Below, piece by piece: positions 1-64,000 of a stretch of DNA of 64,000 bases. Positions within the stretch are counted from its first letter, which is position 1, and every line of letters begins with the position of its first letter. The position numbers and the translations under genes were made by a program. The stretch is from Vulcanimicrobiota bacterium (lineage in GTDB: Bacteria > Vulcanimicrobiota > Vulcanimicrobiia > Vulcanimicrobiales > Vulcanimicrobiaceae): assembly GCA_963820825.1 (NCBI GenBank), contig CAWGBN010000001.1:15946-79945 (forward strand), read 5' to 3'. The notes below the pieces were generated by a model. That model was not told the DNA's origin and did no database searches. It saw only the letters and a list, made by a program, of their open reading frames with translations.

Positions 1-117
1 CGCTGCTGCCGGGCGCGAGCGATCGCGGTAGACTGCATACCACAGTGCAGCGGCCGCGAGGCCGGCAAGGAGGACGACGAGCGTTGCGACCAACGCGCCG
101 TACCGCAGCGTCCTCAC
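1..117 (-). CDS. 5' end of a membrane-anchored protein running off the window (possibly endolytic transglycosylase MltG, by synteny only)
   Basis: GTG overlaps the ruvX stop (GTGA); translates MRTLRYGALVATLVVLLAGLAAAALWYAVY (TM helix). Confidence 0.5.
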   Translation of the reverse strand, partial: MRTLRYGALVATLVVLLAGLAAAALWYAVYRDRSRPAAA

Positions 118-536
118 GCGCGCGGCTCGTTTCGCCGCCGCGCGAGAAACGATTCCAGGATTAACGCGGCCGCCATCCGGTCGACGATCGCCCGCCGCTT
201 CGCTCGCGAAACGTCGGCCGCGATGAGGCTCTTAGTAGCCTGCGCGGTTGTGAGCCGCTCGTCGACGCGATGAACCGTCCCCGCGAAGATCGCGCCTAAA
301 TCCTCGACGAATCCGTCCATCGCATGCGCGGCGATGCCGCGCTCGCCGCTCAGCGTGAGCGGATCGCCGACGACGAGCTCGTCGACCGCATACGAATCGA
401 GATACTCCTTGATTGCAGCGAGGTCGTCGCGGCGGTTCTTCCGGGTCAGGGTGGCGACCGGAAGTGCGAACGTGCCGCTCGGGTCGCTCACCGCGATGCC
501 GATGCGTTTACTGCCGACGTCGAGCGCCATGATCAC
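114..536 (-). CDS. ruvX: Holliday junction resolvase-like / pre-16S rRNA nuclease RuvX (YqgF)
   Basis: ALDVGSKRIGIAVSD, VDERLTT and DRMAAALIL motifs. Confidence 0.95.
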   Translation of the reverse strand: MIMALDVGSKRIGIAVSDPSGTFALPVATLTRKNRRDDLAAIKEYLDSYAVDELVVGDPLTLSGERGIAAHAMDGFVEDLGAIFAGTVHRVDERLTTAQATKSLIAADVSRAKRRAIVDRMAAALILESFLARRRNEPRA

Positions 537-539
537 CGG

Positions 540-1283
540 CTACGCCCCCAGCGCCGCGAGATGCGCGAGGGCCTTCGGCCGCTTGCCGAGATGGTGGGCG
601 ACCAGCTCCTCGGCGGCCGCGGCGGCCCGGGGCCTCGCCATCACCGCCGCCGCACCGTCGCCTTTTGCGCGGGCGAGTGCCCGCAGGTTCTCGACGTCCT
701 CACGGTCGAGCTCGGGGAGGTCTTGCCAGCGCTCCCGGCAGGCCTCGTCGACGAGTCCACCCGCCTGCGCATCGAGACGCACCGGGGCGAACCCCAGCGG
801 GGCGCCGCAGCGAACGCACTGCTCGAGCGGAGGGGCCAAGCCGAGCATCTCGAGCAGTCGTAGCGAGAAGCGCGGGAGCAGGTTTCGGGGTGCCGCCGAC
901 GCAGCGACGGCCGCGATCGCGCCGACGAGCAGTGCGTAGACGTCGGGCAGGGCGAGGTCGGGCTCGCAGAAGGCGTCGACCAGCTCCGCCAAGAGGGCCG
1001 CGACGGCGTAGCGCTGCGGCTCGACGAGCGCCGTCCAGTGGGCGCTCCGGATCTCTGCCGAGACGATGACGTCGAGCGAGCGCCCCCGATGCATGAGGAA
1101 GTCGCACTCGTTGAACGCCTCGACGCGCCCGGCGAGGTGGCTGCGGGGACGACGGACGCCCTTGGCGACCGCATCGAGCTTCCCGCTCTCGAGCGTAAAG
1201 AGCGTGATGATTCGGTCGGCTTCGCCGAGCTGCCGTCCGCGTAAGACCACGCCCCGCGTCTTATAGGCGCGCGGCTGCGTCAG
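540..1283 (-). CDS. recO: DNA repair protein RecO (proposed CTG start)
   Basis: [32 protein letters not shown] and CVRCG motif; GGAGGAG precedes CTG ACG CAG. Confidence 0.9.
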   Translation of the reverse strand: MTQPRAYKTRGVVLRGRQLGEADRIITLFTLESGKLDAVAKGVRRPRSHLAGRVEAFNECDFLMHRGRSLDVIVSAEIRSAHWTALVEPQRYAVAALLAELVDAFCEPDLALPDVYALLVGAIAAVAASAAPRNLLPRFSLRLLEMLGLAPPLEQCVRCGAPLGFAPVRLDAQAGGLVDEACRERWQDLPELDREDVENLRALARAKGDGAAAVMARPRAAAAAEELVAHHLGKRPKALAHLAALGA

Positions 1284-2607
1284 TCTCCTCCGATTCCTGT
1301 CTTTGTTCGAGGCTGCCGTTGGTGTAGACGCGCACCGCGAGAATCCGGCGTCCGCGCGTGCGGTCGACTCGCAGTCGCGTGTGGTCGGCAGCGTCGATCT
1401 CCTCGCCCTCGTTGGGAAGGCGGCCGAAGAGTCCGACGGTGTAGCCACCGATCGTCTCAAAGTCTTCGGTCGGAAGCTGCGTCCCGAGCTTTGCGTTGAC
1501 GTCCTCGATGTTCGTGCCGGCCTCGACCACCGCTTCGTTTTCGGAGATCACCGAGATCGACTCTTGCTCGTCGACATCGTGCTCGTCGCGAATCTCCCCG
1601 ACGATCTCTTCGAGCAGATCCTCCATGGTGACCAAGCCCGCGGTTCCGCCGTATTCGTCGACGACGATCGCGAGCGAGAACTTGTCGCGCTGCATCTCGC
1701 GGAGCAGATCGGCGATCTTCTTCGTCTCCGGGACGTGCACGACCAGGCGCATGAGCGCGCGAACGCTCGTGTGCGCGAGCGAACCGTTGGCGAGCGCAAT
1801 GAGGAGCTCGCGATCGTGAACGACGCCGACGATGTCGTCTTTCGACTCCTGGTAGACCGGGAGCTTCGAGTAGCCTTCCGCGATCACGACGTCCAACGCA
1901 CGCCGCGGCGAATCCTCGACGGAGACCGCAACCATCTCCGGACGCGGCTTCATCACCTCACGGACGATGGTATCGCCGAACTCCATCACCGAATGGATCA
2001 GCTCGCGCTCTTGCTCTTCGATGACCCGCTGCTCGGCGCCGACGTTGACGAGCGTGCGAATATCCTCCTCGGTGACGAACGGACGATGGGCGTGCTTGAT
2101 GCCGAAGAGACGCAGAATGAGATCGGTCATCACCTCGAACGTGCGCGCGATCGGCGTCAGCACGTAGGCGACGTACCGCATCGGCAGCGCGAGCCTCAGC
2201 GCCCAGCGCTCGCTGTCGCCGGTCGCAATCGTCTTTGGAATGATCTCGCCGAACAGCAAGAAGATGATCGCCATGACGATCGTCGAGAGCACCGCGCCCG
2301 ACGGGATGCCCATCGTGAGGGCGATGTAGGTGGCCAGCGAGTCGGCCGCGAGCAGCACGATCGTGTTCCCGACCAGAATTGCGGTCAGGAAGCGGGTCTT
2401 GTCGTCGACGATCTGCTCGAGGTTCCGGCCGCCGCGTACCCGCCGTTCGGCGATCGACCGTGCACGCAGGCGCGAGATCGAGACCAGAGCCGACTCCGAG
2501 GCGGCAAAGAAGCCCGCCAGCAGGACGAGCACGACGAGCACAACGAGCTTGAAGGCGAGACCTTCGGGAGTACTTGGCGCAGGGTCGGTGTTCAAGTTCG
2601 GCGCCAT
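1261..2607 (-). CDS. HlyC/CorC (CNNM-CBS-CorC) family membrane protein
   Basis: [58 protein letters not shown] at 2607. Confidence 0.92.
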
Positions 2608-3396
2608 TATAGCATAACGTGCGGCCGCACCAGCAGGTAGATCGCCAGGGCGGCGAGCGTGCCGAGCATGGCTCCCCAGAAGACCTCGTACGGCCGATGG
2701 ATGCGCGCCTCGACCCGGCTCTGTGCGACCAAGAATGCGCCGAAGTAGGCCAGAATCGCGGCGAGCGGCTTCTGGTAAAAGAGCGCCAGCATCGTCGCGA
2801 CGGCGAACGCGAGGGCCGAGTGACCCGAGACGGCGCCCCCTTGCAACGCCGAACCGCGGCCGACCCAGGCCTTGGCGAAGACCGCCGCGATCGCGACGAC
2901 CACCAGCGAGATCAGCGCGACGTTCGCCGGCACCGACTGCACGGCAGCAAAGACGCTGGCACCGCCGCTCAAGATCCCTTGATAGAAGATTAGATAGGCA
3001 CAGAAGGGCGGCGCCGATCGCCGCAATCAGTACCGCGCCCGCGGCGGCGTCCTTCGCGCTCTTTGCCAGCGGATGGTGGGCGACGGTGAGCAGGTCGACG
3101 ATCGCCTCGATCGCCGTATTCATCAGTTCGAGGCTGAGGACGAGTGCGATCAGCGTGATCGTCGCGACGACGTAGTAGCGGTCGAGCCGTAAGACGAGCG
3201 TGGCCAACAGCACCAGCGCGGCGATGAGAAAATGCACGCGCATGTTCGGCTCGGTGCGCGTGGCGTAGATAATGCCCTCGAACGCGTGGTGAAAGGAGCG
3301 CAGGAACCGGTGGCGCTCAATCGGGAGATAGTGCGGCGGGTTTGCGCGCGGCGCAGCCGCGGGACGCTTGCCGCGCTCGTCGGCGGGATGATGCAT
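2607..3396 (-). pseudogene. dgkA: Diacylglycerol/undecaprenol kinase with C-terminal PAP2-like domain; frameshift near 3000-3010 (probable sequencing error)
   Basis: N-half SFHHAFEGI..ELMNTAIEAIVD..AKDAAAGAV in one frame; C-half SGHSALAF..SRVEARIH in another. Confidence 0.85.
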
Positions 3397-3842
3397 CAGC
3401 GGCTCGCCCGGTACGGCCAGGGAAGATCGATCGCGGCGGCAAGACGCCGCTCTTCTCGCCGCATCACACTTGCCTGCGAGGCCTGGATATGATCGTGGCC
3501 GGTGAGATGGAGCAGTCCGTGGATCAACAACCGGTAGAGCTCGCGTTGCAGCGTTGCGTCGTACTCCGCGGCTTGGCGGCGCGCCGTATCGATCGAGATC
3601 ACAACGTCGCCGAGCATTCGCTCCGGCGCGATGGTATCTTCCAGCGGGAAACTCAAGACGTCGGTCGCGGCATCCCGACCGCGGTACTGATGGTTGAGCG
3701 AACGAATCGCATCGTCGCCTACCAGTGAGAGCGATAATGCGGCTCCATCCTCGCCGATCGCCGCGAGCAGCCGGTGCGCGGTCGCAACGAGGGCGCGGCC
3801 GTCGACGCCGCTGCGCCGTACGTCGTTGCGGTAATAGATCAC
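3396..3842 (-). CDS. ybeY: rRNA maturation RNase YbeY
   Basis: TDVLSFP, LGDVVIS, HGLLHLTGHDH. Confidence 0.95.
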   Translation of the reverse strand: MIYYRNDVRRSGVDGRALVATAHRLLAAIGEDGAALSLSLVGDDAIRSLNHQYRGRDAATDVLSFPLEDTIAPERMLGDVVISIDTARRQAAEYDATLQRELYRLLIHGLLHLTGHDHIQASQASVMRREERRLAAAIDLPWPYRASR

Positions 3843-4795
3843 GGCGTGGCGGCGGGGGGCATCACGCGCGAATAGGCGCGAACGATCCTGGCGACGAGCG
3901 GGTGGCGCACGACGTCGCTCTCGTCGAGCTCGACGATGCCGATATCTTCGATGCCGGCGAGCCGCGTGGCGGCGGCACGTAAACCGCTGCGCTGGCCCGC
4001 CGGAAGATCGATCTGCGTCACGTCGCCCGTCACGACCATCTTCGAGCCGCTCCCCAGCCGGGTCAGAAACATCTTGAGCTGATCGTCGGTTGCATTCTGC
4101 GCTTCGTCGAGAATGACGAAGCAGTCCGAGAGCGTTCGTCCGCGCATGAAGGCCAGCGGTGCGACTTCGAGCGTGCCGCGTTCCATATACTTATTGACGA
4201 GCGCCTCGTCGAGCATCTCACCGAGCACGTCGAAGAGCGGGCGCATGTACGGATCGAACTTTTCCCGCAAATCGCCCGGGAGGAACCCGAGCCGTTCGCC
4301 GGCCTCAACCGCCGGACGTGAGAGAACGACCCGCGCGACCTCGCGCCGCTTGAGCGCCCGCACAGCCATCACCACCGCGAGATAGGTCTTCCCGGTGCCG
4401 GCCGGGCCTATCCCGAAGGTGAGCGTCGCCTCCTCGATCGAGCGAACGAAGCGCCGTTGACCGGCGGTTCGTGGGCGAACTTCACGTCCGCGGTGGCTGC
4501 GCAGCAGCGTTTCGGGCAGGCCGGCGTTCTGTGAGGTACCGGCATCCGAGAGCGCCAGCGCGACGTCGTCGGGCGTGATGTGCGCGCCGCCGACGGCGGC
4601 ATCGAGAATTCGGCGAACGACTTCCTCGGCGCGCGCGACGGCCGCGTCGTCACCCGCTACGAGCAAGCGGTCGCCTTCGGTTCGCACGGCCACGTCGAGC
4701 GACGACTCGATCGCCGACAAGTTGCGATCGTACTCGCCGAAGAGGCGGAGGCGGTCGGAGAGCTCGCCGAGGTCGATCGATCGTTGCGCGGTCAA
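3839..4795 (-). CDS. phoH: PhoH family ATPase
   Basis: GPAGTGKTYLA, RPAVEAGERLGFLPGD, ILDEAQN, VVRHPLV. Confidence 0.95.
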   Translation of the reverse strand: MTAQRSIDLGELSDRLRLFGEYDRNLSAIESSLDVAVRTEGDRLLVAGDDAAVARAEEVVRRILDAAVGGAHITPDDVALALSDAGTSQNAGLPETLLRSHRGREVRPRTAGQRRFVRSIEEATLTFGIGPAGTGKTYLAVVMAVRALKRREVARVVLSRPAVEAGERLGFLPGDLREKFDPYMRPLFDVLGEMLDEALVNKYMERGTLEVAPLAFMRGRTLSDCFVILDEAQNATDDQLKMFLTRLGSGSKMVVTGDVTQIDLPAGQRSGLRAAATRLAGIEDIGIVELDESDVVRHPLVARIVRAYSRVMPPAATP

Positions 4796-5172
4796 TGCGG
4801 AGAGTATTCGTCGCTCAGGCCGCGGGGCTTTCCGAGGACCTCCGCGGCGATCACCGCGCGCACCAGCTCCCCTCGCGTCTCGAAGAGGCGAACTCGCCGC
4901 CGAACCTGACCGACCGGCGGCGGCGGGTGCTCGGAGACCGGTTGCGGCGGCGGCTTACGCCGCGCGGCGGGCGCGCTCGGCGCCGGCGGCGGAGCAGGCG
5001 GCGCGGCGGCCGGCTGGGCCTGCAGACGTATCGTAGCCGCGGGCCGCGGGCGCTCGCGGCGCTGCTGCGACTGAGGCTGCGCCTGCATCTGCTTGCGAAC
5101 GGTTGAAATCATGCTGCCGATGACGCCGACGAGCAGCAACACCACCCAGATGACGACGCCGACTTCGCGCAT
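4792..5172 (-). CDS. Small membrane-anchored Pro-rich protein of the nfeD-floA operon (YqfB-like)
   Basis: N-terminal TM helix, C-terminal AVIAAEVLGKPRG, position after floA. Confidence 0.75.
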   Translation of the reverse strand: MREVGVVIWVVLLLVGVIGSMISTVRKQMQAQPQSQQRRERPRPAATIRLQAQPAAAPPAPPPAPSAPAARRKPPPQPVSEHPPPPVGQVRRRVRLFETRGELVRAVIAAEVLGKPRGLSDEYSPH

Positions 5173-5181
5173 ACCGTCGAG

Positions 5182-6192
5182 TTACTTCGGAGCGGGACCC
5201 GTCAGCGGTGGTTGCTGCAAATCGCTCGACGCCTCGGTCGACGCGCCGATCGACGAGCGCATCTCGGTATCGGCCTGCACGTTCCTGAGCCGATAGTAAT
5301 CCATCACGCCGAGATTCCCACGCAGAAAAGCCTGGGCGATTGCCTGCGGTATCGACGCTTCGGCCTCGACGACTTTTGCGCGCATCGCTTGCGTCTCGGC
5401 TTTCTGCTCCTGCTCGGCGGCCAGCGCGGCGTACTGCCGTTCCGCGGCCTTTGCCTGCGCGATTCGGCGGTCGGCTTCCGCCTGGCTCGTCTGCAGCTCC
5501 GCACCGATGTTCTTTCCGACGTCGACGTCGGCAATATCGATCGAGACGATCTCGAAGGCCGTGCCGGCATCGAGGCCTTTCGCCAGCACGGTCTTACTGA
5601 TCCGGTCGGGATATTCGAGCACTTCCTTATGATCGATCGCGGCGCCGACGGCCGAAACGACACCCTCGCCGACGCGGGCGACGATCGTCGGTTCTCCGGC
5701 TCCGCCGACATACCGGTCAAGGTTGCTGCGAACCGTTATCCGCGCCTTAACGTTGAGTTGAATGCCGTTTTGAGCGACGCCTTGGAAGATCGGCGTCTCG
5801 ATCACCTTCGGAGTGACCGAGGTCTGCAGCGCTTCGAGGACGTTGCGCCCGGCGAGATCGATCGCTGCGGCGCGCTGCCACTCCAACGGAATCTGGGCTC
5901 GCTGCGCGGCGATCATCGCCAGCGTCACGTTCTCGACGTTTCCGCCGGCGAGATAATGCGATTGCATCTGATCGACGCTGAGGTTCAGTCCCGCTTTGCG
6001 CGCGCGCACGTAGTTCGTCACGATCACGCCCGGAGGAATCCCGATCAAACGCATCCGCACGAGGGCGATGATCCCCAGCGGCACGCCCGCCGCAATCGTG
6101 CGGATCCACAAACCGATCGGAAAGTAATAGAGAAAGGCAAAGAATGCAATGATGACGATCAGAATGACGATCGCACCGCTGACGGCAATCAT
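5182..6192 (-). CDS. floA: Flotillin-like protein FloA (YqfA)
   Basis: [49 protein letters not shown]. Confidence 0.95.
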
Positions 6193-6200
6193 ATCGGCTC

Positions 6201-7499
6201 CTATCCCGAGAACGGCTCGACGAAAACGCGTGCGCCTTCGACGCGCACGACGCGGATGGGGGTTCCCTGCGCGATGAACTCACCCTCGGTGAGGACGTCG
6301 ACGCGGCGCCCGTCGACCGAAGCGATTCCGGCGGGGCGCAGGTAGCTGACCGCGGTGCCGGAGCGTCCGCGCAGGTCGCGGTAATCGGCGCTGGCGACGT
6401 ATTCGGGACCTTGTGCCGAGGCCAGCGCAAGCCGGTGGGCCCACGCGTTCTCCGGCACCGCGCGCACGGTCAGCGTGAACGCGATCACGGTCAGCACGAT
6501 TGCGGTTGCGATCGTTTCGAGCCCGACGAAGAAAAACGGTAGGCCGAAAGCAAAGAGCACGGCGACCAGCAAGGCACCGGCACCGAGGATTCCCGGTAGT
6601 CCGTGACCCGGCACGACGTGCAGCTCCCAGAGGATTCCGAGCAGCCCGACCACCGCGAGCACGGCAACGAAACCGTTCGAGAAGCCCGCGTAGATGTGAC
6701 TTCCGAAGAAGAGCACGAGTGCGCCGACGCCGAGCAGGCCCGCTATCCCGTGCATCGTCTGCATCTCGATGAGCAGTCCGAGCATGCCGATCGTGAGCAG
6801 CAGGCCGCTCACTACAGGATCCGTCGCGAATCGCGCGAGGCTCTCCGCCCACGAAAAGGCCTCGGTCGTGCGCGGTGCCTCCGAAAGATGGAGCGCAACG
6901 AGCGCCGCTTCGAGCGAGGGTGCGGTGCCGCCGGCAATGCCGGAACGCAGCGCATCGTCGGTGCTCAACGTGAGAATCGTGCCGGAGCGCTTATACTGCG
7001 GAAAGTCGACGCCTTTGTCGACCATTGCCGCGGCGAGTTTCGGATCGCGGTGACTGCGCTCGGCGGTCGATTCGAACTCGGCTCGCAGTGCGGAGATCGT
7101 CTTGACGGTCGCCGGAATCGGCTCGGCGGCGCCGATCGATGCACCCGGCGCCATGATGATCCGATTTGCAGTGAGCGTGATCAGCGCCGCGGCCGAGTAG
7201 GCGCGTTCGCTGACATACGCATCGACCGGCTCTTGCGCAGCGAAGAGTGCGTCGCGAATCCGAAATGCCGCCCCGACGAGCCCGCCCGGGCTATTGACGT
7301 CGAGCACGATCGCTGCGGCATGTTCGCGATTCGCTTCTTCGACCGAACGCTCGACGAGATGAGCCATTCCGTCGTCGACCGTGCCGGAGATCGGCACCAC
7401 GACGATCGGACGCTGGAACGGCTGTCCGGCGGCCGTTCCGCTCAGACCGGACAGCAAAAGGCCGCACCAGAGCCAAACCTGCGGCCGGAATTTCCTCAT
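6201..7499 (-). CDS. nfeD: NfeD family membrane-bound serine protease
   Basis: [15 protein letters not shown] bundle, C-terminal [17 protein letters not shown]-fold. Confidence 0.92.
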
Positions 7500-7530
7500 G
7501 CCGCTAGCTACCTTTGCCCGTAGCGGAAGG

Positions 7531-7977
7531 TTACGCCTGGAGCTCCTCGGTGACGATCTGCCGCACGAGGTTCCCATCGGCGACCCCGCGCAGCTGAGGC
7601 ATAACCACCTTCATGACGCCCCCGGCGTTGCGCGCCTCGGGCGGGAGCTCCGCCAAGACGCTCTGCACGATCTCCCGTATCTCGGCAGGCGAACGCTGTG
7701 CCGGCAGGTAGGCGAGCAGAATCTCTCGTTCCGCACGTTCTTTCTCGGCCAGATCTGCTCGGCCGGCTTTTTCAAACTCTGCGTGCGAGTCGGCGCGCTG
7801 CTTGACCAGACGCCGGACGACCTCGAGTTCGTCGGCCTCGGAGAGTTCCTGGCCGCTCTCGGTGCGCTTGTAGATGAATCCGGAGAGCGCCGAGCGCAAC
7901 GTATCAAGGCGCAACTGGTCGCGCGCCCGCATCGCCTCTTTGAGATCCGAGGCGATTCGGTCCTTTAGAGTTCCCAT
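7531..7977 (-). CDS. yqeY: GatB/YqeY domain protein
   Basis: LKDRIASDLKEAMRARD, KQRADS..F.KAGRADL, YLPAQ. Confidence 0.92.
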   Translation of the reverse strand: MGTLKDRIASDLKEAMRARDQLRLDTLRSALSGFIYKRTESGQELSEADELEVVRRLVKQRADSHAEFEKAGRADLAEKERAEREILLAYLPAQRSPAEIREIVQSVLAELPPEARNAGGVMKVVMPQLRGVADGNLVRQIVTEELQA

Positions 7978-7986
7978 GGCGAACGC

Positions 7987-8157
7987 TTAGGCGCGGCGCT
8001 TACGAGCCGCAGCGGACTTCTTCTTGCGGCGAACGCTCGGCTTTTCATAGTGCTCGTGCTTGCGCGCCTCGGCGAGAATGCCGGCTTTTTGGGTGGCCTT
8101 CTTGAAGCGGCGCAACGCGCTCTCGATCGTTTCGCCCGGAGCGATGCGAACTTCCAT
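7987..8157 (-). CDS. rpsU: 30S ribosomal protein S21 (not in the supplied ORF track)
   Basis: Manual translation [56 protein letters not shown] (56 aa). Confidence 0.97.
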
Positions 8158-8235
8158 TTATTGACGACCCCCCTTTCGGCGCGCTCGTGCATTGCTTGCA
8201 GAGCACGAAAAATTAGGCCCCGTTGGGCCTAACGT

Positions 8236-8264
8236 AGCCTAACATAGCCAATCGGGGGCGTCAA
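8236..8264 (-). promoter_or_regulatory. Putative sigma70 promoter of the rpsU operon
   Basis: TTGACG-17 bp-TAGGCT on the minus strand. Confidence 0.65.
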
Positions 8265-8287
8265 ATACCGGAATCCGCCACCGATAT

Positions 8288-8629
8288 TTAGCCCGGAGGC
8301 CAGGTCATGCGCCGGCCTGCGAGGACGTGCACGTGCACGTGGCCGACGGTCTGGCCCCCATCGGCTCCGGTATTTACGACGAGCCGAAAGCCGCCCGCCC
8401 CGCCGATGCGCTCGCCCAACCGCGACGCCAGCCCCATCAATTCAGCAACGAGTTCGGCGTTGGCTGCCGCGGCGTCGGCCAGCGTCGCATGATGCTCGAC
8501 CGGCATCACCAACAGATGCGTCGGCGCTTGGGGGTTAAGGTCTTCGATCGCAACGACGCGGTCGCTGCGATCGACGATCTTCGCCGGCAGCCCGCCCGCG
8601 GCAATCTTGCAGAAAATACACTCGTTCAT
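8288..8629 (-). CDS. HIT family nucleotide-binding protein (HinT-like)
   Basis: CIFCKI, DLNPQAPTHLLVMP, GQTVGHVHVHVLAGR..WPPG. Confidence 0.95.
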   Translation of the reverse strand: MNECIFCKIAAGGLPAKIVDRSDRVVAIEDLNPQAPTHLLVMPVEHHATLADAAAANAELVAELMGLASRLGERIGGAGGFRLVVNTGADGGQTVGHVHVHVLAGRRMTWPPG

Positions 8630-10164
8630 CAGTGCGTCCGAATCGTGAAGCTCCACGACTTGGTCGTCGTGTTCCCCGCCAGATCGGCAACGCGAACCGT
8701 CACGCTGACGTGGCCGTCGGGATACTCGTACGACGGCAGGTATTGAATGAACTGCGCCGTGCGAACGCACTCCGAGGTAACGTCGCGTCCATTGATCCAG
8801 AGCAGCGCGCTCGAAGGATTCACCGGAACCGCATCCGCAGCAAAGCTCGCGTAGACGGCCGGACGATTCGTATTGATCGAGACGCCTGCGTTCGGGGCGA
8901 AGTCCGAGATGCCCGGGCCGAAGCTCGAAGCCGATACGGTCTCCGCTGCCGGGGCCTGTGCGGTCGCGTTGCCGATCGTGAGCCGCCCGATGAGTGCGAC
9001 GTCTTCGAAGTTCGCGCCGCGCGGAATCGTGTAGCTGCCCGCATAAAGGCCCGCGGTTCGTTGCTGCATCGCCTGATTGACGACGTCCGAGCCGATGTCG
9101 AACGTGGCCGCGCCGCCCGCCGTCCCTCGGAGCGTCACGTGAATCGTATCGCCTGCGCGTAAGGGATGGTTCGCGTCGGTCTCGACCGCGCTGATTTGAA
9201 CGGCCCCAACCGCGCCCGCTAGAGTGGCGGCGACTGCACGGCTGGCAAGGATCTCGCGAACCTCGTTGGTCTCCACGTTGTAACGCACGGTGACCTCGTC
9301 GTTCGGGCGAAGCGCGTCAAACGATGCGCCATTTCCGTTGAGCGAAATCTCGGTCGTCCGTCCAGCCGCGATCACCTGGCCATCTCCAAGCACGAACTGG
9401 CTTCCGGCGATCGCAACGATGTGGCCGTTGCGCGATCCGTACTCGTCGGCGATTCGCTCGACGCGTCCGTCCTTGCGCATCTGGACCCGCGCGAAATCTC
9501 CGGGACGAACGTCGCCGAGCTCGCCGGGCGTGGTGACGTTCACGTTGACGTCCTGCATCTCGATCGTCGCGTTCGACGCGACCGGTATCGTCCGCACGCC
9601 GCCGCCTCGCTGTAGAGTAATCGTCGGCGGATCGGAGAGCACGTCGACGGCGGCTACCGTTCCGAACCGTTCGTAACCGTTGCCGGTCGAGACGAAACCG
9701 TTCGACGAGCGGCCGACCAGCTGAGCCACGATCGCGACCGTGTTGGTACGCCGGTCAAAATTGGCCTGCGCGCCGAGAACGTCGGTGAAGAACCGCAGCG
9801 GCACGTAGAGCACGTCGTGGATATCGATCGGCGCGGCCTGAAGCGGCACTTGCGCGCCGTCGATCTGAGCGACGGGGCTGCCGATCGTCAGGATGACGCT
9901 CTTCGAACCGATCTGCGTCATGAGGTGATTTCCGGAGCGCTGGAACGAGAGCCCCAGCGCTTCGATCGTTCGCCGTACCGGCACGTAGAGCAGGTTGTGC
10001 TCGAAACGCGCCGGCGGGTCGAGTGCGAGCGCATCGCCGTTGATGACGATCGCGATCGCCTTCGGCGCGGCCGGCTTCGGCGCAGCCGGCTTCGGCGCAG
10101 CCGCAACCGCGTGCGATTCTGCAATCGCAATCAATATGGCCAGGACGGCGACGTGCCGTTTCAA
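8629..10164 (-). CDS. Secreted protein with copper amine oxidase N-terminal (stalk) domain and C-terminal Ig-like region
   Basis: GGAGG plus TTG start, signal peptide, PKPAA repeats, LYVPVR..EALG and LYVPLRFFTDVLGA motifs. Confidence 0.85.
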   Translation of the reverse strand: MKRHVAVLAILIAIAESHAVAAAPKPAAPKPAAPKAIAIVINGDALALDPPARFEHNLLYVPVRRTIEALGLSFQRSGNHLMTQIGSKSVILTIGSPVAQIDGAQVPLQAAPIDIHDVLYVPLRFFTDVLGAQANFDRRTNTVAIVAQLVGRSSNGFVSTGNGYERFGTVAAVDVLSDPPTITLQRGGGVRTIPVASNATIEMQDVNVNVTTPGELGDVRPGDFARVQMRKDGRVERIADEYGSRNGHIVAIAGSQFVLGDGQVIAAGRTTEISLNGNGASFDALRPNDEVTVRYNVETNEVREILASRAVAATLAGAVGAVQISAVETDANHPLRAGDTIHVTLRGTAGGAATFDIGSDVVNQAMQQRTAGLYAGSYTIPRGANFEDVALIGRLTIGNATAQAPAAETVSASSFGPGISDFAPNAGVSINTNRPAVYASFAADAVPVNPSSALLWINGRDVTSECVRTAQFIQYLPSYEYPDGHVSVTVRVADLAGNTTTKSWSFTIRTH

Positions 10165-11173
10165 CGTTCCTCCAATACCTCTCGATAGACGTCGGCGGTC
10201 GCGCGAGCGCAGCGATCCCACGTCAACTCCTTCGCCGCGGCGCGTCCGCGTTCGATCGACCCCGCTCGCACCGCCGCGTCGGTGAAGAGCTCTTCGAGCC
10301 GTCTGCGCAGCTGCGCCGAATCCCGTACCCCAAACGTCAGCGCCGCGGCGCAAAGCGGGCGCGGGACGGCATCTTCGCATGCGACCACCGGACAGCCTAC
10401 CGACATCGCCTCCAGCATCGGCAATCCGAAGCCTTCGCGCAAGGCCGGCTGCACGAGCGCGCTCGCTCCGCCGTAGTAGGCGGCGAGCCGCTCGATCGTG
10501 ACGTCGCCAAGCGCCAGGATCGAACGCCCGGGACCGGAGCGACGCTGGAGCTCGCCGCCAAAATCGTCCGGCCCGGTGACGTAGAGGTCGACGGCCCATC
10601 GCTCCGGCAGTGCCGACCAGGCATCGAAGAGCGTCGCCAGGTCTTTATGTTGGCGGTGATTGCCGACGTACAACAGGTACGGGCGCGCTCCGTTAAACGG
10701 TGCCGGCGGATTGCGAAAGACCTCGTCGACGCCCAGCGGAACTACCCTCACCTTCGCCGGGTCGACGCCGAGAAGAGTGGCGAGGTCGTTCACGGTGCGC
10801 TCGTCGTCGGTAATGACGCGGCGCGCGCGCGCGCACGCGCGGCGCACGACGGTCGCGTAATACGGCCCGACCTTCGCTTTGAAGTACTGCGGAAAACGCA
10901 GGTGAATCAAGTCGTGGATGGTGACGATGAATCGGGGCGGCAACACGACCGGGACGTACTGCGAAAGAAAGTGCACGAGATCGAGCCTTGCCCGGCGCAG
11001 TGCGATCGGAAGTTCGATCTGCTCGGCCCAGCCGAAGTTCCCGCCCCGCGCGAAGGAGACGTAGGCATACTCCGGCGCGACGACCGGCAAGCGCGCCACC
11101 AGCTCCCGCGCGTAGGTCTGCATTCCCGCCGAGAGCTGCCGCGTCAATCGCGCATCGAGCCCGATTCGCACCT

Positions 11174-11177
<4 letters not shown>
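10161..11177 (-). CDS. Glycosyltransferase, GT4 family
   Basis: IGLDAR, VTIHDLI, YVGNHRQHKD, EGFGLPMLEAMSVGCPVV. Confidence 0.92.
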
Positions 11178-14604
<3,427 letters not shown>

Positions 14605-14608
<4 letters not shown>

Positions 14609-15678
14609 CCCGCGGCCTCGCCGGCAAGAAGCCGCGCGCGCTCGTCGGCGATGAGCTCGTCCGTAATGTGCCCGAGATCGCCGTCCATCACGCCGCGGAT
14701 GTTCCCGAAGCTCCGATTGATCCGGTGATCGGTAATACGGTCTTGCGGAAAGTTATAGGTGCGAATCTTCTCCGAGCGTTCGCCGGTGCCGACCTGCGAG
14801 CGCCGCAACGAGCCGACCGCCTCTTCTTGCTCGCGCCGTTTGCGATCGTAGAGCGTCGCGCGCAACATCGCCATCGCTTTCTCGCGGTTCTGCTGCTGCG
14901 AGCGCTCTTGCTGCGAGGCGACGATGACTCCGCTCGGCACGTGGGTAATGCGAACGGCGGACTCGGTCTTATTGACGTACTGGCCGCCGGCTCCCGACGC
15001 CTTATAGGTATCGATCTGCAGATCGGCCGCTTTGATCTCGATCTCGGCGTCGTCTTCAACTTGGGGAAGAACCGCGACCGTCGCTGTGCTGGTGTGAATC
15101 CGCCCCTGGGCTTCGGTCGCCGGAACGCGCTGGACGCGATGGACGCCCGATTCGTGTTTGAGGTAGCGGTACGGCTCTCTGCCGGTCACCGCGAAGACGA
15201 TCTCCTTATAACCACCGGCCTCGCTCGAGTTCTCCGAGACGAGCTCGGTCTTCATCCCGTTCGCCTCGGCAAAGCGCATGTACATCCGTGCGAGGTCGCC
15301 GGCAAAGATCGCCGCCTCGTCGCCGCCCGTGCCCGCGCGAATCTCGACGAAGACGTCGCGCGCGTCGTTGGGGTCGCGCGGCATCATCAGCGCGGTAAGC
15401 TCGCTCTCGAGCTCGACCGCGCGCTCGCGCAAGCGGGCGTTCTCTTCTTCTGCAAGGGCGCGCAACTCGCCGTCACTCTGACGAGCGAGCACGTCGTTTG
15501 CTTCGATCTCGGCCCGCAGCGCGGCGAGCTTGCGATAGGTTTCGACCGGCGCTTCGAGCTGCGCGCGCTCTTTGACGAGCGCGGTGTAGCGCGATTGGTC
15601 GAAGGCCCCCGCCGGGTTGGCGAGCTGCGCGTCGATCTCGTCGAAGCGCCTCGCCATCGAACGGAGCCGGTCGATCAG
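14605..15678 (-). CDS. prfA: Peptide chain release factor 1 (proposed CTG start at 15678; first ATG at 15657)
   Basis: [21 protein letters not shown] (PxT), GAGGQ, RTYNFPQ. Confidence 0.97.
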
Positions 15679-15947
15679 AGGGCGGCTGCCGCCTTCTTCG
15701 CGTCGCGCGCGGCCTGGCGGGCTGCGGCCTCCTCTTGCTTCCGGCGCGCCGCCGCGGAGCGCTGGTTGAACTTATCGACCCGGCCTGCGGTATCGACGAG
15801 CTTCTGCTGTCCCGTGAAGAGCGGGTGGCAGGCCGCGCAGATCTCGACTGCGATCTCCGGGAGGGTCGAGCCGGTCACGAAAGTGTTGCCACAGGCGCAA
15901 TGCACCTTGGCCTCGGGGTACCATTTAGGATGGATTTTGGTCTTCAC
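15675..15947 (-). CDS. rpmE: 50S ribosomal protein L31 (Cys-containing type)
   Basis: [30 protein letters not shown]. Confidence 0.97.
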
Positions 15948-16116
15948 AGCCCCTGCATTATACCAAGCGTGTCAAAAAGGTCGCTTGCTTGCTAGCGGCG
16001 CGACGTCCTAGGACGGCCTTTCGTTCTAGAGAGGTAAAGGGAGCGGTACTTGGTCGAATGACCCTGTAGGAGAAGCCGTTGCCAGCTACCGCTTTATGGT
16101 GAGGTAAAACTACGCT

Positions 16117-17577
16117 ATGCGTTTCCGTGTGTCCGGCGGTCGGGTCGTTGCCGCAGCACTCTGTCTACCCCTCGTCGCCGGGTGTCGAGCCGGCGGCGGG
16201 GTGCCGTCTCAATCCTTCGTTCCCGCTTACGACGCCGCGAGCCGATCGGCGGCAGAGCCGATGGCAAAAGGGATCGATAAGATAGAGCACGTCGTGATCA
16301 TCGTCCAAGAGAACCGCAGCCTCAATAATTTATTCTACGGCTATCCCGGCGCGAAGACTGCAAAGTACGGACACATCTCGAGCGGGAAGAAAGTGCTGCT
16401 GCAGCCGATTTCGCTCGCAACGTCGTGGGATCTCGAGCATAATAGCGGCGGGTTCATACGCTCGTGCAACGGCACGGGAAGTATTCCCGGCACCGATTGC
16501 CGGATGAACGGCTTCGATAAGCAGACCTGGAGCTGCAACCAGCCAGGGCGGGCGAAGTGCCCGATCGAGTACCCGCCCTATGCCTACGTTCCGCACGACG
16601 AGATTACGCCGTACTTCGATATGGCCAACCAATACGTGCTCGGCGACGAGTTCTACGCCTCGGATTTCGATACGAGCAGCTACATCTCGCATCAGTACAT
16701 CATCGCCGGCATCAACCCCGATCAAGCCGTGAACTATCCCGAAACGGTTTGGGGGTGTCCCGGCGGCAAGCCCGATCGCATCGACCGGCTCGGCCCCGAT
16801 CGTGCGATTACGCTCTTTCCGAAGAACGAGCATCCGTGTTCGGACGTCACGACGCTTGCCGACGAGCTCGACGCGGCCCGCGTAACGTGGAGATTCTACG
16901 CGGCGCCCGTCGGGGTCAACAAAGGCGAGAAACCGTGCGGCAGCGGCAGCGACGTCGGTCCCGATGCCTCGAAGGGGCGGCGCGGCATCTGGAGCGCTTA
17001 CCAAGCGATACGCCACATCTGCTACGGGCCCGATTGGAGTAAGGACGTATTCTCGCCGCCGGCGCGGTTCTTCAACGATCTTTCCCGCGGCAGATTTCAA
17101 AACGTAACCTGGATCACGCCGACCTATGCGAACTCCGACCACGGCGGCTCGGGGTCGAAGAGCGGCCCGTCGTGGGTCGCGTCGCTCGTCAATGCGATCG
17201 GTAAATCGCCGTTCTGGAATTCGACCGCGATCTTTATCTTCTGGGATGATTCCGGCGGATGGTACGACCCCGAAGCGCCGGCATATCTCGATAACGACGG
17301 ACTCGGCTTCCGGCTTCCGTTGCTGATCATCTCTCCGTACGCAAAGAAGGGCCTCGTCTCGCACGAGCATCTCGAGCACGGCAGCATTTTGAGATTCATC
17401 GAGAACCGCTTCGGTCTGGCCCAGCTTGCCGCGAGCGACTCGCGCGCGAAGTCGCCGCAGCTCTGCTGCTTCGACTTCTCCAAGCCGCCGCGCAAATTCG
17501 TCCCGATCAAAGCTCCGCTGGGTCAGAGTTACTTCATGACGCAGCCGCTCGACATGCAACCGCCCGACAGCGATTAA
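16117..17577 (+). CDS. Secreted phosphoesterase / phospholipase C family lipoprotein
   Basis: Lipobox-like LVAGC; KIEHVVIIVQENRS, FWDDSGGWYD, GFRLPLLIISPYAK. Confidence 0.9.
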   Translation: MRFRVSGGRVVAAALCLPLVAGCRAGGGVPSQSFVPAYDAASRSAAEPMAKGIDKIEHVVIIVQENRSLNNLFYGYPGAKTAKYGHISSGKKVLLQPISLATSWDLEHNSGGFIRSCNGTGSIPGTDCRMNGFDKQTWSCNQPGRAKCPIEYPPYAYVPHDEITPYFDMANQYVLGDEFYASDFDTSSYISHQYIIAGINPDQAVNYPETVWGCPGGKPDRIDRLGPDRAITLFPKNEHPCSDVTTLADELDAARVTWRFYAAPVGVNKGEKPCGSGSDVGPDASKGRRGIWSAYQAIRHICYGPDWSKDVFSPPARFFNDLSRGRFQNVTWITPTYANSDHGGSGSKSGPSWVASLVNAIGKSPFWNSTAIFIFWDDSGGWYDPEAPAYLDNDGLGFRLPLLIISPYAKKGLVSHEHLEHGSILRFIENRFGLAQLAASDSRAKSPQLCCFDFSKPPRKFVPIKAPLGQSYFMTQPLDMQPPDSD

Positions 17578-17622
17578 AGCACGTGCGAACAGGAGGCGCA
17601 TACGCGCCTCCCAAAGCCACCG

Positions 17623-18244
17623 ATGGTGAAAGCCCCCAGTTTTTTTGCAGCCGCGCTGACCGGCACCGCCGCCGGCATCGTTCTCTTCCTCGCGAACTCT
17701 CCCGGCGCAGCGTCCGGCAGCCGCCGCGACACCGCCGCCGACGCCGCCGCCGATCGGCACGCCGTCGACGCCGGCACCGAATAGCGATCTCGCACTCCCG
17801 GCGGTCACGCCCTCGCCGGCACCCGGCGCGTCGGCCACCGCGCCTAAGTCGAGACCGGCCGCCCCCGCCGATGCCCGCAAGGGACTCAACGGGGTCTGGG
17901 AGGTGCAGATCCAGCGTCCAAGTGCAACGGATTACACGCACTTTCAGTTGTCGCAGGACGGCGGCGCCCTAACCGGTGTCTACCTCGACACGCACGGAAA
18001 GAAGTATCCGCTCTCCGGCTCCGTCGACGGCCAAGCGATTCGACTGATCGTGACGCTGCCGGGCGGAACGACGCTCTTACTCGAGGGCAGACTCGACGGT
18101 ACAACCGACATGGTCGGAATGCTCACCGCACCCGACGGGCAAGTGCCGTTTACCGCCGCCTATCGCGCGAAAGAGAAGTGGATCGAGAACGTCAATCCCT
18201 CACCGGGCGGCATCCCGCAACCCGGCTCGTACACGCCCCCCTAA
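17623..18244 (+). pseudogene. Secreted Pro-rich hypothetical protein; frameshift near 17716 (probable sequencing error)
   Basis: Signal peptide MVKAPSFFAAALTGTAAGIVLFLA in frame 1; Pro-rich linker continuing into ORF 17903-18244 in frame 2. Confidence 0.7.
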
Positions 18245-18247
18245 CGC

Positions 18248-18754
18248 TCACGTCGCTCTTGCTAGGCGCGCCTCGACGTACGGGACGAGGCCGCCGGCGT
18301 CGATGAGCGCGCGCATGAACGGCGGGAACTCGGCCGCACGATACTCCGTTCCGCGCGTGAGGTTGCGAACGATCCCGCTGGCCGGCTCGAGCTCGATCTC
18401 GTCGCCGGATTCGATTCCCTCCACCGCTTCGGCCGATTCGAAGATCGGCAGGCCGATGTTGAGCGCGTTACGATAGAAGATTCGCGCGAAGCTCTTTGCG
18501 ACGACCGCCGCCGTTCCGGAGGCCTTGATCGCAATCGGCGCTACTTCGCGGCTCGAGCCGCAGCCGAAGTTCGTATCGGCGACGATAATATCGCCCGGCT
18601 TCATGCGCGTCGCGTACTCGGGATCGAGCCCCTCGAGCGCGTGCTTCCCGAGCTCGGCGTGATCGATGATGTTGCAGTATTTGCCGGGTATGATAACGTC
18701 GGTATCGACGTTCTTTCCGTACTTGTGGGCGTGACCGCGCAGCGTCGATTCCAT
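18248..18754 (-). CDS. leuD: 3-isopropylmalate dehydratase / homoaconitase small subunit
   Basis: NVDTDVIIP, NFGCGSSRE, SFARIFYRNALNIGLP. Confidence 0.92.
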   Translation of the reverse strand: MESTLRGHAHKYGKNVDTDVIIPGKYCNIIDHAELGKHALEGLDPEYATRMKPGDIIVADTNFGCGSSREVAPIAIKASGTAAVVAKSFARIFYRNALNIGLPIFESAEAVEGIESGDEIELEPASGIVRNLTRGTEYRAAEFPPFMRALIDAGGLVPYVEARLARAT

Positions 18755-20038
18755 TTACACCGCCACCATTTCCGCGACGCGCGGATCGGTGATCCGGCCG
18801 GTGAGCGCCGAGGCGGCGCACGTCGCCGGCGAGGCGAGATAGATCTCGGCCTTCGGTGACCCCATGCGCCCCACGTAGTTGCGGTTCGTGGTCGAGATCG
18901 CGCGCTCGCCGTCGCCGAGCGTTCCCATGTGTCCGCCAAAACAGGCGCCGCAGCCCGGCGTGTTGACCGCGCATCCCGCCGCCGCCAGCGCCGTGAGCAC
19001 GCCCTCTTGCGCCGCTTGCATCCAGACCTTCTGTGAGCCGGGATTGACGATCACGCGCAGATTCGGGGCGATCCGCTTGCCATCGAGGATCTTCGCAACG
19101 ATGCGCAGGTCGTCGATGTAGCCGTTGGTGCAGGAGCCGATAAAGACTTGATCGACCGGCAGATCCCTACCCGCAACTTCGGAGATCGGGTGGACGTTAT
19201 CGGGCGTGTGCGGACAGGCGATTTGCGGCTCGAGGTCGCCGATGTCGATCGAGATCGTGCGTTCGTAGACCGCGTCGTCGTCGGCCCGCTCGACGACGAA
19301 CGGGCGGTCCGTTCGCTCCTTGACGTATGCGATCGTCTTGGCATCGGCGTGGAAGATGCCGTTCTTGGCTCCCGCTTCGATCGCCATGTTGGCCATCGTG
19401 ATCCGGCCGGTAATCGAGAGCTCGTCGACGGTCGAACCGTGATACTCGATCGCGCGATACGTCGCGCCGTCGATTCCCAACTCGCCGACGGTGCGGAGCA
19501 TGATGTCCTTTGCGAAGACCATCGGACCGGGCGTGCCGGTGTAAACGATCTTGATCGAAGCCGGAACCTTGAGCCAGACTTCGCCGAGAACGAACGCCGC
19601 GGCGATGTCGGTCGAGCCCATTCCGGTCGCGAACGCGCCGAAGGCGCCGTAGGTGCAGGTGTGCGAGTCGCCCCCGACGATCAGCTCTCCGGGCGCAACG
19701 AGTCCCTCCTCGGGGAGCACCACGTGCTCGATGCCGCCGCGTCCCACGTCGAAGAAATGCTCGACGCCTTGCTCGTTGGCAAAGTCTTTCATCAGTCGAG
19801 CGAGGCCGGCGGATTGCGCGTCCTTCGCCGGAACGAAGTGGTCGGCGACCAGGGCGATCTTGCTTGGATCGAAGACGCGCGAAGCGCCTTTCATCTTTCG
19901 CATCACGCCGATCGCGACGGCGGCGGAGAGCTCGTTGGCCAACACGAGATCGACTTTCGCATTGATGATCTGCCCGGGTTCGACGCCCGCGAGGCCGGCG
20001 TGGCGTGCCAGGATCTTTTCGGTGAGTGTCATGCCCAT
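18755..20038 (-). CDS. leuC: 3-isopropylmalate dehydratase / homoaconitase large subunit (short type)
   Basis: MTLTEKIL, GDSHTCTYGA, IGSCTNG, GCGACFG, STTNRNY.GRMG. Confidence 0.92.
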   Translation of the reverse strand: MGMTLTEKILARHAGLAGVEPGQIINAKVDLVLANELSAAVAIGVMRKMKGASRVFDPSKIALVADHFVPAKDAQSAGLARLMKDFANEQGVEHFFDVGRGGIEHVVLPEEGLVAPGELIVGGDSHTCTYGAFGAFATGMGSTDIAAAFVLGEVWLKVPASIKIVYTGTPGPMVFAKDIMLRTVGELGIDGATYRAIEYHGSTVDELSITGRITMANMAIEAGAKNGIFHADAKTIAYVKERTDRPFVVERADDDAVYERTISIDIGDLEPQIACPHTPDNVHPISEVAGRDLPVDQVFIGSCTNGYIDDLRIVAKILDGKRIAPNLRVIVNPGSQKVWMQAAQEGVLTALAAAGCAVNTPGCGACFGGHMGTLGDGERAISTTNRNYVGRMGSPKAEIYLASPATCAASALTGRITDPRVAEMVAV

Positions 20039-20076
20039 GATACGAACATTATAGGGCGAAGTAAGGGCCCCTACCG

Positions 20077-21321
20077 ATGATAGAGCACGACCGGGAATTC
20101 GGCTTCGCAACGCGAGCGCTCCACGCCGGTACGCCGCCCGACCCGGCGACCGGATCGCGTGCCGTACCGATCTACCAAACGGCCGCGTACGTTTTCAGCT
20201 CGACCGAGCAGGCGGCGGAGCTCTTCGCATTGCGCAGCTACGGACACATCTACAGCCGCATCAGCAATCCAACCGTCGCCGCATTCGAAGAACGCATGGC
20301 GAGCCTCGAAGGGGGGCTCGGGGCGGTTGCCTTCTCGAGCGGCCTGGCGACGCAGCTCTGCATGATCCTGGCTCTCGCCGAGGCCGGCGACCATATCGTC
20401 TGCACGCAGAACGTCTACGGCGGCACCGTTACACAGCTCAGCGTTACGGTGAAGCGCATGGGGATCGCGACGACGTTCGTTCCGGCCGAGGATCTCGACG
20501 CGGTGTGCGATGCGATCCGGCCCGAGACGAAGATGCTCTTCGTCGAAACGATCGGCAATCCGTCGGGCGTCGTCGCCGATCTGCGCGCTTTCGCGTCGCT
20601 CGCACACGACGCCGGGATACCGCTCGCCGTCGACAATACCTTTGCAACCCCGTACCTCTGCCGGCCGATCGAGCACGGCGCGGATATCGTCGTGCACTCG
20701 GCGACGAAATTCATCAACGGTCATGGAACGGCGATCGGCGGCGTGCTGATCGAGTCGGGAACCTTTCCGTGGGGAGAGGGACGCTTTCCGCTTCTCTCCG
20801 AGCCGAGCCCGGGATATCACGAGAAAGTCTTCACCGAAACGTTCGGCGAGTATGCGTTCCTGATGCGCGCGCGCGCGGAAGTCTTACGCGACGTTGGCGC
20901 GCAGATGGCGCCAATGGACGCGTGGCTGCTCCTTCTCGGCCTCGAGACGCTGGCGCTGCGCATGGAACGTCACGTGCAGAACGCGCGCGCCATCGCTGCG
21001 TTTCTGCAGGCTCGGCCTGAAGTCGCTTGGGTGCGGACGCCGGAGCTCGGATCGATCTTTACCTTCGGACTGCGCGGCGGGCGCGACGCCGCGCGACGTT
21101 TCATCGATGCACTCGAACTTTGGAGTCATCTCGCCAACGTGGGCGATTCCAAGAGTCTGGTCATCCATCCGGCCTCGACGACCCACTCCCAGCTCTCCGA
21201 CGACGAGCTTCGCAAGGCCGGCGTCGAGCCCGAATCGGTTCGCCTCTCCGTCGGACTCGAAGAGGTCGACGATCTTACTTGGGACTTGGGCAACGCGCTG
21301 GAACGATCCCAGCGACGATGA
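20077..21321 (+). CDS. metY: O-acetylhomoserine aminocarboxypropyltransferase (sulfhydrylase)
   Basis: RAVPIYQT, YSRISNPT, VDNTFATP, HSATKF (PLP lysine), HLANVGD, HPASTTHSQL. Confidence 0.93.
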   Translation: MIEHDREFGFATRALHAGTPPDPATGSRAVPIYQTAAYVFSSTEQAAELFALRSYGHIYSRISNPTVAAFEERMASLEGGLGAVAFSSGLATQLCMILALAEAGDHIVCTQNVYGGTVTQLSVTVKRMGIATTFVPAEDLDAVCDAIRPETKMLFVETIGNPSGVVADLRAFASLAHDAGIPLAVDNTFATPYLCRPIEHGADIVVHSATKFINGHGTAIGGVLIESGTFPWGEGRFPLLSEPSPGYHEKVFTETFGEYAFLMRARAEVLRDVGAQMAPMDAWLLLLGLETLALRMERHVQNARAIAAFLQARPEVAWVRTPELGSIFTFGLRGGRDAARRFIDALELWSHLANVGDSKSLVIHPASTTHSQLSDDELRKAGVEPESVRLSVGLEEVDDLTWDLGNALERSQRR

Positions 21322-21824
21322 TTCTTACGACGCCCGCCGCGCGCCGCGAGCTGTTATCGCAAGCGCGCACGATTGCCGTGGTCGGCGCATCGGCCAATCC
21401 GCTGCGTCCGAGCTACACGGTCTTCTCCTATCTTCGCCGGCAACCCGAGTACGAGGTGACGCCGATCAACCCCACGCTCGACGCGATCGACGGCCTCGCC
21501 GCTTTTCCGTCCCTGAGTGCGTACGCGGCAGCGCACGGCGCTCCCGATGTCGTCGACGTCTTTCGCCGGCCGAGCGAACTCCTCGCCATCGTCAACGAAG
21601 CGATCGCGATCGGCGCAAAGGCGATCTGGCTTCAATACGGCGTGGTCAACGACGAGGCGATTGGCCTCGCCGACCGCGCCGGGATGGACGTCGTCGTCGA
21701 TCGCTGCATGAAGGTCGAGCACGCGCGATTCAACGGCGGACTCTCGATCAGCGGCCTGAACAGCGGTATCATCACGTCGCGTTGGAGGCCTAACAGCGGG
21801 CGGTCTAGGGAGAATGCGCCGTAG
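21318..21824 (+). CDS. CoA-binding protein (YccU-like)
   Basis: IAVVGASANPLRPS, DVVDVFRR, IWLQYGV, DRCMKVEH; ATGA overlap with metY. Confidence 0.92.
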   Translation: MILTTPAARRELLSQARTIAVVGASANPLRPSYTVFSYLRRQPEYEVTPINPTLDAIDGLAAFPSLSAYAAAHGAPDVVDVFRRPSELLAIVNEAIAIGAKAIWLQYGVVNDEAIGLADRAGMDVVVDRCMKVEHARFNGGLSISGLNSGIITSRWRPNSGRSRENAP

Positions 21825-21894
21825 GACTTTCGTGATCCGTTCGCGCTGCATCGCGCCACCGGCGGGGTAGGCAGACTCGTGCCACGAAGGGCGA

Positions 21895-21927
21895 GCCTCG
21901 CCCGCGAGTCTTGCCCGCGGGCGAGGC
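21895..21927. terminator. Hairpin between convergent genes (probable terminator)
   Basis: GCCTCGCCCGCG...CGCGGGCGAGGC, 12-bp stem. Confidence 0.55.
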
Positions 21928-21939
21928 GGAAGGAATAAA

Positions 21940-22944
21940 CTACTTCTTCGAGGCCGGGTCGAGTGCGACTCCGTAAGCGGAGTACGCTTGAATACCTGTC
22001 GTTATCGAATACTCGTACGTACCCGCCGGGTACGCGTAGACATCGACGGCGTTGTTGGTTTGCTCGCTGACGTAAAGATGCTTGTTCTTTGCATCTACCG
22101 CACTGTAAACACAAAATGGCTGCGTCGTAATCGTCAGCTTTGGAGCGCCGTCGTAGGGAGGTGCATAGATTGCGATGTTGTATGTGTTCGTCACGAGCAG
22201 ATTATCATCACGGTCAAAAGATAGCCCTACGGGGCCGTAAAGCCCCGACAGGGACAGTTGCTTGCCGCGCTTGTTCTTTCCGTGCGGGTATTCGATGATG
22301 GGTGTTCCTGAGTCAAAGACATCCCCGGATCCATTGACGGCGAGGCCGAAGCCGCTGCCGTGATACAGGTTAAGCTCGCCGGTCGGTGACGTGGCGCCAT
22401 TCTTATAAACCTCGATATTTCCCGTACTCGCATTGCCGACGTACACGGTATTGCTCTTGTTGTCGATAGCAACGGAGCCGACGTCGCCGTTTGGATCAGT
22501 CAGCGTGGGTCCGCGTGCTCCGCAATCTGGAGCGAACGTTGCGACATCGTGCGTTGAATTGTCGTTATACGGAACGTAGAGAATTCGATGCGCATCCACC
22601 GCAATGCCGCTCACGCCGCTGTAACGGTCCGGTACATCGCTGCAGCGCGGTCCGTGATTCTTTTTGTCCGGTACGCCATATTCGGCAACCGTACCCGCGC
22701 TAAATTCACCGATGTACAATCCACCCGGCGGTATTACGTCGCCTCGGATGGCGCCTAAAAGCGGACGAGCGGCGCGTTGCGAGGTTCCCGAGCGCAGTGG
22801 AGACTGTTGGCCGCGCTGCGTTCCGAGGGTTGCGAGTCCGCCGATCGGAATCGCTCCGCCTTGAGAACTGCCACTCGAACAACCCGCTAGCGATATGAGT
22901 AATGCCGCCGCGGTCAGCATGCAGCTTCGGTAAGAAATGGTCAT
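21940..22944 (-). CDS. Lipoprotein with NHL/beta-propeller-like repeats
   Basis: Lipobox LAGC; repeated GIAVD..LYV / VAID..VYVGN / GLSFD..LLV blades; visibly more AT-rich than flanks. Confidence 0.8.
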   Translation of the reverse strand: MTISYRSCMLTAAALLISLAGCSSGSSQGGAIPIGGLATLGTQRGQQSPLRSGTSQRAARPLLGAIRGDVIPPGGLYIGEFSAGTVAEYGVPDKKNHGPRCSDVPDRYSGVSGIAVDAHRILYVPYNDNSTHDVATFAPDCGARGPTLTDPNGDVGSVAIDNKSNTVYVGNASTGNIEVYKNGATSPTGELNLYHGSGFGLAVNGSGDVFDSGTPIIEYPHGKNKRGKQLSLSGLYGPVGLSFDRDDNLLVTNTYNIAIYAPPYDGAPKLTITTQPFCVYSAVDAKNKHLYVSEQTNNAVDVYAYPAGTYEYSITTGIQAYSAYGVALDPASKK

Positions 22945-22956
22945 AGTCGTAACTCC

Positions 22957-23307
22957 TCAAGTGAGCTTGGGCGCTAGTGAATAAAAGGCGTAGCCGGGGT
23001 AAACTCCGAGCTTCGGCGTAAAACACGACGCCGACGTCGCACCGGCCGCCGGGCTTCGTACAGATAAATGTGGCTCCATTTGAAACGCGGGACTTCCAAC
23101 GAAAACGAGGGTTCCCGACGGCCCGGGGATCCGTGAAGCTCGGCCTTGCGGGGCTCCGACCGGAAAAGGCGGGCGTTCGGATGAGCGGCGTCCCACGCCC
23201 GATTGCGCAAGCGACGTCGGTGTCGTCCGCGAGCTTCCACCGTAACCGGCGGGGGCAAATGCGATCGATGCGGCAGGTGCGCCGGCCGGAGGTTTAGAGA
23301 TACGCAT
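22957..23307 (-). pseudogene. Probable decayed lipoprotein gene remnant
   Basis: GGAG plus ATG; MRISKPPAGAPAASIAFAPAGYGGSS resembles a lipoprotein leader with Pro in hydrophobic positions and Tyr at the lipobox Cys. Confidence 0.4.
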
Positions 23308-23435
23308 GGTCCGAGTTCTCCTGCAAATCCGATCGAGGGCTTCGGTACTTGATTCAATCTTGCGCCCGCGGAGGGAATCGTTCCAGGTACACCCGTACAG
23401 CTTATCTATACAGTTTGAATACAGCTGGAGGCGCG

Positions 23436-25952
23436 ATGGAAGCGGCCAGTCGCCTTGACTTCGGCGCACTGCTCCGGCAGTTTCGCCTCGACGCGGGGAT
23501 GACGCAGCAAACACTCGCCGAACGGGCGAAGCTCAGCGTGGAGGCCGTTGGCGCGCTCGAGCGTGGGGCACGAACGCGGCCCTATCGGGAGACGGTTGTC
23601 CTGCTCGCGCGCGCGCTCGAGCTGTCGTCCGAGCGTGAGGCGCTCCTGGAAAGCACGATCGACGCTGCGCATTCGCCGCGGCGGCGGTCTCGCATTGACG
23701 CCGTTAAACCGTCACTGTTGAGGATCGTGCGACGCCCCGCGGAGGTGACGCCAGGGCACAATCTCCCGCAACAGTTGACTTCCTTCATCGGGCGGCAACG
23801 CGAGATCGGCGAGGTCACGCGGCTCCTGAAGGAGCATCGGCTCGTGACGATTGTCGGCGCCGGGGGAGTCGGCAAGACACGCACAGCCGAGCAGATTGCG
23901 AGCGGATTGCTCGACGATTATTCCGACGGCGTATGGCTAGTGGATTTGGCCCCCATTGCGGATCCAACCCACGTGGCGAGCGCGATCTCGAATGCCCTGC
24001 AGCTTCCGCCCACCGCCGGCTCCGCGTTAGATGCTGTCGTCGCCTACCTCAAGGCGCGCCGCCTCCTGCTGATCTTGGACAGCTGCGAGCATGTGGTCGC
24101 TGAGACGCGTGACATTATCGCTGCGATCGTGGCCTCGTGCCCCGCCGTCGGCCTTCTCGCGACCAGCCGAGAGCCGTCGCGCGTCCCCGGCGAGCAGATC
24201 TATCGGTTGCCCTCGCTTACAGCCCCACCCGATTCGTGCCGCAATTCGCGGGATGCGTTGAGGTACGTGGCGGTGGCGCTGTTTGTCGATCGCGCGTGTG
24301 CCGTCGACGCCGGGTTTGTGTTGACCGAGGAAAACGCACAGCCTGTTGCCGAGATTTGTCGCCGTCTCGATGGTATTCCGCTCGCGATCGAGCTAGCCGC
24401 CGCGCGCGCAAACGTGCTCGCCCCTGCCCAGATTGCCCAGCGCCTCGACCAGCGGTTCCGCCTGCTCACCGGTGGCGACCCCCGCGCCCTGCCGCGGCAC
24501 CAGACCATGACGGCCCTTTTCGACTGGAGCTACGACCTGCTGACCCCGCGCGAGCAGAGGTTCTTTGAGTCGCTCTCGGTTTTCTCCGGTGGTTGTACGC
24601 TCGAGGCGGCGACGGCGGTCTGCGCAAGTGAGGGTGAAGATGACATACAAGTGGTCGACCTCGTCGCATCATTGGTTAAGAAGTCGCTGTTGCTCGCCGA
24701 ACTGTCCGGCAGCGAGCAACGTTATCGTCTCTTAGAATCGTCGCGCCGTTACGCATGGGATAAGTTAGCGATACGCGGCGAGCATGAGCGGGTAGCGCGG
24801 CGTCATGCCCTCGTCTATCTGGACCTAGCAGAGCGGCTCGACCGAGCGTGGTGCACGATGCCCGAGCAAGCGTGGGATGCGCAGGCGCACATCGAATTGC
24901 AGAATTGGCGCGCGGCATTGGACTGGACGCTGACAAGACGCGGCGATATCGTCGTGGGGCAACGCTTAGCTGCGCAGAGCCCAGTTCGCGACGGCTTCAC
25001 GTTGGCTGAGGGACGGCGGTGGGTTCGAGCGGCACTCGCTTTAGTCGATGAACGCGCCGAGCCCGAGGTCGTGGCACGGCTCGAATTGGGCGACGCGTAC
25101 GTCTCTGCACAGTTCGGTGAACGCAAAGTGTCGTTGGCCGCTGCAGAGCGGGCCCTGGTGCGGTATCGCGAACTCGGAGACGTACGGCATATCGCTACGG
25201 CACAGTACATGGTGGGCTCATCGCTGGCGCTTCTCCAAAAGCCCACCGAGGCCGAGGCAATGCTGCGAGACGCCTTGGAAACGGCGCGGGCGCAGGGCAA
25301 TCGTCGGCTGGAGGCTGATGTCCTAAACATAATCGGGTGGGTCCGCTCCGCTGTCGGTGATTTCGCCGGCGCTCGCGCTTCTCTTATGGAGGCACTCGGC
25401 TTAGCGAGGGTAATCGGTGCTGAGTCTTTCGGAGCAAGCGTTATCATAAGCCTTGCCGAGAACGAATTTGACGCCGGAAACTCAGAAGCGGCGCTGGAGC
25501 TCACGGTCGATTTGCTCCAGAATCACGCGCTACACGTCGAGACCGCGGCGATCGCCCTCGGCAACGTGGCGGCGTACTTGATCGCATTGGAGAGGTACGA
25601 TGAGGCGCGACTGCGCGCCTATGAGCGGCTCGAAGCCGCCCGTGGCCTTCAGATGGCGCCGTGTGTCGCACTATCGCTATATCATCTTTCGCTGGTGGCC
25701 CTGCTGACGCCCCGAGCCCGAGAGCGAGTTACATTTGGAGCGCGCGCGGGCGCGTCGCGGCTCTTGGGCTTCTTCGAGGGGCGCCGTACCGAACTCGGAA
25801 TCACGGTGGAACGCGGTTTGCGGCCACAATACGACCGTGCGCTAGCCCGCCTTCGAGAGACTATCAGCGCTGATGAACTTGAGAAGTTGATGGCCGGCGG
25901 CGCAAGGATGACCGAAGATGATGCCGTCCAGCAAGCGCGCGCCCTGGAGTAG
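23436..25952 (+). CDS. XRE-type HTH + STAND/NB-ARC-like NTPase + TPR transcriptional regulator
   Basis: FGALLRQFRLDAGMTQQTLAERA (HTH); HNLPQQLTSFIGR, GAGGVGKT, LLILDSCEH, LDGIPLAIELAAAR; helical C-terminus. Confidence 0.92.
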   Translation: MEAASRLDFGALLRQFRLDAGMTQQTLAERAKLSVEAVGALERGARTRPYRETVVLLARALELSSEREALLESTIDAAHSPRRRSRIDAVKPSLLRIVRRPAEVTPGHNLPQQLTSFIGRQREIGEVTRLLKEHRLVTIVGAGGVGKTRTAEQIASGLLDDYSDGVWLVDLAPIADPTHVASAISNALQLPPTAGSALDAVVAYLKARRLLLILDSCEHVVAETRDIIAAIVASCPAVGLLATSREPSRVPGEQIYRLPSLTAPPDSCRNSRDALRYVAVALFVDRACAVDAGFVLTEENAQPVAEICRRLDGIPLAIELAAARANVLAPAQIAQRLDQRFRLLTGGDPRALPRHQTMTALFDWSYDLLTPREQRFFESLSVFSGGCTLEAATAVCASEGEDDIQVVDLVASLVKKSLLLAELSGSEQRYRLLESSRRYAWDKLAIRGEHERVARRHALVYLDLAERLDRAWCTMPEQAWDAQAHIELQNWRAALDWTLTRRGDIVVGQRLAAQSPVRDGFTLAEGRRWVRAALALVDERAEPEVVARLELGDAYVSAQFGERKVSLAAAERALVRYRELGDVRHIATAQYMVGSSLALLQKPTEAEAMLRDALETARAQGNRRLEADVLNIIGWVRSAVGDFAGARASLMEALGLARVIGAESFGASVIISLAENEFDAGNSEAALELTVDLLQNHALHVETAAIALGNVAAYLIALERYDEARLRAYERLEAARGLQMAPCVALSLYHLSLVALLTPRARERVTFGARAGASRLLGFFEGRRTELGITVERGLRPQYDRALARLRETISADELEKLMAGGARMTEDDAVQQARALE

Positions 25953-25954
25953 TA

Positions 25955-27045
25955 TTAGGCGGGTGTACCTGTTGCGCTGAGCTCTTCCGCGTCGAGCGAG
26001 CAACCTCGTAACGAGGCTTCGCGGTCTCGACCGATCAGCACGAGCCCCTCGGCGGTTTCTATTCCCAGGTCTTCGGTCTGAACCGCGATGCACGACGAGC
26101 GATTTGCGAGGTCGACGTGCAGCAGGGCTCCGATCGTGCCGCGCGGGAGCGTCGTCCGCTCCGGTCCGACGACGCGGGTGCGCAGCCAGGGGGGACCGAC
26201 GTACGCTTGCGATGCGCCAACACGGTAGTACTGCGAGCTGAGCTCGGTCATCCCGTATTCGGAGACGACTGCATCGTGCGCTATGCCAAATCGCATGCGA
26301 AGGGATTCTTCGAGTTCGCTGGGTTCCACGATGCGGGAGCGACCTTTGAAGCCACCGGTCGTCATGATGCGAGATCCCGGCGGCAGCTCGAAAGTCACAC
26401 CGCGCGCGGCCATCGCGTCGAGCAGATGAACGAGCGCGAAGGTCGTCGCGGCGATGCAGACGGCTTCGCGCTCCGTGACCGCGGTGCGAAGGTCGCGCTC
26501 GAACGTATCGGCGAGCAACTCGTCGCCGTGCAAATACCAACCCGTCCAGTTGCCACCGCGCTCCTTGCCGATTCGGGCCATCATATAGCCGAGTGACGAC
26601 GAAGCGCGGTCCGCCGGATCGGGCACGAGATTGAAGTACCGCAAGCGTGCATCGCGCAGCACGAGCCGGTCGAACCCCGCCAACGACGCCGCGTCGTAAA
26701 GCATCGTCGTCTGCATGTAGTGCCGCCCGGGCCTGCCGCGCGTCGTTCCGCTCGTCTCGAAGACCACTGCCGCCGTTGCGGAATCGAACGTCGCAGCGAC
26801 GCTTCTGCGAACGCCGGCGCCGGGACGGCGGGTATCGCTTCCCACGATGGGGGAGGCGCAGTGATACCGAGCCGCGCGCAATATCGCTCGTACGGCACGT
26901 TATAACGAAGCTGATAGGCGAAGAGGCGGAGGGCGAGGCCGTTAAAAGCCGCGTCGTCGAAAACCTCGCCGCGCACGTGCCACGCCTCGATAACGCCGAG
27001 AATCTCGGCATCGAGCGCCTGCGACTCACTTTCGTAGTCCGACAT
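25955..27045 (-). pseudogene. Acyl-protein synthetase LuxE-like protein; frameshift near 26795 (probable sequencing error)
   Basis: N-part LFAYQLRYNVPY..IPAVP; C-part FETSGTT, TTGGFKGR, SEYGMTELSSQ, IAVQTEDLG, LRGCSL. Confidence 0.8.
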
Positions 27046-27058
27046 TGCTTGCTAGTTC

Positions 27059-27084
27059 GTCACCCTTCGACAAGCTCAGGTGAC
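27059..27084. repeat. REP-like palindrome, copy 1
   Basis: GTCACCCTTCGACAAGCTCAGGTGAC; the 18-bp core recurs inverted at 35322-35339. Confidence 0.75.
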
Positions 27085-27095
27085 ACCCAAGGCGG

Positions 27096-27449
27096 TTAGT
27101 GGACGAGTTCGATTTGCGAGAGTTCGGCGGCGTCGCCCGAGCGGACTCGCGTTTTGGTGATGCGTGTGTATCCGCCCGTGCGGCCTTTGAGCGCCGGGGC
27201 GATCTGTTCGACGAGCTTCTTCACGACGGCCGGCTCGGTGATGAACTCCGCGAGGTGGCGCCGCGCGGCGAGATCGCCGGCCATCGCCGTAGTGATCAGC
27301 CGCTCGGCCACCCGGCTGATCTCCTTCGCCTTTGCCGACGTCGTCTCGATCTTCTCGTGCTTGAAGAGCGAGGTCGCCAAATTGCGCAGGAGCGCCTTGC
27401 GATGGCCGTCCGTTCGGGAGAGTCGTTTATAGGCGATGGAATGCGGCAT
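27096..27449 (-). CDS. rplQ: 50S ribosomal protein L17
   Basis: HRKALLRNLATSL, IETTSAKAKE, GGYTRI. Confidence 0.98.
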   Translation of the reverse strand: MPHSIAYKRLSRTDGHRKALLRNLATSLFKHEKIETTSAKAKEISRVAERLITTAMAGDLAARRHLAEFITEPAVVKKLVEQIAPALKGRTGGYTRITKTRVRSGDAAELSQIELVH

Positions 27450-27462
27450 TCTCGTTACTTCG

Positions 27463-28392
27463 CTACGATTGACGCAGCGAAAGCCCCCTCTCTGCTAGAA
27501 CCTGCTTGATCTCGTCGAGCGACTTCTTCCCGAAGTTGCGCATCTTCATGATCTCGTCCTCGGTGAGGTCGAGCAGCTCGGAGACCTTCGAGATGCCCGC
27601 CCGCTTGAGGCAGTTGAACGACCGCACCGAAAGGTTAAGTGTCTCCACCGGGATGTCCCACTCGTTCGGCGGCGTCTCGGGCAGCGGCTCGGAGCGATTC
27701 GTAAACGAGACGAAGAGGTCGAGCTCCTCCTGCATGATCGAGGCGGCCGTCGAGAGGGCGTCGTCGGGCGTAATCGAGCCGTTGGTCTCCACCTCGACGG
27801 TGAGGCGGTCGTAATCGACGCTCTGTCCGACGCGGGTGTCGTCAACGGTGAAGTTCACCTTGCGAATCGGCGAGAAGATCGAGTCGAGCGGAATCAAACC
27901 GATCATGTGCTCGACGTTGCGCTGCCGGTCGGCCATGACGTAGCCGCGCCCCTGCTCGACGCCGATCTCCATCGTCAGCTTCGCATCCTTCGCCGAGAGC
28001 GTGCAGAGCCGATAACTGGGATCGAGGATCTCGACGTCGGCATCGGGGACGATGTCGGCCGCGGTGACGTCGCGCGCGCCGCTAACCGAAAGCGTCAGGA
28101 CCTTCGGCTCGTCGCTGTTGAGCTTTACCGGAAGTCCCTTGAGGTTGAGCATCAGCGCGATCGTATCTTCGGCCATTCCCGGAATCGTCGAGAACTCGTG
28201 GAGGACGCCGTCGATCTTCATGTAGGTGACGGCCGCTCCTGGGATCGAGCTGAGCAGCACGCGCCGCAGCGCGTTGCCGAGCGTGATGCCAAAGCCGCGC
28301 TCGAGCGGTTCGATAACGAACTTCGCATAGTTGTCGCGACGCTCGCGTACTTCAATGGTCGCCCCGACGGGCGCCTCCATCATGGTTGTCAT
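27463..28392 (-). CDS. rpoA: RNA polymerase alpha subunit
   Basis: EPLERGFGITLGNALRRVLLSS, LSVRSFNCLKRAGI, NFGKKSL. Confidence 0.99.
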   Translation of the reverse strand: MTTMMEAPVGATIEVRERRDNYAKFVIEPLERGFGITLGNALRRVLLSSIPGAAVTYMKIDGVLHEFSTIPGMAEDTIALMLNLKGLPVKLNSDEPKVLTLSVSGARDVTAADIVPDADVEILDPSYRLCTLSAKDAKLTMEIGVEQGRGYVMADRQRNVEHMIGLIPLDSIFSPIRKVNFTVDDTRVGQSVDYDRLTVEVETNGSITPDDALSTAASIMQEELDLFVSFTNRSEPLPETPPNEWDIPVETLNLSVRSFNCLKRAGISKVSELLDLTEDEIMKMRNFGKKSLDEIKQVLAERGLSLRQS

Positions 28393-28477
28393 CTGGTTTC
28401 TCTGTCCTTTTTGCTGCTTACGTTATCCGCGGCGATCCCGTGGACCGCAACGATCGTACGCCTAACAGCGGAGAGTG

Positions 28478-28618
28478 CTTTTGTCCTCGCCACGTCCGGC
28501 TCGGACACATTCGTCGCGCCACCTCCATGTGGCGCTCCTATCGACTGCCTCGGCCTCCGCAATCCGGCTGCGGCGCTCGGTCAGACGGTCCTCGCCGGAA
28601 CGTGGCGAGAACGAAAAG
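28478..28618. repeat. About 140-bp palindromic (MITE/REP-like) element between rpsD and rpoA
   Basis: CTTTTGTCCTCGCCACGTCCGGC pairs with GCCGGAACGTGGCGAGAACGAAAAG; inner hairpin GCGCCAC-CTCCAT-GTGGCGC. Confidence 0.7.
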
Positions 28619-28619
28619 A

Positions 28620-29276
28620 TTATCGCGAGTAGTACTCGACGATCAGTTGCTCGTCGACCGGCGTGTCGATCTGCTCGCGGGGCGGTGCCTGCAGCACCTT
28701 GGCCGTCTTCTCTTCGCCGTTCCACTCGAGCCAATCGGGCGGGCGCCGGCTCTGCGCGACCTCGAGGTTCGATTCGAAGACCGGGGACTTGAGGCTGCCC
28801 GGCGCGATCGAGATCACGTCTCCCGGACGTACGACGTACGAGGGGATGTTCACGATGCGGCCGTTTACGCGAAAGTGTCGGTGGGTGACCAGCTGGCGCG
28901 CTTGGGCCCGGCTCGACGCCAAGTTCAAGCGATAGACGACGTTGTCGAGCCGCCGCTCAAGCAACTGTAAAAAGGTGCGTCCGGTTTGCCCGGGCACGCG
29001 TGCCGCCTCGCGGAAGTAGTTTTCGAACTGCGTCTCGTGCACGCCGTAGTACCGGCGCATCTTCTGCTTCTCGCGCAGTTGGCGGCCGTACTCCGAGACC
29101 TTCGTCCGAGACTTTCCGGCGGTCTTCTGCCCCGGTGCGGTACCGCGCCGCTCGACCGCGCAGTTGCGCGAGAGGCAGCGGTCGCCCTTGAGAAAGAGTT
29201 TGATCTTCTCTCCGGTCTTGCTCGCGGCCGTCTCGCGACGGCAGAGGCGGCAGACCGGACCCGTGTAACGCGACAT
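28620..29276 (-). CDS. rpsD: 30S ribosomal protein S4 (Cys/Zn type)
   Basis: [38 protein letters not shown]. Confidence 0.99.
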
Positions 29277-29283
29277 CGTGCGG

Positions 29284-29679
29284 CTACACCCGGCGACGTT
29301 TCGGCGGACGGCAGCCGTTATGCGGAATCGGCGTAACGTCTTTGATCATCGTGATCTCCAAGCCCGCGGCTTGAAGCGAGCGGATCGCCGCCTCGCGACC
29401 GGCACCGGGACCCTTGACGAGCACTTCGGTCGACTTCATGCCGTGCTCCATCGCTTTGCGCGCGGCGGCTTCCGCCGCCATCTGCGCGGCGAATGGAGTC
29501 GATTTCTTCGAACCCTTGAAGCCGAGGTTGCCCGCCGAGGCCCAGGAGACGACGCCACCGTGCGGGTCGCTGATCGTTACGATCGTGTTGTTAAAGGATG
29601 CATGCACGTGCGCGACGCCCGCCTGGACGTTCTTGACCTCGCGCTTGCGCCGCGATTTCGTTTGTTTTTTGGCCGCCAA
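29284..29679 (-). CDS. rpsK: 30S ribosomal protein S11
   Basis: [36 protein letters not shown]. Confidence 0.99.
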
Positions 29680-29756
29680 AAATCTCTCCGCCCACAGAAG
29701 GGGTCATAACAGTCGAGCCGACGATGATGCCGGGCCTCGAGAAGGCCCAAGAAGGT

Positions 29757-29786
29757 ATCTTACCTGGAGGGGGCCGCCAAAGGCAA
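29757..29786 (-). promoter_or_regulatory. Putative sigma70 promoter of rpsK-rpsD-rpoA-rplQ
   Basis: TTGCCT-18 bp-TAAGAT, immediately downstream of a GC hairpin. Confidence 0.65.
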
Positions 29787-29832
29787 GGGGCCCGGTCCCA
29801 GACCGAGCCCCCAGCAGCTACCCCGCCTAGCC

Positions 29833-31164
29833 TTACGGATAGAGGAGCCTAAATCCGATCCCTGCGAACGGCCCGTTATAGGAGCGGTTCACCGGAGCGT
29901 TCTGCTTGTTCGACCAGCTGTCGCCCATCCAGCCGCCCTCGATGAAGAGCGGGGTGTTTCCCAGGGCGATCGTGATGCCGGCCTGGTACTTCAGGATGTT
30001 GTATTGGAGCGGCAGTGAGCTCGTGTGGAACCCGGTACTGGGGTACTGATTCGGCAGCTGGACGCTTGCCGTGCCGTTGACGCTCGGGTAGTACCAGACG
30101 CTCCCGAAGAACGAGAATACGTGGTTGAGGTCGGGGAGCTTCTCTCCGCCGAACCCGACGCCGTTGAGGCTCGGGTAGCCGTAGTTGTTGGCCATCCAGA
30201 GGTACCCGACGCCGACGTAGATCCGCGGTTGCAGAACGCGCACGGCCAAGCGGGCATCGACGTCCTGGTCGTAGAGCGGCGAGGTGGTAACTACCGGCGT
30301 GCTGCCGTTGCCGCCGATCACCGTAACGAGACATTCGGCCGGAACCGCACCGCCGGCGGCGCTCGCCGGGCAGTTATGCGGGTACTGCCAGCGCTCGTAC
30401 GAGCCTTCGACCATGAGTGGAATGGTACCAATCCCGAACTCACCCGCCCCGCGGATCGCGAACGAGTTGTTCCCCGAGTTGCCGGGGCTGAACTCGTTGT
30501 AGACTTTTGGCGAGAAGATGTAATCGCCGGCGACGAAGGCCTCGCTCGCCAACGGCTTGGGAGTCGGCGGGGGCGGCGGCGGCGGGGGGGGTGCGGGCGG
30601 CGGCGGAGCCGGGCTCGGCGGCGGCGTCGCGGGAATGTACCGCACGACGACCAGACGCTTGTCCGGAACCCACTGCACGTATGCCCCCATGCCTTCCGAA
30701 ATCACACGGACCGGCACGACGACGACGCCTTGATAGATCATCGGCGGAACGTCCAGCGGACGCGATTCGCCGTTGATCATGACTTCGGCTTTACCGACGG
30801 TCACCTTGACCTCGGCGCCCGGCTTCGAGATCGTTGCCGTTTGACTTCCGGCATCCCACGAAACCGTTGCTCCCATCTGTTCAAACATCGAGCGCAGCGG
30901 AATGAAGAGTGTGCCGCCCTTCACCAATGCCGCCAGCACGCGACCTTGCTTGAGCAGGTCGGGCTTACTGTAAACGTGATGATCGTTGTAAAGGATTGGA
31001 ATCTGGCCGGACGGCGGAGAACCAAAATCCGCCGGCGGTGCGCCCCCTTGCGCGACGCCGTTTCCTACGTTTCCTGGCGTCGCATTTGCCGGAGCAGCAA
31101 CCGCGTTGAGCCCGCAGAGCGTGACAATCAGCGCTGCGAGTACTCCGGTGCTCAGTCGTTTCAC
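29833..31164 (-). CDS. Secreted copper-amine-oxidase-N (stalk) domain protein with Pro linker and beta-rich C-terminal domain, paralogue A
   Basis: GGAGG plus GTG, signal peptide, FIPLRSMFEQMGATVSWD, VPVRVISEGMGAYVQW, poly-Pro, aromatic-rich beta strands. Confidence 0.85.
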   Translation of the reverse strand: MKRLSTGVLAALIVTLCGLNAVAAPANATPGNVGNGVAQGGAPPADFGSPPSGQIPILYNDHHVYSKPDLLKQGRVLAALVKGGTLFIPLRSMFEQMGATVSWDAGSQTATISKPGAEVKVTVGKAEVMINGESRPLDVPPMIYQGVVVVPVRVISEGMGAYVQWVPDKRLVVVRYIPATPPPSPAPPPPAPPPPPPPPPTPKPLASEAFVAGDYIFSPKVYNEFSPGNSGNNSFAIRGAGEFGIGTIPLMVEGSYERWQYPHNCPASAAGGAVPAECLVTVIGGNGSTPVVTTSPLYDQDVDARLAVRVLQPRIYVGVGYLWMANNYGYPSLNGVGFGGEKLPDLNHVFSFFGSVWYYPSVNGTASVQLPNQYPSTGFHTSSLPLQYNILKYQAGITIALGNTPLFIEGGWMGDSWSNKQNAPVNRSYNGPFAGIGFRLLYP

Positions 31165-31322
31165 GAGTGCCTCCTAAATAAAGTGGAAAACCATGCCGGC
31201 GACGCGGGCAGGCCCCTCGCCAGCCCTATAGCACGAGCTGCCGCTTGGAGCGTCGCCTCTCGCGCAAACACACGATAGCGGTTCTTCCCCTCGCGCGCAA
31301 CAGAATAAACGCCGGCCTCGGT

Positions 31323-31358
31323 AAAAAGAGAGAGCGCTCCCTTGGTGGGGAGCGCTCT
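31323..31358 (-). terminator. Rho-independent terminator after paralogue B
   Basis: 11-bp stem AGAGCGCTCCC/GGGAGCGCTCT followed by CTCTTTTT on the minus strand. Confidence 0.8.
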
Positions 31359-31411
31359 GCCTGTTTTGCCCGTTCCGGGGACTCCTGAGAGCCCTCGAAA
31401 CTCGGTAGGGT

Positions 31412-32725
31412 CTAGAACGGAGCGAAGAAGAGCAGACCTGCGTAGGCGCCGTTCATGGTAGACGAGATCGGGTAGTTGTTCTTGTTGGCGGCGTTTTCAC
31501 CGGCCCAGCCGGCCTCGATTGCGACCGCCGGGATGAACGCCCACGCGACTCCGACTTTATACTTCAGCAAGTTCGAACCGACGCCGAAGGTTTCGTTCGG
31601 AGGAATCGCGTTCGGACCGCTAGTGTACGTTCCACGATAGTTCGGATAGTAGTAAACGGAGCCGTAGTAGGTGAACGAGTGACCGAAGTCCGGCAGCTTT
31701 TCGAGGCCGCCGCCGACGGCTCGCACGTTCGGATAACCGTAGTTGTTCGATCCCCAGATGTAACCGACCGCAGCGTAAACGTGCGGATTGAGGATCCGTA
31801 TACCCAACCGCACATCCAGGTCGCGGTCGACCGCGGTAAAGCCCGGCACAAACGTCGAGCCCCTTCCGCCGATCACCGTGACGTAGCACTGCGGAGCAGC
31901 TTGCGCCGATGTCCCTGCCGCTACGCCGCAGTTATGCGGATACTGCCAGTTTTCGTAATCGGCTTCGACCATGAACGGCAGGCTCCACGCGTCGAACTCC
32001 AGGCCGCCGCGAACGCTGTACGACGAGCCCGCTCCACCGTTGCCGGGCGAGAACGCATTGTAGACCTTCGGATTGAAGATATAGTCGCCCGCAACAAATG
32101 CGACGTTGGGCGTATGGATTGGTGCCGGAGTTGGCGGCGGCGGCGGCGGGGGTGCGGGCGGCGGCGGAGCCGGGCTCGGCGGCGGCGTCGCGGGAATGTA
32201 CCGCACGACGACCAGACGCTTGTCCGGAACCCACTGCACGTATGCCCCCATGCCTTCCGAAATCACACGGACCGGCACGACGACGACGCCTTGATAGATC
32301 ATCGGCGGAACGTCCAGCGGACGCGATTCGCCGTTGATCATGACTTCGGCTTTACCGACGGTCACCTTGACCTCGGCGCCCGGCTTCGAGATCGTTGCCG
32401 TTTGACTTCCGGCATCCCACGAAACCGTTGCTCCCATCTGTTCAAACATCGAGCGCAGCGGAATGAAGAGTGTGCCGCCCTTCACCAATGCCGCCAGCAC
32501 GCGACCTTGCTTGAGCAGGTCGGGCTTACTGTAAACGTGATGATCGTTGTAAAGGATTGGAATCTGGCCGGACGGCGGAGAACCAAAATCCGCCGGCGGT
32601 GCGCCCCCTTGCGCGACGCCGTTTCCTACGTTTCCTGGCGTCGCATTTGCCGGAGCAGCAACCGCGTTGAGCCCGCAGAGCGTGACAATCAGCGCTGCGA
32701 GCACTCCGATGCTCAGTCGTTTCAC
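31412..32725 (-). CDS. Secreted copper-amine-oxidase-N (stalk) domain protein, paralogue B
   Basis: Same N-terminal ~190 aa as paralogue A; divergent beta-rich C-terminus ending in Phe. Confidence 0.85.
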   Translation of the reverse strand: MKRLSIGVLAALIVTLCGLNAVAAPANATPGNVGNGVAQGGAPPADFGSPPSGQIPILYNDHHVYSKPDLLKQGRVLAALVKGGTLFIPLRSMFEQMGATVSWDAGSQTATISKPGAEVKVTVGKAEVMINGESRPLDVPPMIYQGVVVVPVRVISEGMGAYVQWVPDKRLVVVRYIPATPPPSPAPPPPAPPPPPPPTPAPIHTPNVAFVAGDYIFNPKVYNAFSPGNGGAGSSYSVRGGLEFDAWSLPFMVEADYENWQYPHNCGVAAGTSAQAAPQCYVTVIGGRGSTFVPGFTAVDRDLDVRLGIRILNPHVYAAVGYIWGSNNYGYPNVRAVGGGLEKLPDFGHSFTYYGSVYYYPNYRGTYTSGPNAIPPNETFGVGSNLLKYKVGVAWAFIPAVAIEAGWAGENAANKNNYPISSTMNGAYAGLLFFAPF

Positions 32726-32852
32726 GAGTGCCTCCTTAAGAATATGGACTTTTCCATGCATGCAGTCTCACGAAAGTTGGGGAAATTGCTGTGAAGCATG
32801 CGAGAAGATCGCGCGAAGGCGCGTCAGTTAATGTGTTTTATCGCTCGGTCGC

Positions 32853-34070
32853 CTATTCTCCTATCGCCTGAGGTGAGAGACGCCAAAGCCACGCGATTCC
32901 GACGAACGTCTCACCCAATGCTAATGTGAAGGCGATGCGGGAGGGCGCTCCGCCGCTAGTCACGCGCAAATACATTAAGACGAGCCCCGTAAACGCCGGA
33001 GCAATGATCTGCGGCAGAACGATCGCAAGATTCCAAACTCCCATCGCTGCCGCCATCGCACCGCGCGGCAAGACCCTGCAGGCAATCGCCCAGTCCGCAA
33101 CGAGAAATACGCCCCATCCAATTCCTGCGACAACGGTCGCTGCTATTGCCAACCAAAGGGCGTGGGCGAGAATGAAGATCGCTAGCGCGAGCATGAATCC
33201 GGCCCCGCCCAATGTCGCGACCAACCGCTTATCTACTTTATCGCTTGGCTGCGCCGCGAGCGCGGCGCCCAACGCTCCGACGATCGTAAAGCTGACGATC
33301 AAGATGCCGGTCTTTTCCTTAGCATCGGTAAGTCCGCTCGTGCCCAGCAACGCCTCGACGTAGAATAGCAGGTAGCCGAGGAGCGTGTAGAACCCGATGT
33401 AGACGAGCGCACGTGAGACAAAAAGGTCGACGAACGGCCTGGTAACGCGCAACGGCTCGCCGGTCTCGGTGCTCCCGCGCAGCGGTAGTCTGCGCGCGTG
33501 CACCGACGTGACCGCGCAGGTCAGGAGCAGAAGTCCACCGAGTGATGCGGCGAGCGCCGAGGCGTTCGCGATAAAGCTGGCCGCGAGCCCGCCGATCGCG
33601 TTTCCCGCCGATTGGAGTGCCGCCATCCAGGACGAGGCAATGCCGATACGCGTACGCTCGATGAAGTCGGGAATTATCGCTTGATACGGACCGTTCGCGA
33701 CGTTGAGCGCCGCTTGCAGCACGACGAAGGCAACCGTCAGCGCCAAGAATGTGCGCGCTTCGTAAAAGAACCCGAGCGCGGCCGCGCCGCCAACCGCACC
33801 GACGACGTAGAATTCGACGCGCCGGCTTCCCTTGCGCCGGAGTGCGTCGGAGTACGGACCGATCAGAATCTGCACCACCGCCGCCGTGGACGCACCGATC
33901 ATGGCCAGCCGGCTGTACGCAATGACCGCGTCGTGGGCGACCAGCTCGATCGTGCGGGATTGCAGCGAGATCCCCAAGAGCGCGCCCCAGACGGCCTGAA
34001 TGCCGAGCCAAAAGAGTGCGAGCCGCAGCGGGTTCGGTGCGCCGGCCCCGTTATTCGTGGGCGCAGGCAT
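32853..34070 (-). CDS. MFS transporter
   Basis: About 12 TM helices; GPYSDALRRKGSRR, NVANGPYQAIIPD, SDKVDKR. Confidence 0.9.
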   Translation of the reverse strand: MPAPTNNGAGAPNPLRLALFWLGIQAVWGALLGISLQSRTIELVAHDAVIAYSRLAMIGASTAAVVQILIGPYSDALRRKGSRRVEFYVVGAVGGAAALGFFYEARTFLALTVAFVVLQAALNVANGPYQAIIPDFIERTRIGIASSWMAALQSAGNAIGGLAASFIANASALAASLGGLLLLTCAVTSVHARRLPLRGSTETGEPLRVTRPFVDLFVSRALVYIGFYTLLGYLLFYVEALLGTSGLTDAKEKTGILIVSFTIVGALGAALAAQPSDKVDKRLVATLGGAGFMLALAIFILAHALWLAIAATVVAGIGWGVFLVADWAIACRVLPRGAMAAAMGVWNLAIVLPQIIAPAFTGLVLMYLRVTSGGAPSRIAFTLALGETFVGIAWLWRLSPQAIGE

Positions 34071-34782
34071 AACGATACTCGTCGATGGTATCGACGTCGA
34101 AGGCAAGTTCGGGGGCGCAGCCCCGCAGCGCTTGCGCCGGTACCTGCAGTACGTGCAACGCCATCGTCTCCAAGTCCGAGACTCGTAACCGCCCGGATAA
34201 GAACCGGATCAAAACCGCCGGTCCCACCAAGCTTGCCATGCGCCACGGCCGTTTGCGTGCTTCGAAGAAGCGCGTCGCGATCGCGGCGAGCTTCTCGGTC
34301 GCTCCCTGCGGAATCGAAAACAGCCCGCCGTTGACCACGCGTTCGCGCGCGAGGGTGATGCCGACGGGCGGAGCGTCGGGGAAACGCGCGATAAAGTCTC
34401 CGTGCTCTGAGAGTGCGACCGCGAGGGTGCCCTGACCGACGCGATTGAGAAAATCGCCGATCGCCGGGGCCGTGACGTAGGGAAGGTCGCTCGTCGCGTA
34501 GATGAGCCGCTCGTCTTGCGGCCACGCGCGCAGCGCGCGCAGTAAATTCTCGCTCCCTGAAGGGCTTTCTTCAACGAAACGATCGATCGCCGATCCGCAA
34601 GCCCGGCGCACTTCCTGCCCGCCCACGACGGCGATCTCACCCACCCCCGCCTCGCGCAACGCCGCGAGCATTCGCTCCAACATCGTCGCGCCTCGCACCG
34701 GCGCAAGCGCTTTGACGTCGGTGCCGGCCGCTTGCGCGAACGCGCCGTCGATGCGCCCGCCGGCCGTAACGACCGCCTTCAT
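34051..34782 (-). CDS. MobA-like NTP transferase domain protein
   Basis: AVVTAGG, KALAPV.G.TMLE, TSDLPYV, FDVDT. Confidence 0.85.
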   Translation of the reverse strand: MKAVVTAGGRIDGAFAQAAGTDVKALAPVRGATMLERMLAALREAGVGEIAVVGGQEVRRACGSAIDRFVEESPSGSENLLRALRAWPQDERLIYATSDLPYVTAPAIGDFLNRVGQGTLAVALSEHGDFIARFPDAPPVGITLARERVVNGGLFSIPQGATEKLAAIATRFFEARKRPWRMASLVGPAVLIRFLSGRLRVSDLETMALHVLQVPAQALRGCAPELAFDVDTIDEYRYACAHE

Positions 34783-34788
34783 ACACGA

Positions 34789-34888
34789 GAGGCTCTGATT
34801 TGCCGCATCTCGTTGTCGCCTCAGGCCTCAATTACCCACAGTAAACTTCGGCCTTCGGCTCCTAGAGCTGCATCCAAATCAGAGCCTC
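34789..34888. repeat. 100-bp MITE-like element with perfect 14-bp terminal inverted repeats
   Basis: GAGGCTCTGATTTG (34789-34802) / CAAATCAGAGCCTC (34875-34888); nested AGGCC/GGCCT and TTAC/GTAA pairings. Confidence 0.7.
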
Positions 34889-34909
34889 CTAAGAGCTTAT
34901 CTAAGCTCT

Positions 34910-35296
34910 TTACTTTTTGGCGATGGTCTTCTTCTTGCCGGCCACCGTGCGCTTGGGACCTTTGCGCGTGCGCGCGTTCGTCTTGGTGCGCTGCCCGCGA
35001 ACGGGCAGGCCGCGGCGGTGGCGCAGGCCGCGGTAGCAGCCGATATCCATCAGTCGTTTGATATTCCCCTGCACCTCGCGCCGCAGGTCGCCTTCGACAC
35101 GAAGCTGCAGCGAATCGATCGCGTCGCGCAGCTTCTTCTCGTCTTCCTCGCTCATGGCCTTGACGCGCAGGTCGGGATCGACGCCGGTAAACGCCAGCAG
35201 CTTACGCGCGGTCGCGGGACCGATACCGAAAATATAGGTCAATGCGATCTCGACGCGCTTCTCGCGCGGCAGATCGATACCAGCAATACGAGCCAT
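34910..35296 (-). CDS. rpsM: 30S ribosomal protein S13
   Basis: [37 protein letters not shown]. Confidence 0.99.
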
Positions 35297-35319
35297 TATT
35301 AGTTTCCTCTTTGCCTTTA

Positions 35320-35351
35320 GTCCTGAGCTTGTCGAAGGGCTGTCGAAGGAC
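35320..35351. repeat. REP-like palindrome, copy 2, with internal TGTCGAAGG duplication
   Basis: GTCCTGAGCTTGTCGAAGGGCTGTCGAAGGAC between rpmJ and rpsM. Confidence 0.75.
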
Positions 35352-35353
35352 CT

Positions 35354-35470
35354 TTATCCCTGAACCTGCTTGTGCTTGGGATTCACGTCGCAGATCACGC
35401 GAACTTTCCCGTGACGGCGAATGATCTTGCACTTTTCGCAAATTTTCTTGACCGATGGTCTAACTTTCAT
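35354..35470 (-). CDS. rpmJ: 50S ribosomal protein L36 (not in the supplied ORF track)
   Basis: Manual translation [38 protein letters not shown]. Confidence 0.98.
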
Positions 35471-35472
35471 CG

Positions 35473-35760
35473 CTATTTATACCTGTACGTTATTCTGCCG
35501 TGGGTGAGATCGTACGGCGACAGCTCCACGAGCACGCGATCGCCGGGAAGGACGCGGATGTAGTTCATCCGGATCTTTCCGGAGACGTGCGCGAGGACGC
35601 GGTGCCCGCTCGTGAGCTCGACCCGGAACATTGCATTCGGCAACGGCTCCACGATCGTGCCCTCCACCTCGATTGCCTCTTCCTTCGGGGTGGTCGTCTT
35701 TGCGGCTTTCTCCGCGCTGGCCTTACCGCGCGGAGCACGTCCACCGCGCCGGCGAGCCAT
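35473..35760 (-). CDS. infA: Translation initiation factor IF-1 with basic N-terminal extension
   Basis: [46 protein letters not shown]. Confidence 0.97.
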
Positions 35761-35777
35761 TCTAAGAACCCACCATT

Positions 35778-36581
35778 CTACACGATGGCTTCCTGCTCCG
35801 GGCGATACTGCTCGATCGCCGGATCCTCCGCATAATCGCGGAGCGTTAGGACTTTCGGACCCTGCTCCGTTACCGCGATCGTATGCTCGAAGTGCGCTGC
35901 GAGCTTACCATCTGCGGTCACGACCGTCCAGCCGTCGGAGAGGATCTTGATCTTGGGACCTCCTTGCGTAATCATCGGTTCGATAGCGAGCACCAAGCCC
36001 GGACGCAGCTCGATGCCCGTCCCGGGCTCGCCATAGTTTGGCACCTGCGGCTCCTCGTGCATCGCCCGTCCGACGCCGTGACCGACCAGCTCGCGAACGA
36101 CGCCGTAACCGTGGCGCTCGGCGTACTCCTGAACGGCCGCTCCGATGTCGCCGACGTGATTGCCGCGCTTCATCTGAGCGATGCCAGCCGTCAGCGATGC
36201 CTGCGTGACCTCGAGCAGACGGCGCGCCTCCTGCGAGATGTTGCCGACCGGAATCGTCACCGCGCTATCGCTCACGTAGCCGTCGAGCGTCGTGCCGATG
36301 TCGATCGAGAGCAGATCGCCCTCGGCGAGCACCCGCGACCCGGGGATACCGTGCACGACCTCGTCGTTGACCGAGGCGCAGATCGAACCCGGAAACCCAT
36401 TGTAGCCTTTGAACGTCGGAACGCCGCCCGCGTCGCGGATTCCCGATTCGGCGAGACGGTCGAGCTCATCGGTCGTCATGCCGGGGCGCGCCGCTTTCAT
36501 CAATGCGGTCAATACCTTCGCGGTGATCTTGCCGCTTCGCCGCATCGCCTCGATCTCGCGTGCCGACTTTAACGCAACCAT
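35778..36581 (-). CDS. map: Methionine aminopeptidase type I
   Basis: [32 protein letters not shown]. Confidence 0.98.
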
Positions 36582-36590
36582 CGGTCGCCT

Positions 36591-37244
36591 TTATTGCCGC
36601 GCGTGTTCCGCGGCGATCGCGGAGGCAATCTTCTCGGCGACCGCGGCGAAGCTTTGGAGCGCATCGACCTCGGTAAGAATGCCGGCCTTGCGATAGTATT
36701 CGACGAGCGGACGCGTCTGGCGATCGTAGACGTCTAGGCGTTTCGCAACCGTCTCGGGACGATCGTCTTCACGCTGCACGAGCTCACCGCCATCCTCGTC
36801 ATCGATTCCGGCAACCTTCGGCGGGTTCGTCAACGCGTTGTAGGTTCGCCCGGTGCGCGGATTCGTCCAACGCGCCGCAAGCCGAGCCACGAGCGCGGAG
36901 CGTTTTCCATCGAAGAGCACCGCCGCGTTGAGCGGCGTCCCGCGACGCGCAAGCAGCGCGTCGAGTGCCTCGGCCTGCGCCACGGTTCGCGGGAACCCAT
37001 CCATGATGAAGCCGTCGGGGGTCCGTTCGAGCTCGTGCTCGATCATCTCGATCACGAGCTGGTCGGGAACGAGCTGCCCGCGCTGCATGTATCCTTCGGC
37101 CTCTTTGCCGAGCCCGGTCCCGCGCGCGAGGTTCTCACGCAGAATGTCGCCGGTTGAGATCTGCTTTAAGCCGAAACGATCGTGGAGCAGCCGCGCCTGG
37201 GTGCCCTTACCCGCACCCGGCGGTCCCAAAAAGACCACACGCAT
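36591..37244 (-). CDS. adk: Adenylate kinase
   Basis: GPPGAGKGTQA, ISTGDILR, DGFPRT, QREDD. Confidence 0.98.
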   Translation of the reverse strand: MRVVFLGPPGAGKGTQARLLHDRFGLKQISTGDILRENLARGTGLGKEAEGYMQRGQLVPDQLVIEMIEHELERTPDGFIMDGFPRTVAQAEALDALLARRGTPLNAAVLFDGKRSALVARLAARWTNPRTGRTYNALTNPPKVAGIDDEDGGELVQREDDRPETVAKRLDVYDRQTRPLVEYYRKAGILTEVDALQSFAAVAEKIASAIAAEHARQ

Positions 37245-37259
37245 GCCGCGCTTCCTCAC

Positions 37260-38576
37260 CTACCGCTTGATGAAGCCGCGATAATCGCGCATAGCGAGCC
37301 GCGCCTCGATCTGCGTGATCGTGTCGAGCGCCACACCGACAACGATGAGCAGCGACGTCGAGCCGAGGTAGAAGGTCGTCACCGAGAGACCGCGCTGGAG
37401 CGCGCCGGGCAAGACCGCGAGAAGGCCGAGATAGATCGCCGCGGCGGTCGTAATCCGCATCAGGATCTTGTTGAGATAATCGACCGTCGGCTGGCCCGGC
37501 CGAATTCCCGGTATAAAGGCGCCGGTCTTCTTCAAATTGTCGGCGACGTCTCGGGTGTTGAGCACGATCGAGCTGTAGAAGAACGTGAAGACGACGACGA
37601 GCAAAAAGTAGACGATGTTGTAGAGCAGACCGTTGGGACTGAACCAGACGTTGAGCCAGGCCGAGACGTTTGCGAGCACGTGCTGGATGCCGCCGGCGTT
37701 CGCGGCGGCGGCCTGGCCGCGCCCGAACCACGAAAGCGCCTGCTGCGGCAATAAGAGAATCGAAATCGCAAAGATGATCGAGATTACGCCCGCGTTGTTG
37801 AGCCGAAGCGGAATGTAGGTCGAGCGCCCTGCGAACATCTTGCGACCGACGACGCGCCGCGCTTGCTGAACCGGCACGCGCCGCTGTCCCTGATACAGGA
37901 AGACGATGGAAACAATTACGACGATCGCGATCGCGACGTAGAGGACCAGGTTAAGAATCGATTCTGCGCCCTGGCTGGTCGAGGCATACGTCTGCTTGAC
38001 GTACTGGGGATAGCGCAGCACGATACCGATGAAGATGATCAGCGAGACGCCGTTTCCGATTCCCTTATCGCTGATCTGCTCGCCGAGCCACATGAGGAAG
38101 AGCGTCCCACCGACCATCGCGACGATCGCGTAGAGCAGATACCAGGTGCTCGTATCGTAGAAGACGCCGGAGCGCTCCATCGAGATCGCCATGAAGGTGC
38201 CCTGAACCGCCGCTAGGACGATCGTCAGCCAGCGCGTGTACTGACTGATCTTTTTCCGGCCCTCCTCGCCGCCTTTCTTGGCCATCTCTTCGAGCTGCGG
38301 GAGCACCACCGTCATCAGCTGCATGATGATCGAAGCGTTGATGTAGGGCGTGATGCCCATGGCGATGATCGAGAGCTTCTGAAGGGCGCCGCCGGAGAGG
38401 AAGCCCAGCAAATTATAAAAGGCGCCGCTCTGCAGCACTCGCTGCCAGGCCGCTTCGTTCACGTTGGGAAGCTGCACGTGGATCATGAAGACGAACCACG
38501 CGAAGGCGAAGAGTACGAAGAGAATGCGCTGGCGGATCTCGGGGACGAGCACCGCCGCCCGCAGGTTGTCGAACAC
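37260..38576 (-). CDS. secY: Preprotein translocase SecY
   Basis: MGITPYINASIIMQL, WLGEQIS..GIGNG.SLII, IPGIRPG, TSLLIVVGV. Confidence 0.99.
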   Translation of the reverse strand: MFDNLRAAVLVPEIRQRILFVLFAFAWFVFMIHVQLPNVNEAAWQRVLQSGAFYNLLGFLSGGALQKLSIIAMGITPYINASIIMQLMTVVLPQLEEMAKKGGEEGRKKISQYTRWLTIVLAAVQGTFMAISMERSGVFYDTSTWYLLYAIVAMVGGTLFLMWLGEQISDKGIGNGVSLIIFIGIVLRYPQYVKQTYASTSQGAESILNLVLYVAIAIVVIVSIVFLYQGQRRVPVQQARRVVGRKMFAGRSTYIPLRLNNAGVISIIFAISILLLPQQALSWFGRGQAAAANAGGIQHVLANVSAWLNVWFSPNGLLYNIVYFLLVVVFTFFYSSIVLNTRDVADNLKKTGAFIPGIRPGQPTVDYLNKILMRITTAAAIYLGLLAVLPGALQRGLSVTTFYLGSTSLLIVVGVALDTITQIEARLAMRDYRGFIKR

Positions 38577-39082
38577 TAGAGTCCTTCGCTCGGGGTGAGA
38601 TCGGCGATGGTGGCGCCGGCGGCAACGAGCGCGTCGCGCGCGCTCTTGGAGAAGAGTACGTCGCGCAGCCGCAGACCGGCCGGCAGCGCCGTCCCGGCAC
38701 CGGCGCCGAGGATCTTGATGCCGTCGCGCTCCGATTTGACCAGACCGCGCTCGCAGAGCGATTCCGGAGTGATCTCCACCGCCGGATCCCACTGCGCCAA
38801 GCGATTCAAGCTCACGACTGCGAGCCGGGAGCCGAAGTGGCCCCGGTCGCGCGCTTTCTGCGAGTAGCCGCGGCGATGCGGAAGGCGACGCGCCCAAGCG
38901 GTCTGCCCACCTTCGAAGGCCGGGCCCTTACCGCCGCCGGAACGCACGGTCTGTCCCTTGCCGCCTTCGCCGCCGGTCTTCACCATGCCTGAGCCGTGGC
39001 CGCGGCCGATGCGTTGCCGCTTCGGACGGCTTCCGGGCGCGGGTTTGAGCGCTCCCAGTTTCAGGATCGTCTTCTCTGCCAT
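38576..39082 (-). CDS. rplO: 50S ribosomal protein L15
   Basis: RIGRGHGSG, KGQTVRSG, FEGGQT. Confidence 0.97.
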   Translation of the reverse strand: MAEKTILKLGALKPAPGSRPKRQRIGRGHGSGMVKTGGEGGKGQTVRSGGGKGPAFEGGQTAWARRLPHRRGYSQKARDRGHFGSRLAVVSLNRLAQWDPAVEITPESLCERGLVKSERDGIKILGAGAGTALPAGLRLRDVLFSKSARDALVAAGATIADLTPSEGL

Positions 39083-39086
39083 TGTT

Positions 39087-39596
39087 TTATGCCACGTAAA
39101 TTTCTTTGACGGTCTTGCCGCGCATCGCCGCGACCTGCTCGGCCGTTCGGAGCGATTTCAGCGCGGAAACGGTTGCCATGACCACGTTGATCGGGTTGTT
39201 GGTGCCCAGACACTTCGTCAGAATGTCGTGAATGCCGGCGAGCTCGAGAACGGCGCGCATCGAACCGCCCGCGATGACGCCCGTGCCGGGCGCTGCCGGT
39301 TTGAGCAGCACGGTTGCGGCGCCGACCTCGTGGCGCACTTCGTGCGGAATCGTCTTCTCGACCATCGCCACCGTAATCATGCTCTTACGCGCCTGTTCGA
39401 CGGCTTTGCGAATCGCTTCGGGGACTTCGGCGGCCTTACCGATTGCAAAGCCGACCTTGCCCTTGCGATCGCCGACGACCACGAGCGCGCTGAAGCTGAA
39501 GCGCTTTCCGCCTTTGACGACCTTGGCGACGCGGTTGACGCGGACGACCGTCTCATCAAGCCCGCTGCCGTCGCGTTCGCGTCCACGATACTGCAT
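39087..39596 (-). CDS. rpsE: 30S ribosomal protein S5
   Basis: [32 protein letters not shown]. Confidence 0.99.
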
Positions 39597-39955
39597 CAGA
39601 AATTCAACCCCGCTTCACGAGCCGCGTCGGCGAGTGCCCGCACGCGCCCGTGATACTTGTAACCGCCGCGATCGAAGACCACGTCGGAGATGCCCGCCGC
39701 CTTCGCTTTGGCTGCGAGTGCGCTCCCCACGGCCTTTGCGGCGTCTACGTTGGTTTTCGAGGCGAGCTCGCCGGCGAGCGACGCATCGCGAGTCGATGCC
39801 GATGCCAGCGTGTGGCCGCGCGCGTCGTCGACGAGCATCGCATAGAGATGATGGAGCGACCGCCGCACGCAGAGCCGCGGACGCTCTTGCGTTCCCGACA
39901 GCTTTTTGCGTAGGCGTACGTGACGCTCGCGACGCGCGTGCGCTTTGCTCGTCAC
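39596..39955 (-). CDS. rplR: 50S ribosomal protein L18
   Basis: [23 protein letters not shown]. Confidence 0.99.
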
Positions 39956-40503
39956 TTCTTCGCCGCCTTTCCAGCCTTACCGAGCTTCTTGCGGATCCGT
40001 TCGCCCTCGTAGCGGATGCCTTTGCCCTTATAGGGCTCGGGCTTGCGCAGGCGGCGGATGTCGGCGGCAACCTGGCCGACGACTTGTTTGTCGATGCCCT
40101 CGACGTGGATCTTGTTCTGCCCCTCGACGCTCAGTGCGACGCCGTTGGGCGGCTCGAAGGTGACCGGATGCGAATAGCCCAGGCTCAAATTCAAGCGCTC
40201 GCCCGACTTGGCGACGCGGTAACCGACGCCGCTGATCTCGAGGCTCTTGCGAAAGCCTTTGCTGACGCCTTCGACCATATTGGCGATGAGCGTACGGGTC
40301 AATCCGTGCGCGCTGCGATGCGCCTTCGCATCGCCTTTCCGCTCGACGACAACCTTGCCGTCATTCAGCGTGACGTCGACGACGTCGGAGAGAATGTGCT
40401 GGCGCAATTGACCCTTCGGACCGGTTACCGACACGGTACCGGCCTCAACCTTGACCTCAACGCCCGTCGGAACCGCGACGGGAAGCTTTCCTATCCGCGA
40501 CAT
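39952..40503 (-). CDS. rplF: 50S ribosomal protein L6
   Basis: [24 protein letters not shown]. Confidence 0.99.
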
Positions 40504-40506
40504 GAC

Positions 40507-40905
40507 TCACCACACATATGCGAGGACCTCTCCTCCGACGCCCTGTTTCTTCGCTCGCTTGCCGGACATGATCCCTTGGGGCGTCGAGATGATCACCAGC
40601 CCGAGACCGCCGAGCACGCGTGGGATCTCGGTCTTGCGCGTGTAGACGCGCAGCCCGGGGCGCGAGATGCGGCGCAGGCCTGTGATGATCTTCTCCTTCT
40701 CCGGCCCATAGCGAAGAGCGATGCGGATCGTGCCCTGCGGCCCGCCGTCGATTCGCTCGAAACTTTCGATGAACCCCTCGTCCCGCAAGATCTGCGCGAT
40801 CGCCGCCTTGACGCGCGAAGCCGGCACGTCGACCGTTCTGTGGTTCGCCGTGTTCGCGTTGCGAATGCGCGTCAGCATGTCGGCAATCGGATCGGTTACG
40901 GACAT
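40507..40905 (-). CDS. rpsH: 30S ribosomal protein S8
   Basis: [32 protein letters not shown]. Confidence 0.99.
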
Positions 40906-40918
40906 TTGACTCTCTCCC

Positions 40919-41104
40919 TCACCACGACGCCTTGGTCACGCCGGGAACGACGCCGGCGTGCGCGTTTTCGCGGAAACAGATGCGGCACATCGCGAACTTA
41001 CGGAGATATCCGCGGGGCCGTCCGCAGACGCGGCAACGGTTGTGGCGGCGTACGCCAAACTTCGGGTCGCGCCGCGACTTGATGATCAGACTCGTCTTTG
41101 CCAC
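40919..41104 (-). CDS. rpsZ: 30S ribosomal protein S14 (Zn-binding type Z)
   Basis: [26 protein letters not shown], 61 aa. Confidence 0.98.
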
Positions 41105-41655
41105 TAGCCACGCCCTTTCTGCAACGGAAGGCCCATCGCGACGAGAAACTCCGAAGCCTCTTCGTCGGTCTTCGCGGTGGTCACGATCGTGACGTCCATG
41201 CCGCGCGCCTTGTCGACCTTGTCGAAGTTGATCTCCGGAAAGACGAGCTGCTCTTTGAGGCCCAAGTTGTAGTTGCCCCGCCCGTCGAACGATTTCGGGG
41301 GAAGCCCGCGAAAGTCGCGGATACGCGGCAGCACCACGTTGAAGAGCTTGTCGACGAAGACGTACATCCGGTCGCCGCGCAGCGTCACCTTCGCGCCGAG
41401 GTTCGTTCCCTCGCGAAGCTTGAAAGCCGCAATCGACTTCTTCGCTTTGGTTACGATGGGACGCTGCCCCGTAATCGCGGTCAGGTCGCTCACCGCGGCG
41501 TCGAGCGCTTTAGGATTGACGATGGCCTCTCCAACGCTGACGTTCACGACGACCTTCTCCAGCTTCGGGATTTGGTTGACGTTCTTATAACCGAAGCGCT
41601 CTTGCAGCTTCGGGCGAACTTGCTTCTCGTACATTTCTCGTAGCCGCTCGGCCAT
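41104..41655 (-). CDS. rplE: 50S ribosomal protein L5
   Basis: [25 protein letters not shown]. Confidence 0.99.
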
Positions 41656-41664
41656 GAATGCTCC

Positions 41665-42018
41665 CTATGCCTCCTTTGCCGAGTCGCGCGCGGGCTCACC
41701 GCAACGAGCGCAGATGCGATGCACCACGCCGTCGGCCGTTCGTCCGCGGCGCAGCCGCGTCGGCGTCTTGCACTTCTCGCAGACGTATTGCAGCGCGGAG
41801 AGCGGCAGCGCCGACTCCTTCTCGATGATCCCACCGGTCTGGGTCGCGCCGCCCATGTTGCTCGACTTCGTGCCCTGTTTCGTATGACGTTTGACGATGT
41901 TGACGCCCTCGACCGTTGCGGTCCGAGCGCCCTGGATCGCCTTGACGGTGCCGCGCTTCCCGCGCTCCTTGCCGCGACGGACCACGACCGTATCGCCCTT
42001 GAGTATCGTTGCCTTCAT
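41665..42018 (-). CDS. rplX: 50S ribosomal protein L24
   Basis: [33 protein letters not shown]-terminal CEKC/CARC. Confidence 0.97.
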
Positions 42019-42024
42019 TCTCTC

Positions 42025-42402
42025 TTATAAGACCTCGGGCGCGAGCGAAGCGATCTTGAGGAAGCCGCGTTCGCGCAGTTCGCGCATCACGGGCCCGAAG
42101 ACGCGCGTCCCGCGCGGGTCGAGGTTATCCTTTTCACCTTTGATAATTACGCACGCGTTGTCGTCGCAACGCACGACCGATCCGTCGACGCGCCGAATCG
42201 GCGCGCTCGTCCGGACGACCACCGCCTTGACGACCTGTCCCTTCTTGACGGCAGCCCCCGGAATCGCACTCTTGACCGTTCCGACGACGATGTCGCCGAC
42301 GTGCGCGTAGACGTGCCGTCCGCCGCCGCTGACATGGATTACCAGAAGCTCGCGCGCGCCGCTGTTGTCGGCGACCTTGAGCCGAGTCTCTTGCTGGATC
42401 AC
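42025..42402 (-). CDS. rplN: 50S ribosomal protein L14
   Basis: [34 protein letters not shown]. Confidence 0.99.
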
Positions 42403-42689
42403 TTCGCGCGCTCCACGATCTCGAGCAACCGCCAGCGCTTCTCGCGCGAGAGCGGCCGGCACTCTACGATCCGAACGACGTCTCCCACATTTGCCTCGTT
42501 GCGCTCGTCGTGAGCCTTGAAACGGGTCGATTTGCGGACGATCTTTCCGTACGCCGAGTGCGGAACGCGCGTCTCTGAGACGACGACGATCGTCTTCGCC
42601 ATTTTGTTCGACGCTACTCGCCCTTGCTTCACGCGGCGCGTGCCTCGGACCAGTCTCTGCTCCTCAGGCGTGTCGTTACGCTGCTCCAT
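42399..42689 (-). CDS. rpsQ: 30S ribosomal protein S17
   Basis: [30 protein letters not shown]. Confidence 0.98.
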
Positions 42690-42894
42690 GTTCACCCTCG
42701 GCGAGACGCTTCTCGCAGATGACGGTTTGAATCTGAGCGTAGGAGCGGCGCATCGCCCGGATCTTGCTGAAGTCGGTCAGATGGCCCGTACGCAACGCGA
42801 AGCGCAAATTGAAGAGCTCCGCCTTGGCGTCGCGTGCCTTCTGTTGCAGCTCCTTGATCGTGAGGTCGCGGAGTCCCTCGAGCTCCTTCTTCAC
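42676..42894 (-). CDS. rpmC: 50S ribosomal protein L29
   Basis: ELFNLRF..TGHL, position between rplP and rpsQ. Confidence 0.96.
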
Positions 42895-43308
42895 CTACGT
42901 ATCCTCCCGCGCGACGATCTTCGTACCGATCGGCAGCTTTGCAGCCGCGCGGCGCAGCGCCTCACGGGCGACCGACGGCGCGACTCCGGAGAGTTCGAAG
43001 AGCACGCGGCCCGGGCGAACCACGGCAACCCACAACTCGGGATTGCCTTTACCCGAACCCATGCGAACCTCGGCCGGCTTCTTCGTCACCGGCTTATCGG
43101 GAAAGACTTTGATCCAGACCTTGCCGCCGCGCTTGATGTAGCGCGTCATCGCGATACGGGCTGCTTCGATCTGCCGATTGGACATCCAGCACGGCTCCAT
43201 CGCTTGCAGGCCGTAGTCGCCGAAGCTCAAGGCGTTACCGCGCAACGCCATGCCGGTCATTCGACCGCGCTGGACTTTGCGCCATTTTACGCGTTTGGGT
43301 GTCAACAT
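42895..43308 (-). CDS. rplP: 50S ribosomal protein L16
   Basis: [23 protein letters not shown]. Confidence 0.99.
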
Positions 43309-43309
43309 C

Positions 43310-44284
43310 TTATTCGGTTACCTCGCTAACGGGAGCGGCCTCCGGCGAGGTCACGACCGGCGCAGGTTCGACGACCGCTACGGGCTCGACGACCGCTACG
43401 GGTTCGACGACCGCTACGGGTTCGACGACCGCTACGGGTTCAACGACCGGCGCGAGCTCGGCAACCGGTACGGGTTCGCTAACCGGCGCAGGTTCGCTAA
43501 CCGGAGCGGCCTCCACGACCGGATCTGAAACCGGCGCTGCGGCCGGTGGCGCGGCCGGCTGCGGTCGCTGATCGCGCCCGCGCCCCCTGCCGCCGCGATC
43601 GCGACGGTCGCGCCCGCGATCCATGCGATCCCGCAGCGCTCCATCGCCGCGCGGTTGATCCGGCAAGACTTCGCCGCGATAGATCCAGACCTTCACGCCG
43701 ATGCGGCCGAAGGTTGTAAACGCTTCCACCTGCGCGTAGTCGATGTCGGCGCGAAGCGTATGGAGCGGAACTTTACCGTCGGCATTGTGCTCGGTTCGCG
43801 CGATTTCGGCGCCGCCGAGCCGCCCGGAGACCTGCACCTTGATCCCGCGAGCTCCGGCTCGCATCGTGCGCATGATCGCCTGCTTCATGGCGCGTCTGAA
43901 CGCGATCCGCTTCTCGAGCTGATCGACGATGTTCTGAGCGACCAATCGCGCGTCGAGCTCGGGATGCGAAATCTCCATGACGTTGACGGCGATGGTCTTG
44001 CCGGTGAGCTGCTCGAGGTTCTTGCGAATGTCGTCGATGCCGACGCCGCGCTTGCCGATGATGATGCCCGGTTTTGCGGTGTTGACGATGACGCGCGCCT
44101 GATTCGCCCGTCGCTCGATCTCGATCTTACTGATCGAAGCCGAGCGCATCCAGCGATTGAACGACTTGCGAATGGCGACGTCTTCGTGCAGCCAGTCGAC
44201 GTAGTGCTTTTTCTCGAACCAACGGCTATCCCAGGTCCGGGTGATGCCCAAGCGCATTCCGACCGGGTGAATTTTTTGACCCAT
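43310..44284 (-). CDS. rpsC: 30S ribosomal protein S3 with long repetitive C-terminal tail
   Basis: [30 protein letters not shown]. Confidence 0.99.
43350..43540. repeat. 18-bp tandem repeat in the rpsC 3' end
   Basis: GGTTCGACGACCGCTACG about 4 times plus degenerate copies; encodes (VVEPVA)n. Confidence 0.9.
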
Positions 44285-44820
44285 TATGCTTCCTTGCTCT
44301 GCGCGACCGGCTCGGCCGAAGCAGGTTTCTCGGCGGCGCGTTTACGCGCGCTCGTCTTTTTGCGGCGCGTCTTCGCCGCGGGCGCTTCCGCGGCGGCCGA
44401 CCGCCGCGTCGCGCGCGCGGCCTGCACCGATGCACCGGCGAGCTTCTTGCGCGGCTTCTGCGGCGCCGACTCGGTGACGACGACGGTGACGTGCGAGAGG
44501 CGCTTGCGCTTGAATGCCGCCCGGCCTTGGGCGCGCGGATCGAGGCGTTTCGTGAATCGTCCGCCGGGACCGCCGTCGACGGTGATGCGAGCGATATAGA
44601 GCTCGTCGGAGTTCATGTCGTGATTGTTGCCGGCGTTGGCGACCGCACTGCGAACGAGCTTCTCGATCGGCTCGGCTGCAAAGACCTCGGCGAACTTCAG
44701 CAATGCAAGCGCCTCGCGCACGCTCTTGCCGCGAATTGCATTGGCCACCCGGCGCAGCTTGCGCGGAGCGGTTCGGACGAAGCGCAGATGCGCGACGGCC
44801 TGCGGGGCGCGCTCGGTCAC
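44284..44820 (-). CDS. rplV: 50S ribosomal protein L22 with Lys/Ala-rich C-terminal extension
   Basis: [29 protein letters not shown]. Confidence 0.98.
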
Positions 44821-45095
44821 GTCTTCACCGTGGCCTTTTCGCCACCGTGACCGCGGAAGTACCGCGTCGGCGCGAACTCACCGAGCTTGTGCCCGACCAT
44901 GTTCTCGGTGATGTAGATCGGAATGTGGGTCTTGCCGTTGTGCACGCCGATCGTGTGGCCGACCATCGACGGCAGCACGGTCGAGGCACGGCTCCACGTT
45001 TTGATCACGCGACGCTCGCGCGTCTCGTTGAGCCGCTCGATCTTCTGCACCAGATGCTCGGCGACGAACGGACCCTTCTTTAGCGAACGCGACAT
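44817..45095 (-). CDS. rpsS: 30S ribosomal protein S19
   Basis: [28 protein letters not shown]. Confidence 0.99.
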
Positions 45096-45922
45096 TATTT
45101 CGAACCTCGGCGGCGGACGATCATCTTCGAGGTACGCTTGTTGCGGCGCGTCTTTTTACCCATCGTCATCTGTCCCCACGGCGTCGTGGGCGGCCGGCCC
45201 GACGTCGAGCGCGCCTCGCCGCCGCCGTGCGGGTGATCAACCGGATTCATCGCGATACCGCGAACGCTCGGGCGTTTCCCGAGGTGGCGCGAGCGACCGG
45301 CTTTGCCGATGACTTGATTCTCGTGTTCGATGTTTCCGAGCTGACCGATCGTCGCGCGGCACTCGATGTGAATCCTACGAACTTCGCCCGAGGGCATGCG
45401 GACTTGCGAATACTCGTTCTCCTTGGCCATGAGCTGCGCGGAGACGCCCGCGGACCGGACGAGCTTGCCGCCCTGGCCGGGACGCAACTCGACGTTGTGA
45501 ATCACCGTTCCGACCGGGATGTTGCGAATCGGAAGCGCGTTGCCGATCTTGATGTCGGCGTTCGGTCCCGATTCGAGGAGCTCGCCGACGCGCAATCCCA
45601 GCGGCGCCAGGATATAGCGCTTCTCGCCGTCGCGATAGTTGAGCAGCGCGATGCGGCACGAACGATTCGGATCGTACTCGATCGTTGCGACCTTGGCGGG
45701 AATTCCGTCTTTCGAGCGCTTGAAGTCGATGATGCGATAGAGACGGCGCGTGCCGCCGCCGCGATGGCGTACGGTTATGTGCCCGTTGTTATTGCGCCCC
45801 GCGTGCTTCTTGCGCACCTCGACCAGCGAACGCTCCGGCGCGACCTTCGAAAGATCCGAAAAGTCGAGCGTCGTGAGAAAACGCTTTCCGGGGGATGTCG
45901 GTCTATACTTTTTTACCGGCAC
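45095..45922 (-). CDS. rplB: 50S ribosomal protein L2
   Basis: [23 protein letters not shown]. Confidence 0.99.
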
Positions 45923-45946
45923 GCTTGCCCTCTCGCCAGAATACGA

Positions 45947-46255
45947 TCATTGCTCAAAGTAGTTGACTCCGCCCAGCTCGATTTTCTGACCGGCCTTGAT
46001 CTTGACGATCGCCTTCTTGTAATCGCTCTGCCGCCCGCTCATGCGCTTCCCGCGCCGGGCAAAGTTCCGCGCCTTGCCGCGCACGTTTACCGTGTTCACC
46101 CGGAGCACGTTCACTTTGAAGATCTCTTCGATCGCGTGGCGAATCTGCGTCTTCGTCGCTTCCGGGTGCACGACGAACGTATACTGCTGGGCGAGGGCGT
46201 CGGCCATCGCTTTCTCGGTGATTCGCGGCGCTACGATTACGTCACGCGCGTCCAT
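45947..46255 (-). CDS. rplW: 50S ribosomal protein L23
   Basis: PRITEKA, ATKTQIRHAIE.IF.V, YKKAIV. Confidence 0.98.
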   Translation of the reverse strand: MDARDVIVAPRITEKAMADALAQQYTFVVHPEATKTQIRHAIEEIFKVNVLRVNTVNVRGKARNFARRGKRMSGRQSDYKKAIVKIKAGQKIELGGVNYFEQ

Positions 46256-46913
46256 CTTCGCTCCTCTCGCCGGCACCCAAGGTTTGCATCAGCGCCTCGT
46301 ATGCCGCGACGGTAAAGACGAGACGCTCGAAGCGCAGTACGTCCTTGATGTCGACGGCGCCGTCGCTGGTCACGCCGACGCGCTGAAGATTGCGGCTCAC
46401 GCGCTCGATCTCGCTCGCGTGCGGCTCCTCGTGGCTGCAGACGATCAGCGTCGCCGGCCCGGTGCGGGCGGCCTTCGCGCTGCCGAAAAGCATCTTTGCA
46501 AATGGGCCCGTCTTGGCGATCGCAAAATCGCCCGCGTCGAGCAAGGTGACCGCGTCGTTCTCGAAACGATCGGCGAGCGCCGCCAGAAAGGCGACGCGGC
46601 GTTCCTTCTTATTGAGGCTTTCGACGTAGCTGCGCGGCTGCGGGCCAAAGACGACCCCGCCGTGGCGCCACTGGGGCGAGCGGATCGAACCTTGGCGAGC
46701 GCGCCCGGTGCCTTTTTGACGCCAGGGCTTGCGGCCGCCCCCGGCAACCTCGTCGCGCTTGCGCGTCGAGGCCGTCCCCGCGCGCGGATTCGCGAACTCG
46801 CGATGGACCGCGCGATAGATCACGTCTTCCTTTTCGCCGCTCTTTCCGGCGAAGAGCGCGGGCGTCTCAACCTGCCGCACGACCTTACCGGTCGCGTCGA
46901 TAACGCTTGGCAT
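46242..46913 (-). CDS. rplD: 50S ribosomal protein L4
   Basis: GGGRKPWRQKGTGRARQGSIRSPQWRHGG. Confidence 0.99.
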   Translation of the reverse strand: MPSVIDATGKVVRQVETPALFAGKSGEKEDVIYRAVHREFANPRAGTASTRKRDEVAGGGRKPWRQKGTGRARQGSIRSPQWRHGGVVFGPQPRSYVESLNKKERRVAFLAALADRFENDAVTLLDAGDFAIAKTGPFAKMLFGSAKAARTGPATLIVCSHEEPHASEIERVSRNLQRVGVTSDGAVDIKDVLRFERLVFTVAAYEALMQTLGAGERSEDGRA

Positions 46914-47549
46914 CTACGCTTTTGCCTTTCGCGGCTTGATGCTCTCGCTCACGATCACCAGCGCGTTCTTCGCACCCGGAACGGCGCCGCGCACGAGCAG
47001 CAGATTACGCTCGCCGTCCGCGCGCACGACTTCCAAATTCTGTAACGTCGTGCGGTCGACGCCGTAGTGGCCGGGGCGCCGGCTGCCTTTGGTCGTGCGT
47101 CCGGCGTTGGTATCGCCGTTCGAGGCGGGCTGACGATGGATCATCGATCCGTGGCTCGCACCGCCGCCGCGGAAGTTATGGCGCTTGATGCCGCCCGCGA
47201 AACCGTGCCCCTTCGAGACGCCGACGACGTCGACGCGATCGCCCGGTTCGAAGGCACTGACCGTGACGCTCTCGCCGACTTGCTCCTCGCCGAAACCCGA
47301 GCGGAACTCGCGCACGAAACGCGCCGGTTCGACGCCGGCCTTTTTGAAGTGCCCGGCGAGGGCGCGGGTTAAGCGGTTGCGCTTCACCGGCTCGAAACCC
47401 AAGGCGACGGCCTCGTAGCCGTGCTTCTCCTTCGTCCGGCGTTCCACGACCGTACACGGACCAGCCGCAATCACCGTGACGGGCACAGAGCGCCCGTCGG
47501 CGGTGAAGACGCTCGTCATCCCGACTTTACGGCCCAGGATGTTCTTCAT
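46914..47549 (-). CDS. rplC: 50S ribosomal protein L3
   Basis: [27 protein letters not shown]. Confidence 0.99.
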
Positions 47550-47577
47550 ATCGCTCTCTCGGTGGGGTGTGATATCA

Positions 47578-47609
47578 ACGGATCCAGGCGTATTGCTCGC
47601 ATGAACCGC
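47578..47609 (-). promoter_or_regulatory. Candidate cis-regulatory RNA hairpin in the rplC leader
   Basis: GCGGTTCATGCG-AGCAATA-CGCCTGGATCCGT; 14 nt identical to the tuf leader. Confidence 0.6.
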
Positions 47610-47618
47610 AACCCCGGG

Positions 47619-47647
47619 AGTTTACCAGGACGGCTCAACGAGGTCAA
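47619..47647 (-). promoter_or_regulatory. Putative sigma70 promoter of the rplC operon
   Basis: TTGACC-17 bp-TAAACT with extended TG. Confidence 0.8.
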
Positions 47648-47690
47648 GGCTCGCATTGCCGCGAGAACAAAAGCCCGCTGCATGTACGGT

Positions 47691-49550
47691 ATGCGCGCGA
47701 CGTTACGGTGGTTATCGGTGATCCCGGCCCTCGTCCTCGCGTTGAGCGGCGGCAGCGCCGCGGCGGCACCAACCTCGACGAAGACGCTCCTCGAATCCCT
47801 GCGCCGGGCAATGCTCTCCTCGCAACCCGCCGCCTCGATCGTCTCGCTCCACAGCGTCGGAAGCGTCGAGATCCTGGGACTTCGGGGCCGCGCGCAGGAG
47901 TGGGACGATCTGACGGGCGTCCGCTTTACGACCGCGCAGAGCGGCGGTGCGCTCAGCGGAGCCTCAGGGTGGGACGGCAAGGTCGCGTGGAGTCAGGATT
48001 ATGCCGGGCTGGTCACCATCGACGCCGGCGCGTCAGGGCGGCTCCAAGCAGTCGACCAGGCCTACTTGGCGACGCTGCGTTATCTGCGCCCGGACGCGGG
48101 AGGCGCAATGGTCATCTATGCGGGCACTCGGGACGACGGCGGTAAGAGCTACGACGTGCTCGCGGTCACCCCGCCGCGCGGCAGCGAGATCGATCTTTGG
48201 CTCGATCCCCGCACGCATTTGATCGCCCGCGAGACCGCGACCATCGGAACGGTCTCCTCGACGACGACCCTTTCGGCGTATCGGCGCGTCGACGGTATCC
48301 TCTATCCGTTCGATAGCAGCACGCAGCTGTCTAACGGAAACGCGTTCTCGGAGCGCGTGAACTCACTGGAGGTCAACACCGACGTCGCCGAGCGCATGCG
48401 GGTGCCGGGCCAAAGCGTACACGATGCCGCGATCGCCGGCACCGGCTCGACGACGGTTCCCTTGCAGATCGTCAACAATCACGTCTACGTCAGCGGGATG
48501 CTCGATGGAGAGGGTCCGTACACATTCGTGCTCGATAGCGGCGGCGATTACATCATCACGCCAGAGGTCGCCGCGGCACTGCACGCGACCAGCGAGGGCG
48601 GCGTGCAGCTCGAGGGGGCCGGAAGCTCGACCGAGGGCGCCGCCTTCGCTCATCTTAAATCGATCGAAGTCGGCAGCGCGACGGTTCGCAACCAATACAC
48701 GCTGGTCTTACCGATTGCCACCGGCTTCGGGGTTGCCGAGGGTGTGAGGATCGACGGAATGCTCGGCTATCAATTCTTGGCGCGCTTCCTGACGACGATC
48801 GATTATGCCAACGCAAAGCTCACCCTTGCGATGCCCGGCCTCGCGCCGGCCACGGAGCCCGGTTCGGCGGCAATTCCCTTTTACATAGACGGGCGCATCC
48901 CGCGAATTGCGATCGGCGTCGACGGCGTCACGACCTCGGCCGAGGTGGATACCGGAAATCGCGCCGGCCTGGAACTCTCCGCGCCGTTCTTAGCCGCCCA
49001 TGCGGCGATCGCCGCACTGGCGAGAACGGCGCCCGGCGTCGCCGGCTTCGGCGTCGGCGGCCCCGTCGTCGCGCGCCTCGGACGTATCCCGTCCTTGCAA
49101 ATCGGTCCCTACGCAATCGCGAACAGCGTCGCATCGTTCGGCTACCAAAACGCCGGCGTCTTCGGCGATCCGTTCAATCCCGCCAACGTCGGCGGCGCGA
49201 TTTGGCGCCGTTTCGACCTAACCTTCGATTACGCGCACCAGCAGCTGCTGCTCGCGCGAAATGCCGCGTTCAACGAACCGTTCAGCTACGATCGCTCGGG
49301 CCTCTTCCTCATCGACTCGGACGGCGCGTATACGGTTCTCGACGTTCTTCCCGGCTCTCCCGCGGCCGCGGCCGGAGTGGCCAAAGGCGACGTCCTTCTC
49401 GCGATCAACGGCGCGCCGGCCTCCGCCCAATCGCTCGCCGCACTGCGAACGTTGCTCTCCGGCGCCGCGGGAAGCCTGGTTCGCATCCACCTTCGCGGGC
49501 CGGCCGGCCACGAACGCGACGCGACTCTGAAGCTCGCCGACTACATCTAG
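47691..49550 (+). CDS. Secreted twin aspartyl-protease-domain protein with C-terminal PDZ domain
   Basis: Signal peptide; FVLDSGG, IDGMLG, VDTGN; VLPGSPAAAAGVAKGDVLLAING (PDZ). Confidence 0.88.
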   Translation: MRATLRWLSVIPALVLALSGGSAAAAPTSTKTLLESLRRAMLSSQPAASIVSLHSVGSVEILGLRGRAQEWDDLTGVRFTTAQSGGALSGASGWDGKVAWSQDYAGLVTIDAGASGRLQAVDQAYLATLRYLRPDAGGAMVIYAGTRDDGGKSYDVLAVTPPRGSEIDLWLDPRTHLIARETATIGTVSSTTTLSAYRRVDGILYPFDSSTQLSNGNAFSERVNSLEVNTDVAERMRVPGQSVHDAAIAGTGSTTVPLQIVNNHVYVSGMLDGEGPYTFVLDSGGDYIITPEVAAALHATSEGGVQLEGAGSSTEGAAFAHLKSIEVGSATVRNQYTLVLPIATGFGVAEGVRIDGMLGYQFLARFLTTIDYANAKLTLAMPGLAPATEPGSAAIPFYIDGRIPRIAIGVDGVTTSAEVDTGNRAGLELSAPFLAAHAAIAALARTAPGVAGFGVGGPVVARLGRIPSLQIGPYAIANSVASFGYQNAGVFGDPFNPANVGGAIWRRFDLTFDYAHQQLLLARNAAFNEPFSYDRSGLFLIDSDGAYTVLDVLPGSPAAAAGVAKGDVLLAINGAPASAQSLAALRTLLSGAAGSLVRIHLRGPAGHERDATLKLADYI

Positions 49551-49554
49551 GCGG

Positions 49555-50736
49555 CTACGCGAAGGCGGCGATCCCGGTGATCTCCTTGCCCACGATGAGC
49601 GCATGCATCTCGCTGGTGCCTTCGTACGTCAAGACCGACTCGAGATTGTTCATGTGCCGGATGACCGGATATTCGAGGGTCACACCGTTCGCGCCGAGCA
49701 CGGTACGCGCTTCGCGCGCGATCGTCAGCGCTTCGCGAACGTTGTTGAGCTTCGCGAAGCTCACGACCGCCGGATGGAGCGTTCCCGCGTCCTTCGCGCG
49801 TCCGACGTGAAACGCGAGCAGCGTTCCCTTATTCAACTCGACCAGCATGTTCACGAGCTTTGCCTGCGTCATCTGATACGCGCCGATCGGCTTGCCGAAC
49901 TGCACGCGCGTCTTGGCATACTCGAGCGCCGTTTCGTAGCAGCTGCGCGCGGCGCCCATCGCGCCCCATACGATACCGTAGCGCGCTTCATTGAGACATG
50001 CGAGCGGCGCACCGAGACCCTCGCCATGCGGCAAGAGCGCTTCGGCGGGAAGCCGGCACTCGTTAAATGCCAGCTCGCTCGTGACCGATGCTCGCAGCGA
50101 CAGCTTGCGGTGGATATTCGATGCGCGAAACCCTTTTGCGTCGCGCGGCACGATGAAGCCGCGAATGCCGTTCTCGGTCTGCGCCCACACGATTGCCAAA
50201 TCGGCAATAGAGCCGTTGGTGATCCACATCTTCGTACCGTCGAGCACCCAGTCGGACCCGGCTCGCCGCGCGGAGGTGCGCATCCCCGCGGGATTGCTTC
50301 CGAAATCGGGTTCGGTCAGACCGAAGCAGCCGATCAGCTCGCCTCGCGCCATTCCCGGAAGCCACGCGCGTTTCTGCGCTTCGTCACCCCAGCGGTAGAT
50401 TGCGTACATCGCGAGCGAGCCTTGCACCGAGGCGAAGCTGCGCACGCCCGAATCGCCGGCTTCGAGCTCGAGACACGCAAGGCCGTACGCCACCGCGCTC
50501 GCCCCGGGACAGTCGTAGCCGTCGAGATGCATTCCGAGCAGACCGAGCCGGCCGAGTTCCGCTCCGAGCTCGCGCGGCAAGATTCCCTGCTCGAACCACT
50601 CCGCGACGTTGGGCAGCACGCGCGTGCGCACGTACGAGCGTACGGTGTCGCGCACGAGACGCTCGTCCGACGAGAGCTGCGCGCCGAGGCCGAGGAAATC
50701 GACGGCGTCGGGCGCTTGCGTCGCGGCAGCGGTCAA
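49555..50736 (-). CDS. Acyl-CoA dehydrogenase (glutaryl-CoA dehydrogenase-like)
   Basis: GCFGLTEPDFGSNP, GTKMWITNG, KLSLRASVT, TYEGT. Confidence 0.92.
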   Translation of the reverse strand: MTAAATQAPDAVDFLGLGAQLSSDERLVRDTVRSYVRTRVLPNVAEWFEQGILPRELGAELGRLGLLGMHLDGYDCPGASAVAYGLACLELEAGDSGVRSFASVQGSLAMYAIYRWGDEAQKRAWLPGMARGELIGCFGLTEPDFGSNPAGMRTSARRAGSDWVLDGTKMWITNGSIADLAIVWAQTENGIRGFIVPRDAKGFRASNIHRKLSLRASVTSELAFNECRLPAEALLPHGEGLGAPLACLNEARYGIVWGAMGAARSCYETALEYAKTRVQFGKPIGAYQMTQAKLVNMLVELNKGTLLAFHVGRAKDAGTLHPAVVSFAKLNNVREALTIAREARTVLGANGVTLEYPVIRHMNNLESVLTYEGTSEMHALIVGKEITGIAAFA

Positions 50737-51158
50737 CGGCGCAGAACTCGAGCCAGCTTATCGAAGAGCGCCTCGGTCGAGCGCTCGAACTGATCTTCGA
50801 AGCGACGCCAGAGGAGCCGCCCGTCGGTGTCGGAGAGCATCGCATCGACGCGATACTCGAGCACCGTCTCCTTACCTTCGCTCGAAAGGTGAAAGCCGTG
50901 CGTGCCGTCGATACCTTCGTTGCGGAATCGCCAGACGATGCGCTCTTCCGGAACGGCTTCGTCGAGCACTGCGTGCATCCCGAGGTGCCACTCCTCGGTG
51001 CGGGCGGGAGCGAGCGGTCCCGGGGAACGCATGAACGGCTGGGACGCGAAGGGCCAGATTTGGTCGCCCGACGTGCCCATCTCTTCGAGCAGATGATAGA
51101 TCCGCCGTTTGGTCCCGTGAAACGTGCGCGACCGTACTTCGTGGAGCTCGATTGGCAT
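50733..51158 (-). CDS. Hypothetical protein, possibly SRPBCC/START-like fold
   Basis: 141 aa, VPEERIVWRF..GTHGFHL, C-terminal helix; coupled to the acyl-CoA dehydrogenase gene. Confidence 0.65.
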   Translation of the reverse strand: MPIELHEVRSRTFHGTKRRIYHLLEEMGTSGDQIWPFASQPFMRSPGPLAPARTEEWHLGMHAVLDEAVPEERIVWRFRNEGIDGTHGFHLSSEGKETVLEYRVDAMLSDTDGRLLWRRFEDQFERSTEALFDKLARVLRR

Positions 51159-51172
51159 GGGCCGTCGTTCGA

Positions 51173-51715
51173 TTATCGAAGGGCGGCGACCCCTATCCCG
51201 CCGGAGAGCAGGATGAGCAGCGGCGTACCGATCTTTGTGCGGAGCATCAGAACGAGCACGACGGCGGTAACCGCGTACGCGACCAAACCCGAGGGCGCGC
51301 CGCGACCGATCGTGAGAACGCTCGACCAGACGAGACCGACGATAGCCGGGGCCAATCCGCGCGAGACGATCGCGCGCCACGGCGACGCTTGAAAGCGGTC
51401 CCAGAGTGCGCCGAATCCAACCATCATCACGCTGGAGGGAACGAACATTCCCACGGTAGCGACCGCGGCGCCGAGGAGCGGGCGTACCGGAGTCGCTGCG
51501 TAGCCGACGAGCGCGGCGAAGATCGTCGTCGGTCCGGGGACGAGCTTTCCGATGGTGTAGAACTCGGTGAACTGCTGGGAGGTTACCCAGTGGTAATGAT
51601 CCACTGCGTCGGTATGCATCTGGGGAATGATTCCCTTGCCGCCTCCGAAGCCGAGCACCGAGAGCTGCGAGAAGGTCCAGAGCAGATGGAGTACGGTTTG
51701 GATCGTCGAGTTCAT
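51173..51715 (-). CDS. Short-chain chromate transporter subunit
   Basis: LGFGGG, GKLVPGP, VGMFVPS. Confidence 0.9.
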   Translation of the reverse strand: MNSTIQTVLHLLWTFSQLSVLGFGGGKGIIPQMHTDAVDHYHWVTSQQFTEFYTIGKLVPGPTTIFAALVGYAATPVRPLLGAAVATVGMFVPSSVMMVGFGALWDRFQASPWRAIVSRGLAPAIVGLVWSSVLTIGRGAPSGLVAYAVTAVVLVLMLRTKIGTPLLILLSGGIGVAALR

Positions 51716-52293
51716 GAACCGGTCTGCGGCAACGGGGTCTTGCGAGAGCGTACGTACTCGCGAGCGATGCCGATCCCGCCGAAAACCACCAGTACCAGCA
51801 AGAGCGGCATATGCAGGAGCGAGACGGTTACCGCAGTCACGGCCACCAGCAGGATCCGCAGCCAATCGGTGCGCTCGTCCCAGGTTAGTTCGAGCGCGTT
51901 ACCGACGGTAAGTCCGAGCGCTCCGGCCGCGCAACCGCGCAAGCCGCCGTGCACGAACGGGTTTGCCGAAAACTTGAAATAGAGCGCGCCCGCGATCAGG
52001 ACGATAACGAACGGGGGAACGCTCGCGCCGAGAAAGGCCGCGATCGCGCCCGGAATGCCGCGTGCCCGCTGACCGCAGAAGAGCGCGAGATTCAAGATGT
52101 TCGGGCCCGGGAGGACTTGCGCGATCTCGAGGCCGTCCATAAAGCGCTCGCGGTCCATCCATCCGCGATTGATCACCTGTTGCCGAACGCTCGCCTTTTG
52201 ACCGCCGCCGAACGCGGTGGACGAGATCGAGGCGAAGGTCAGCGCGATGCTCGCGAGCGACGGCCGCACCGACGGCGCGGACTCAACTGACAT
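51712..52293 (-). CDS. Short-chain chromate transporter subunit
   Basis: TAFGGG, AQVLPGPN, GIPGAIAA. Confidence 0.9.
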   Translation of the reverse strand: MSVESAPSVRPSLASIALTFASISSTAFGGGQKASVRQQVINRGWMDRERFMDGLEIAQVLPGPNILNLALFCGQRARGIPGAIAAFLGASVPPFVIVLIAGALYFKFSANPFVHGGLRGCAAGALGLTVGNALELTWDERTDWLRILLVAVTAVTVSLLHMPLLLVLVVFGGIGIAREYVRSRKTPLPQTGS

Positions 52294-52726
52294 CCGGCAT
52301 CGGTCCGTCGACGACCGGCGACGTGTGCTTGCCGGCCAATATGTGAATGTGGACGTGCTCGGTGTGCTGGTATGGCGGCAGAACGCCCATGCGAATCATG
52401 AAGCCCTTCTCGTAAAGACCGAGCGCGAGCGCGACCTTCTGAATTCCGGCGATCAGCCGATTCCAGAGCCGGGCATCGCCGAGACCGAAATCGAGAATCG
52501 TGGGAATCCACTTCTTCGGAATGATGACGACGTGGATCTCCCACCACTCTTCCTTGCTCTCATCGACGTTGTGCCGAAAGGCAAAGACGTCGTCGTCTTG
52601 ATAGACGACCTCATCGGCCTTCGCGCGCGTGCCGTCGAGGCGGCCGCGAAAAGTATGTTCGGGATCGGGCTTCTCCCACGTCCGCTGCTCGGGGCTCGAG
52701 ATCATCTCTGATATCCACTGCGTCAT
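52283..52726 (-). CDS. HIT domain protein with intact histidine triad
   Basis: VVYQDDDVFAF, HVVIIPK, QHTEHVHIHILAG. Confidence 0.85.
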   Translation of the reverse strand: MTQWISEMISSPEQRTWEKPDPEHTFRGRLDGTRAKADEVVYQDDDVFAFRHNVDESKEEWWEIHVVIIPKKWIPTILDFGLGDARLWNRLIAGIQKVALALGLYEKGFMIRMGVLPPYQHTEHVHIHILAGKHTSPVVDGPMPDVS

Positions 52727-52782
52727 GCGAATTTTTTCCGCATATCAGGCAGGCGTCCTCTTGCACATGGTGAAGCGACCGC

Positions 52783-53229
52783 GTGATGAGCGGCGAGCGC
52801 AAAAAGAAAACGCTGACGGCCTTCGACGTACTCGGGGCCGAACCGAACTGGCCGAAAGAACCCAAAGAGTGGGAGAAACTCGTCGGTGCAAACGAGGTCG
52901 TCTACGAAGACCATCACGTCGTCGTCTTTCACGACCCCGAGGACGAAGAGCACGAGTCGGAGCGCGTTCCGGGCGAGATACGCTTAACGCTGCTCTCGAA
53001 GAAAGAGGGCGTCGAAACCTTGATGGACCTCGGCGTCGCCGACGAATCGCTCAGTGCCGCACTCCTGCACGGAATTCAGCAAGCCGCTCTCGCGCTTGGG
53101 CTCGAAAAGAAGGGCTTCGAAGTGCGAGCCCACATCTATCCGCCGCTGCAGCACCGGCCGGCGGTTGCTTTTAAAATTCGAGCGGGGAAACCGCCGAAGA
53201 AGCAGGACCCTGCCGGCGCGGCGCCCTGA
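52783..53229 (+). CDS. HIT-like paralogue lacking the histidine triad
   Basis: VVYEDHHVVVF, GIQQAALALGLEKKGF, PPLQHRPAVAFKIRAG align by eye to the neighbouring HIT protein. Confidence 0.75.
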   Translation: MMSGERKKKTLTAFDVLGAEPNWPKEPKEWEKLVGANEVVYEDHHVVVFHDPEDEEHESERVPGEIRLTLLSKKEGVETLMDLGVADESLSAALLHGIQQAALALGLEKKGFEVRAHIYPPLQHRPAVAFKIRAGKPPKKQDPAGAAP

Positions 53230-53241
53230 TCCGAATCGCCT

Positions 53242-53508
53242 CTACTGCTCGGGTTTCTTTACGAAGGGCAGCTTCGCCGTGAGCTGCGATTCCCTTTCGG
53301 CCAGCTTCGCCAAACCTTGCACGACCACGATGGCGAGAACGGTGACGAGCACGGCGTAGATCAGTTCGGCGAGCACGCCGTTCCCCGGCTTGAGAAAGAG
53401 CGCGATGACGTCGCTAATGAACTTGTTCCACGCGCCGGCTGCGATCAGACCAAAGGCAACGGTCGCAAGGCCGATCATCGTGCCGAGATACGTCGATCTA
53501 ACTTCCAT
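53242..53508 (-). CDS. Small two-TM membrane protein (DUF5654-like)
   Basis: GGAGGAG plus ATG; LATVAFGLIAAGAWN, LIYAVLVTVLAI. Confidence 0.75.
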   Translation of the reverse strand: MEVRSTYLGTMIGLATVAFGLIAAGAWNKFISDVIALFLKPGNGVLAELIYAVLVTVLAIVVVQGLAKLAERESQLTAKLPFVKKPEQ

Positions 53509-53525
53509 TATTTCTCCTCCGTCGT

Positions 53526-53560
53526 AAAGAAAAGACCGGATGCTTCTTGGCATTCGGTCT
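53526..53560 (-). terminator. Rho-independent terminator after rpsJ
   Basis: AGACCGAATGC-CAAGAA-GCATCCGGTCT followed by TTTCTTT on the minus strand. Confidence 0.75.
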
Positions 53561-53583
53561 CTGGTATCTCCTACCGCGCAGCG

Positions 53584-53892
53584 TTAAGCTTTGAGTTCGA
53601 TGTCGACGCCGGCCGGTAGATCGAGGTGCATGAGCGCGTCCATCGTCTTGGGCGAAGCCTGCAGAATGTCGATCAAGCGCTTGTGCGTGCGCATCTCGAA
53701 GTGCTCGCGCGACTTTTTGTCGTTATTCGTGGAGCGCTGCACGCAGAACCGATTGATCTCGGTCGGCAGGGGGACCGGTCCGCTAACGAACGCACCCGTT
53801 CGCTTCGCCGTTTCGACGATGCGTTCGGCCGATTGGTCGAGGACCTTGTGATCGTACGCCTTCAAGCGTATCCGGATCATCTGCTTCGCCAT
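53584..53892 (-). CDS. rpsJ: 30S ribosomal protein S10
   Basis: [33 protein letters not shown]. Confidence 0.99.
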
Positions 53893-53908
53893 GTGGTTTG
53901 TGCTATCG

Positions 53909-55108
<1,200 letters not shown>

Positions 55109-55139
55109 CAGGTTCCTCTCAAGGTGCTAACGTAAGTCC

Positions 55140-55168
55140 ACGGATCCAGGCGTTCTTCGCGGCTCCGC
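55140..55168 (-). promoter_or_regulatory. Candidate cis-regulatory RNA hairpin in the tuf-rpsJ leader
   Basis: GCGGAGCCGCG-AAGAA-CGCCTGGATCCGT; 14 nt identical to the rplC leader. Confidence 0.6.
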
Positions 55169-55216
55169 CACCCTTACGCGGTAAACGCCCTCCCCGGGAG
55201 GGCGCTCGACCACGGA

Positions 55217-55246
55217 ATAGTATCAGGCGCGAGCCGCGCGTGTCAA
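55217..55246 (-). promoter_or_regulatory. Putative sigma70 promoter of tuf-rpsJ
   Basis: TTGACA-18 bp-TACTAT with extended TG. Confidence 0.8.
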
Positions 55247-55423
55247 CGCGCTGCCTTCGCTCGTCCGCCATGAAGGCCAAGGCGAAGTTTCTAACGCTCA
55301 CTTGCGCTCGGAGGCCTTATGCAAGCCCTCGACTTGGCGATATGATAGCTGCGAACCGCACGTGCAGGCCGCACGGGCCCCCGTTCGTGCGACACCCGGA
55401 GCTCAGAAGAAATGGAGCACTTC

Positions 55424-56470
55424 ATGAGAGCCTCGAAGCTTCTCACGCTTGCGAGCATAGCCCTTTGCGCCGTAACCCTTTTGAACGGCTGCAGCAAAGC
55501 CGGATCCCAGTTCGCCCCGACGACAGCGTCGGCTTCGGTCGAAGCGCGAGACCACCATCACGGCGGCGCACATCCGTCGACGTGCACACCCAAGCTTTGG
55601 GAATCCTTTCCAATAGCAGACGAAGTCTACGGATATGCGACTCCGAGTGCACCAGCCGCCTGCATCGTCCTCCACGGACCATATGCAAACCTCGTTCTCA
55701 ACTCTCCCGTCGGTCTTGCAATCGGCCACAGCCCCAATCGGCTCTATGTCGCAGATCTTCACAACAGCCGCATCGTCGTCTTCGACTACAGCGGCAACTA
55801 CGTCAAGTCGCTGAACACAATGCTGGGAGGCGTGTCCTACGAACCGTGGAGCGTCTGTGTGAGCAGCCTAGGCACGGTTGGGGTCGCGTCCGGTAACGTC
55901 GAGTTCTTTCCACCCAATGCCCCGAGCGGGAGCGGGCCCACCGGCGACGCGACCGGCGTGCTGGACGGCGCGCAGTGGTGCGCCTTCGACAGCGCCGGCA
56001 ACTTTTTCGTTGACGGCACTGCCGGTAGCGTCCGAAAAATCGCCTATTTAGCCAGCAGCTACGTTGGCTCACCCGCCCAAACGCTCGTCGACTCGGGGCT
56101 TGGAAGCGGCTCCTATTGGGTCGGCATGTATTCGCGAATCGACTCCCCCGCGGACCAGACGCTGAGCGTAGCTACTGCGGTCGGTAACAGCGTGACGCAA
56201 ACCGTCGATACCTGGAACGTGAGCGGATCGGCGACCGGCCCGCTCACCTTTACCCCGTGCCCCTGTTCGCCGTATACCTTCACGAACTACCCGAGTACGA
56301 CCGACCCCGTGTACCAGGTAGCGCCAAGCACCGGCGGGGCGAACGGCAAACTGTATATCGCAGACTTCGCTAAGGGAATCGTCCGCGGCCCTGCAAACGG
56401 CGGAAACGTGACACATAAACCAGGGTCATACGTGGTCGGAGTAGCGATTCGACCGACTGGGGAATACTAA
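55424..56470 (+). CDS. Lipoprotein with NHL/beta-propeller-like repeats, inserted between fusA and tuf
   Basis: Lipobox-like LNGC; PVGLAIG..RLYVADLHNSRIVVF, CAFDSAGNFFV, LYIADF. Confidence 0.8.
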   Translation: MRASKLLTLASIALCAVTLLNGCSKAGSQFAPTTASASVEARDHHHGGAHPSTCTPKLWESFPIADEVYGYATPSAPAACIVLHGPYANLVLNSPVGLAIGHSPNRLYVADLHNSRIVVFDYSGNYVKSLNTMLGGVSYEPWSVCVSSLGTVGVASGNVEFFPPNAPSGSGPTGDATGVLDGAQWCAFDSAGNFFVDGTAGSVRKIAYLASSYVGSPAQTLVDSGLGSGSYWVGMYSRIDSPADQTLSVATAVGNSVTQTVDTWNVSGSATGPLTFTPCPCSPYTFTNYPSTTDPVYQVAPSTGGANGKLYIADFAKGIVRGPANGGNVTHKPGSYVVGVAIRPTGEY

Positions 56471-56477
56471 ATACCAC

Positions 56478-56503
56478 GGCGGGCTCGCTACGGCGAGCTC
56501 GCC
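56478..56503. terminator. Hairpin between convergent fusA and the lipoprotein gene
   Basis: GGCGGGCTCGC-TACG-GCGAGCTCGCC. Confidence 0.65.
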
Positions 56504-56506
56504 ACT

Positions 56507-58603
56507 TTATGCCGGTGCGAGTTTCTTGCCGGCAGACTTCGCGACGATCTCTTCCTCGACGCTCTTTGGCGCCTTCTCGTAATGCGAGAACTCCATCGTG
56601 TACGTCGCACGCCCTTGCGTCGCCGAGCGCATGTCCGTCGCGTAGCCGAACATCTCCGAGAGCGGCACGTGCGCGGTAATAACCTGCGCGCCGCCGGGCG
56701 CCTCTTCGGTCGCGTGGATCGCTCCGCGCCGCCGGCTCAGGTCGCCGTTGATCGCGCCCATGTACTCTTTCGGAGTCGTTACCTCGACCTTCATGATCGG
56801 CTCGAGGAGCACGGGACCTGCCGCGCGATTGGCTTCCTTCCAGGCCATCGAGGCCGCGATCTTAAACGCCATCTCCGACGAGTCGACCTCGTGGTACGAA
56901 CCGTCGAACGCTACCGCCTTGAAGTCCATCACGGGAAAGCCAGCGAGTACGCCGCTCTGTGCCGATTCGCGGATGCCCTCTTGGACGGCTTTCTGATACT
57001 CCTTGGGAACCGCACCGCCGACGATCTTCCACTCGAAGACGAATCCGGTGCCCGGCGACTGCGGCTCGACGCGTATCCAAACGTCGCCGAACTGCCCCTT
57101 ACCGCCGGTCTGACGGATGAAGCGTCCTTCCTTTTCAACGCTCTTGGTGATCGCTTCTTTATACGCAACCTGTGGTTTGCCGACGTTGGCATCCACCTTG
57201 AACTCGCGCCGCAGACGGTCGAGAATGATCTCCAAGTGCAGCTCGCCCATGCCGGCGATGATCGTCTGCTGCGTCTCTTCATCGGTGCGCATCCGGAATG
57301 TCGGATCTTCTTGCGCGAGCCGTGCGAGTGCCAGCCCGAGCTTATCTTGATCGGCTTTACTCTTCGGCTCGATCGCCTGATGGATGACGGGCTCCGGAAA
57401 GGTGATCGATTCGAGCGCGATCGGTGCGCGCTCTTCGCAGAGCGTGTCGCCGGTGCGCGTATCGGAGAGACCGACCGCGGCCGCAATATCGCCGGCGCCG
57501 ATCGAGTCGATATCTTCGCGATGGTTGGCGTGCATGCGCAGAATCCGGCCGATTCGCTCCTTGCGGCCGGTCCGGGTGTTGAGCACGTAGCTGCCTTTTT
57601 TCAGCACCCCGGAGTAGGCGCGGAAGTAGGTCAAGTTTCCGTACGGATCGGTTGCGATCTTGAACGCCAGCGCGCAGAACGGTTCGCCGTCGTCGGCCTT
57701 GCGCATCAACTCGTCACCGCTCTTCGGATCCCGTCCGACGATCGGCTTGGCCTCGAGCGGTGAGGGCATGTATTCGACGATCGCATCGAGCAACGGCTGT
57801 ACGCCTTTGTTCTTAAATGCCGACCCGCAGAGCATCGGGAGAACCGTTCCTTCGATCGTCGCCTTGCGCAGCGCCGTCTTCATGCGGTCGATCGGCAGCT
57901 CTTTGCCCTCGAAGAACATCTCGAGCAACTCGTCGTCCTGTTCGGCGATCGCCTCGACGAGATTGCGCCGCCACTCCATCGCGAGATCGCGCAGCTCCCC
58001 GCCGACGTCTTCCTGCGCCATCGTCGAACCGAGCTCGTCGGTATAGACGGTCTTCTTCATCGTGAAGAGATCGACGACGCCTTGGAACTTGTCTTCGGCT
58101 CCGATCGGAACTTGAATCGGCACCGCACGGGCTCCGAGCCGTTCGTGAATCTTCTCGACGACGTTGAAGAAATCGGCTCCAACTCGATCCATCTTGTTGA
58201 CGAAGATGATCCGTGGGACTTTATATTTGTTCGCTTGGCGCCAAACCGTCTCGGACTGCGGCTGCACCGCGGCAACCGAATCGAAGAGCGCGACCAAGCC
58301 GTCGAGGACGCGCAGCGAGCGCTCGACTTCGACGGTAAAGTCGACGTGACCGGGGGTATCGATAATGTTGATCCGCGTGTCGCGCCAGGTCGTCGCGGTC
58401 GCGGCCGAGGTGATCGTGATGCCGCGCTCCTGCTCCTGGACCATCCAGTCCATCGTCGCGGCGCCGTCGTGCACTTCGCCCATCTTGTGCACGCGTCCGG
58501 TAAAGAAGAGGATGCGTTCCGTGCAGGTCGTCTTGCCGGCGTCGATGTGCGCGGCAATGCCGATATTCCTCGTGCGTTCGAGCGGATATTCCCTTATAGC
58601 CAT
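56507..58603 (-). CDS. fusA: Elongation factor G
   Basis: [41 protein letters not shown]. Confidence 0.99.
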
Positions 58604-58621
58604 GGTGTTAGTCTTGGATAG

Positions 58622-59092
58622 TTACCAGCGATAATGGGCGAAGGCTTTATTCGCTTCCGCCATTTTGTGCGTGTCTTCACGCTTCTTGATCGTCGCACCG
58701 GTATTGTTCGACGCGTCGAGCAGCTCCGCAGCGAGCTTCTCCTCCATCGAGCGGCCGCCGCGGGCACGAGCGAACCCGATGAGCCATCGCATCGCCATCG
58801 CCTGACGGCGGTCCGGACGGACCTCCATCGGCACCTGGTAGGTTGCGCCGCCAACGCGCCGGGGACGCACCTCGACCAGCGGCATCGCGTTGGAGAGTGC
58901 CTGCGAAAAGACTTCCATCGGATCGCGCCCGGTCTTCTCGGCGACGATCTCGAGCGCGCCGTACGTAATATGCTCCGCGGTCGACTTCTTGCCGCGCAGC
59001 ATCACTTTGTTGATGAAGCGCGCGAGCACTTTGGAGTTGAACTTCCCGTCGGGAAGAATTTGCCGCTTTGGAGCGGGACCTTTACGAGGCAA
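58622..59092 (-). CDS. rpsG: 30S ribosomal protein S7
   Basis: [29 protein letters not shown] start. Confidence 0.99.
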
Positions 59093-59121
59093 TCTAAGCG
59101 TTCCTTATAATTTCCGAAGGG

Positions 59122-59562
59122 TTACTTCTTCTTTTCGCGTTTGGCGCCGTACTTCGAGCGGCCTTGCTTGCGGTTCGCCGTGCCGGCCGTGTCGAGGGTA
59201 CCGCGGATGATGTGGTAGCGCACGCCGGGGAGATCCTTGACGCGTCCGCCGCGCACGAGGACGACCGAGTGCTCTTGCAGATTGTGACCGATCCCGGGAA
59301 TGTACGCCGTGACCTCTTCGCCGTTCGTTAGCCGGACGCGAGCGACTTTGCGCAGGGCCGAGTTCGGCTTCTTCGGCGTCACCGTCTTGACTTGCGTGCA
59401 GACGCCCCGCCGTTGCGGGTTGCCGGTCACCTCGAAGGTGCGCGTCGGCAAGTCGGGATGACCCGGCTTCGGACCGGTGAGAATCACGCGAAACGCGCGC
59501 GTCTTGACCTTCTGCTCGGTCTTCTCGCGCCCGCGGCGCACGAGTTGGTTGATTGTCGGAAT
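59122..59562 (-). CDS. rpsL: 30S ribosomal protein S12 (ATT start)
   Basis: ATT CCG ACA ATC AAC CAA CTC GTG CGC = (M)[30 protein letters not shown]. Confidence 0.98.
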
Positions 59563-59634
59563 TAGCTTGGCTCCTCGTTTCGGGGCGGTCCCATCACAAA
59601 CAACGGCCTCACCCGCAGGTGGGACCGAGCCTCA

Positions 59635-59663
59635 ACTATACCAAGGCCCTATTTTGTCGTCAA
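59635..59663 (-). promoter_or_regulatory. Putative sigma70 promoter of rpsL-rpsG-fusA
   Basis: TTGACG-17 bp-TATAGT with extended TG. Confidence 0.8.
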
Positions 59664-59710
59664 ATCCCGGCGTGGGACGGACGCTCGCTTGCTCCGACGC
59701 CGCCGGCCGC

Positions 59711-60409
59711 TTACCTTACATAGACGCTGTCGAGGAACTTCCAGAGCGCGTCGCAGGCCGCTTGCGTGGCTGCCAGCACCTCGGCTTGCCTCTCGGGCGA
59801 GTCGGCGGCGCGCTCGATCAGCCCCCACTCCGCCGCCGAGTGCGCGACGTCGGCCTTCTCGTGCACGGCGAAGAACTCGACGTCCGCCGCATCCTCGATG
59901 CCGTAGAAGCGGCGCAAGCCGTCGATCTTGACCGCGGCGATCGCCGGGACTTGGGATTCGAAGGCGTGGAGCGCGGCGAGCCCGGCATAGTAGGCCCGGT
60001 TGCGGCAGAGATCGGTAAACGTTTCGATTAGCCGTTGGGTCGCCGCGTTGGGGGCGGTTGCGGCGAGATCGCTCTCCGTCATCCCGAGCGCTTGCGCGAA
60101 ACGCTTCCAGAGTGCCGGGTGATTCTTCGGTCCGTACTCTTCCTCGATCAAGTTCTGCAGAATGGTCTGCCGCGCGGTGAGGTCGCTGCGCCCGTCGCCG
60201 TTGAAGTGCGGGGTTCGCGAGTGGACCGCGCTCAGGTAGGTCGGCTCGGCCAGAACGTGGTGGAGATACTGCCCCGCGTATCCGCGGAGCTGATCCAGTG
60301 AGAGTTCGCCCTTCGTCCAGGCGACGTAAAATGGGTGCTTGAGCAGGTGGCGCTCCGCGATGACGGCGCCGACCTGCGATTCAAACGATGTTGGCGACAA
60401 GGTATTCAT
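59711..60409 (-). CDS. CADD family (PqqC/TenA-like, heme-oxygenase-like dimetal) protein, putative pABA synthase
   Basis: HPFYVAWTKGEL, NLIEEE..NHPALW, FESQVPAIAAVKIDGL, FFAVHEKADVAH. Confidence 0.88.
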   Translation of the reverse strand: MNTLSPTSFESQVGAVIAERHLLKHPFYVAWTKGELSLDQLRGYAGQYLHHVLAEPTYLSAVHSRTPHFNGDGRSDLTARQTILQNLIEEEYGPKNHPALWKRFAQALGMTESDLAATAPNAATQRLIETFTDLCRNRAYYAGLAALHAFESQVPAIAAVKIDGLRRFYGIEDAADVEFFAVHEKADVAHSAAEWGLIERAADSPERQAEVLAATQAACDALWKFLDSVYVR

Positions 60410-60420
60410 GGCGCGTCGGT

Positions 60421-60819
60421 TTACGAACTGCCTTGCGGACTCCTCGTCTCGCAGAACGGAGCGAGCTCCGCCGCAATCTCCTCGACCGTGAACCCGCGGT
60501 GACGAAGCGAATCGACGAACCGCACCGCCGCCTCGCGCAGACTGCGCATCCGCGCCCGCCGGTTGACCGGGACCTGTCCGGCGACGCGCGTGCCGCGTCT
60601 GCCGTCGCCGACGAGCCAGCCCTCCGATTGCAACTCGCCATAGGCCCGCGCGACGGTGTTGGGCGCGATGCCGAGATCGCCGGCAAGTTGGCGCACCGTG
60701 GGGAGTACCGTCTCGGGTGGAAGATCGCCGCGCTCGATCGCCGCCTGAATCTGCGCGATGACCTGCTGATAGGGCGGAGTCTCCAGGTCGGAGTTGACGA
60801 CGAGATATGGCGAAGTCAT
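60421..60819 (-). CDS. GntR family regulator (short, YtrA-like)
   Basis: PPYQQV, LPTVRQLAGDLGIAPNTVARAYGEL..GRRGTRV; 132 aa. Confidence 0.92.
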   Translation of the reverse strand: MTSPYLVVNSDLETPPYQQVIAQIQAAIERGDLPPETVLPTVRQLAGDLGIAPNTVARAYGELQSEGWLVGDGRRGTRVAGQVPVNRRARMRSLREAAVRFVDSLRHRGFTVEEIAAELAPFCETRSPQGSS

Positions 60820-61598
60820 GCCGGGTGCACTTCCTGCCACCGCAGACGCGCGTTCTCGAACAGAGCGACCATCGTGCACGCACTTGCGAGAAGCGGAATC
60901 CACTGCGCGTAACCAGCCGTGCTCGCCGAAGCGACTGCGCCGGCGAAGAGTCCCGCGATAACGCAACCGAGTACTACGATGGCGCGAGCGCGTCCGATTC
61001 TCAGCCGTTCGTCGACGGCGTACTCCCATTGCGGATCGATCCCGAGCAGCAGCGTCGGTGAGACGGCTATTCGCCATGCTATGAAGGCCATCGCGAGCAG
61101 ACTCAGCGAAACCGCAATACCTGCAGAGCGATCTCCCGTTGTGAGCGTGAGCGCGACGGTTACCAAAAACGAGCCCGAGAGGGCCCCGAGTACGGGCGCC
61201 GGGAGCGCAGTGAAGACCGATCGCGCAACGAGCGCCGCCGCGCGCGGCTTCCAGCGGCGACAAAAGAGCCCGTAGATGCCGAGCATGCCGAACGCTAACG
61301 CCACGGACATGGCTGCGAACGGCACGATGAAAGGAACTGCCGGGAAGAATTCGAGTGCGGCCAGCCCGAGTGCGATGCCCGCAAATGCGCGCGTATAAGC
61401 TGCCGGCACCGATTCGACTTCTTGGCGAGCCTCAATCACGCGTCGCAGGCGCACCTTCTCCATCCATGAGAGCCTCCCGGCGACGCGCGTGAAATATCCG
61501 GCGACCTCTCCGAAGAAGTTTCGCCAGTAGAGCGCTAGCGCTGCAACCCCGACCAGTCCGACGATCGCGAGGGCACGCATCATGCCGTCAATAGTCAT
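60816..61598 (-). CDS. Multi-TM membrane protein, paralogue 2
   Basis: About 6-7 TM helices; IAWRIAVSPTLLLGIDPQWEYAVDERLRIGRAR shared with the upstream gene. Confidence 0.8.
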   Translation of the reverse strand: MTIDGMMRALAIVGLVGVAALALYWRNFFGEVAGYFTRVAGRLSWMEKVRLRRVIEARQEVESVPAAYTRAFAGIALGLAALEFFPAVPFIVPFAAMSVALAFGMLGIYGLFCRRWKPRAAALVARSVFTALPAPVLGALSGSFLVTVALTLTTGDRSAGIAVSLSLLAMAFIAWRIAVSPTLLLGIDPQWEYAVDERLRIGRARAIVVLGCVIAGLFAGAVASASTAGYAQWIPLLASACTMVALFENARLRWQEVHPA

Positions 61599-61601
61599 AC
61601 C

Positions 61602-62411
61602 TTACGCAGGACGTATCTGCCGGCGCAGCGGAATGAGGCTCGCGGCGAGCGAGACGACGAAGGCGATTGAGACCACGGCGGTCGCAATAGATCCGAAGGT
61701 TGCGTATTCCGACGGAAGCGCCGGCGATGCGAGGATGATCAGCACGAACCCCGGCGCACAGGCAAGATTGGCGATGCTTCGCGCGCGACCGACTCGCACG
61801 CGCTCGTCGACCGCATACTCGAGCTGCGGATCGACGCCAAGCAGAATCGCCGGCGCGATCGCGACGCGCCAAGCGATGGCACCGAGGATGACCGTCGCAA
61901 TCGCGACGACGAGCGCACCGAATCGCTCGGGCGGATAGGCCGCGAGCGCGAGCGACGCGAGGAAACTGCAGACCATTGCGGCGATCACCAGCGGCGGCAG
62001 CGCGGCGAACGGCGAGCGGCGCACGAGCGGCGCTACGCGGCGTTGCGTCGCGCGACGAAACTGCAAATAGGCGAGCAGCATGATCGCCGCCGTCGCTAGG
62101 CAGAAGAGCGCATATGGAAGCACGTACGGAATCGGGCGCAGTGCTTCCAGGCCCGCCAATAGGATTGCAACGACGCCCAAAGAGCGTCCGTAAGCGCCTG
62201 AGAGGCCCTCGGCCTCCTCGCGCGCTTTCACCACTTGGTCGAGCCGGTCGCGTTCCGCCTCCGGCAGCGCACCTGCCCATCGCGTGAAGTATCCGGCAAC
62301 GCCAGCGAAGCATCTCGGCCAGACGAATGCCGCTACTCCGATGAGGGTCATGGCGACGGCCATGGACCAGCGAGTGACGATTTCGGCGTGCGCCGCATGT
62401 TCCGGAGTCAT
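61602..62411 (-). CDS. Multi-TM membrane protein, paralogue 1
   Basis: IAWRVAIAPAILLGVDPQLEYAVDERVRVGRAR; same layout as the downstream gene. Confidence 0.8.
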   Translation of the reverse strand: MTPEHAAHAEIVTRWSMAVAMTLIGVAAFVWPRCFAGVAGYFTRWAGALPEAERDRLDQVVKAREEAEGLSGAYGRSLGVVAILLAGLEALRPIPYVLPYALFCLATAAIMLLAYLQFRRATQRRVAPLVRRSPFAALPPLVIAAMVCSFLASLALAAYPPERFGALVVAIATVILGAIAWRVAIAPAILLGVDPQLEYAVDERVRVGRARSIANLACAPGFVLIILASPALPSEYATFGSIATAVVSIAFVVSLAASLIPLRRQIRPA

Positions 62412-62450
62412 TGTACCGATACCCTAATACAATTTGCCGCTTTGTGTCAA
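62410..62450 (-). promoter_or_regulatory. Promoter overlapped by a palindromic GntR/YtrA-type operator
   Basis: TTGACA-18 bp-TAGGGT; ATTGTA-N12-TACAAT at 62410-62433. Confidence 0.7.
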
Positions 62451-62525
62451 CCCCTTGGTGCAAAAGGCGGCGCCAGGTCTCTTCGGCGAAGGTTGACGCC
62501 GCGCGGAGCCGTATTTCGCGCGCCA

Positions 62526-63668
62526 ATGGCCGCTCAGGGTGACGTCTTTTCGGAGAGCCCGCGCCTGGGCGTGCTGGACGGCTTGCGCGGCATCGCGGTG
62601 CTGCTCGTTCTCTGGTACCACGTCTGGGAGATCTCGTGGCTCTCGCCGGGGCCGTGGCTGACCTTTCTTCCTGCGACCGGCTTCGTCGGCGTCCACCTCT
62701 TCTTCTTTCTGAGCGGATTCGTTATCGCATATCCATTCATCCAAGCCGCCGTCTATGCGCGTCCGGAGCCGACCTGGGGTCACTTCGCCTGGCGGCGATT
62801 CGTCAAGATCGTCCCGTCGTACGTGCTATCGATCGCAGTGGCGTACGCAATCGGATACGCGCAGATCCAGCCCTACGCATCGACGATCCCCGACGTGCTG
62901 ACGCACCTGCTCTTCATCCATACCTGGTTTCCTTACCGGTATGGGACCATCGACGGCGTGCTTTGGACGCTCGCCGTCGAGGTGGAGTTCTATTGCATCT
63001 TCCCGCTGATCTGGTGGTCGTTCAGACGGCAGCCGTGGCTGACCGCCGGCGTCATGATTGCGATCGCCTGGTGGTGGCGAGCGGCGATGGACGCCTGCTG
63101 CTATTCAACGCTCTTCGCGCAGTGGGAAGAGAACCTGCCAGGGTACCTCGACATCTTTGCCTTCGGCATGATCTCGGCGTACGTCTTCACCCGTTTCGGC
63201 AATCGCTGGCGCACCTCGCGCTTGCGCTACGCCGGGCCGGCCCTCGCGATCGTGGGTGTCGCATGCTGTGTCGCACTGCTCCAGGACCTCTACGCCTACC
63301 GGTTCTTCGATCAGTGGGCCGCGGTCTGGCAGATCGACAAGCGGCCGCTGCTCGGCGCGGCATTCGCCGCGATCGCGCTGGGATGGCTCGTCAGCCCGCG
63401 CTGGTGGCAGGCACTGCTCGACAACGTGGTGCTGCGGTTCATGGCCGCGATCTCGTATAATCTCTACCTGTACCACCAGCTGATCGCTCGGGAACTCCTA
63501 TGGCACCACGTCCCGCCGTCTACCGGCGATCCGCATTACGATCAAGAGTGGCAGATGAGCTATACGGAGGCCGCTTTTGCGATAACCATCGCGCAAGCGG
63601 CCCTAGTAACGTATTGCTTTGAACGCCCGTTGCTGCGGCTAAAGCCGCCGCAAGTCCGGCGCTCTTAG
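62526..63668 (+). CDS. Acyltransferase family 3 (OafA-like) membrane protein
   Basis: LDGLRGIAVLLV..H, GVHLFFFLSGFVI, WTLAVEVEFY, ISYNLYLYH, FERP. Confidence 0.93.
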   Translation: MAAQGDVFSESPRLGVLDGLRGIAVLLVLWYHVWEISWLSPGPWLTFLPATGFVGVHLFFFLSGFVIAYPFIQAAVYARPEPTWGHFAWRRFVKIVPSYVLSIAVAYAIGYAQIQPYASTIPDVLTHLLFIHTWFPYRYGTIDGVLWTLAVEVEFYCIFPLIWWSFRRQPWLTAGVMIAIAWWWRAAMDACCYSTLFAQWEENLPGYLDIFAFGMISAYVFTRFGNRWRTSRLRYAGPALAIVGVACCVALLQDLYAYRFFDQWAAVWQIDKRPLLGAAFAAIALGWLVSPRWWQALLDNVVLRFMAAISYNLYLYHQLIARELLWHHVPPSTGDPHYDQEWQMSYTEAAFAITIAQAALVTYCFERPLLRLKPPQVRRS

Positions 63669-64000
63669 GTCAGCATCGACTTGAAGACGCTCTCCGTGAT
63701 CGAGGCAACACCCGGTACGCGGACTTCCTTACCCTGGAAGCCCGATATGAACGTCCAGACCCAGACGATGAGTCCGGAGAATCCAAAGTATCGCGGAAGA
63801 GCAGCCAGACAAGTGGAATGAAGCTGAATAACGAACGAGAGGACGAAGTACAAGCACCCAGATCGTGATCGATTGAGCCGCCGCCCACTTCACGAAGCGA
63901 TTCGTGCCGCCGCCGACGAGCATTACGATGCCGCCGAACAGACAGAAGAGATAGGCGAGTCCCGCCGCAACGTTCTGATCGAGTCCGAACGGCGTATCTT
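63665..64000 (-). pseudogene. Small membrane protein (DUF4870-like), 5' end outside the window, with several apparent frameshifts
   Basis: GLDQNVAAGLAYLF..FVKWAAAQSI / YFVLSFV / SFIPLVWLLF / ILWIL / GLIVWVW..GFQGKEVRVPGV spread over three frames. Confidence 0.6.

Follow-up and report, generated by a model that had tools for sequence, protein, structure and literature searches.

The locus considered here raises a simple question, namely whether rpsL, the gene of ribosomal protein S12 (uS12), can begin at an ATT codon. It lies in a window of 64,000 nucleotides (the whole stretch of DNA that was analysed, G000:C1:15946-79945) from a Vulcanimicrobiota genome assembly (G000) of 2.98 Mb in 9 contigs, 85% complete and with 64% G+C. 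The first-pass annotation had noticed an ATT codon, 8 nt after a strong GAGGAG, in front of the conserved N-terminus PTINQLVR. Its coordinates are right, and the strand, which it left unstated, is the minus strand, on which rpsL runs from 59562 to 59122. The features on which the question turns are the following.

59122..59562, minus strand: rpsL coding sequence, uS12, 146 codons plus TAA, assigned by Pfam PF00164 and by identity with relatives
59560..59562, minus strand: ATT start codon of rpsL, strand read and translated
59571..59576, minus strand: Shine-Dalgarno (SD) sequence GAGGAG, 8 nt 5' of ATT
59539..59541, minus strand: GTG (Val8), the start taken by callers that accept ATG, GTG and TTG only, with a 139-aa product

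On the minus strand, GAGGAG, a spacer of 8 nt (CCAAGCTA, 59570-59563) and ATT follow one another as described, and the codons 3' of ATT (CCG ACA ATC AAC CAA CTC GTG CGC) encode PTINQLVR. The frame is closed upstream by the stop codon TGA 59634-59632, directly after the -10 box, and downstream by TAA 59124-59122. Translation of 59640..59119 finds no ATG, GTG or TTG among the 23 in-frame codons between the upstream TGA and ATT, which bears out the earlier claim that the frame offers no canonical start before this point. The 146-aa product matches Pfam PF00164 (Ribosomal_S12_S23) over residues 43-144 with an E-value of 3.9e-38 (130 bits against a cut-off of 22.3), and residues 1-146 are 98-100% identical in 22 other genomes of the genus.

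Start codons of rpsL in related genomes, a comparison proposed in the first-pass annotation, divide the genus (Eremiobacterota, 91 genomes) into two main types. ATT precedes PTINQLVR in 43 genomes, TTG in 39 and CTG in one, and neither ATG nor GTG occurs at this place in any of 84 genus sequences (83 from a degenerate-pattern scan plus G263). The scan sought any codon starting with the degenerate base D followed by PTI[N/S]QLVR.GR and matched 82 of the 91 genomes; the split between ATT and TTG was counted by hand. The isoleucine codon of the 43 genomes is always ATT, never ATC or ATA, and G246 carries two rpsL copies that both have it. The CTG belongs to G263, in which GAGGAG and the 8-nt context are as in the TTG-type genomes G002 and G013, with a single change from T to C.

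Across the family, a pattern specific for ATH matched 43 of 348 genomes, all of them ATT and all from a single genus among the 78; with the pattern reversed as a control, no genome matched. The association of an SD, ATT and PTINQLVR in 43 of the 91 genus genomes, against 0 for the control, is thus far beyond chance. ATT was not found in the 77 other genera of the family by this pattern, which requires ARY at residue 4 and is blind to serine encoded by TCN, as in g34 and g53. Eight loci from these two genera all have GTG, and a rescan of g34, the largest TCN-serine genus checked, matched 35 of 44 genomes with start codons all ending in TG; a CNN pattern, which has the same blindness at Ser4, gave no match in five TCN-serine genomes. 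A scan for V-T-N plus the motif in a phylum sample of 301 genomes matched 161, of which 150 were listed. Among the matches listed, ATT occurs in the source genus only (27 genomes including the source genome) and ATG or GTG elsewhere, so that no ATT start was found in the 20 other families sampled. Among the genomes tallied for family and phylum are the unpublished G036, G149, G140, G068, G059, G061, G210, G160, G081, G069 and G174, none of them of the ATT type. Finally, among 80 rpsL loci fetched from diverse bacteria, two fall outside the motif, and the remaining 78 start with ATG (46), GTG (20), TTG (11) or ATT (one, from a metagenome-assembled genome of the same group). In 78 of the 80, PT[IVF][NSQ]QL directly follows the start codon, which is the arrangement of the S12 of the source genome.

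A closer comparison covered 23 genus genomes with an S12 match (22 relatives and the source genome), 11 with ATT and 12 with TTG. The 15 residues after the start are identical in 23/23 loci despite synonymous differences. An SD-like motif (GAGGAG, AAGGAG, GGGGAG or GGGAG) stands 6-10 nt before ATT in all 12 ATT-type loci, and the spacer between SD and start has diverged among genus loci, with ATT being kept. In 10 of the 12, no canonical or near-cognate codon lies in frame between ATT and the preceding stop, and in five the frame opens just 2-5 codons 5' of ATT. The two exceptions (L011 and L021) have canonical codons in frame further upstream, and the peptides encoded there are unconserved. 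Codon, context, conservation and absence of alternatives are all read directly from these genomes. They confirm, at the level of sequence comparison, that rpsL of the source genome starts at ATT 59560-59562, the S12 start position of other bacteria. An ATT start so defined is a feature of about half of one Eremiobacterota genus.

Upstream of rpsL and further along the operon, the following elements were identified.

59658..59663, minus strand: -35 hexamer TTGACG of the predicted rpsL promoter, present in 23/23 genus loci
59635..59640, minus strand: -10 hexamer TATAGT with a 17-nt spacer and an extended TG, from a promoter scan and genus loci
59604..59627, minus strand: 5'-UTR element CGGTCCCACCTGCGGGTGAGGCCG, 24 nt, a predicted 5'-terminal hairpin, from folding and conservation
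59562..59594, minus strand: out-of-frame mini-ORF of 10 codons, from ATG 59594 to TAA 59564-59562, with GTG options further upstream
58622..59092, minus strand: rpsG (S7), with its own AAGGA, 9 nt and a TTG start (PF00177, E 9e-67)
56507..58603, minus strand: fusA (EF-G), ATG start, recognised by its EF-G domains

The predicted promoter is the sole sigma-70-like site in 59000-60000, with 10 of 12 positions matching and TG before the -10 box, whereas shuffled sequences average 0.1 such sites. It implies a 5' UTR of about 65 nt from a presumed transcription start. Promoter and hairpin element are near-identical in 23/23 genus loci. In the centroid fold, the element pairs GGUC with GGCC and CACC with GGUG, and a scan of 59400-59800 against Rfam (E up to 10) gave sub-threshold chance matches only and no family. 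The predicted hairpin could be an mRNA-stabilising structure or an unrecognised ribosomal-protein leader. The fold of 59630-59530 as a whole has a z-score of 0.85, which indicates no special stability, and SD and ATT fall in an unpaired stretch of its centroid. The SD is preceded by a G/U-rich tract (GGCCGYTTKYGTGTG) that is also kept in other genera and families. Behind this single predicted promoter, the genes of S12, S7 and EF-G follow one another on one strand in the order of a str operon. The first-pass annotation had tied initiation of the str operon to the ATT codon; this holds for rpsL and not for the operon as a whole, since rpsG has its own SD and TTG and fusA begins with ATG.

Several rival explanations of the ATT codon have to be weighed. 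That ATT is a one-base sequencing or assembly mistake for ATG (or TTG), the caveat raised by the first-pass annotation, would gain some credit from the defects of the source assembly, in which, of 118 ORFs screened that match Pfam, 19 are domain fragments truncated at the frame opening, a pattern suggestive of indels or pseudogenes. These defects, however, are frame breaks and not substitutions, and a change from TTG to ATT takes two substitutions. Above all, the same ATT stands in 42 further species-representative genomes, all of this one genus, which refutes the caveat and leaves a mistake with a vanishingly small probability. In addition, a 151-nt contig from a DNA run (X1, depth 2, which may be the source sample) is identical to 59487-59637. 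No public run contains more than 0.23 of the sampled words, and the four that were compared are represented by contigs, not raw reads, and stem mostly from relatives. A contig from an RNA library (X4, record 30) spans 59351-59665 with 31 differences and 5 gaps and corresponds to the site of a relative, and is no proof of transcription or of the codon.

Translation might instead start at the downstream GTG 59541, giving an S12 of 139 aa that lacks PTINQL, with the upstream codons left untranslated. This GTG is canonical and in frame, and it is the start obtained by ORF finding restricted to ATG, GTG and TTG (139 aa beginning MRRGREK) and the form recorded by public pipelines. It lies, however, 29 nt past the SD without an SD of its own, and the seven codons 5' of it encode the universally conserved N-terminus of S12, which shows protein-level conservation with synonymous changes in the 23/23 genus loci. 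Moreover, the codon at this position is GTA or GTT in two ATT-type genomes (G281 and G283) and GTC in 4 of 12 TTG-type loci. A GTG start is hence highly improbable. Reinitiation represents another route, in which ribosomes finishing the mini-ORF would resume at the overlapping AUU and thereby evade the usual scrutiny of start codons. In the source genome, the TAA of the mini-ORF does overlap the A of ATT by one base (TAATT), but a stop overlapping ATT is found in 1 of 12 ATT-type loci, the source genome only, and the ATG of the mini-ORF is preceded by GAGG only, 12 nt upstream. Because the overlap is confined to one locus, reinitiation cannot be the general mechanism; it is an improbable explanation, and the overlap is probably coincidental.

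The GTG form has left its mark on public annotation. Standard gene finders shorten S12 by seven residues, and the exact 139-aa sequence is recorded on 23 contigs. Within its 90% cluster, lengths vary between 137 and 161 aa, and the proteins begin with VRRG, LVRRG, MNQLV or L/MPTINQ or with upstream extensions; the calling of the S12 start is thus inconsistent. One NCBI entry of the cluster begins MNQLV, with the start placed on the Ile4 codon. A further entry (146 aa, beginning MPTINQ) agrees in sequence with an ATT-type genome; some annotation pipelines may already accept ATT at rpsL.

With ATT as the start, a mechanism for its use can be proposed. The conserved TTGACG-17-TATAGT promoter would produce the rpsL mRNA, and the strong GAGGAG, 8 nt upstream, would position the 30S subunit. 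The initiator fMet-tRNA would then pair with AUU through a mismatch at the 3' base, giving fMet-Pro-Thr-Ile-Asn-Gln-Leu, fMet decoding being presumed here. As a near-cognate codon discriminated by IF3, AUU would make initiation on rpsL intrinsically weak and dependent on the SD and on the level of IF3. In this genus, the gene stands on a weak codon (TTG, ATT or CTG) throughout, and its ATT would be part of a wider habit of the lineage, in which housekeeping genes carry AUU, AUA or CUG starts. From the sequence comparisons, it is very probable that ATT is the true initiation codon of rpsL, led by the SD and an instance of this habit, with initiation that is presumably weak and sensitive to IF3.

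In an E. coli reporter, AUU initiates at about 1-2% of the level of AUG, according to the available text of the report (10.1101/063800). If such figures apply, ATT should perform very poorly as the start of a ribosomal protein made in abundance, and the strong SD, the strong promoter and the conserved 5' hairpin may compensate for its weakness. The available part of another study (PMC5499595) describes mRNAs with AUU and an optimised initiation region as less active in vitro and as poor competitors, especially in the cold and with ppGpp. The same source presents the AUU/AUC start of infC, the gene of IF3, as the target of IF3 autoregulation, with IF3 being abundant all the same.

The initiation machinery of the source genome appears conventional. 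The 3' end of its 16S rRNA carries the standard anti-SD CACCTCCT (context GGATCACCTCCTT), and its initiator tRNA has the C1xA72 mismatch and three consecutive G-C pairs in the anticodon stem. Since both are canonical, there is no hint of a degenerate fidelity apparatus. Its infC (C6:47403, plus strand, L142) displays GGAGG, 7 nt and ATA, with no canonical start before the conserved N-terminus. All 25 genus loci have ATA behind GGAG; the four loci from a sister family have ATC, and a single locus at class level (L171, unpublished genome G036) has ATT. The classical autoregulatory arrangement of IF3 therefore appears intact in the lineage, as judged from these loci. Because the non-canonical start of infC has been kept, discrimination by IF3 probably operates, likely including against the AUU of rpsL. 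The N-terminal variants of IF3, IAK.L and IARPL, do not track the type of rpsL start. Tuning of S12 synthesis by IF3 is plausible. Many infC genes of relatives also show a 3-codon out-of-frame mini-ORF that starts with ATG and whose TAG stop overlaps the ATA.

Near-cognate starts are also found on other genes of the source genome, in which an SD-based scan flagged several genes; some candidates were compared in five genus genomes (G022, G006, G231, G176 and G002). The ATP-dependent PEP carboxykinase gene pckA (PEPCK_ATP; G000:C5:77345, plus strand, L112/L199) displays AGAGGAGG, 6 nt and ATT in a frame that opens 10 codons upstream. None of these 10 codons is canonical, and the first GTG lies 32 codons downstream, inside the PEPCK_ATP domain. 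An Ile codon after AGAGGAGG is found in 23/23 genus loci, including species with TTG at rpsL, and is ATT in the 20 for which the codon was read; four loci certainly lack a canonical codon upstream, and at least one (L127) has an in-frame Met 9 codons upstream. A gene for an MGDG-synthase-like glycosyltransferase (G000:C1:14736, minus strand, L180), just outside the window, has ATT about 8 nt after GGAGAG, preceded by 40 codons none of which is canonical; 6/6 genus genomes, the source included, combine ATT with an SD-like motif (GGAG to GGAGGAG). In rho (G000:C9:84637, minus strand, L263), ATT stands where G231 and G006 have ATG, three other genomes falling outside the motif. No ATG, GTG or TTG occurs in the 96 codons before a Met within its N-terminal domain, and no obvious SD precedes the ATT. 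Lastly, parA/soj (G000:C6:210446, minus strand) has CTG 7 nt after AGGAG, the homologous codon being CTG in the source genome, G006 and G231, ATG in G176 and G002, and GTG in G022. As pckA, rho, the glycosyltransferase gene and parA are unrelated to the str operon, the ATT of rpsL looks like a habit of the lineage rather than a device of that operon.

Genome-wide counts in the source assembly are less clear-cut. Near-cognate codons behind an SD number 58 against 39.2 expected, with ranks 1, 2, 6 and 14 among 58 codons. After GC3 filtering, ATT comes first and CTG second of the 58, with no enrichment at a control spacing. This enrichment is confounded, as many matches stand just ahead of a canonical start, by 1-2 codons, and the spacers are rich in A and T. 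An unfiltered scan of all six-frame ORFs reveals no enrichment of ATT (3.0% vs 2.6%). A strong SD with a canonical start is found in just 348 of 2136 crude gene models, so that SD use is generally low and the SD of rpsL stands out.

The history of the ATT start was followed on a tree built by maximum likelihood from 30 alignment rows covering 1.9 kb of the str operon, with the start region left out. The ATT label requires five changes on this tree, of which the well-supported branches force only one, and it is clustered, as low a number being reached in 1 of 500 shuffles. Four well-supported subclades have members that share ATT, on end branches 0.035-0.12 substitutions per site long. The tree is compatible with one or several origins. 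Two substitutions separate TTG from ATT, and ATG is the sole functional codon one step from both. In neighbouring genera of the same family, rpsL commonly starts with GTG, TTG or ATG.

What these weak starts mean is a matter of two readings. In the main alternative to tuning by IF3, ATT is the real start without any regulatory meaning, a near-neutral variant that drifted in a slow-growing lineage tolerant of TTG, its weakness being offset by promoter, SD and mRNA stability. Sister species do alternate TTG, ATT and CTG with the same UTR architecture, near-cognate starts are scattered across unrelated genes, and the small share of crude models with a strong SD and a canonical start suggests relaxed initiation signals. 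This alternative is a substantial possibility, although short of an even chance. On the other hand, ATT has been kept while the adjoining spacer diverged, and none of the 84 genus sequences has ATG or GTG, even though ATG is the obligatory one-step intermediate and both codons are common nearby. This absence hints at selection for a weak rpsL start, with which the data are compatible without being proof of it. A broader proposal, tentative and rather doubtful at present, would have the lineage re-tune its selection of start codons, so that AUU, AUA and CUG serve routinely on roughly 1% or more of its genes, including those of S12, Rho, ParA, PEP carboxykinase and IF3. Kept off strong codons, rpsL would then make S12 an IF3-responsive brake on the assembly of 30S subunits, such a regulatory purpose being presumptive.

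Among known systems, the closest likeness is to infC of E. coli, in which an SD-led AUU, AUA or AUC start on a gene of the translation apparatus is conserved without a canonical alternative. There, however, the regulator is the product itself and the feedback is closed, whereas no sensing of its own start codon is known for S12; furthermore, the ATT of rpsL is limited to about half of one genus, whereas the non-canonical start of infC is widespread. The near-cognate AUU of pcnB, the poly(A) polymerase gene of E. coli, keeps translation of pcnB low, but pcnB encodes an enzyme of low abundance, in contrast to S12, which the ribosome requires stoichiometrically and in large amounts. According to the available text of Hecht et al. 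(10.1101/063800), pcnB and infC are the only two confirmed non-canonical starts in E. coli, and the pcnB start alternates among phyla. The str operon of gammaproteobacteria offers a third likeness, as the part of PMC5499595 available describes weak start codons conserved on tufA and fusA. Those are GUG and UUG, canonical alternatives accepted by IF3, unlike the AUU of rpsL. A literature search, whose coverage stopped short of subscription journals, turned up no paper describing rpsL with an AUU start and none about start codons in Eremiobacterota. AUU starts are thus already known, and S12 is a new and somewhat surprising case.

An abundant, stoichiometric ribosomal protein made from AUU in 43 species runs against the notion of AUU as a codon set aside for genes that regulate themselves or are of low abundance. 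The occurrence of ATG, GTG, TTG, CTG or ATT at a single homologous position, under a shared UTR architecture, offers a natural series for measuring start strength and IF3 stringency outside model organisms. If tuning by IF3 is true, it would link the level of an initiation factor to the production of 30S subunits. On the practical side, callers limited to ATG, GTG and TTG will likewise misplace the starts of pckA, rho, parA, infC and other genes in the phylum. For a large clade of uncultured soil bacteria, such errors carry over into protein families, phylogenomic markers and predicted structures.

A Pfam screen of the source assembly covered 239 GC3-filtered ORFs, from the 2136 crude models, with a frame open for at least 7 codons before the first canonical codon. 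Of the 118 with a match, the domain begins after the canonical codon in 74 and at least 5 residues before it in 25, and 19 are fragments. One of the early-domain cases is a release-factor gene (G000:C7, L238), in which 25 residues of the PCRF domain precede any canonical codon of the frame; we take this gene to be prfB, and a programmed +1 frameshift presumably explains the early domain most simply. Apart from prfB, the 25 early-domain ORFs need checking against relatives, given the frame breaks of the assembly. Fragments beginning mid-profile at frame openings include SRP54, Cpn60, Cas1, KdpD and AdoHcyase (loci L180-L270), and such fragments suggest either many frameshifts in the assembly or many pseudogenes.

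The S12 protein itself shows an insertion of about 25 residues after residue 20 (59410-59500, minus strand), between the N-terminal arm and the PQRRGVC motif. This insertion is conserved across the class, and Clostridia and Chloroflexi carry insertions of different sequence at the same place.
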